From assembly GCA_037128175.1 (NCBI GenBank), contig JBAXWY010000037.1:1-27261 (forward strand): DNA of 27,261 bases. Direction: 5' to 3'. Positions 1 through 27,261 of the stretch are shown piece after piece. The number at the start of each line of letters is the position of its first letter. Position 1 is the first letter of the stretch. Source of the DNA: Methanothrix sp. (GTDB taxonomy: Archaea > Halobacteriota > Methanosarcinia > Methanotrichales > Methanotrichaceae). The notes beneath the pieces were generated by a model. The model was given only the letters and a program-made list of their open reading frames with translations. It searched no databases and had not been told where the DNA came from. The position numbers and the translations under genes were made by a program.

Positions 1-74
1 CCGAGAATGCGAAAATTATTACAGGATGGATTGAAAGTGCGGAATGTAGGTTGCAGAATTTGGCTTTTGGCAGT

Positions 75-422
75 TTACCGTTTTAAATGACGCTTTAAAT
101 CTGGCGGCATCACCGCCCATAACTCTGGAAACTCACATTCAATGTTCCCAAGAACCCTTGGAGCCTCTTTATACACAAAATCATGATGATCTACATATAT
201 AAATAAAATCGTGTCGCTGATGACCATGTAAACAATAACAAAGGGATTAACATGCGATCCTCGTGTGTATTTTAGATCATGACTTTTTGGATCGCCCAGT
301 TCAGGATTTTGTATAATTTGTTTTATTTTCTTAGAAAGCTTTTCATCCAATTTTTTATCTTTTTTAGTTAATTTTTTAAATTGGTTTTTAAAATCAAGCG
401 TCCGCTTAATTTTATATGGCAT
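75..422 (-). CDS. RelE/ParE-superfamily type II toxin (mRNA interferase-like)
   Basis: Basic 115 aa protein with RelE-like layout: YKIKRTLDFKNQFKKL, I..NPELGDPKSHDLKYTRGSHVNPFVIVY, ILFIYVDHHD.VY. Lies 9 bp downstream of a small acidic ORF. Confidence 0.8.
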   Translation of the reverse strand: MPYKIKRTLDFKNQFKKLTKKDKKLDEKLSKKIKQIIQNPELGDPKSHDLKYTRGSHVNPFVIVYMVISDTILFIYVDHHDFVYKEAPRVLGNIECEFPELWAVMPPDLKRHLKR

Positions 423-431
423 AGTAGAAAA

Positions 432-617
432 TTACTCAGAGCTATGAAGATCGGCCAGAAAATCGTCTGCATTATCAAAGGTTCTCACCAGGCCGGCATT
501 GTATTGCTTCATGCTACGAACCACGCCGGCCTTGAACTCCTCCAGTACAGTCTCTTTGGTATTTATGGCAGATATCATTACTGTCTGCTCTCTTCCCGGG
601 GTATCTGAGCACACCAT
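432..617 (-). CDS. Putative cognate antitoxin
   Basis: 61 aa ORF directly upstream of the toxin. Acidic C-terminus (RSMKQYNAGLVRTFDNADDFLADL) resembles RelB/DinJ-like tails. The true start could be the later Met (MISAINTKE). Confidence 0.7.
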   Translation of the reverse strand: MVCSDTPGREQTVMISAINTKETVLEEFKAGVVRSMKQYNAGLVRTFDNADDFLADLHSSE

Positions 618-683
618 TAATAATATCTACATGCTGCCAGGTATTTAAGTTTAGCTTATGTCCGCCCCAAGAAAGTGTAATTT

Positions 684-690
684 AAAAAAA
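684..690 (-). terminator. Oligo-T archaeal terminator candidate after tldD
   Basis: T7 tract on the minus strand about 18 nt after the tldD stop codon. Confidence 0.45.
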
Positions 691-707
691 TAGAGACCAT
701 TAAATCC

Positions 708-2027
708 TTATCCCGCTCCGCCCACCGTCGCCTCTGCCACCAGGAGGTGCGGCGATCCGTCGCTCACGGGCACGAGCTGTCCTGCTTTCCCGCAGCGTCC
801 GCTGTTGAACTTGAGGTCGTTCCCCACCGCCCGGACATGCAGCAAAGTTTCCAGAATCTTGCCGGACAGGGACACGTCCCGCAAAAGCCGCGTCTTCTCG
901 CCCTTTTCCACCAGGTAGCCTCTCTTGGCATTGAACTGGAAGACGCCCTCGCCCGTGCTCACCTGGCCGCCCCGGCTGCCGCACAGGTAAACTCCGTCTC
1001 CTAGCTCGCTCAGGATCTCTTCCAATTTCCAATCTCCGTTGGCGATGTAGGTATTGCTCATGCGCACCACCGGCCGGTCCAGGCCTTCGGCGCGGGCATT
1101 ACGCGGCACACCGCCCAGCCGAGCTGCCGTCTCGCGAGAATTGAGATACGACTTAAGGATGCCCTTCTCCACCAAAACCGTTTCCTGGGCCAGGCTTCCC
1201 TCATCGTCAAAAGAGTAGTATCCGTTTTGCATCAAACTGGGATCGTCCTTGACCGTCACCAACTCTGAGCCGATCTTCTGGCCCAGCATTCCTTCCAGAC
1301 AGGAGTCGCCCTCTAAAATGATGTCTCCCTCAGTGGCATGGCCTACCGCCTCATGAACAAATACTCCGGCCAGCTCCTGATCTAGGATCACGGGATAGGT
1401 TCCACCCTTGGGCATACTCGCGTCGAGAAGTGCCACCGCCGTCTCGCCAACCCCTCTGGCCAGAGCAATGGGGTCTTCCCGGTCAAAGAGCTCCAGGCCT
1501 CCTACGCCCGACCGGCCCTCTCCGTCCGTCTGGTAGAGCCCGTTTCTGTGGGCCACGGCGCTGATGACAAAGCCCATGCGCGTCGTCTTTGCCTCCAGAT
1601 CCAGGCCCTCCGAGCTCTCGTAATGCGTGGTAAAATCCATCTCTGCGTAGACGGCCTGGGTGGAGGAGACGCCCTTAACTTTAGCTGCGTCTTCAATCTC
1701 TCGTAGCAGGACCACCTTCTCCTCCAGGGAAAGGTTCTTGGGATCTTTTTTAACTGGAACCACAACGCTTCTACCCACCGGAGCCTCTGCCAGCACGAGG
1801 TTCTCGCGCCGGTCGATCTTCCGGGCGATGCGTTTGGCCAGATCGATCTCTTCCCCAAGGTTTGCGACATTGTCCGTGGTCACAAAACCCCACGCTCCCT
1901 CGTGAAGAGCTCGTACCGCCGCACCCTGGAAGGGAGCCTCTGCTATCTCTTCCAGCTTGCCGTTGTCCAGGACAATCCTGGTCCTACTGCCACGAAGGAT
2001 GCGAATGTCGTAGAACTCAGGCGCCAT
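708..2027 (-). CDS. tldD: TldD/PmbA-family metalloprotease, TldD (catalytic) type
   Basis: HEAVGH zinc motif, FDDEG, RMSNTYI and the C-terminal CGKAGQLVPVSDGSPH motif with the ligand Cys. Confidence 0.92.
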   Translation of the reverse strand: MAPEFYDIRILRGSRTRIVLDNGKLEEIAEAPFQGAAVRALHEGAWGFVTTDNVANLGEEIDLAKRIARKIDRRENLVLAEAPVGRSVVVPVKKDPKNLSLEEKVVLLREIEDAAKVKGVSSTQAVYAEMDFTTHYESSEGLDLEAKTTRMGFVISAVAHRNGLYQTDGEGRSGVGGLELFDREDPIALARGVGETAVALLDASMPKGGTYPVILDQELAGVFVHEAVGHATEGDIILEGDSCLEGMLGQKIGSELVTVKDDPSLMQNGYYSFDDEGSLAQETVLVEKGILKSYLNSRETAARLGGVPRNARAEGLDRPVVRMSNTYIANGDWKLEEILSELGDGVYLCGSRGGQVSTGEGVFQFNAKRGYLVEKGEKTRLLRDVSLSGKILETLLHVRAVGNDLKFNSGRCGKAGQLVPVSDGSPHLLVAEATVGGAG

Positions 2028-2033
2028 TTGGTT

Positions 2034-4007
2034 TCAGATGCTCCTGCTGGGGATGGTAATGGTCTCCGGCAGGATGATGCCGATCTTCTTTTCGGTGGCA
2101 AACCTCTTCAGCTTCTCGATCAGCCGGTTCCTCTGCCCGCCCATGGCATACTCGAAGACCTCGCTCATATTGGAGACGGGAATGATCTCGATCATGCCCT
2201 TGGTGGCTTCGTCGATCAGTACATCGCCCATATTGGATTTGGGTATGAGCACCGTCTTGATGCCGGCTTTCGCTGCGGCCTCGATCTTCTGCGTCACGCC
2301 TCCCACGGGCATGACATCTCCCCGCACAGACAGAGAACCGGTCATGGCCACCGACTGCTTGACTGGCACGCCTTCCAGGGCGGATATGACTGCTGTGGCA
2401 ATGGAGATAGATGCGCTGTCGCCCTCTACGCCTTCGTAGGTGCCGATGAACTGAATGTGCACATCCTTGTTGGTTATGTCCTCACCCAGGAACTTCTTAA
2501 TGAGCACGGAGACGTTGGTGACAGCTTCTCTGGCAATCTCCTGCAATTTACCTGTGGCTATGATCTTGCCCTCATCCTTGGACTGCGCCGGCGTGATCTC
2601 GGCCATGATGGGCAGCACTATTCCCGAGTCGCCCATAACGGCCAGACCATTGACTCTTCCCACTTCGTCCCCGGAGGAGTGGAACATGCTGTAATCCTTG
2701 CGGCGCTCCATGTAGCGGTCGGCAAGCTGCTGCTCCACGGACCTTGCCATCTTCTTGGCCTCTATGACGTGATCCACTTCGGTCAGGTTTGCACCATTGG
2801 CACGGGCTACGTCCCCGGATACTCTGATCAGGCCGCCCAGGTCTCGCAGCATTAGTGTGAGATGGCCCTTTCGCCCTGATCTTCTCTTGGCTTCCCGCAT
2901 GATCTCCGAGACCGCATCCCTGCTGAAGTGCGGTATCTTGCCGTCTCTTACAATCTCCTGGGCCACGAATCTGATGAGCTTGTTTCTGTTCTCCAGGGTG
3001 TCGTCCATGCTGTCTCTCATGTAGACTTCATATCCGTAGCCCTTGATGCGTGACCTCAAGGCGGGATGCATTCCCTGCACGGCATCCAAATTTCCCGCCA
3101 GGATCATGATGAAGCTGCAGGGCACTGGCTCCGTTCTGACCAGTGCGCCGGAGCTTCTCTCGCTCTGACCGGTAATGGGATACTCACCCTCCTGCAAAGC
3201 CGTAAGCAGGCTTTGCTGTGACTCAGGACGTAGAGTGTTCACCTCATCTATGAAGAGAACTCCCTTGTGGGCCTTGTGAATGGCTCCGCATTCCACCCGC
3301 TCATGGGATGGCGTCTCCAGGCCTCCGGATTGGAAAGGATCATGGCGGACGTCTCCAAGAAGGGCGCCGGCGTGTGCCCCGGTGGCATCGACATAAGGTG
3401 CCTTCTTCTTATTGTTGTTGTCCACCAGGAGCTTGGGAACCATGGCGTCCTCTTTGGGCAACATATAACGCAGTGAAAGGAATATAAGCGCTGCTGCAAT
3501 GATCCCGAAGAGGAGCTGTCCCGTATAATAGGCATATACTATTAAGGCCATTACTATGAGCATTAAGAACATATTGCGCGTCTGGACCTTCTTTCTGGCC
3601 TCCATCTTCTGGGCATCGACTATCTGCTTGCCTCTGCCGGCAGGTACGATGCGAACGCGCGGAGTGTTGTTATCCTCTGGATTGGCATAGACCAGAACAT
3701 CCTGTAGCTCTTCCACGGGGAGTAGCTCGCTCATGGCCTTGCCGAGCATGGATTTTCCTGTTCCCGGCGATCCGATGAGCATGACATGGCGTCTCTGGCG
3801 TGCCGCCTTTTTGATCACTTCCACGGCTTCATCCTGGCCGATCACATGATCTATGAGGCTCTCAGGCACGGTTATGCTGCTGGTATCGTTGAAATCAATG
3901 TCCCCAAGCAGCTCTTTCGACTCGTCTTCAGAAGTCAATTTTTCGGCCCTCATATCGTCTTTTAATCCTTCTTGACTATATATCTGGTGCTTTGTATCCA
4001 TACTCAT
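2034..4007 (-). CDS. lonB: Archaeal membrane-anchored ATP-dependent protease LonB
   Basis: Walker A GSPGTGKS, two-TM hydrophobic insert in the ATPase domain, LLGDVRHDPFQSGGL, Walker B LFIDE, catalytic Ser in EGDSASI and Lys in VTQKIEAA. Confidence 0.96.
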   Translation of the reverse strand: MSMDTKHQIYSQEGLKDDMRAEKLTSEDESKELLGDIDFNDTSSITVPESLIDHVIGQDEAVEVIKKAARQRRHVMLIGSPGTGKSMLGKAMSELLPVEELQDVLVYANPEDNNTPRVRIVPAGRGKQIVDAQKMEARKKVQTRNMFLMLIVMALIVYAYYTGQLLFGIIAAALIFLSLRYMLPKEDAMVPKLLVDNNNKKKAPYVDATGAHAGALLGDVRHDPFQSGGLETPSHERVECGAIHKAHKGVLFIDEVNTLRPESQQSLLTALQEGEYPITGQSERSSGALVRTEPVPCSFIMILAGNLDAVQGMHPALRSRIKGYGYEVYMRDSMDDTLENRNKLIRFVAQEIVRDGKIPHFSRDAVSEIMREAKRRSGRKGHLTLMLRDLGGLIRVSGDVARANGANLTEVDHVIEAKKMARSVEQQLADRYMERRKDYSMFHSSGDEVGRVNGLAVMGDSGIVLPIMAEITPAQSKDEGKIIATGKLQEIAREAVTNVSVLIKKFLGEDITNKDVHIQFIGTYEGVEGDSASISIATAVISALEGVPVKQSVAMTGSLSVRGDVMPVGGVTQKIEAAAKAGIKTVLIPKSNMGDVLIDEATKGMIEIIPVSNMSEVFEYAMGGQRNRLIEKLKRFATEKKIGIILPETITIPSRSI

Positions 4008-4016
4008 TTTGGTCCT

Positions 4017-6230
4017 TTAGGCTTTGAAATCTTGGATCATTTTAAGGTATTCTTCCCGCATGCCTTTGGACAGATGGGGCTTAATAAGCTCATGCGCTCT
4101 TTGGAAATGCTCTCGTGTTACCAGTATCCTATCAATGATCAATTCTTCTCTTTTCATACCGATCGTTATATGCTCTTTTAAAGCAAGCATACCAGCTTCC
4201 CGGCAGAGCATCTCTAAATCTGCGCCGGAAAAGTTCTCTGTCATCTCGGCCAGCCACAGGGCAATGGCCCCGGAGGCGGCCATGCGGGAGAGATAAATCT
4301 CCAGTATTCTCTTTCTTGCCTGCATGTCCGGCATGGGAATATAAATCAAACGATCGAATCTGCCGGGACGGAGCATTGAACTGTCCAAGAGGTCCGGCCG
4401 GTTGGTAGCCGCTACTACTACCACATCTTTAAGCTCTACCAGCCCATCCAACTCGGTTAGGAATTGGCTGACTACTCGTTCTGTCACGTTCGAATCGGGC
4501 CCGCTGCCCCGGCTCGGAACTATGGAGTCGATCTCATCGAAGAATACCAAGGCAGGAGCCGCCTGGCGGGCTTTGCGAAATATCTCTCTTACGGCACGCT
4601 CCGATTCGCCCACCCATTTGCTGAGCAGTTCCGGGCCTTTGACGCTGATGAAGTTCAAATTACTCTCCGTAGCTAGCGCTCTTACCAGGAGGGTCTTGCC
4701 TGTTCCCGGCAGGCCGTAAAGAAGGATGCCACGCGGGGGCCGAACGCCTACGGCTGCGAAGGCTTCCGGATACTTGAGCGGCCACTCCACGGCCTCGATG
4801 AGTGACTGCTTGACTTCCTCAAGGCCCCCCACTTCATCCCAGTGTACCTCCGCTACCTCTACGAATACCTCTCTCATGGCGGAGGGCTCAATTTTCTTCA
4901 AAGCCTCTTTGAAGTCCTCTTTGGTAACCCGAAGACTCTCCACGATCTCGGCTGGTATATCCTCGCTCACATCCAGGTCGGGAAGCGCCCTCTCCAGTGT
5001 TCGCATGGCCGCCTCTTTGCAGAGAGCATAAAGGTCCGCTCCTACAAAGCCGTGCGTGGCATCTGCGATCTCTTTCAAGTCCAGGGACACGTCGAGAGGC
5101 ATGCCTCTGGTATGAACATACAGCACCTCGAGCCGACCGGTTTTACTGGGAATGCCTATCTCAATCTCCCGATCGAAGCGTCCGCCCCGACGGATGGCAG
5201 GATCAAGGGCATTGGGCCTATTGGTGGCTGCAATTACTATTACCTCTCCCCGGGAGGAAAGTCCGTCCATAAGGGCCAGGAGCTGAGCCACCACACGCCT
5301 TTCCAGGTCGCCGGACACCTCCTCGCGTTTGGGTGCGATGGAGTCGATCTCATCGATGAAGATGATGGAGGGAGCGGCTTTAGCGGCCTCCTCGAAGATC
5401 TGGCGCAGCCGCTGCTCGCTTTCTCCATAAAACTTGGAGACGATCTCTGGACCGGAGATGGATATGAAGTTGGCGTCGGTCTCGCTGGCCACGGCCCTGG
5501 CGATGAGCGTCTTTCCCGTTCCGGGTGGTCCATAGAGCAGCACCCCGCGAGGTGGATTGATGCCCAGGCGAGAGAAAAGCTCCGGATGACGCAGTGGAAC
5601 TTCAATCATCTCCCTGATCTCTCTGATCTCGCGGGAAAGGCCGCCAATGTCCTCGTAGGAGATATCCCGCACTTGCAGTGCCAGCTCTTCTAAAGTCTCT
5701 CTGGTGATGCTGATGATAGTCTCGGAAGTTACGATTACCGCACCGGCAGGCATTGTGCTGACCACGGCCAGGTTGAGGCTGCTATTGATCATCTCCACGC
5801 GCAGCATTTCACCCTTGACAACCGCCCTTCCTTGTAGCATACGAAGCAAGTACTGCGGCCCGCCCATGAGCCGGATCTGGCGCGTAGGAGCGACAACGAT
5901 CTTTCGGGCCGGTCTTGCCTCGGCCCGGGTGACGACAACTTTGCTGTCTATCCCAGCACTCAGGTTGGCGCGGGTATTCCCGTCAATTCTGATGAGATCC
6001 TGGGGATCATCAGGGTTTCCGGGCCAGGTGATGGCGTAGACCTTATCTTTTCCTTTGATCTCCACCACACCCCCGTTTTCCAGGGATAGGGAGGTCAATG
6101 CAGCCGCTCCAATCCTGGCCACGCCCTTTCCTGCATCTTTGTGATAGGCTTCAGCAACCCGAAGTTGTAGAGAGACAACCTTTTCCGGCCCACCTACGAC
6201 AGGCTCTATTTCCGTCCCTTCTCTCTCCAT
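4017..6230 (-). CDS. cdc48: CDC48/VCP (VAT) family AAA+ ATPase
   Basis: N-domain plus two AAA modules ([20 protein letters not shown] and [19 protein letters not shown]). Start placed at ATG 6230, which overlaps the upstream stop as TAATG. The ORF is open to 6245. Confidence 0.95.
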
Positions 6231-6859
6231 TATCTGATGCTCCATTCCTGATCTAACAAATGCACAGCTCCACGCTCTTCCAGCCTTTTTAGCCGGTCTA
6301 TTACCACAATCTCGGGAGCTTCCAGCCTCATGGCCAGATGCGTTGCATCAGCATCGCCGGAGAGGAGTGCCGTCAGGATCTCCGCCTCCAGCTGGTTTTC
6401 TGCATAGCTTCTGGCCGTACTGCAAGCTATATGTTTGATCTCCATTTCTCGAGATTCGATCCGGTCCAGGAGAGCGCGCAGTTCAAGCCTCTTTTCCTCC
6501 AGGGTTGAGAGCTCGTCGCGTAAAAGCTTCATGTCCGGGACCAATCCGTTATCTTCTACTTTTGGTACGTCCTCGGAGAGAAAGGCTCTTACGCCGTAAG
6601 AATGAGGCGAGACCGCCACCTCCAGAACTATCTTTCGGACTATGCGAAAATACTTTCTTCTTCCCGTGTCCTGATAGCATTCCACCAGGCCGGCTCTCTC
6701 CAGCATCACCAGATGATCGATGACGGCCTTTGGTCCGACATCCAGTCGCTTGGCCATCTCATTGAAGTAAAAAGGGCGAAACGAGAGGAGTTGAAGTATG
6801 CGCCTCCTATTTTCGTTCCCCAGGATATCTAAAAGCTCAACCGGATCCAATATCATCAC
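6230..6859 (-). CDS. ArsR-family regulator of the archaeal heat-shock regulator type (Phr/HSR1-like, COG1777)
   Basis: [21 protein letters not shown]....[18 protein letters not shown] and RRKYF match the Phr-type N-terminal wHTH, followed by a coiled coil and a second HTH-like C-terminal segment. First gene upstream of cdc48. Confidence 0.85.
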
Positions 6860-6875
6860 TCGATTTTTTGCTTAT

Positions 6876-6904
6876 TAAACTTTAAGTTAGTAACGCTAGG
6901 TTAA
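6876..6904. promoter_or_regulatory. Two tandem HSR1-like operator palindromes
   Basis: TAAAC-tttaa-GTTAG (6876-6890) and GTAAC-gctag-GTTAA (6890-6904). Both resemble the CTAAC-N5-GTTAG site described for Archaeoglobus HSR1. Confidence 0.7.
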
Positions 6905-6916
6905 ATAAGCTTTTCG
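6901..6916 (-). promoter_or_regulatory. BRE-TATA promoter of the regulator-cdc48-lonB-tldD operon
   Basis: Minus strand reads CGAAAAGC-TTATTTAA, about 42 nt upstream of the start codon. Confidence 0.65.
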
Positions 6917-6940
6917 CTGTGCATTTCGTCCTCAGAGCTT

Positions 6941-7243
6941 CTAGCGGATGCTAAGGACAGACAAGAATGATAGAATGCCGATTACTATGAGCAGCAAATT
7001 GACCATCTGTCCATGACCCACCCTCCAGCGTGCTAAGGCGAATCTGGTGCTGATCAGCACATGCACCAGGAAGAAGAAGACCAGAAATAAGTCCAGCTCG
7101 GTGTGCATGGATATGGCCTGTTGCAGGGGCAGCAATGTCCTGTTCCACCAGGCATATCCAGAGATAAGGAAGATGGTCATGAAGATAAGAAGCATCCAGG
7201 CGCAGATCCGGTTAATCTTGACGAGAAGTCGGCCACGATTCAA
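6941..7243 (-). CDS. Small 3-TM membrane protein, possibly cytochrome b-like (DUF4405-like)
   Basis: TTG start after a GGTGA RBS, three hydrophobic helices, ISGY at the end of TM1, two His 14 residues apart in TM2. Confidence 0.65.
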   Translation of the reverse strand: MNRGRLLVKINRICAWMLLIFMTIFLISGYAWWNRTLLPLQQAISMHTELDLFLVFFFLVHVLISTRFALARWRVGHGQMVNLLLIVIGILSFLSVLSIR

Positions 7244-7352
7244 ATCAAATTCACCTGATGGTCTAATGAACTATGTAGTTATTAATTGATGGTACAAGTA
7301 TATGTGCAATATGTGCATGTGGTTTCGGGACTGCAAGTGTTTCAACTCCGTT

Positions 7353-7368
7353 CAAAAGGCTTATTTAA
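7353..7368 (+). promoter_or_regulatory. BRE-TATA promoter of the CDF gene (probably leaderless mRNA)
   Basis: CAAAAGGC-TTATTTAA ends about 23 nt before ATG 7392. Confidence 0.55.
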
Positions 7369-7391
7369 CCCTGTCGAACATAACTATTGTG

Positions 7392-8258
7392 ATGTCATAC
7401 TATGCGACTGTCAAGCGCATCCTTATAATAATATTTGTATTAAATTTACTCGTGGCTATGGCCAAGGGTGGCTGGGGGCTTTACACTGGTTCTCTGAGCA
7501 TGACCTCGGACGGGCTGCATTCCCTATTAGATGCAAGCTCAAACATCATCGGCCTGGTTGGAATATCAATGGCATCTCGGCCACCTGATAGAGAGCACCC
7601 TTACGGCCACTCCAAGTTCGAGACCTTTGCCTCTTTAGGCATAGCCGTGCTCCTCTTCGCCAGTTGCATCCAGATAATCATAGCCGCAACTGATAGGATA
7701 CTGCATCCAACTGTGCCGGATGTGACCTGGCTTAGTTTCGTCATCATGATCGGCACGCTCGCCATAAATGTGGGCATCGCTGCATACGAATATATCATCG
7801 GCAAAAAATTGAAGAGCAGCATCCTGGTGGCCGATTCCATGCACACCCGCAGCGATGTTTATGCATCTATAGGTGTTATCCTCGGCCTGGTTATGGTCAA
7901 GATGGGATACCCCATGGCTGATCCCATCATCGCTCTGCTCATCACCGGCTTGATCATCTTAACCGGCTTTAATATCATTAGAGAAAGCTCCGTGGTATTG
8001 CTGGACAAGGCTCCGATCGAGGAGAGCGTTATATTGAAACTGGCCTTGTCTGTGCCGGGGGTGTGCAATTGCCACCGCATCCGAACGCGCGGAACGCCCG
8101 GGCAGATGTATGTGGATCTGCATATTTGTGTGGATTCGTCTTTATCCCTTGAGGCGGCTCATAATGTGAGCGAAGAGGTCGAGGTCCTAATCAAGGTCTC
8201 CATCGACGGCGTGGAGGACGTGGTGGTCCATATGGAGCCGAAAGACTACTACGAATAA
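7392..8258 (+). CDS. Cation diffusion facilitator (FieF-like) metal exporter
   Basis: DGLHSLLD, RPPDREHPYGHSKFE, ADSMHTRSD and a C-terminal dimerization domain (VDLHI...AH...VVVHMEP). Start moved from 7302 to ATG 7392 on promoter position and family length. Confidence 0.92.
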   Translation: MSYYATVKRILIIIFVLNLLVAMAKGGWGLYTGSLSMTSDGLHSLLDASSNIIGLVGISMASRPPDREHPYGHSKFETFASLGIAVLLFASCIQIIIAATDRILHPTVPDVTWLSFVIMIGTLAINVGIAAYEYIIGKKLKSSILVADSMHTRSDVYASIGVILGLVMVKMGYPMADPIIALLITGLIILTGFNIIRESSVVLLDKAPIEESVILKLALSVPGVCNCHRIRTRGTPGQMYVDLHICVDSSLSLEAAHNVSEEVEVLIKVSIDGVEDVVVHMEPKDYYE

Positions 8259-8426
8259 AAGGATAAATCGAACCTGCAAATGATTGGCGTGGAATGAAAC
8301 GAATGAGAGAAATTCCACGGCCTCCATGTGAAAAGCTTATAAGGGAGAAGGTGACACAGGGGGTGTTGTAGGCAAATGACGAAAAGCCTATCGCTGAAAA
8401 GTGGAAAATATATCGGAGGCATATTA

Positions 8427-9095
8427 TTGAATAAAAGAAGCATGATTCTTTCTCTACTGCTTGTATCTCTCATCACCGGCCTGTCCCTGGGGCAGAGCGA
8501 CAACAATACTAGTATTACGAAGACCATTTCGACAAATGAAAATATCCCGGCGAACGAGACAGCTGCTGCCACGCAGTCTGGTTCTGGACCCAATCTCAAC
8601 TACATCTGGTCCTTTACAGGCATAGAGACCGGCCCCATTACCATGGCCCTCAATCAGGAAGGAAGCGAGCTTTACGGCCAGGCCAAGTATGAACCAGACA
8701 GCGGAAAAGCCTGGAATGCAAACGTCGTGGGTTCCGTCACAGAAAACGAGGTGGATCTGACATTGACTGCTCAGAAGGACAAAGAGAGCATCACCACCAA
8801 GATGACCGGCACCTATGCCAATGATACCATCAACGGCAACTTCACCCAGATTGCCGGTGGAAAGAAGGTAGGCAGCGGCACCTTCAGCGCCATGTGGATC
8901 AGCCCGGATATCTCCAGCTACACTCCTGCGATCATCGAGGAGCCAAAAGTTGAGACACCAGCGCCAGCCGTTGTTAACGCATCTGAGGAACAGACGGCAG
9001 AGCCAGCAAAGCCAGCCTCAAGGTTCGTTGACATTCACCAGTACGCGGATAAGATCCAGACAGGAGTTGGAGATATCAGCGGGATACCAATATAA
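8427..9095 (+). CDS. Secreted hypothetical protein, likely glycosylated
   Basis: GGAGG RBS at 8415-8419 before TTG 8427, Sec-type signal peptide, several N-x-S/T sequons, beta-rich core, Pro/Ala/Glu linker, C-terminal motif shared with the downstream paralog. Confidence 0.8.
   Translation: MNKRSMILSLLLVSLITGLSLGQSDNNTSITKTISTNENIPANETAAATQSGSGPNLNYIWSFTGIETGPITMALNQEGSELYGQAKYEPDSGKAWNANVVGSVTENEVDLTLTAQKDKESITTKMTGTYANDTINGNFTQIAGGKKVGSGTFSAMWISPDISSYTPAIIEEPKVETPAPAVVNASEEQTAEPAKPASRFVDIHQYADKIQTGVGDISGIPI
9059..9080 (+). repeat. 22-bp exact direct repeat, second copy at 9548-9569
   Basis: GACAGGAGTTGGAGATATCAGC occurs near the 3' end of both tandem paralogs and encodes TGVGDIS. Confidence 0.85.
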
Positions 9096-9126
9096 ATGAG
9101 CGGAAGTTAAATCAGAGAGATTTCAG

Positions 9127-9157
9127 GCGCCGGGAATTTCGGCGCAATATCCTTTTT
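9127..9157 (+). terminator. Hairpin plus T-tract terminator candidate
   Basis: GCGCCG-ggaattt-CGGCGC followed by AATATCCTTTTT, just after the 8427-9095 gene. Confidence 0.5.
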
Positions 9158-9164
9158 CCATCAA

Positions 9165-9599
9165 TCTGATAGCGGTCAGTCCTGGAACGGCATCGTCATC
9201 GGCTTTGTGGAAAAGGGCAGGATCTACCTGGTCTTAACTGCCCTCAAGGACACCGTGCAATTTTCCAGCCGCCTGAATGGGACTTATGATGCTGCCAGCG
9301 GGTCGATCAAAGGCGACATTTTGCAGGTTAGCAATGGAAATATCTCTTTACGATCGGATTTTGCAGCCATTTGGATCAATCCCGACATCTCCAGCTACAC
9401 TTCTGCGCGAGCAGAGCCCCGGGCCGAGACATCAGCTTTGGGCCAGGAGAAAAATGCCACCTTGCCGCAGGCAAAAGAGAGCCTGCTACCGGCACCATCC
9501 CAGAAATCCAGGTACCATGATGTGCGCGAGGATGCGGACAGGATTTTGACAGGAGTTGGAGATATCAGCCAGATACCGATAGGAATGAGCGGGCTTTAG
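9165..9599 (+). pseudogene. 5'-truncated paralog of the upstream secreted protein
   Basis: In-frame homology extends upstream of the called GTG 9207 (SDSGQSWNGIVIGFVE versus PDSGKAWNANVVGSVT). No signal peptide or upstream start is present before the in-frame stop at 9108-9110. Confidence 0.7.
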
Positions 9600-9604
9600 A
9601 AAAT

Positions 9605-9646
9605 GATTGCTTTGTGAAGCTTTGCAAGAAAGCTCACAAAGCAATC
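9605..9646. terminator. Long inverted repeat between convergent genes
   Basis: GATTGCTTTGTGA(A)GCTTT-gcaag-AAAGCTCACAAAGCAATC gives an 18-bp stem with one bulge and fills almost the whole intergenic gap. Confidence 0.6.
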
Positions 9647-10113
9647 TACACCAAAATGATCGGGTCCTGACAGGCGCAGGAGAGTGAACGGGACATTACC
9701 ACATCCGTATCGACATTTCTTCTTACCAGGGCCTTTTGATAGGCAGGGTTGATCTGAGTGGCTTTCTTGTATGCCTGGACGGCTGTTTGGTAGTATCCCT
9801 TAAAGTCGTAAATGACTCCCATATTGTACCAGGCCTCGGCATAAGACTCATTGATGGCCACTGCATTCCCAAAAGACTGGAGCGCCGCGTCGTACCTTCC
9901 TAAAAGACCCTCGTCAATTCCTTTATTGTTCCAGGCCTCGAAATCATTTGGGTCCAGTTCGAGAGCTCTATTGTAGGCCTGCAGGGAATCATTGAATTTT
10001 TCCTGGTTGTAAAGATCAAGACCCCTCATAAACCAATCGATAGAAGTTTCATTTGCTCCGGCACAGGCTGGAATCGTGAAAGCCAAAATCAGCGCTAAGG
10101 TAACCAGCGCCAA
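9646..10113 (-). CDS. Secreted or membrane-anchored TPR protein
   Basis: Hydrophobic N-terminus and three TPRs (WFMRG..LY...YNRALELDP, AWNNKG, AWYNMG). Start uncertain (TTG 10113 or ATT 10134). Confidence 0.85.
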   Translation of the reverse strand: MALVTLALILAFTIPACAGANETSIDWFMRGLDLYNQEKFNDSLQAYNRALELDPNDFEAWNNKGIDEGLLGRYDAALQSFGNAVAINESYAEAWYNMGVIYDFKGYYQTAVQAYKKATQINPAYQKALVRRNVDTDVVMSRSLSCACQDPIILV

Positions 10114-10208
10114 GGAGATATGTCGCGAACTAATCGTTTTTCTTCCTCCTGATGAGTTTATTTAGTCTATTGTAATGATAAAGCTTCTCCACATTTTTCT
10201 CGTGCCTA

Positions 10209-11360
<1,152 letters not shown>

Positions 11361-11440
11361 TCACCTCTGTCTTTCTAGAAGTATAATCCTTTGCCAGCTT
11401 AAAGCAAAAAGTCATATATTTTCCAGTCGTTTTCAGGTTA

Positions 11441-12379
11441 ATGGCTTTAGTCATAGGTCACCGGGGGGCTCTTGCCCTGGCCGCTGAAAACACCCTGGAA
11501 GGCATCAGGGCTGCCGCTTTGTGCAGAGCCGACTATGTGGAGCTGGATGTAAGGCTCTCTCGCGACGGCGAACTTATCTTGATGCATGATGAAAGGGTGG
11601 ACAGAACCACCAACGGCAAAGGCCTGGTTGAAGAATTCAGCCTGGAAGAACTAAAAGCCCTGCAGTTGAGAGACCACACCGGCCGGTGCATGGAAAGCCA
11701 TAGAATCGCAACGCTAAAAGAGGCCATATCTCTGGCCGGGGAGCTTGACCTGGGCCTGGTAGTGGAGATGAAAGAAGAGGGCCTGGAAGGACTGGTGGCC
11801 GAAGCTCTCTCTGGCAAAAAATGCATTGTGACCTCCTTTTACCATAGCAGCCTAAGCGAATTATCGGACATTTCGGATCTGTTGACGGGCATCATCATCT
11901 CTTCGCTGCCCATAAATCCTGTGCAATTAGCCACTTGGGCAAAAGCCTCGGCCATTTTTCCGAAGCGAGTCAATGCCCGGCTCTTCAAGGAGGCGCATCA
12001 GCGGGGAATAGCTGTCTTTCCCTGGACCGTTAATAGCAAAGAAGAGGCGAGTTGGCTCCTCCGCTTGGGGGCCGATGGACTGGTAACGGATGACCCGTGC
12101 CTGATTCGAGAGGTAGCCGACCAGCCGGTGCAGGCCACAGGCAAAGAAAATTGCCAGTATTATCCCTGCCACCACTTTCCTGATCAGGACTGCACGCACT
12201 GCTTTTGCCCCTTATATCCATGCAAGGATGAAGAGCTTGGCAAGTATGTGCGGACCAAAAAAGGAAAGAGGTTTTGGACATGCATCAACTGCCGGCTGGT
12301 GCACCGCCCCCAAATGGCCGCATATCTGTCGGAGCACCCTCAAGCGACAACAAGCGAGCTAAAAGCTCTGCAAGACTGA
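11441..12379 (+). CDS. Glycerophosphodiester phosphodiesterase family protein with C-terminal cysteine-rich small domain
   Basis: GHRGA...ENT, VELDV.LSRDG.LILMHD..VDRTT, WTVN, DGLVTDDP, then CQYYPCH...DCTHCFCPLYPC...WTCINCRLVH. Confidence 0.9.
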   Translation: MALVIGHRGALALAAENTLEGIRAAALCRADYVELDVRLSRDGELILMHDERVDRTTNGKGLVEEFSLEELKALQLRDHTGRCMESHRIATLKEAISLAGELDLGLVVEMKEEGLEGLVAEALSGKKCIVTSFYHSSLSELSDISDLLTGIIISSLPINPVQLATWAKASAIFPKRVNARLFKEAHQRGIAVFPWTVNSKEEASWLLRLGADGLVTDDPCLIREVADQPVQATGKENCQYYPCHHFPDQDCTHCFCPLYPCKDEELGKYVRTKKGKRFWTCINCRLVHRPQMAAYLSEHPQATTSELKALQD

Positions 12380-12477
12380 AAAACGATATTATTATCCATT
12401 GGGATTTATCCGTTGCCAGGAAAATGGCCTTTACCGACGGAAAGCTTTATGGATACCTGAGGGATAATGCAAACCGC

Positions 12478-12951
12478 ATGAAACATATTATACTTGTGCT
12501 ATTTGCTCTGATAGCTCTAGGTGGGATGTTGCCCGCTACAATAGCCGCACCTGTAGGGCCAACTTTATTGGATAACCCAGCCGCTATGCCGGAACCGGCT
12601 CAATCCGAACTGGTAACCACACCATCTATGGCCGCTTTCCTCAATGATAGCTGGACGCCGAGCACCTTTGTCGCTCCCCTGGCAAGCCAGGCTACTGGGG
12701 TGCAGAGGAACATGACCCGCAACAACACTACCATGAATAGCTCTAACTATGCCATTTATGATTTCTTGAATGATAATTACACCTCCCCGTCTCCCGCGTC
12801 ACCTGTTTACTCTGCCAGCGCAGCCGGAAAGGATAAGACGGTAGCCTGGACAGGCGAGAGCATCTATCAGTTCTTGAATGATGCATGGACTCCTACTACA
12901 CCGATCCAGACATACCCGCAGTCTGTCTTCAAACTGCATCAGATGAATTAA
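12478..12951 (+). CDS. Secreted hypothetical protein with three FLND repeats
   Basis: Signal peptide MKHIILVLFALIALGGMLPATIA. A promoter-like AAAGCTTTAT at 12441-12450 supports ATG 12478 over the longer ORF start 12274. Confidence 0.75.
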   Translation: MKHIILVLFALIALGGMLPATIAAPVGPTLLDNPAAMPEPAQSELVTTPSMAAFLNDSWTPSTFVAPLASQATGVQRNMTRNNTTMNSSNYAIYDFLNDNYTSPSPASPVYSASAAGKDKTVAWTGESIYQFLNDAWTPTTPIQTYPQSVFKLHQMN

Positions 12952-12966
12952 AACTACTCGATTGGA

Positions 12967-13015
12967 TGGCAGGCACTCGTCTGGACCGCCTGCCAGACAA
13001 ATAATCTATTTTTTT
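12967..13015 (+). terminator. Hairpin plus T7 terminator candidate
   Basis: TGGCAGGC (12967-12974) and GCCTGCCA (12988-12995) form an inverted repeat, followed by T7 at 13009-13015. Confidence 0.55.
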
Positions 13016-13058
13016 GGTGCTGTTTTCATGGCAGATTTTGCCTCACTATCGTCTAATC

Positions 13059-14807
13059 CTATGCTTTTTTGCCCGTGTATCTCTTGAGATAAAGGCTCAC
13101 CACATCATAAGGAATGGTATGCTTCTCCAGCCGGAGATGATTTGCCAGAGCCTCCGCTTCTTTGCTGTAAGAGCCGGCCACTTTTTCGGCGTATTTTATG
13201 CCGTCAGCAGTGAGCATGTATTCGTATCGCTGACGCCACTGGTTATTCTGTTCGTAGTGCCGCTCGTCCTGATAGATCATACCATTGGCAACCAGGATCT
13301 GAATGTCTTCGAAGAGCCTCTCGCTGTAGGGGAAGCCATAGTCGGAGTGAAAAGAGTAGTCGAAAAGGCTAGAGAGGCCGGTTGGTCCCAGATCCTTAAT
13401 CCTGGCCACCGTGCGGTAGATCCAGGTTATGTTTCTGATCCGGGGAACGAGGATCTTCTGGCCGTAAGTCTCGGAGAGCATCTGGTGCAGGGTATAAAAT
13501 AGCAGCAGTAGCCCGTCAATGGGAAGGTAGCTCTCGTCGCGAATAAAGTTGAGGAGCCGCTCTGCCTGGCTCCAGACCTCCTCTAATGATATCTCCGGCC
13601 TATCGTCCGAGAAGAAGGAGATAGCGATCTGGCGGGTCAATGATTTGACCAGGCCCGCTGCTAAGGCCGACTCGTCATAGAAAAATCCATTCGCCTCTGT
13701 TCTCATGGACCTTGGCACTCCGCTGCCCACAGTGACATCCACCAATGCACCATATTTTTTGCCGAGGGCATCCTCGAAGAGCTTTCTCATGCGTCCATGA
13801 CGGGAAACCGTGGAGAGAGCCATTCTGATATCAGGCGACAGAGACCTGTGGTCAAACCTGGCTGCCAGTGGAAATTCTTGGCCATATTTTATGCGCGTCA
13901 AGAGATCGCGGGAGGTGTTGTCTCCCCTCTGCCGGATGAAATCCAGAAGATCGGGGTCCGTATACTCTTGAAAGAATAGAACAATGCTGCTTCTGGCCTC
14001 ATCTGCATCCATCCGGCTCAAGGCGCGCTCCAATGCGGCCAGCAGCATGGCCCGGATGGACTGAACGGCTGGATGGTAGATGAGTGCATTATAGTGATGG
14101 GCCCTGGCAATGAGCATCGACTCGGCCGCGGTCTGGGACATCTCGGCCCGATAGTCGCCATTCCCCGCCAGCACAATGCGACCATTGCTGATGGTCAGAG
14201 CCTGCAGTATCTGATCGGTATCCACGAGCCCTAAGGAAACGCCCGAGTGGTGCGAATCGCGCAAAAGAAAGTCAATTCTGTCTGCATCCAGATCGCCCAC
14301 GATGATCTGGCCCAGGGGTGGCCTGGCCCCGGAAGCTATGTCTGCGATCTCTCGAAATAATTCGTCGGCATCACAAAAATCCCTCTCTGCGACCCGTAAG
14401 GCCTCCTCTTTGAAGGGATGGGCCGCTATGATCTGGCGGGTGAACTCTTCATGTCTGGAAACACGCCGCCCCTCCAATTTGGGCTGTATGTCCGGGTTTC
14501 GGCTAAGAACGCCCTCCACGGCATGGGAGAGGGCCGAGTGCCCCAGATCATGCAAAAGCCCGGCCAGGCGCACTTTTCGCACCTCATCCCGGCAGAGGCC
14601 CAGGTGCTCGGCCATCCGCCCGGCCATGTACATGGTTCCCAGTGAATGCTCGAACCTGCTATGGCTCGCTCCTGGATAGACCGTCTCCACCAGACCCAGC
14701 TGCTTAATCCCCCTCAGTCGCTGCACCGGTCGGGACAGGATGAGATGCCGCTCCAGCTCATCTATCTGGATAGCTCCATGAACTGGATCGCGAATAGTGC
14801 CTGGCAT
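13059..14807 (-). CDS. HD-domain phosphohydrolase (COG1078, dNTPase-like) with extra C-terminal winged-helix-like domain
   Basis: IRDPVHG.I, QRLRGIKQLG, YPGASHSRFEHSLG, LLHDLGH, HEEFT, DLDADRIDFLLRDS, Y.HP.V. About 160 additional C-terminal residues follow. Confidence 0.9.
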   Translation of the reverse strand: MPGTIRDPVHGAIQIDELERHLILSRPVQRLRGIKQLGLVETVYPGASHSRFEHSLGTMYMAGRMAEHLGLCRDEVRKVRLAGLLHDLGHSALSHAVEGVLSRNPDIQPKLEGRRVSRHEEFTRQIIAAHPFKEEALRVAERDFCDADELFREIADIASGARPPLGQIIVGDLDADRIDFLLRDSHHSGVSLGLVDTDQILQALTISNGRIVLAGNGDYRAEMSQTAAESMLIARAHHYNALIYHPAVQSIRAMLLAALERALSRMDADEARSSIVLFFQEYTDPDLLDFIRQRGDNTSRDLLTRIKYGQEFPLAARFDHRSLSPDIRMALSTVSRHGRMRKLFEDALGKKYGALVDVTVGSGVPRSMRTEANGFFYDESALAAGLVKSLTRQIAISFFSDDRPEISLEEVWSQAERLLNFIRDESYLPIDGLLLLFYTLHQMLSETYGQKILVPRIRNITWIYRTVARIKDLGPTGLSSLFDYSFHSDYGFPYSERLFEDIQILVANGMIYQDERHYEQNNQWRQRYEYMLTADGIKYAEKVAGSYSKEAEALANHLRLEKHTIPYDVVSLYLKRYTGKKA

Positions 14808-14809
14808 AC

Positions 14810-15205
14810 CTATTTTGATGCCAGCTTTATTATGGCGGCAGCCAGGTCTCCTTTAGCCTCCTGCAGGGCAGCTTTTGCCTCCGGCAAATTCGCGCCGGTT
14901 TGAGCGGCTACGAGCATCACGTCCGAGTCCGGAATCTCAATGGGGGGCTCTTCTGCCGCTTCCCTGGCAGCAGACGGCGCGCGCTCAGTTGAGTCGCCCG
15001 ATATCTGAAAGCTTCGTGTGCCGTGGGAATCCATGATCGCGACAGAGGGATTGGTTATAACAATCTCCTTGTCGGGCATGCGAATGATAACCTCGGAAAC
15101 ATTCTCAAGCTCATCGATATCAATGCCCATGTTCTTCAACATGCCTTTCATCTTCTTGGGGCTCAAGCCGCCCCTTCCGCCTAATCCTCCAAGTCCTGGA
15201 AACAT
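14810..15205 (-). CDS. nac: Archaeal nascent polypeptide-associated complex protein (aeNAC)
   Basis: MFPG...SPKKMKGMLKNMGIDIDEL..V.EVII NAC domain and UBA-like tail (DVMLVAAQTG...AL.EAKGDLAAAI). GGTGA RBS precedes ATG 15205. Confidence 0.93.
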   Translation of the reverse strand: MFPGLGGLGGRGGLSPKKMKGMLKNMGIDIDELENVSEVIIRMPDKEIVITNPSVAIMDSHGTRSFQISGDSTERAPSAAREAAEEPPIEIPDSDVMLVAAQTGANLPEAKAALQEAKGDLAAAIIKLASK

Positions 15206-15338
15206 ATAATCACCTTTTTCCCAGAGGTGATTAAATGTAGGTAAAGTTATCTGTCGGATAGCTATCATTATCGTTGCTGTTCAAAGGAGCGAGAAGCCGA
15301 CGATCGATACTTTTTTAGCTATTGGTCCGAAATGAGCA

Positions 15339-16082
15339 ATGGAAATGAAGCTAAGCTGGGAAGCGCGCCTTGGTATTTTCTTGATACTGCTATCTTTGAT
15401 CATCTACGGGATAAAATACCTGATTATTGGTGATGCTGAAAATATCTTCAACTATCTCTTTAATTCTCTGGGCTATCTACCCTTAAATGTACTGCTTGTA
15501 ACTCTAATTCTCAATAGGCTGCTTGCCAATAGATCCAAGCAGAATAAACTGGAGAAGATGAACATAGTAGTAGGAGTTTTTTTTAGCGAGGTTGGCACCT
15601 GGCTTTTGACCTATCTTTCCGATAATGATCCGAATCTCTGCCGGCTGAGCGGGGACCTGGTTAAAATCGACCAGTGGTCCGACGAGGAATTTATCAGGGT
15701 GCAGGACAAATTCAAGAATCACAGTTACAGCATCGACATCAAGAAGATCGATGTCAAGGCACTCTCCACCTATTTGAGCACTAAGCGGAGTTTTTCCCTA
15801 AGACTGCTGGAAAACCCTCTATTGCTGGAGAATGAGAGCTTTACCAATCTGCTTCGGGCTGTATTCCACCTGACAGAGGAACTGGAGCACCGCCGAGACA
15901 TTCAGGAGCGGCCGGATTCCGATTACCAGCATCTCGCAGGCGACATTGAAAGGGCGTATTTCCTGCTGGTCATGGAGTGGATGACATACATGAGATATCT
16001 CAATTCGAACTACCCCTATCTATTCTCCCTGGCTATGAGAACGAATCCTTTCGATGAGAATGCCTGCGTGGTGGTGAAGTAG
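15339..16082 (+). CDS. Hypothetical membrane protein (two N-terminal TMs plus helical soluble domain)
   Basis: 247 aa ORF with no longer competing ORF and two hydrophobic helices. No function recognised. Confidence 0.8.
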   Translation: MEMKLSWEARLGIFLILLSLIIYGIKYLIIGDAENIFNYLFNSLGYLPLNVLLVTLILNRLLANRSKQNKLEKMNIVVGVFFSEVGTWLLTYLSDNDPNLCRLSGDLVKIDQWSDEEFIRVQDKFKNHSYSIDIKKIDVKALSTYLSTKRSFSLRLLENPLLLENESFTNLLRAVFHLTEELEHRRDIQERPDSDYQHLAGDIERAYFLLVMEWMTYMRYLNSNYPYLFSLAMRTNPFDENACVVVK

Positions 16083-16107
16083 CCCACCACTTACACTAAA
16101 ATAGTAT

Positions 16108-16383
16108 TCAAGTCTTAGCCAGCAAAATCTCTATCGAAGACACATTCACCGTCTTGCCGTCCTCACTCTGGATGGCCTCCGTGCCGATGGTTATGTTTTT
16201 GACAATGATATTAAGCATGAATCGATTCCTGGTGATTTCAGCCGCATCCACTGCCCGGGAGATGGCACGTCCCCTGGCCTTCAGCGTTACTGTGGAGACC
16301 GGCTTGTTGAACTGGGTCATTACGGCTAGAACATAGTTCATGACTGGCTTGTCACCGACGAAAATTACGGCATTGTCTTCCAT
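16108..16383 (-). CDS. albA: DNA/RNA-binding protein Alba
   Basis: [41 protein letters not shown]. Start at ATG 16383 because the longer ORF overlaps rlmE. Confidence 0.95.
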
Positions 16384-16420
16384 AGCATCGCCCTTCCCTC
16401 TGTTTTTCTTGGGCAGGTTA

Positions 16421-17191
16421 TTAACCCTTTCTCTCCAGTATTTCGGCGAAGGCAAAATTGGGCTTGACCGCATCGATCTTGATCCGCAGCTTCTCGCCCT
16501 GCTGCGCTTTACGAACAATGATCGCGAAGCCTTCCACCATTGCAACACCATCTCCCGATTTGCCCAAATACTCGATCTGGACATCCAGCACATCGCCTCT
16601 CCTCACCGGGCCCGTGAGCATCTTTTTGGCCACGACGTAGGTCTCTGCGCTCTCTTTTCTGGATGCAAGCGGTGAATGAGCGTGAACGGATGAGAACTCC
16701 TTTCGCACCTCGTTTAAATAGCCCTGGAACAGGTCGCCCTGGAAGACCTTGACCACGAAATTTCCCTGGGGCTTCAATAGCTTCTTGGCCATTTTAAGCG
16801 CCGAGCTGCACAAATCGACGGAGACGGCATGGTCCCTGTGCCAGACACCGGTAAGGTTTGGCGCGGCGTCGCATATCACCACATCCGCATCCCCACCTAA
16901 AGCCTCCTTCACCAGATCTACGGTGCTCTCTCTGGTTATGTCCGCCTGGAAAGTTTTCACGCCGGGGATGGGCACGATGTCCTCCAGGTCCACGCCTATG
17001 ATCTTGCCCCCGGAAAGCTTGGCCGCCACCTGCAGCCAGCCGCCGGGCGCGGCCCCCAGGTCAACCACATTGTCTCCTCGCTTGATGATGTTAAACTTCT
17101 CATTTACCTGCAGCAGCTTATAGGCAGAGCGGGCTCTATAGCCCTCTTCCTTTGCCAGCCGGTAGTAGTAATCTTTTTGATCTCGGGCCAT
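16421..17191 (-). CDS. rlmE: 23S rRNA (uridine2552-2'-O)-methyltransferase RlmE/FtsJ with C-terminal TRAM domain
   Basis: [45 protein letters not shown], then TRAM (G.SGDGVA.VEGF.I.V...FAFAE). Confidence 0.95.
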
Positions 17192-17270
17192 TGTGTTTAA
17201 TAAAATCGCAGAGGGATATAAGTCTATTTCGAGAAGCTTAAGTATCTGGTCAGAGATCATTCAAGCATAG

Positions 17271-17280
17271 TTTTATATAT
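17271..17280 (+). promoter_or_regulatory. TATA box of rnpB
   Basis: TTTTATATAT lies 20-30 nt upstream of the predicted RNA 5' end. Confidence 0.65.
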
Positions 17281-17300
17281 TATCGCTCAAATTTGAATAG

Positions 17301-17608
17301 GCGAGAGAGGAAGGGCGGCTGCCGCTGGCCACCTTTGGCCGGTGTGGAAAGTCCCCCCACCACTGGACACACAGACATCCCGCAAAGGATGTGGGGCGAG
17401 AGCTCCGGCTCTGGCACAGAAACGAGACCGCTCCGCGTTAATGCGATGATGCCGCAAGGCTGAGGTCGCGCGGGAAGCGGATGAAACGGCGAAACCCTGT
17501 GGGTGCAAGCCAAAATAGAGCTGAAATCACGGACGTCCAGCCAAGCTCGGGTATGGCGCTAAGCCGAATGCCGTCACGAACAGAAGGGGGCTTACTCTCC
17601 TCACTCGC
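17301..17608 (+). ncRNA. rnpB: Archaeal RNase P RNA (type A)
   Basis: P4 halves GGAAAGTCCCCCC and ACAGAAGGGGGCTTA, P1 ends GCGAG/CTCGC, P6 CTGGAC/GTCCAG, P8 ACATCC/GGATGT, P9 GGGGC-GAGA-GCTCC, conserved ACAGAAA, TGAAACGG, AAACCC and GGTGCAAG. Confidence 0.95.
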
Positions 17609-17729
17609 ATTAATTTTCTGATAATTTTTGTTTCTAAGTGTGAAACTTCCAAAAAAATATATAATCATATTACAAATTTATCAAAAAGATTGAGGATCTT
17701 TACCCTGCCCTCGGCGAAAGGACTCTGCC

Positions 17730-18167
17730 ATGAAAGACCGCACTGCAGTGATACTGCTCATTGAAGACGACGAGACTCACGCCATGCTCATCACCCGTGC
17801 CTTCGAGGATGTATTGATCAGCCATGAGATCTACTGGATGGGTAGCGGAGATGAGGCTCTGGATTATCTCTTGCAGAGGGGCAAGTTTGCAGACCCGAAA
17901 GATTGCCCCAGGCCGGACCTGATACTCCTGGACCTTCGGCTTCCGGTGGTAGATGGGCATGACGTTTTGAGGGCTATAAAGGGATCTCTGAATCTAAGAG
18001 CGCTTCCTGTCGTGATATTGACCACTTCCCGAAATGATGCAGACATCACCAAGGCGTACTCCAATTATGCCAACAGCTATTTGGTGAAGCCAATGGGCTC
18101 GGATTTGTTTAGAGAGATGATGACGGTCTTGGGAAATTACTGGCTCAAATGGAACGTTAATGACTGA
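17730..18167 (+). CDS. Single-domain response regulator (Rcp1-like)
   Basis: LLIEDD, PDLILLDLRLP..DG, VILTTS, YANSYLVKP and the C-terminal YWL typical of the Rcp1/RcpA group. Confidence 0.92.
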   Translation: MKDRTAVILLIEDDETHAMLITRAFEDVLISHEIYWMGSGDEALDYLLQRGKFADPKDCPRPDLILLDLRLPVVDGHDVLRAIKGSLNLRALPVVILTTSRNDADITKAYSNYANSYLVKPMGSDLFREMMTVLGNYWLKWNVND

Positions 18168-20040
18168 TACCATTAAAATTCTTCTAATCGAGGATAATGA
18201 GGTAGATGCATGGATGATCCTGAAGTATCTACTGGATGTCTCCCGTAAAGAGGACGACGTTTCCGGCGCAATCTTCGATCTTGTCTGGAAAAATAGTCTT
18301 TCTTCGGGGCTTGAATTCCTGACCCAGGAAGATGTGGACGCTGTGCTCCTGGATTTGAATCTGTCCGATAGCCTTGGTTTAGATACATTCTCCCAAATTC
18401 ATAAAACGAAGGCAAAAATTCCCATACTGATATTAACCGGCCTATGCGACAAAGAGCTGGCGACGAGAGCCGTTCGTGAAGGTGCACAGGATTATTTGAT
18501 AAAGGGGGAATTGGATGGCAGATTGCTGGATCGTTCCATCAGATATTCCATCGAGCGCAATCGTGCGCAAAAGGCGCTGTTGGAAAGCGAGAAAAAGTAC
18601 CGCCTGCTGATAAACAACGCTAACGAATCAATCATCGTCGCGCAAGACGGCCTGCTCAAATTTGTCAATCCCATGACGCTTGAATTGCTGGAAGGGTATT
18701 CTGAGCAGGATCTCATTGATAGACCATTTCCCGAATTCATTCACCCGGATGATCGGAGCATGGTGGTTGAAAATTACCGGCGACGGGTCGCAAACGAAGC
18801 CGCACTGCCCCGCTATGCCTTCCGAGTGGTTACCCGAGCCGGCATTGTCAAATGGGTGGAAATCAATGCTGCCTTGATCGAATGGCAAGGCAAACCAGCC
18901 TCTTTGAATTTCCTCACAGACATCACCGAAAGCAAGCGCGCCGAGGAGGCGCTGGCATTCACCTATATCATCCTTCGCACACAGCAGGAGTTATCCATCG
19001 ATGGAATACTTGTGGTGGATGAAAATGGTAAAATATTATCCTACAATCAACGTTTTGTCGATATGTGGGGTATTCCTCCCGACGTAATAGAATCACAATC
19101 CGATGAGCGTGCGCTACAGTCGGTAATGGTTAAACTGGCCAGTCCCGAGGAATTCATGCAGAAGGTGTTGCACCTCTACAGAGTTCTGGATGAAATAAGC
19201 AGTGATGAGATCGCTTTGAAAGACGGCAGGTCGTTCGACCGCTACTCGGCCCCGATGCTTGGTGCCAGTGGAAAATATTATGGCAGGGTGTGGTATTTCC
19301 GAGATATCACCGAGCATAAGCAGGCCGAGGAGGTCAGAGAACGTTTGGTGACAGAACTTGAATCCAAAAACACAGAGATGGAGAGGTTCATTTACACGGT
19401 CTCACATGACCTGCAGTCCCCCCTGGTCACGATAAACGGTTTCGTGGGCTTCCTGCAGTCTGACCTGGCCAAGGGCAACTCTGAACGTGTCAAGGTAGAT
19501 CTCAAGATGATCAGCTCTGCCATTTCCAAGATGGAAAATCTTCTTACGGACACCCTGGAGCTTTCCCGCATAGGCAGGGTCGCCAATCCTCCTGATGTAG
19601 TTCCCTTCACCGAGATTGTCCAGGAGGCGTTGGGTCTGATCAATGAGAAAATAATGGTACGGGGTGTACAGGTGACGATAGAACCCATTCTTCCATCGGT
19701 CAATGTGGACCGCATGAGGATAGTCGAGGTTCTGACAAACCTGATAGAGAATAGCATAAAATACATGGGGAGCCAGCCGCATCCAAATATAGACATTGGA
19801 TGCAGACAAGATGGTGAAGAAACGGTATTTTTCGTAAAAGATAACGGCATAGGAATAGATCCTAGCCAGCATGACAAAGTCTTTGAACTCTTCTATAAGT
19901 TAGATAAGAAGAGTGAGGGATCAGGCGCTGGGCTGGCCATAATTAAGAGGATTATCGAGGTTCATGGAGGACGCATTTGGATAGAGTCAAAGCTGGGAAA
20001 GGGTTGCACTGTCTGTTTTACTTTGGCAGAGTCCAAATGA
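18160..20040 (+). CDS. Cytoplasmic hybrid sensor kinase REC-PAS-PAS-HisKA-HATPase
   Basis: REC (LLIEDN, LLDLNL, DYLIK), two PAS/PAC units ending in DITE, H-box VSHDLQSPL, N-box NLIENSIKY, DNGIG, GSGAGL. No TM segments. Confidence 0.93.
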   Translation: MTDTIKILLIEDNEVDAWMILKYLLDVSRKEDDVSGAIFDLVWKNSLSSGLEFLTQEDVDAVLLDLNLSDSLGLDTFSQIHKTKAKIPILILTGLCDKELATRAVREGAQDYLIKGELDGRLLDRSIRYSIERNRAQKALLESEKKYRLLINNANESIIVAQDGLLKFVNPMTLELLEGYSEQDLIDRPFPEFIHPDDRSMVVENYRRRVANEAALPRYAFRVVTRAGIVKWVEINAALIEWQGKPASLNFLTDITESKRAEEALAFTYIILRTQQELSIDGILVVDENGKILSYNQRFVDMWGIPPDVIESQSDERALQSVMVKLASPEEFMQKVLHLYRVLDEISSDEIALKDGRSFDRYSAPMLGASGKYYGRVWYFRDITEHKQAEEVRERLVTELESKNTEMERFIYTVSHDLQSPLVTINGFVGFLQSDLAKGNSERVKVDLKMISSAISKMENLLTDTLELSRIGRVANPPDVVPFTEIVQEALGLINEKIMVRGVQVTIEPILPSVNVDRMRIVEVLTNLIENSIKYMGSQPHPNIDIGCRQDGEETVFFVKDNGIGIDPSQHDKVFELFYKLDKKSEGSGAGLAIIKRIIEVHGGRIWIESKLGKGCTVCFTLAESK

Positions 20041-20069
20041 AGAGATATTGGTCAATTATGAGGTAAGTT

Positions 20070-21185
20070 ATGCAATCATCTGTTGGCAAAAAGGATATCA
20101 AACAGATTCTGTTAGTAGAGGATGAAGAGGCTCACGCTCTGCTGGTTCGAAGGATCTTTGAGGAGAATGATGCGGACTGGAAAATTGATCGTGCCGAAAC
20201 GATCGGGGATGCCAAAAAGTGGATAAATGAGCACACTGGCCAGGAGTTTCTGGTGATCTCAGATTATCGCCTCCCCGACGGCAATGGTCTGGACCTGACC
20301 GGAGGAGCAGGGCGCTCTCTGGAGATGAAGTTTCCATTCATAATCATAACGGGAGTAGGATCTGAGAAGCTGGCTGTCCAGTCTCTAAAATCAGGGGCTA
20401 TGGATTATGTGGTGAAAGGAGAAGATCTGCACCAGCTTCCCCAGGTTGCCGAGAGTGTCTTACTGGAATGGAACAAGATCATGGAACGCAGGAACGCCGA
20501 GAGAGATCTCTGCGAGTATATCAATGACCTGGAAAAGTCTTGTGCCAATCCAGATGAGTTCATGGATAAGATCGCCCAATATCTGGAGACTTCTCTCACC
20601 TATGATCGAGAGTCCAACAAGCAGCTTATTGAGAACTTTCGGAAAAAAGCGTCCTGCGAAGGGCATGATGGTGCAACAAAAGCCAAAAGTATGCGTCCCG
20701 GCATGGGCAATGCCTTGGACCTGCTTTCCAAAGAGGGCCTAGGTGGCGCCATGATGATTGTAGATCTGGAACTAGGCAAGAACTCCAACAGCTGGGAGGC
20801 CTTGTCCGCCAAGGCCGATATTTTCTATCTCCAGGAGAGATATTTTGAATCGCTTGATGCCTGCAATAAAGCCTTGCAGATCAATTTGCAAAACGCACTG
20901 GTCTGGAATACCAAAGGCAATGTGCTTTACAGGCTTGACAGATACGATCAGGCCATAGAATGCTATAACAAAGCCATTGAGATCTCGCCTCTATTTCCCA
21001 GATCATGGTATAACAAGAAGCTTGCCCTGGAGTTGCAGCTTAAGAAGTCAATGAAAAAGATGTCTGTAAGGGCAACCTCGAAGGATAGTGCTTCTGGAGG
21101 TAATAAGGGCTCCAAAGAGGGCGACCATTCCGGCGATGATAAAGGCGACGGATCACTTCGAGCAACCATAGGCCGCGTAAAGTGA
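20070..21185 (+). CDS. Response regulator receiver plus TPR protein
   Basis: REC (LLVEDE, ISDYRLPDGNG, IIITG, DYVVK), helical linker, TPRs (VWNTKGNVLY...AIECYNKAIEISP), low-complexity tail. Confidence 0.88.
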   Translation: MQSSVGKKDIKQILLVEDEEAHALLVRRIFEENDADWKIDRAETIGDAKKWINEHTGQEFLVISDYRLPDGNGLDLTGGAGRSLEMKFPFIIITGVGSEKLAVQSLKSGAMDYVVKGEDLHQLPQVAESVLLEWNKIMERRNAERDLCEYINDLEKSCANPDEFMDKIAQYLETSLTYDRESNKQLIENFRKKASCEGHDGATKAKSMRPGMGNALDLLSKEGLGGAMMIVDLELGKNSNSWEALSAKADIFYLQERYFESLDACNKALQINLQNALVWNTKGNVLYRLDRYDQAIECYNKAIEISPLFPRSWYNKKLALELQLKKSMKKMSVRATSKDSASGGNKGSKEGDHSGDDKGDGSLRATIGRVK

Positions 21186-21193
21186 TGCGAATC

Positions 21194-23173
21194 TTACCCC
21201 AACAACATCTCCTTCTCCAGCCTGCGTGCCGTGTCGCGGAGCGAAATCGCCCTCTCGAACTCCAACAGCTCCGCTGCGGCGCGCATCTGTGCCTCCAGCT
21301 CGATGATAACATTGGGAATATCGGATTTGGGAATATGCCTGGTGTCGGTGATCTCCACCACCTTTTCTCGGATGGGCTTTTTGATGGTGCTGGGAACTAT
21401 GCCATGCTCCTGGTTGTAGGCCATCTGCATCGCCCGGCGCTGCTCTGTCTTCTCCACAGCCGCCCGGATGGATCCGGTCATCCTGTTTGCGTAAAGAACC
21501 ACGCGGGAGTTGGCATTCCTGGAGGCCCGGCCAATGGTCTGGATGAGGCTCTTCTCGTCCCGCAGGAAGCCCTCTTTGTCTGCATCTAAAATACCGATGA
21601 AGCCCACTTCAGGGATGTCCAGCCCCTCCCGGAGCAGGTTGATGCCCACCAGCACATCAAATTTGCCTAGCCGCAGCTCGCGGATGATCTCCGTCCGCTC
21701 TAGGGTGTCGATGTCGGAGTGCAGGTAGCGAGCGCGGATCTCGTTTTTGGCCAAAAAGTCCGTGAGCTCCTCGGCCAGGCGCTTGGTGAGGGTGGTCACC
21801 AGTGCCCGGTCGCCCTTCTCCACCACGAGGTGAATCTCTGTCATCACATCTCGCACCTGGCCCTCGATAGGCCGGATTTCCACCAGAGGATCGAGCAGGC
21901 CCGTGGGCCGGATGATCTGCTCCACCACTTGGGCAGAATGTTCCAGCTCGTAAGCCCCGGGCGTCGCAGACACGAATATCACATTTTTCATGTGCTGCTC
22001 GAACTCTTCAAAGCGCAGGGGCCGGTTGTCAAAGGCGCTGGGCAGCCGGAAGCCGTAATCTACCAGGCTCTTCTTTCGGGAGCGATCGCCCTTGTACATG
22101 GCCCTTAGTTGGGGCAGGGTCTGGTGGCTCTCATCGATGACCAGAAGGAAATCATCTGGAAAATAGTCGATCAGGCAGTAGGGCGCTTCCCCCGCACGGC
22201 GACGGTCGAAATGACGGGAATAGTTCTCGATGCCCTTGCAACTGCCCGTCTCCGAGATCATCTCCATATCGTGCAGCGTGCGCTGCTTGAGTCGGTGAGC
22301 CTCGATCATGCCCAGTTGTGGCAACTGCTCCTCCAGCTCAGCCATAATGGTCTCTATGGCCGCCTTCTGCTCCTCTTCCGGGATGACATAATGCCTGGCC
22401 GGGTAAATGAAGAAATAGTTCATGTCATCGATGAGAAGACCCGTCTGCCGGTCAACCTCGGAGATCCTCTCCACCTCATCTCCAAATAGCTCAATTCGAA
22501 TGATGTTGTTGAAATAGCCGGGGACCAGATCGATGGTATCGCCCTTCGACCGGAAGCGACCGGGGGAAAGGTCCAGGTCGTTTCTCTCAAAGAGAATGTC
22601 TACCAGACGTCCCAGGATCTCCCTTCTGGATATTCGCTCCCCCACCTTGACCTCAAAGCCCATCTTCTGAAAGTTCTCGGGGTTGCCCAGACCATAGATG
22701 CAGGAGACGGATGCCACGACAATGACGTCGCTTCGCGAGAGCAGGGAGGCGGTTGCCGCCAGCCTCATCTGCTCGATCTTGGGGTTGATATGAGAGTCCT
22801 TCTCGATGTACTGGTCCTTGGCAGGGATGTAGGACTCCGGCTGATAGTAGTCATAATAGGAAACGAAGTACTCCACCCGGTTTTCCGGGAAGAACTCCTT
22901 GAACTCGTTATAAAGCTGAGCAGCCAAGGTCTTGTTGTGGGCAATGACCAACGTGGGCCGCTGCAGCTTTTCGATGACATTAGCCACGGTGTAGGTCTTG
23001 CCCGAGCCCGTGACGCCCAGGAGGGTCTGGAAATTACCGCCAGCACCGGCCCGCTCGTTCGCCCGCTCTTCCGATTGCAGGCCGGATATGAGCTGTTCGA
23101 TGGCCTCTGGCTGGGAGCCGGTGGGCAGAAAGGCAGAGACCAGATGAAACTTCTGAGAGGGGTGTGTCGTCAT
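21194..23173 (-). CDS. uvrB: Excinuclease ABC subunit B
   Basis: LLGVTGSGKT, AHNKTLAAQL, YFVSYYDYYQPE, DESH, GINLLREGLD.PEV, DADKEGFLR, C-terminal UVR domain. Start ATG 23173 or TTG 23188. Confidence 0.97.
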   Translation of the reverse strand: MTTHPSQKFHLVSAFLPTGSQPEAIEQLISGLQSEERANERAGAGGNFQTLLGVTGSGKTYTVANVIEKLQRPTLVIAHNKTLAAQLYNEFKEFFPENRVEYFVSYYDYYQPESYIPAKDQYIEKDSHINPKIEQMRLAATASLLSRSDVIVVASVSCIYGLGNPENFQKMGFEVKVGERISRREILGRLVDILFERNDLDLSPGRFRSKGDTIDLVPGYFNNIIRIELFGDEVERISEVDRQTGLLIDDMNYFFIYPARHYVIPEEEQKAAIETIMAELEEQLPQLGMIEAHRLKQRTLHDMEMISETGSCKGIENYSRHFDRRRAGEAPYCLIDYFPDDFLLVIDESHQTLPQLRAMYKGDRSRKKSLVDYGFRLPSAFDNRPLRFEEFEQHMKNVIFVSATPGAYELEHSAQVVEQIIRPTGLLDPLVEIRPIEGQVRDVMTEIHLVVEKGDRALVTTLTKRLAEELTDFLAKNEIRARYLHSDIDTLERTEIIRELRLGKFDVLVGINLLREGLDIPEVGFIGILDADKEGFLRDEKSLIQTIGRASRNANSRVVLYANRMTGSIRAAVEKTEQRRAMQMAYNQEHGIVPSTIKKPIREKVVEITDTRHIPKSDIPNVIIELEAQMRAAAELLEFERAISLRDTARRLEKEMLLG

Positions 23174-23283
23174 ATGAAGTGATAACAACTAGAATATATG
23201 GTGTTAAGAGCTTTTTGCTTCCACCTATTGCTGCGGTCTGACCATCAAAAAGCCCTAATATTCCTTGATCCCAAGAAAGGCTG

Positions 23284-23943
23284 ATGGACCAACCGGCAGA
23301 GAATTTTCCCCTCACCGTTGAGGAGCTGATGCAGCAATACAATCCCGTAAAGCCGCAAATCGAGGCCAGACTCATGGATTTCCGGCACATCTGGGAGACG
23401 GCCTCCGATGAAGAGCTTTTCTTGGAGCTTATCTTCTGCCTGCTCACGCCCCAGTCCAAGGCCAAGACCTGCTGGAAGGCGGTAGAGCGACTGGAGCAAA
23501 AGTGCATGATAGCCGAGGCCGCGCCTGCGCAAATTTCCCTGGAACTGGGGGGTGTCAGGTTCCACCAGCGAAAGGGGGAGTATATCTGCCTGGCAAGGAA
23601 TATGTTCAGCACCGGATCTCTAAGAGCCACGCTGGCCGAATTTGCCGACGCGGCGGCGGCCCGGGAATGGCTGGTGGAAAATGTCAAGGGCCTCGGATAT
23701 AAAGAAGCCAGCCATTTCCTCCGAAACATTGGCCTAGGCGAGAATCTGGCCATCTTGGACCGGCATATTCTCAAGAATCTAGCCCTACTCGGCGTGATAA
23801 AAGAAGTTCCCACTTCTCTCACGAAAAGGATCTACCTGGAGATCGAGAGGAAGATGATTGCCTTTTCCAAAGAAGCGAATATTCCCATGGGACACCTTGA
23901 CCTTCTTCTCTGGTATAAGGAGGCAGGAGAGGTTTTCAAATAA
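23284..23943 (+). CDS. ogg: 8-oxoguanine N-glycosylase/DNA lyase (Ogg2 type)
   Basis: EL.FCLLTPQS, RF...K, REWLVENVKGLGYKEASHFLRN (HhH with catalytic Lys), AILDRHIL, LDL.LWY and terminal VFK. Confidence 0.93.
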   Translation: MDQPAENFPLTVEELMQQYNPVKPQIEARLMDFRHIWETASDEELFLELIFCLLTPQSKAKTCWKAVERLEQKCMIAEAAPAQISLELGGVRFHQRKGEYICLARNMFSTGSLRATLAEFADAAAAREWLVENVKGLGYKEASHFLRNIGLGENLAILDRHILKNLALLGVIKEVPTSLTKRIYLEIERKMIAFSKEANIPMGHLDLLLWYKEAGEVFK

Positions 23944-23955
23944 CGCTAGAAATAT

Positions 23956-24657
23956 TTAATATATAGGACCGAGAATGTTAATTCCATTATCATTGATGGT
24001 AAGCTGATGCTTTTCCATGGCGTGTTTGGTGGCTCTCATCTTCAAGATCTGAATGTATCTCTTCACGCCGCCTTTCCCTTCAATCATGCCAAGCTCAATT
24101 GTTCCGTCCGCCAGGAAGTGCTCTATTTGATGGAATTGGGAGAATTGTCCTGAGATTCTCGATTGGGCAGACTCCATAATCAAAAAAGAGGTAAGTCCTT
24201 CATCACGAAGATGCGAAAAGAAATTATAAATTTTATTCCTCATATTGCCATTCTCAGAGATGGAATAGAGGGCATTGAGAGAATCAAGCGCAAATAGCGT
24301 CAGGTTGTCATACTTTTCTTTGTAAGAATCTATAACTTCCTCTGTAGTCTTGATGAGATCCAGGTCACTGTCCATCCACTCCAGCCGCATATCCCGGTAA
24401 TCGAATATATGCAAACCACTCTCTTCTTTAATCCCCAGACTATTCATATTTCTTAGGTGGCTTTCCACATTTTGCTCTAAAGTTACATAGAGGCCATGCT
24501 CATCATTGGCCGCTATATAATTTGTCATCATGCTGAATACCAGGCCCGATTTCAGGGTACCTTCCGCACCGGTCACAAGGATTACTGAACCCTTCGGGAT
24601 TTCATCAAACAGAATTTTATCCAGGCCGTTGATGGTGTTCTTCAGCATCAAGCTCAT
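23956..24657 (-). CDS. Single-domain KaiC/RAD55-like ATPase
   Basis: TINGLDKIL...IPKGSVILVTGAEGTLKS, LYVTLEQ, FALDSL, LADGTIEL, RYIQILKMRATKH. Confidence 0.9.
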   Translation of the reverse strand: MSLMLKNTINGLDKILFDEIPKGSVILVTGAEGTLKSGLVFSMMTNYIAANDEHGLYVTLEQNVESHLRNMNSLGIKEESGLHIFDYRDMRLEWMDSDLDLIKTTEEVIDSYKEKYDNLTLFALDSLNALYSISENGNMRNKIYNFFSHLRDEGLTSFLIMESAQSRISGQFSQFHQIEHFLADGTIELGMIEGKGGVKRYIQILKMRATKHAMEKHQLTINDNGINILGPIY

Positions 24658-25025
24658 CTCCTGAGTAATAAAGATACCTGCTCCAGGGCTTTGGCAAAAT
24701 CCTCAACATCCTTTTCAGCGACTTTTCTGCCACTGAGTGTAAGGCTATATTTTTTGCTTCTCATATCACCCTTGCTGTATTCGGCATGGAGCAAACCCTC
24801 ACCCTCAAGAGTATATAAAACAGGATAAACCGTTCCCTGGCTGAGAAAAACATCGCACCTTGAGAATATTTCCTTTATAAGGTCATAACCGCACATTTGT
24901 TTGTCTAGGAGGGAAGACATCATAAAAACTTCTCGATTCGTCTTGATGATTCTATCAATAAACTTTTTGCAATTATCCTCCGAGAATTCACAGAGGTCAG
25001 CGACATTCTCGACCGATGTCTTCAT
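24654..25025 (-). CDS. PadR-family transcriptional regulator
   Basis: MCGYDLIKEI....LSQGTVYPVLYTLE.EGLL...KKYSLT.SG. Confidence 0.9.
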   Translation of the reverse strand: MKTSVENVADLCEFSEDNCKKFIDRIIKTNREVFMMSSLLDKQMCGYDLIKEIFSRCDVFLSQGTVYPVLYTLEGEGLLHAEYSKGDMRSKKYSLTLSGRKVAEKDVEDFAKALEQVSLLLRR

Positions 25026-25091
25026 GACTAAAGATTACTCCAATGGTATATACCTGTGCAAACTATAAGAATATTTTCCTGCACTTACACT

Positions 25092-25748
25092 TTAGTTTTC
25101 GTCCTCATCCGGGTATTGCCGTAGCTCGAACATGTTTCGTTCCATCAATGCCAGTTCTTTCTTCTCGATTCCTGCGGGGTCTACCGGCAAGATTAGAATG
25201 GCCCTTTGCAATATTATCCATTCTTGTATATCTCTCAGAAGCCTCAATACGGGTGCTGAGCCATTTTCGAATATCAGATGCTCTATTCCGTCAAGAAGAA
25301 TTACCGGGTTTTTGCTTTGCTTTAAGAATTTGGTGGTTATATCAGCTATTACCTCCAGAGCTATGGGGTTGATGCTCTGGGGTCCATGATTGCTTATCCA
25401 GAAGATGGGGGTGGTCTGCAAAGCGTACCTCAGGCGGATATCCTGGGGCGAATGCATAGTAAAGCATAATCCTTGGGCCCTGGAATGCTTGCATACTTTA
25501 CAGGTGCAGGGCAACTCGCATCTTTCACAACCGATGCTCTCGCAGGGGAAAGAATCGAGATAATCACAATCGTTGCATCTTCCCTTTACCAAAGAAACAA
25601 AGAGCTCAAAGCTAAACTCTGCCTTCGGTTCTTTGACCAGGTAGCTGGAGCCTTTCGTCAAATTACGGCTTACATGGCTATTTAAGGGTTCAGTCGCCGG
25701 CACAACGGCAGGCGCTATCTTTAGCCTGGCGAGAATATTTTTGATCAT
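25092..25748 (-). CDS. DUF835-like (inactive KaiC-like fold) protein with 8-Cys insert
   Basis: SYLVKE, GLCFT..P, IFWIS, I.P..L, VILLDGIEHLIFENG, LILPVDP, ELALMER. Confidence 0.8.
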   Translation of the reverse strand: MIKNILARLKIAPAVVPATEPLNSHVSRNLTKGSSYLVKEPKAEFSFELFVSLVKGRCNDCDYLDSFPCESIGCERCELPCTCKVCKHSRAQGLCFTMHSPQDIRLRYALQTTPIFWISNHGPQSINPIALEVIADITTKFLKQSKNPVILLDGIEHLIFENGSAPVLRLLRDIQEWIILQRAILILPVDPAGIEKKELALMERNMFELRQYPDEDEN

Positions 25749-26878
25749 AATTTTTTGGGCAATGTGAAAATGAATGTGCTTCCCATGCCAATCTCGCTCG
25801 CCACCCAGATGCGACCTTCATGGGCCTCAATTATTCCCTTGGCTATGGCCAGGCCAAGGCCCATACGACCTGATTCCCTGGTTAGCGAGCTGCCGCTGCC
25901 CGTATAGAATTTTTCAAAGATCCTATGTTGATCCTTTTTGGCAACTCCAATACCATTATCAATTATCGATACACAGACATCCTCCGGCTCATCGGTGATT
26001 ATTACTTCGATTTTTCCTTTTTCAGGAGTATATTTGATGGCATTGGTGAGAAGGTTATTGAAGACCTGCTTGATCCTCCGCCCGTCCCCCTCCACATCAG
26101 AGTGTGAGCCTTCGATGGTTAAAGACATGGACTGCTCTTTTAGACCCGCCAGCCGGCTTAAATCATCGATAGCCTTTCTGGCAATATCATCGACCCAGAT
26201 AGGATATTTATTGATCTTGAGAGCCTTTGACTCCAATCGGGATACATCGAGCATATCTTCGACCAGTCGAATCATATGCTCTATCTGCGAACTTATGATC
26301 TCTATCTTTTCCCGTTGAACGCTGCTAAGTTCGCCCAGCATTCCCCCCTCGAACATCTCAATGTAGCTGTTGATCACCGTAATCGGAGTTCTTAGCTCAT
26401 GAGAGGCGGTGGAAATGAACTCCGATTTAATTGCGTCATTCTCTTTCAGCTCGGCAAAAGCATTCTCCAGCTTGACATAAGACTCGCGAAGCTCCTCTTC
26501 CAGACGGGTAAGCTCGGTGATGTTCTCCATGAAGATTACAACCTTGCTTATGCTCTCCTCATCCTCCTTTAATGGATATATTTTATAGAAATAGAACATG
26601 CCTCCCGGATATCTGATCTGATCTCCATCAAAGGGAACACCCGTGAGAAACACCTCGCGAATTTTATCGATAATTCCCGTTTTTTCTATGAGCATGGGCG
26701 GAATTACTCTGGACAGTCTCTCTCCTAAGACATCCCTCTCTCGCTTCGCGACGGATTTAGCATAATAATTCTTATTGGCGTAGAGCACCTCCAGGCTCCT
26801 ATTTACGACTATAATGGTGCTGGGGATTGCCTCAATTATTTCTTCCTGATATCCCCTTACCGATTCAATTCCTTTCAT
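25745..26878 (-). CDS. Cytoplasmic PAS-domain histidine kinase
   Basis: PAS domain, H-box ASHELRTPI, NLLTNAIKY, DNGIG, GLGLAI, GSTF.F.LP. Start at ATG 26878 overlaps the upstream stop as ATGA. Confidence 0.93.
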   Translation of the reverse strand: MKGIESVRGYQEEIIEAIPSTIIVVNRSLEVLYANKNYYAKSVAKRERDVLGERLSRVIPPMLIEKTGIIDKIREVFLTGVPFDGDQIRYPGGMFYFYKIYPLKEDEESISKVVIFMENITELTRLEEELRESYVKLENAFAELKENDAIKSEFISTASHELRTPITVINSYIEMFEGGMLGELSSVQREKIEIISSQIEHMIRLVEDMLDVSRLESKALKINKYPIWVDDIARKAIDDLSRLAGLKEQSMSLTIEGSHSDVEGDGRRIKQVFNNLLTNAIKYTPEKGKIEVIITDEPEDVCVSIIDNGIGVAKKDQHRIFEKFYTGSGSSLTRESGRMGLGLAIAKGIIEAHEGRIWVASEIGMGSTFIFTLPKKL

Positions 26879-27231
26879 TCTGCCACCAGTGAGTTGATCG
26901 AGCTTAATAGCTCTTTTATTTTGAATGGCTTTATAATAAATTTCTTTGCACCGGCTAGAAGGCATTCGTTATCAAGGCCGCTCTTTCCCACGGCAGAGAT
27001 GACAATTATCTTCGCGGATGGATCCATTTCCAGCATTTTCTTAGTGGCACTGATGCCGTCAAGCTTTGGCATCAATATATCCATTAGAACGACATCTGGC
27101 ATAACCTCTGCGTATCTGGCCAGGCCTTCTTCGCCGTTTTCCGCCACGTATACCTCGCATCCATAGGCCTCCAGTATGTCCCGAAATGCCCTAAGCATTT
27201 CCGGCGCGTCATCAATGATAAGTAATTTCAT
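26875..27231 (-). CDS. CheY-like single-domain response regulator
   Basis: LIIDDA, PDVVLMDILMPKLDG, VISA, FIIKPF. A GAGGT RBS lies upstream. Confidence 0.92.
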   Translation of the reverse strand: MKLLIIDDAPEMLRAFRDILEAYGCEVYVAENGEEGLARYAEVMPDVVLMDILMPKLDGISATKKMLEMDPSAKIIVISAVGKSGLDNECLLAGAKKFIIKPFKIKELLSSINSLVAE

Positions 27232-27261
27232 ATTTACCTCTGGACCATGAAATCTCTTTAA

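Follow-up and report, generated by a model that had tools for sequence, protein, structure and literature searches.

What does an extra C-terminal domain do for an archaeal HD phosphohydrolase to which it is permanently attached? The question is raised by a single open reading frame of Methanothrix sp. at 13059..14807 (minus strand, as are all features below; stop codon 13059-13061), seen in the ORF list and translation of the window, by which is meant the whole 27,261-nucleotide stretch of DNA analysed here. It encodes 582 amino acids from an ATG start, an HD phosphohydrolase followed by a YwgA/Panacea-like C-terminal domain, and full-length Methanothrix orthologues are 70-96% identical to it. 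Public records name the protein just 'HD domain-containing protein', which leaves its C-terminal domain without annotation for now. From bacteria to humans, SAMHD1-type dNTPases control the supply of DNA precursors and restrict viruses.

The HD catalytic module

Judged by its motifs and matches, the part of the protein comprising residues 1-404 (13596..14807) is a COG1078 'YdhJ' or SAMHD1/EF1143-type HD phosphohydrolase with intact metal ligands, made up of an HD domain and an HD-associated lobe; the complete COG1078-type HD domain of the original prediction is thus borne out by Pfam, by PDB sequence matches and by Foldseek. PF01966 (HD) covers residues 51-150 (14358..14657; E 1.4e-12, 48.3 bits against a cut-off of 22), where the motifs RFEHS (H54), LLHDLGH (H86, D87, H90), LSH (H95) and RHEEF (H119) are found, and PF19276 (HD_assoc_2) covers residues 195-307 (32.2 bits against 23.1). 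A DADRIDFLLRD motif at residues 174-184 (14256..14288) aligns with the equivalent motif of the structures 2hek and 2q14 and carries the Asp that completes the metal-binding H..HD..D set. H54, H86-D87, D176, H90, H95 and H119 are all in place and line up with these two structures; that D176 is a metal ligand, and the roles of the catalytic residues, are what we presume from the numbering of and work on SAMHD1 and EF1143. Matches to PDB sequences (2hek 5e-34, 2q14, EF1143 2o6i 1e-23, SAMHD1 about 1e-19) are all confined to residues 4-290. In Foldseek the catalytic core resembles EF1143 (3irh, E 1.9e-16, target TM 0.66), 2hek (target TM 0.80) and many SAMHD1 chains, the TM normalised to the query being about 0.5 for SAMHD1/EF1143-type structures. 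The module is a probable triphosphohydrolase, most likely a dNTPase, although not all COG1078 enzymes are known to be dNTPases.

The end of the HD module is placed near residue 404 because HD_assoc_2, matched over profile positions 1-211 of 222, ends at residue 426 of 605 in a Methanoperedens orthologue. EF1143 and SAMHD1, as COG1078 'YdhJ' dNTP triphosphohydrolases, have the same HD plus HD-associated fold and the same metal and catalytic His/Asp motifs as residues 1-404, but in these two proteins, as in 2hek and 2q14, nothing corresponds to residues 405-582, SAMHD1 having an N-terminal SAM domain instead. YdhJ, that is COG1078, is described as the profile that detects SAMHD1 (PMC7854603).

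The C-terminal domain and its kin

Since the HD module ends near residue 404, the extra part amounts to about 178 residues (405-582, 13062-13595); an extra region had been predicted, although as about 160 residues (13059-13540), slightly fewer than are there. Its first portion, residues 405-454 (13446..13595), consists in the AF2 secondary structure of two long helices (408-425 and 429-444) that connect HD module and winged helix; it is family-specific and lies outside the hhalign local alignments with YwgA and with P0353 discussed below. A YwgA/Panacea-like winged-helix core, supported by hhalign and BLASTP with their controls, occupies residues 482-559 (13131..13364); the string FDYSFHSDYGFPYSERLFEDIQILVANGMIYQ...RQRYEYMLTADG singled out earlier was located at residues 482-536. 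The core starts from a helix with F.Y.FH..YGFPYSE.LFEDIQ.LV..G, continues into a long beta-hairpin wing whose end is YEYMLT..G, and goes on with further helices; of the peptide patterns conserved across the full-length family, the top three fall within it. A conserved basic tail, KH.IPYD..S...KRY (residues 560-582, 13062..13130, net charge +3), closes the chain, with I565 and D568 invariant in alignments A2/A3. In AF2 models residues 405-582 are confidently predicted to fold as a helical hairpin plus winged helix (pLDDT 89.7 for the domain modelled alone, 88.5 for the whole chain), and the whole-chain pTM of 0.87 suggests a fixed packing of the domain on the rest of the chain.

Neither Pfam nor NCBIfam assigns residues 405-582 to a family, and searches of PDB sequences with the C-terminal part, single or as a profile, return nothing at E<=10. 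The relatives emerge from profile-profile comparison. With hhalign the C-terminal family (alignment A3, n=17) matches YwgA (alignment A4, n=20) at 93.5% probability, E 2.2e-7, with 30% identity over 70 columns. Among the controls, reversal of either alignment yields 0.1%, 30 column shuffles reach 2.2% at best (E 0.022) and unrelated winged-helix proteins (PadR, ArsR, MarR, TrmB) at most 6.3%. A second anchor is P0353, a Haloarcula plasmid protein and certified SocA_Panacea member (29.8 bits with Pfam PF13274, cut-off 25.7), which the core matches at 93.7% (E 1.9e-7; BLASTP E 1e-5; 37% identity; shuffles at most 2.7%); these values come from a short aligned core of 49-70 columns and alignments of low diversity (Neff 1.6-2.4). 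The YwgA-like pattern given in the original prediction, Y.F..YGPYSEEL..., is therefore above chance, as the reversed, shuffled and unrelated controls attest, and these tests support a specific similarity of the core both to YwgA proteins and to a SocA_Panacea protein certified by Pfam. The Bacillaceae YwgA proteins (P. megaterium P0202, B. subtilis YwgA) share with residues 482-559 the motif Y.FH..GPYSEEL...I..L...G.....Y.Y.LTE.G.

The likeness is confined to that core. Confident alignment is limited to YwgA positions 37-110, about 70 of some 170 columns, the rest aligning at a mact of 0.01 only and so with zero confidence; YwgA's N-terminal 'KKLQK' helix and its C-terminal half have no confident counterpart in the archaeal domain, which in turn has the added two-helix linker and is fused, whereas YwgA is a separate protein of 166-170 aa. 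The PF13274 (SocA_Panacea, DUF4065) model misses both, matching none of seven C-terminal family members at E<=10, nor the window protein, nor any of 20 YwgA proteins, even though its certified member P0353 shares the core, and so kinship of the window domain to SocA_Panacea, as traced in sequence, runs through intermediates. What was predicted as a YwgA/SocA/Panacea-like domain thus holds for the profile comparisons with YwgA and P0353 and their clean controls, and not for the PF13274 model or for the full length of YwgA. In plain HMMER searches a profile of YwgA has the window ORF as its top but weak match (E 0.037 among 262 ORFs), and across 8453 ORFs of 88 loci it finds, besides YwgA itself, 22 ORFs, all of them fused proteins matched in their C-terminal region (E 3e-4 to 0.05), with no false matches. 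Against the PDB the YwgA profile yields noise only (a Rad50 coiled coil, E 0.04).

Foldseek, one of the checks proposed for this region, gives weak matches: the isolated domain has no match at E<=1e-3 in the PDB or BFVD and finds generic winged helices only, the best at E 4.8e-3, and ESM Atlas scores for the domain (0.80) are at noise level. The best viral fold match of the isolated domain is an SSV4 protein (E 1.3e-2). The better fold matches are all DNA-binding winged helices, namely Pex and PadR (2dql, E 4.8e-3), the replication terminator protein (1f4k), LmrR and MarR types, and there are weak matches of the domain to NCBIfam MarR_EPS (E 0.024-0.03); P0353 likewise has weak RTP and PadR matches, and oligonucleotide binding by SAMHD1-family enzymes is described (PMC7854603). 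Hence the idea that the winged helix binds nucleic acid, either tethering the enzyme to DNA or RNA or allowing the protein to repress its own operon. A place among the PadR, MarR or RTP regulators is not supported, with that best Foldseek E of 4.8e-3, no Pfam match, and hhalign values of at most 6.3% against the window's own PadR (6.3%), ArsR and other MarR/TrmB proteins. Further, the third helix, which takes the 'recognition' position, carries a negative net charge (−2 in the archaeal domain, −3 in YwgA), the pI of the complete domain is also on the acidic side (5.98), and the specific relatives, PanA and, via YwgA, DarG's C-terminal domain, are described as binders of protein. Nucleic-acid binding is for these reasons considered unlikely.

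The DarG connection is a transitive one. Each of 20 YwgA proteins hits the NCBIfam DarG model in its C-terminal half (175-333 of 338), the best at E 1.5e-7, whereas none of seven C-terminal family members matches that model. That half of DarG is described as sequestering DarT (PMC7003065), and a domain that neutralises its partner enzyme through binding serves as a working analogy for the archaeal domain, with the differences that DarG carries a macrodomain and has an ADP-ribosyltransferase as its partner, where the archaeal domain has an HD enzyme.

Split pairs, distribution and genomic setting

YwgA had been described as encoded near the HD gene ywfO. This is so in Priestia megaterium, where ywgA lies 24 nt downstream of a ywfO-type HD gene, but not in general, ywgA being present in one of the eight Bacillota HD loci examined. 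There YwgA has an HD enzyme of like kind as its partner, and the HD gene comes first, as does the HD domain in the archaeal fusion. Similarly supplementary file 1 of Kurata et al. 2022 lists PanA directly behind a COG1078 HD (YdhJ) gene in five Clostridia genomes, the two genes being −17 to +23 nt apart, where the archaeal fusion has both parts in one chain. With the HD identity, the similarity of the core, the position of ywgA in P. megaterium and these listed HD(YdhJ)+Panacea pairs, the reading of the archaeal gene as a Rosetta-stone fusion holds. Literature on YwgA and on YwfO gives no function for either, and a predicted complex of B. subtilis YwfO with YwgA (Swiss-Prot references, without alignments) scores 0.03 against a mark of 0.34, which speaks neither for nor against binding.

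The fusion itself is an archaeal family. Relatives number 181 among 185,579 species genomes, and at least 181 Methanosarcinales species genomes have the fusion; the 80 listed among the 181 are each either full-length or truncated at the edge of a contig. With phmmer residues 405-582 give 16 matches at E<=1e-3 among 1.84 billion representatives, all in the same fused family or fragments of it, and no bacterial relative at that threshold. A profile search for proteins of 61-326 aa gives 69 matches, and the ten inspected derive from the fused protein, either as fragments or as calls from an internal start, with no convincing case among them of a stand-alone archaeal form; of the 69 C-terminal fragments JGI labels 9 as 'uncharacterized protein YwgA' and 19 as 'hypothetical protein'. 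Purifying selection acts on both halves, dN/dS being 0.09-0.20 for the C-terminal part and 0.08-0.17 for the HD part in the seven of nine pairs with unsaturated dS. No description of an HD-YwgA/Panacea fusion was found in literature on YwgA, YwfO, DUF4065 with the HD domain, or COG1078, and the main text of a 2026 survey of dGTPase domain fusions contains neither 'winged' nor 'HTH' (PMC13519002).

The gene follows nac, for the nascent polypeptide-associated complex protein (14810..15205; Pfam NAC E 2.8e-15, TIGR00264 E 3.4e-32), the likely start of which is the ATG at 15205 with GGTGAT just before it. The nac stop TAG (14810-14812) is followed by 'gt' and then by the ATG of the HD gene at 14807, so the predicted gap of 2 nt can be read directly in the sequence. 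In 60 of 61 Methanotrichaceae-type loci with upstream DNA nac lies upstream on the same strand, and in none of 11 Methanoperedens loci, so the arrangement is not universal; the 2-nt gap and the 60 of 61 loci make co-expression of nac with the HD gene plausible. Other neighbours in the window are likewise housekeeping genes (Alba, an FtsJ/TRAM methyltransferase, a SepCysS-type enzyme, GDPD, Cdc48, LonB and UvrB), no mobile or defence genes being found among them, and the order nac-HD-...-GDPD-SepCysS is preserved in most Methanotrichaceae loci, where the fusion gene diverges in step with its neighbours. Its inheritance is vertical-looking.

This setting bears on the proposal, also made in the original prediction, of a fused toxin-antitoxin or antiviral effector, in which a nucleotide-depleting HD toxin would be held off by its own Panacea-like domain until infection. 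Panacea domains are described as antitoxins against many toxin types (PMC8832971), HD(YdhJ)+PanA pairs stand in Kurata et al. 2022 as candidate toxin-antitoxin class T34, marked there 'notest', and dNTP-degrading HD enzymes are described as functioning in defence (10.1101/2021.04.26.441389, PMC13519002). However the HD+PanA pairs are a mobile two-gene module, whereas the archaeal fusion is one polypeptide in a conserved housekeeping locus, and the housekeeping setting, conserved synteny and vertical-looking inheritance disfavour the proposal, as does the purifying selection on both halves. The C-terminal domain has no tblastn match in plasmids or phages, and YwgA reaches only E 0.7 in the phage collection. 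PADLOC models give nothing convincing, the weak dGTPase match of the protein (E 3.2e-4, 18 bits) being the one in favour; an LmuC match (E 2.7e-3) was taken as generic winged-helix similarity. Genomic context weighs against a mobile toxin-antitoxin or defence function, and the single-chain effector appears improbable.

A proposed regulatory domain acting in cis

These two domains, of identified families, fused in one conserved gene and set in a housekeeping locus, may best be read as a dNTPase with a cis-acting, protein-binding YwgA/Panacea-like regulatory domain, a reading held with moderate confidence as regards activity, docking and regulation. The C-terminal winged helix, a YwgA/SocA-Panacea-type small protein that here stays fixed to its enzyme, would dock on the HD module in cis, the docked domain gating either HD activity or assembly into the active oligomer, and dNTP hydrolysis would be restrained until a signal sets it free. 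Docking on the HD core is predicted from one AF2 value, the pTM of 0.87. Regulation of the enzyme by the fused domain is suggested by analogy with relatives such as the PanA antitoxins, which are described as forming complexes with their toxins (PMC8832971).

The same pTM could signify a rigid single body in which the domain is a structural or oligomerisation appendage with no switch function, replacing or extending the C-terminal lobe that holds the SAMHD1/EF1143 tetramer together. Such an appendage would agree with the equal conservation of the two halves and with the requirement of SAMHD1 activity for tetramerisation, as described in PMC3624423, but a separate domain gene behind HD genes is easier to square with a partner that can dissociate than with a structural lobe, and the domain's relatives are described as neutralisers. 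We regard it as improbable. A regulatory domain acting in cis keeps its place as the best reading, and a more far-reaching version, rather unlikely as a whole, would have YwgA/Panacea domains as housekeeping brakes built into SAMHD1-like dNTPases. The archaeal protein would then be a self-neutralised core-genome switch, enzyme and antitoxin in a single chain, co-transcribed with nac and releasing dNTP depletion when signalled, for instance by replication stress or viral infection, with B. subtilis ywfO-ywgA and the Clostridial T34 pairs as its two-gene versions.

For the SAMHD1-type dNTPases the fusion supplies a concrete candidate partner, the YwgA/Panacea-like domain, and with it a first hypothesis for B. 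subtilis ywfO and ywgA and for the predicted HD+Panacea toxin-antitoxin class. An 'antitoxin' domain as a fixed part of a conserved methanogen housekeeping gene also bears on how toxin-antitoxin modules originate in ordinary enzyme regulation or are drawn into it. If the reading of these domains as brakes were true, the origin of a hyperpromiscuous antitoxin domain would be tied to the control of cellular enzymes.

Setting and expression of the fused HD gene

The fused HD protein is encoded by a single ORF of 582 codons with an ATG start (13059-14807, minus strand), and its best protein matches are full-length Methanothrix proteins of 70-96% identity, named 'HD domain-containing protein [Methanothrix sp.]' or 'HD superfamily phosphohydrolase'. 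The closest genome locus among the matches listed is that of a Methanothrix MAG at 97% identity (Methanothrix is also called Methanosaeta). Ahead of the HD gene lies nac, identified by Pfam NAC (E 2.8e-15) and TIGR00264 (E 3.4e-32), and the HD gene does start 2 bp past the nac stop as originally noted: a TAG stop, two bases, then the ATG. Expression with nac, plausible given this gap, would be confined to one lineage, as nac is upstream on the same strand at 60 of the 61 Methanotrichaceae-type loci with upstream DNA (the exception is locus L039) but at none of the 11 Methanoperedens loci. Gaps of 2-4 nt occur in 13 loci; elsewhere, with one locus giving no value, they are roughly 11-188 nt, these wider values arising because the starts there were extrapolated. 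Co-transcription of nac and the HD gene seems likely in the window genome, and the nac association is particular to the lineage, the HD unit itself not including nac. The Methanoperedens locus L074 has as neighbours a DUF433/PIN-like pair, an acylphosphatase gene and a gene for class I lysyl-tRNA synthetase; the toxin-antitoxin-like DUF433 and DUF5615/PIN-like genes of this MAG (5293-5920) come directly before the fused HD gene on its upstream side, occupying the position that nac has in Methanothrix.

The other window genes are ordinary archaeal housekeeping ones and specify TldD/PmbA, LonB, Cdc48, a cation efflux protein, a SepSecS/SepCysS-type enzyme, a GDPD enzyme, Alba, an FtsJ/TRAM methyltransferase, two-component proteins, UvrB, Ogg and KaiC-like proteins. 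Genes of mobile elements or of defence were not seen anywhere in the 27,261 nt, nor were tRNA genes found there. Against such a background the proposal that the protein is a single-chain toxin-antitoxin or antiviral defence effector is very unlikely to be right.

The GDPD gene (11441-12379, plus strand) is fused to a region for a C-terminal cysteine-rich 'zf-like' domain (PF04071, E 6e-25) and adjoins the SepSecS/SepCysS-type gene in most Methanotrichaceae loci, a conserved arrangement. Two plus-strand ORFs without any Pfam match flank the nac-HD pair, the one at 12274-12951 being fast-diverging (27-89% identity across loci) and the one at 15339-16082 being seen in the closest relatives only. 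Within the 161-aa ORF at 16108-16593 (minus strand) the Alba domain is confined to residues 76-137 and orthologue matches cover 16108-16380 only, which suggests that the true Alba gene start is probably an internal ATG. The protein-quality-control run of TldD/PmbA, LonB and Cdc48 genes (708-6859, minus strand) stands behind an ArsR/Cmi2-type double winged-helix regulator, and a DUF835 gene, a PadR-type regulator and a KaiC-like ATPase are clustered at 23956-25748 (minus strand), adjoining a histidine kinase.

The HD module and the C-terminal domain

The N-terminal part (residues 1-404) proves to be the COG1078-type HD enzyme it had been taken for, with Pfam HD at residues 51-150 (E 1.4e-12) and HD_assoc_2 at residues 195-307 (32.2 bits, above the cut-off of 23.1). 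Its nearest solved proteins by sequence are Aquifex 2hek (E 5e-34) and then Bacteroides 2q14, followed by Enterococcus EF1143 (2o6i, 1e-23), fungal SAMHD1 (9mr6) and many human SAMHD1 entries (about 1e-19), and all PDB sequence matches of the protein are confined to residues 4-290. The whole-chain AF2 model, for which 20 sequences were aligned, has good confidence (mean pLDDT 88.5, pTM 0.87), and its best Foldseek PDB matches are EF1143 with bound dNTPs (3irh, E 1.9e-16) and SAMHD1. Present are the motifs RFEHS (H54), LLHDLGH (H86, D87, H90), LSH (H95), RHEEF (H119) and DADRIDFLLRD (D176), whose metal-ligand and catalytic roles we assume from work on SAMHD1 and EF1143. These matches, the fold and the motifs together argue that residues 1-404 are probably a dNTP triphosphohydrolase, its activity being a prediction. 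The HD domain of SAMHD1 is, according to PMC7854603, itself detected by the conserved-domain profile COG1078 'YdhJ'.

Standard annotation tools are blind to residues 405-582. Pfam, NCBIfam and PADLOC gave no family of note for this part (only MarR_EPS at E 0.024 and LmuC at E 0.0027), PDB gave no sequence match to it either as a single sequence or as a profile, and an exhaustive phmmer search of 1.84 billion representatives returned 16 matches, all of them the same fused family or fragments thereof. A profile search among proteins of 61-326 aa produced 69 matches, of which the 10 examined are shortened or internal-start versions of the fused protein; the JGI pipeline names 9 of the 69 'uncharacterized protein YwgA' and 19 'hypothetical protein'. 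On long contigs of a few MAGs the domain is also found as a short ORF or gene call of its own (L056 7216-7746; proteins P0141, P0147 and P0179), and since these begin with fused-protein sequence they look like frameshifts or internal-start calls, not natural split genes.

Residues 405-582 are a real and important domain. When the full-length alignment was scanned over the genome collection the three most conserved peptide patterns all fell within it ([ED][RK]LFEDIQ, YEY[MVS]LT[ASR][ED]G and F[HQP]x[DER][YF]GF[PA]YS), and the halves diverge in step: Methanoperedens proteins are 47-51% identical to the window protein over the HD module and 49-54% over the C-terminal domain. The dN/dS values are 0.09-0.20 for the C-terminal part versus 0.08-0.17 for the HD part in the 7 of 9 pairs with unsaturated dS. 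Modelled alone from 17 sequences (pLDDT 89.7), the domain has two long helices (408-425 and 429-444), a small sheet, a helix at 460-473, another at 496-507, a long beta hairpin at 511-532 and further helices, and is in this model a winged-helix arrangement. Foldseek of the isolated domain gave no match at E<=1e-3; the weak matches are nearly all winged-helix proteins (Pex/PadR 2dql at E 4.8e-3, RTP, LmrR, MarR and TFIIE), and the best in the viral set is an SSV4 protein (E 1.3e-2).

Similarity to YwgA and Panacea, and the link of YwgA to DarG

A Priestia megaterium locus was reached by tblastn of the HD part against a plasmid collection that includes some chromosome-sized records. There a 435-codon HD gene has, 24 nt behind it and in the same orientation, a gene of 169 codons for a 'hypothetical protein' (P0202). 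The flanking genes are pta, a lipoate ligase gene, rsfA, a DUF1450 gene, a tautomerase, a site-2 protease and ywhD, and the locus presumably corresponds to the B. subtilis ywf-ywh region. A search with P0202 gave 2084 relatives, named 'YwgA family protein' by NCBI and UniRef; YwgA is, to our knowledge, uncharacterised. In a single BLASTP comparison the window C-terminal part has 32% identity to P0202 over 57 residues (E 0.008), while by profile comparison its family scores 90.4% against P0202 and 93.5% (E 2.2e-7, 70 columns) against an alignment of 20 YwgA sequences. Reversed alignments score 0.1%, the best of 30 column shuffles 2.2%, and among unrelated winged-helix proteins the window PadR scores 6.3% and an ArsR, a MarR and a TrmB at most 0.4%, so the YwgA-like pattern first noticed in the sequence is borne out well above controls, with confident alignment restricted to YwgA positions 37-110; the YwgA KKLQK helix may match domain helix 460-473 in a permissive alignment of zero confidence. 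When a YwgA HMM was run over 8453 stop-to-stop ORFs of at least 50 aa from 88 loci, it found besides YwgA 22 ORFs, all fused HD proteins matched C-terminally (E 3e-4 to 0.05); the window ORF is its top but weak match (E 0.037) among 262 ORFs.

Placement with SocA/Panacea is supported for a shared superfamily core and fails for the Pfam family itself: even with E relaxed to <=10, PF13274 hits neither any of the 7 C-terminal family members nor any of the 20 YwgA proteins. Instead, all 20 YwgA proteins show a weak match to Replic_Relax (best E 2.3e-5). Tblastn of YwgA against plasmids gave one further record, a Haloarcula DUF4065 gene (E 5e-4, 33% identity, residues 18-125), whose 148-aa product P0353 exceeds the PF13274 gathering score (29.8 versus 25.7 bits). 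P0353 matches the YwgA profile at 96.9% (E 1.7e-10), the profile of the window family at 93.7% (E 1.9e-7, with 37% identity across 49 columns) and the window sequence directly (BLASTP E 1e-5), with 30 shuffles of P0353 reaching at most 2.7% and 3.1% against the window family and YwgA profiles. At the level of sequence P0353 is the bridge joining YwgA, Panacea and the window family, and its alignments to both profiles support the superfamily-core placement. On its plasmid (Haloarcula sp. JP-L23; L089 2205-3390) a TrmB family regulator gene overlaps the start of the P0353 gene by 11 nt.

All 20 YwgA proteins match the NCBIfam DarG model in its C-terminal half (positions 175-333 of 338), with a best E of 1.5e-7 and scores that fall far short of the equivalog cut-off, and none of 7 archaeal C-terminal family members matches this model. 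These DarG and Replic_Relax matches of YwgA suggest that YwgA, the DarG C-terminal domain and Panacea form one winged-helix superfamily.

Fused and split forms and a possible gating role

Fused relatives number 181 in 185,579 species genomes, and of the 80 listed 67 are from Methanothrix, Methanotrichaceae or unclassified Methanosarcinales and 13 are Methanoperedens-type, cluster names adding Methanosarcinaceae and Methanolobus. P. megaterium has the split form, HD gene then YwgA-family gene, as presumably does B. subtilis with ywfO and ywgA, judged by gene name (Swiss-Prot entries of 433 and 166 residues). The proposed nearness of ywgA to the HD gene ywfO is thus seen in P. megaterium, but a YwgA-like ORF is present at only 1 of the 8 Bacillota HD loci examined, so the two genes need not go together. 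Supplementary file 1 of Kurata et al. (2022) contains a split HD and PanA pair in five Clostridia genomes (Ammonifex, Desulfofundulus and three Caldicellulosiruptor), where the 'HD domain-containing protein' with CDD label YdhJ, putative toxin class T34, is upstream of PanA; gaps range from -17 to +23 nt, and each pair carries the mark 'notest'. The main text of that paper makes no mention of an HD partner, a fusion or a winged helix, and the HD and Panacea pair is there catalogued only, never discussed or put to the test.

An intact SAMHD1-type HD module is joined here to a YwgA/Panacea-like winged helix, both conserved and at a core-genome locus. The C-terminal domain may bind the HD module in cis and would then gate its activity or assembly, a reading to which we give about an even chance. 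In its favour are the HD-first, small-protein-second order conserved in split forms, the high pTM of the whole-chain model, and the housekeeping context. PanA is protein-binding and neutralising (PMC8832971) and the DarG C-terminal half neutralises DarT via sequestration (PMC7003065), and such binding and neutralising of partner proteins argues in the same direction. The third helix of the domain is acidic (net -2 here, -3 in YwgA), as is the domain as a whole, which speaks for cis gating and against classic DNA reading. Among the rival readings, nucleic-acid binding is unlikely and a plain structural or oligomerisation role quite unlikely.

In public records the annotation of the fused protein covers its HD part alone, and searches of the literature on YwgA, YwfO, COG1078 and DUF4065 with HD, together with passages of PMC13519002, gave no description of an archaeal HD-YwgA/Panacea fusion. 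The HD enzyme family is already known, and the joining of this C-terminal domain to it is the part not found described.
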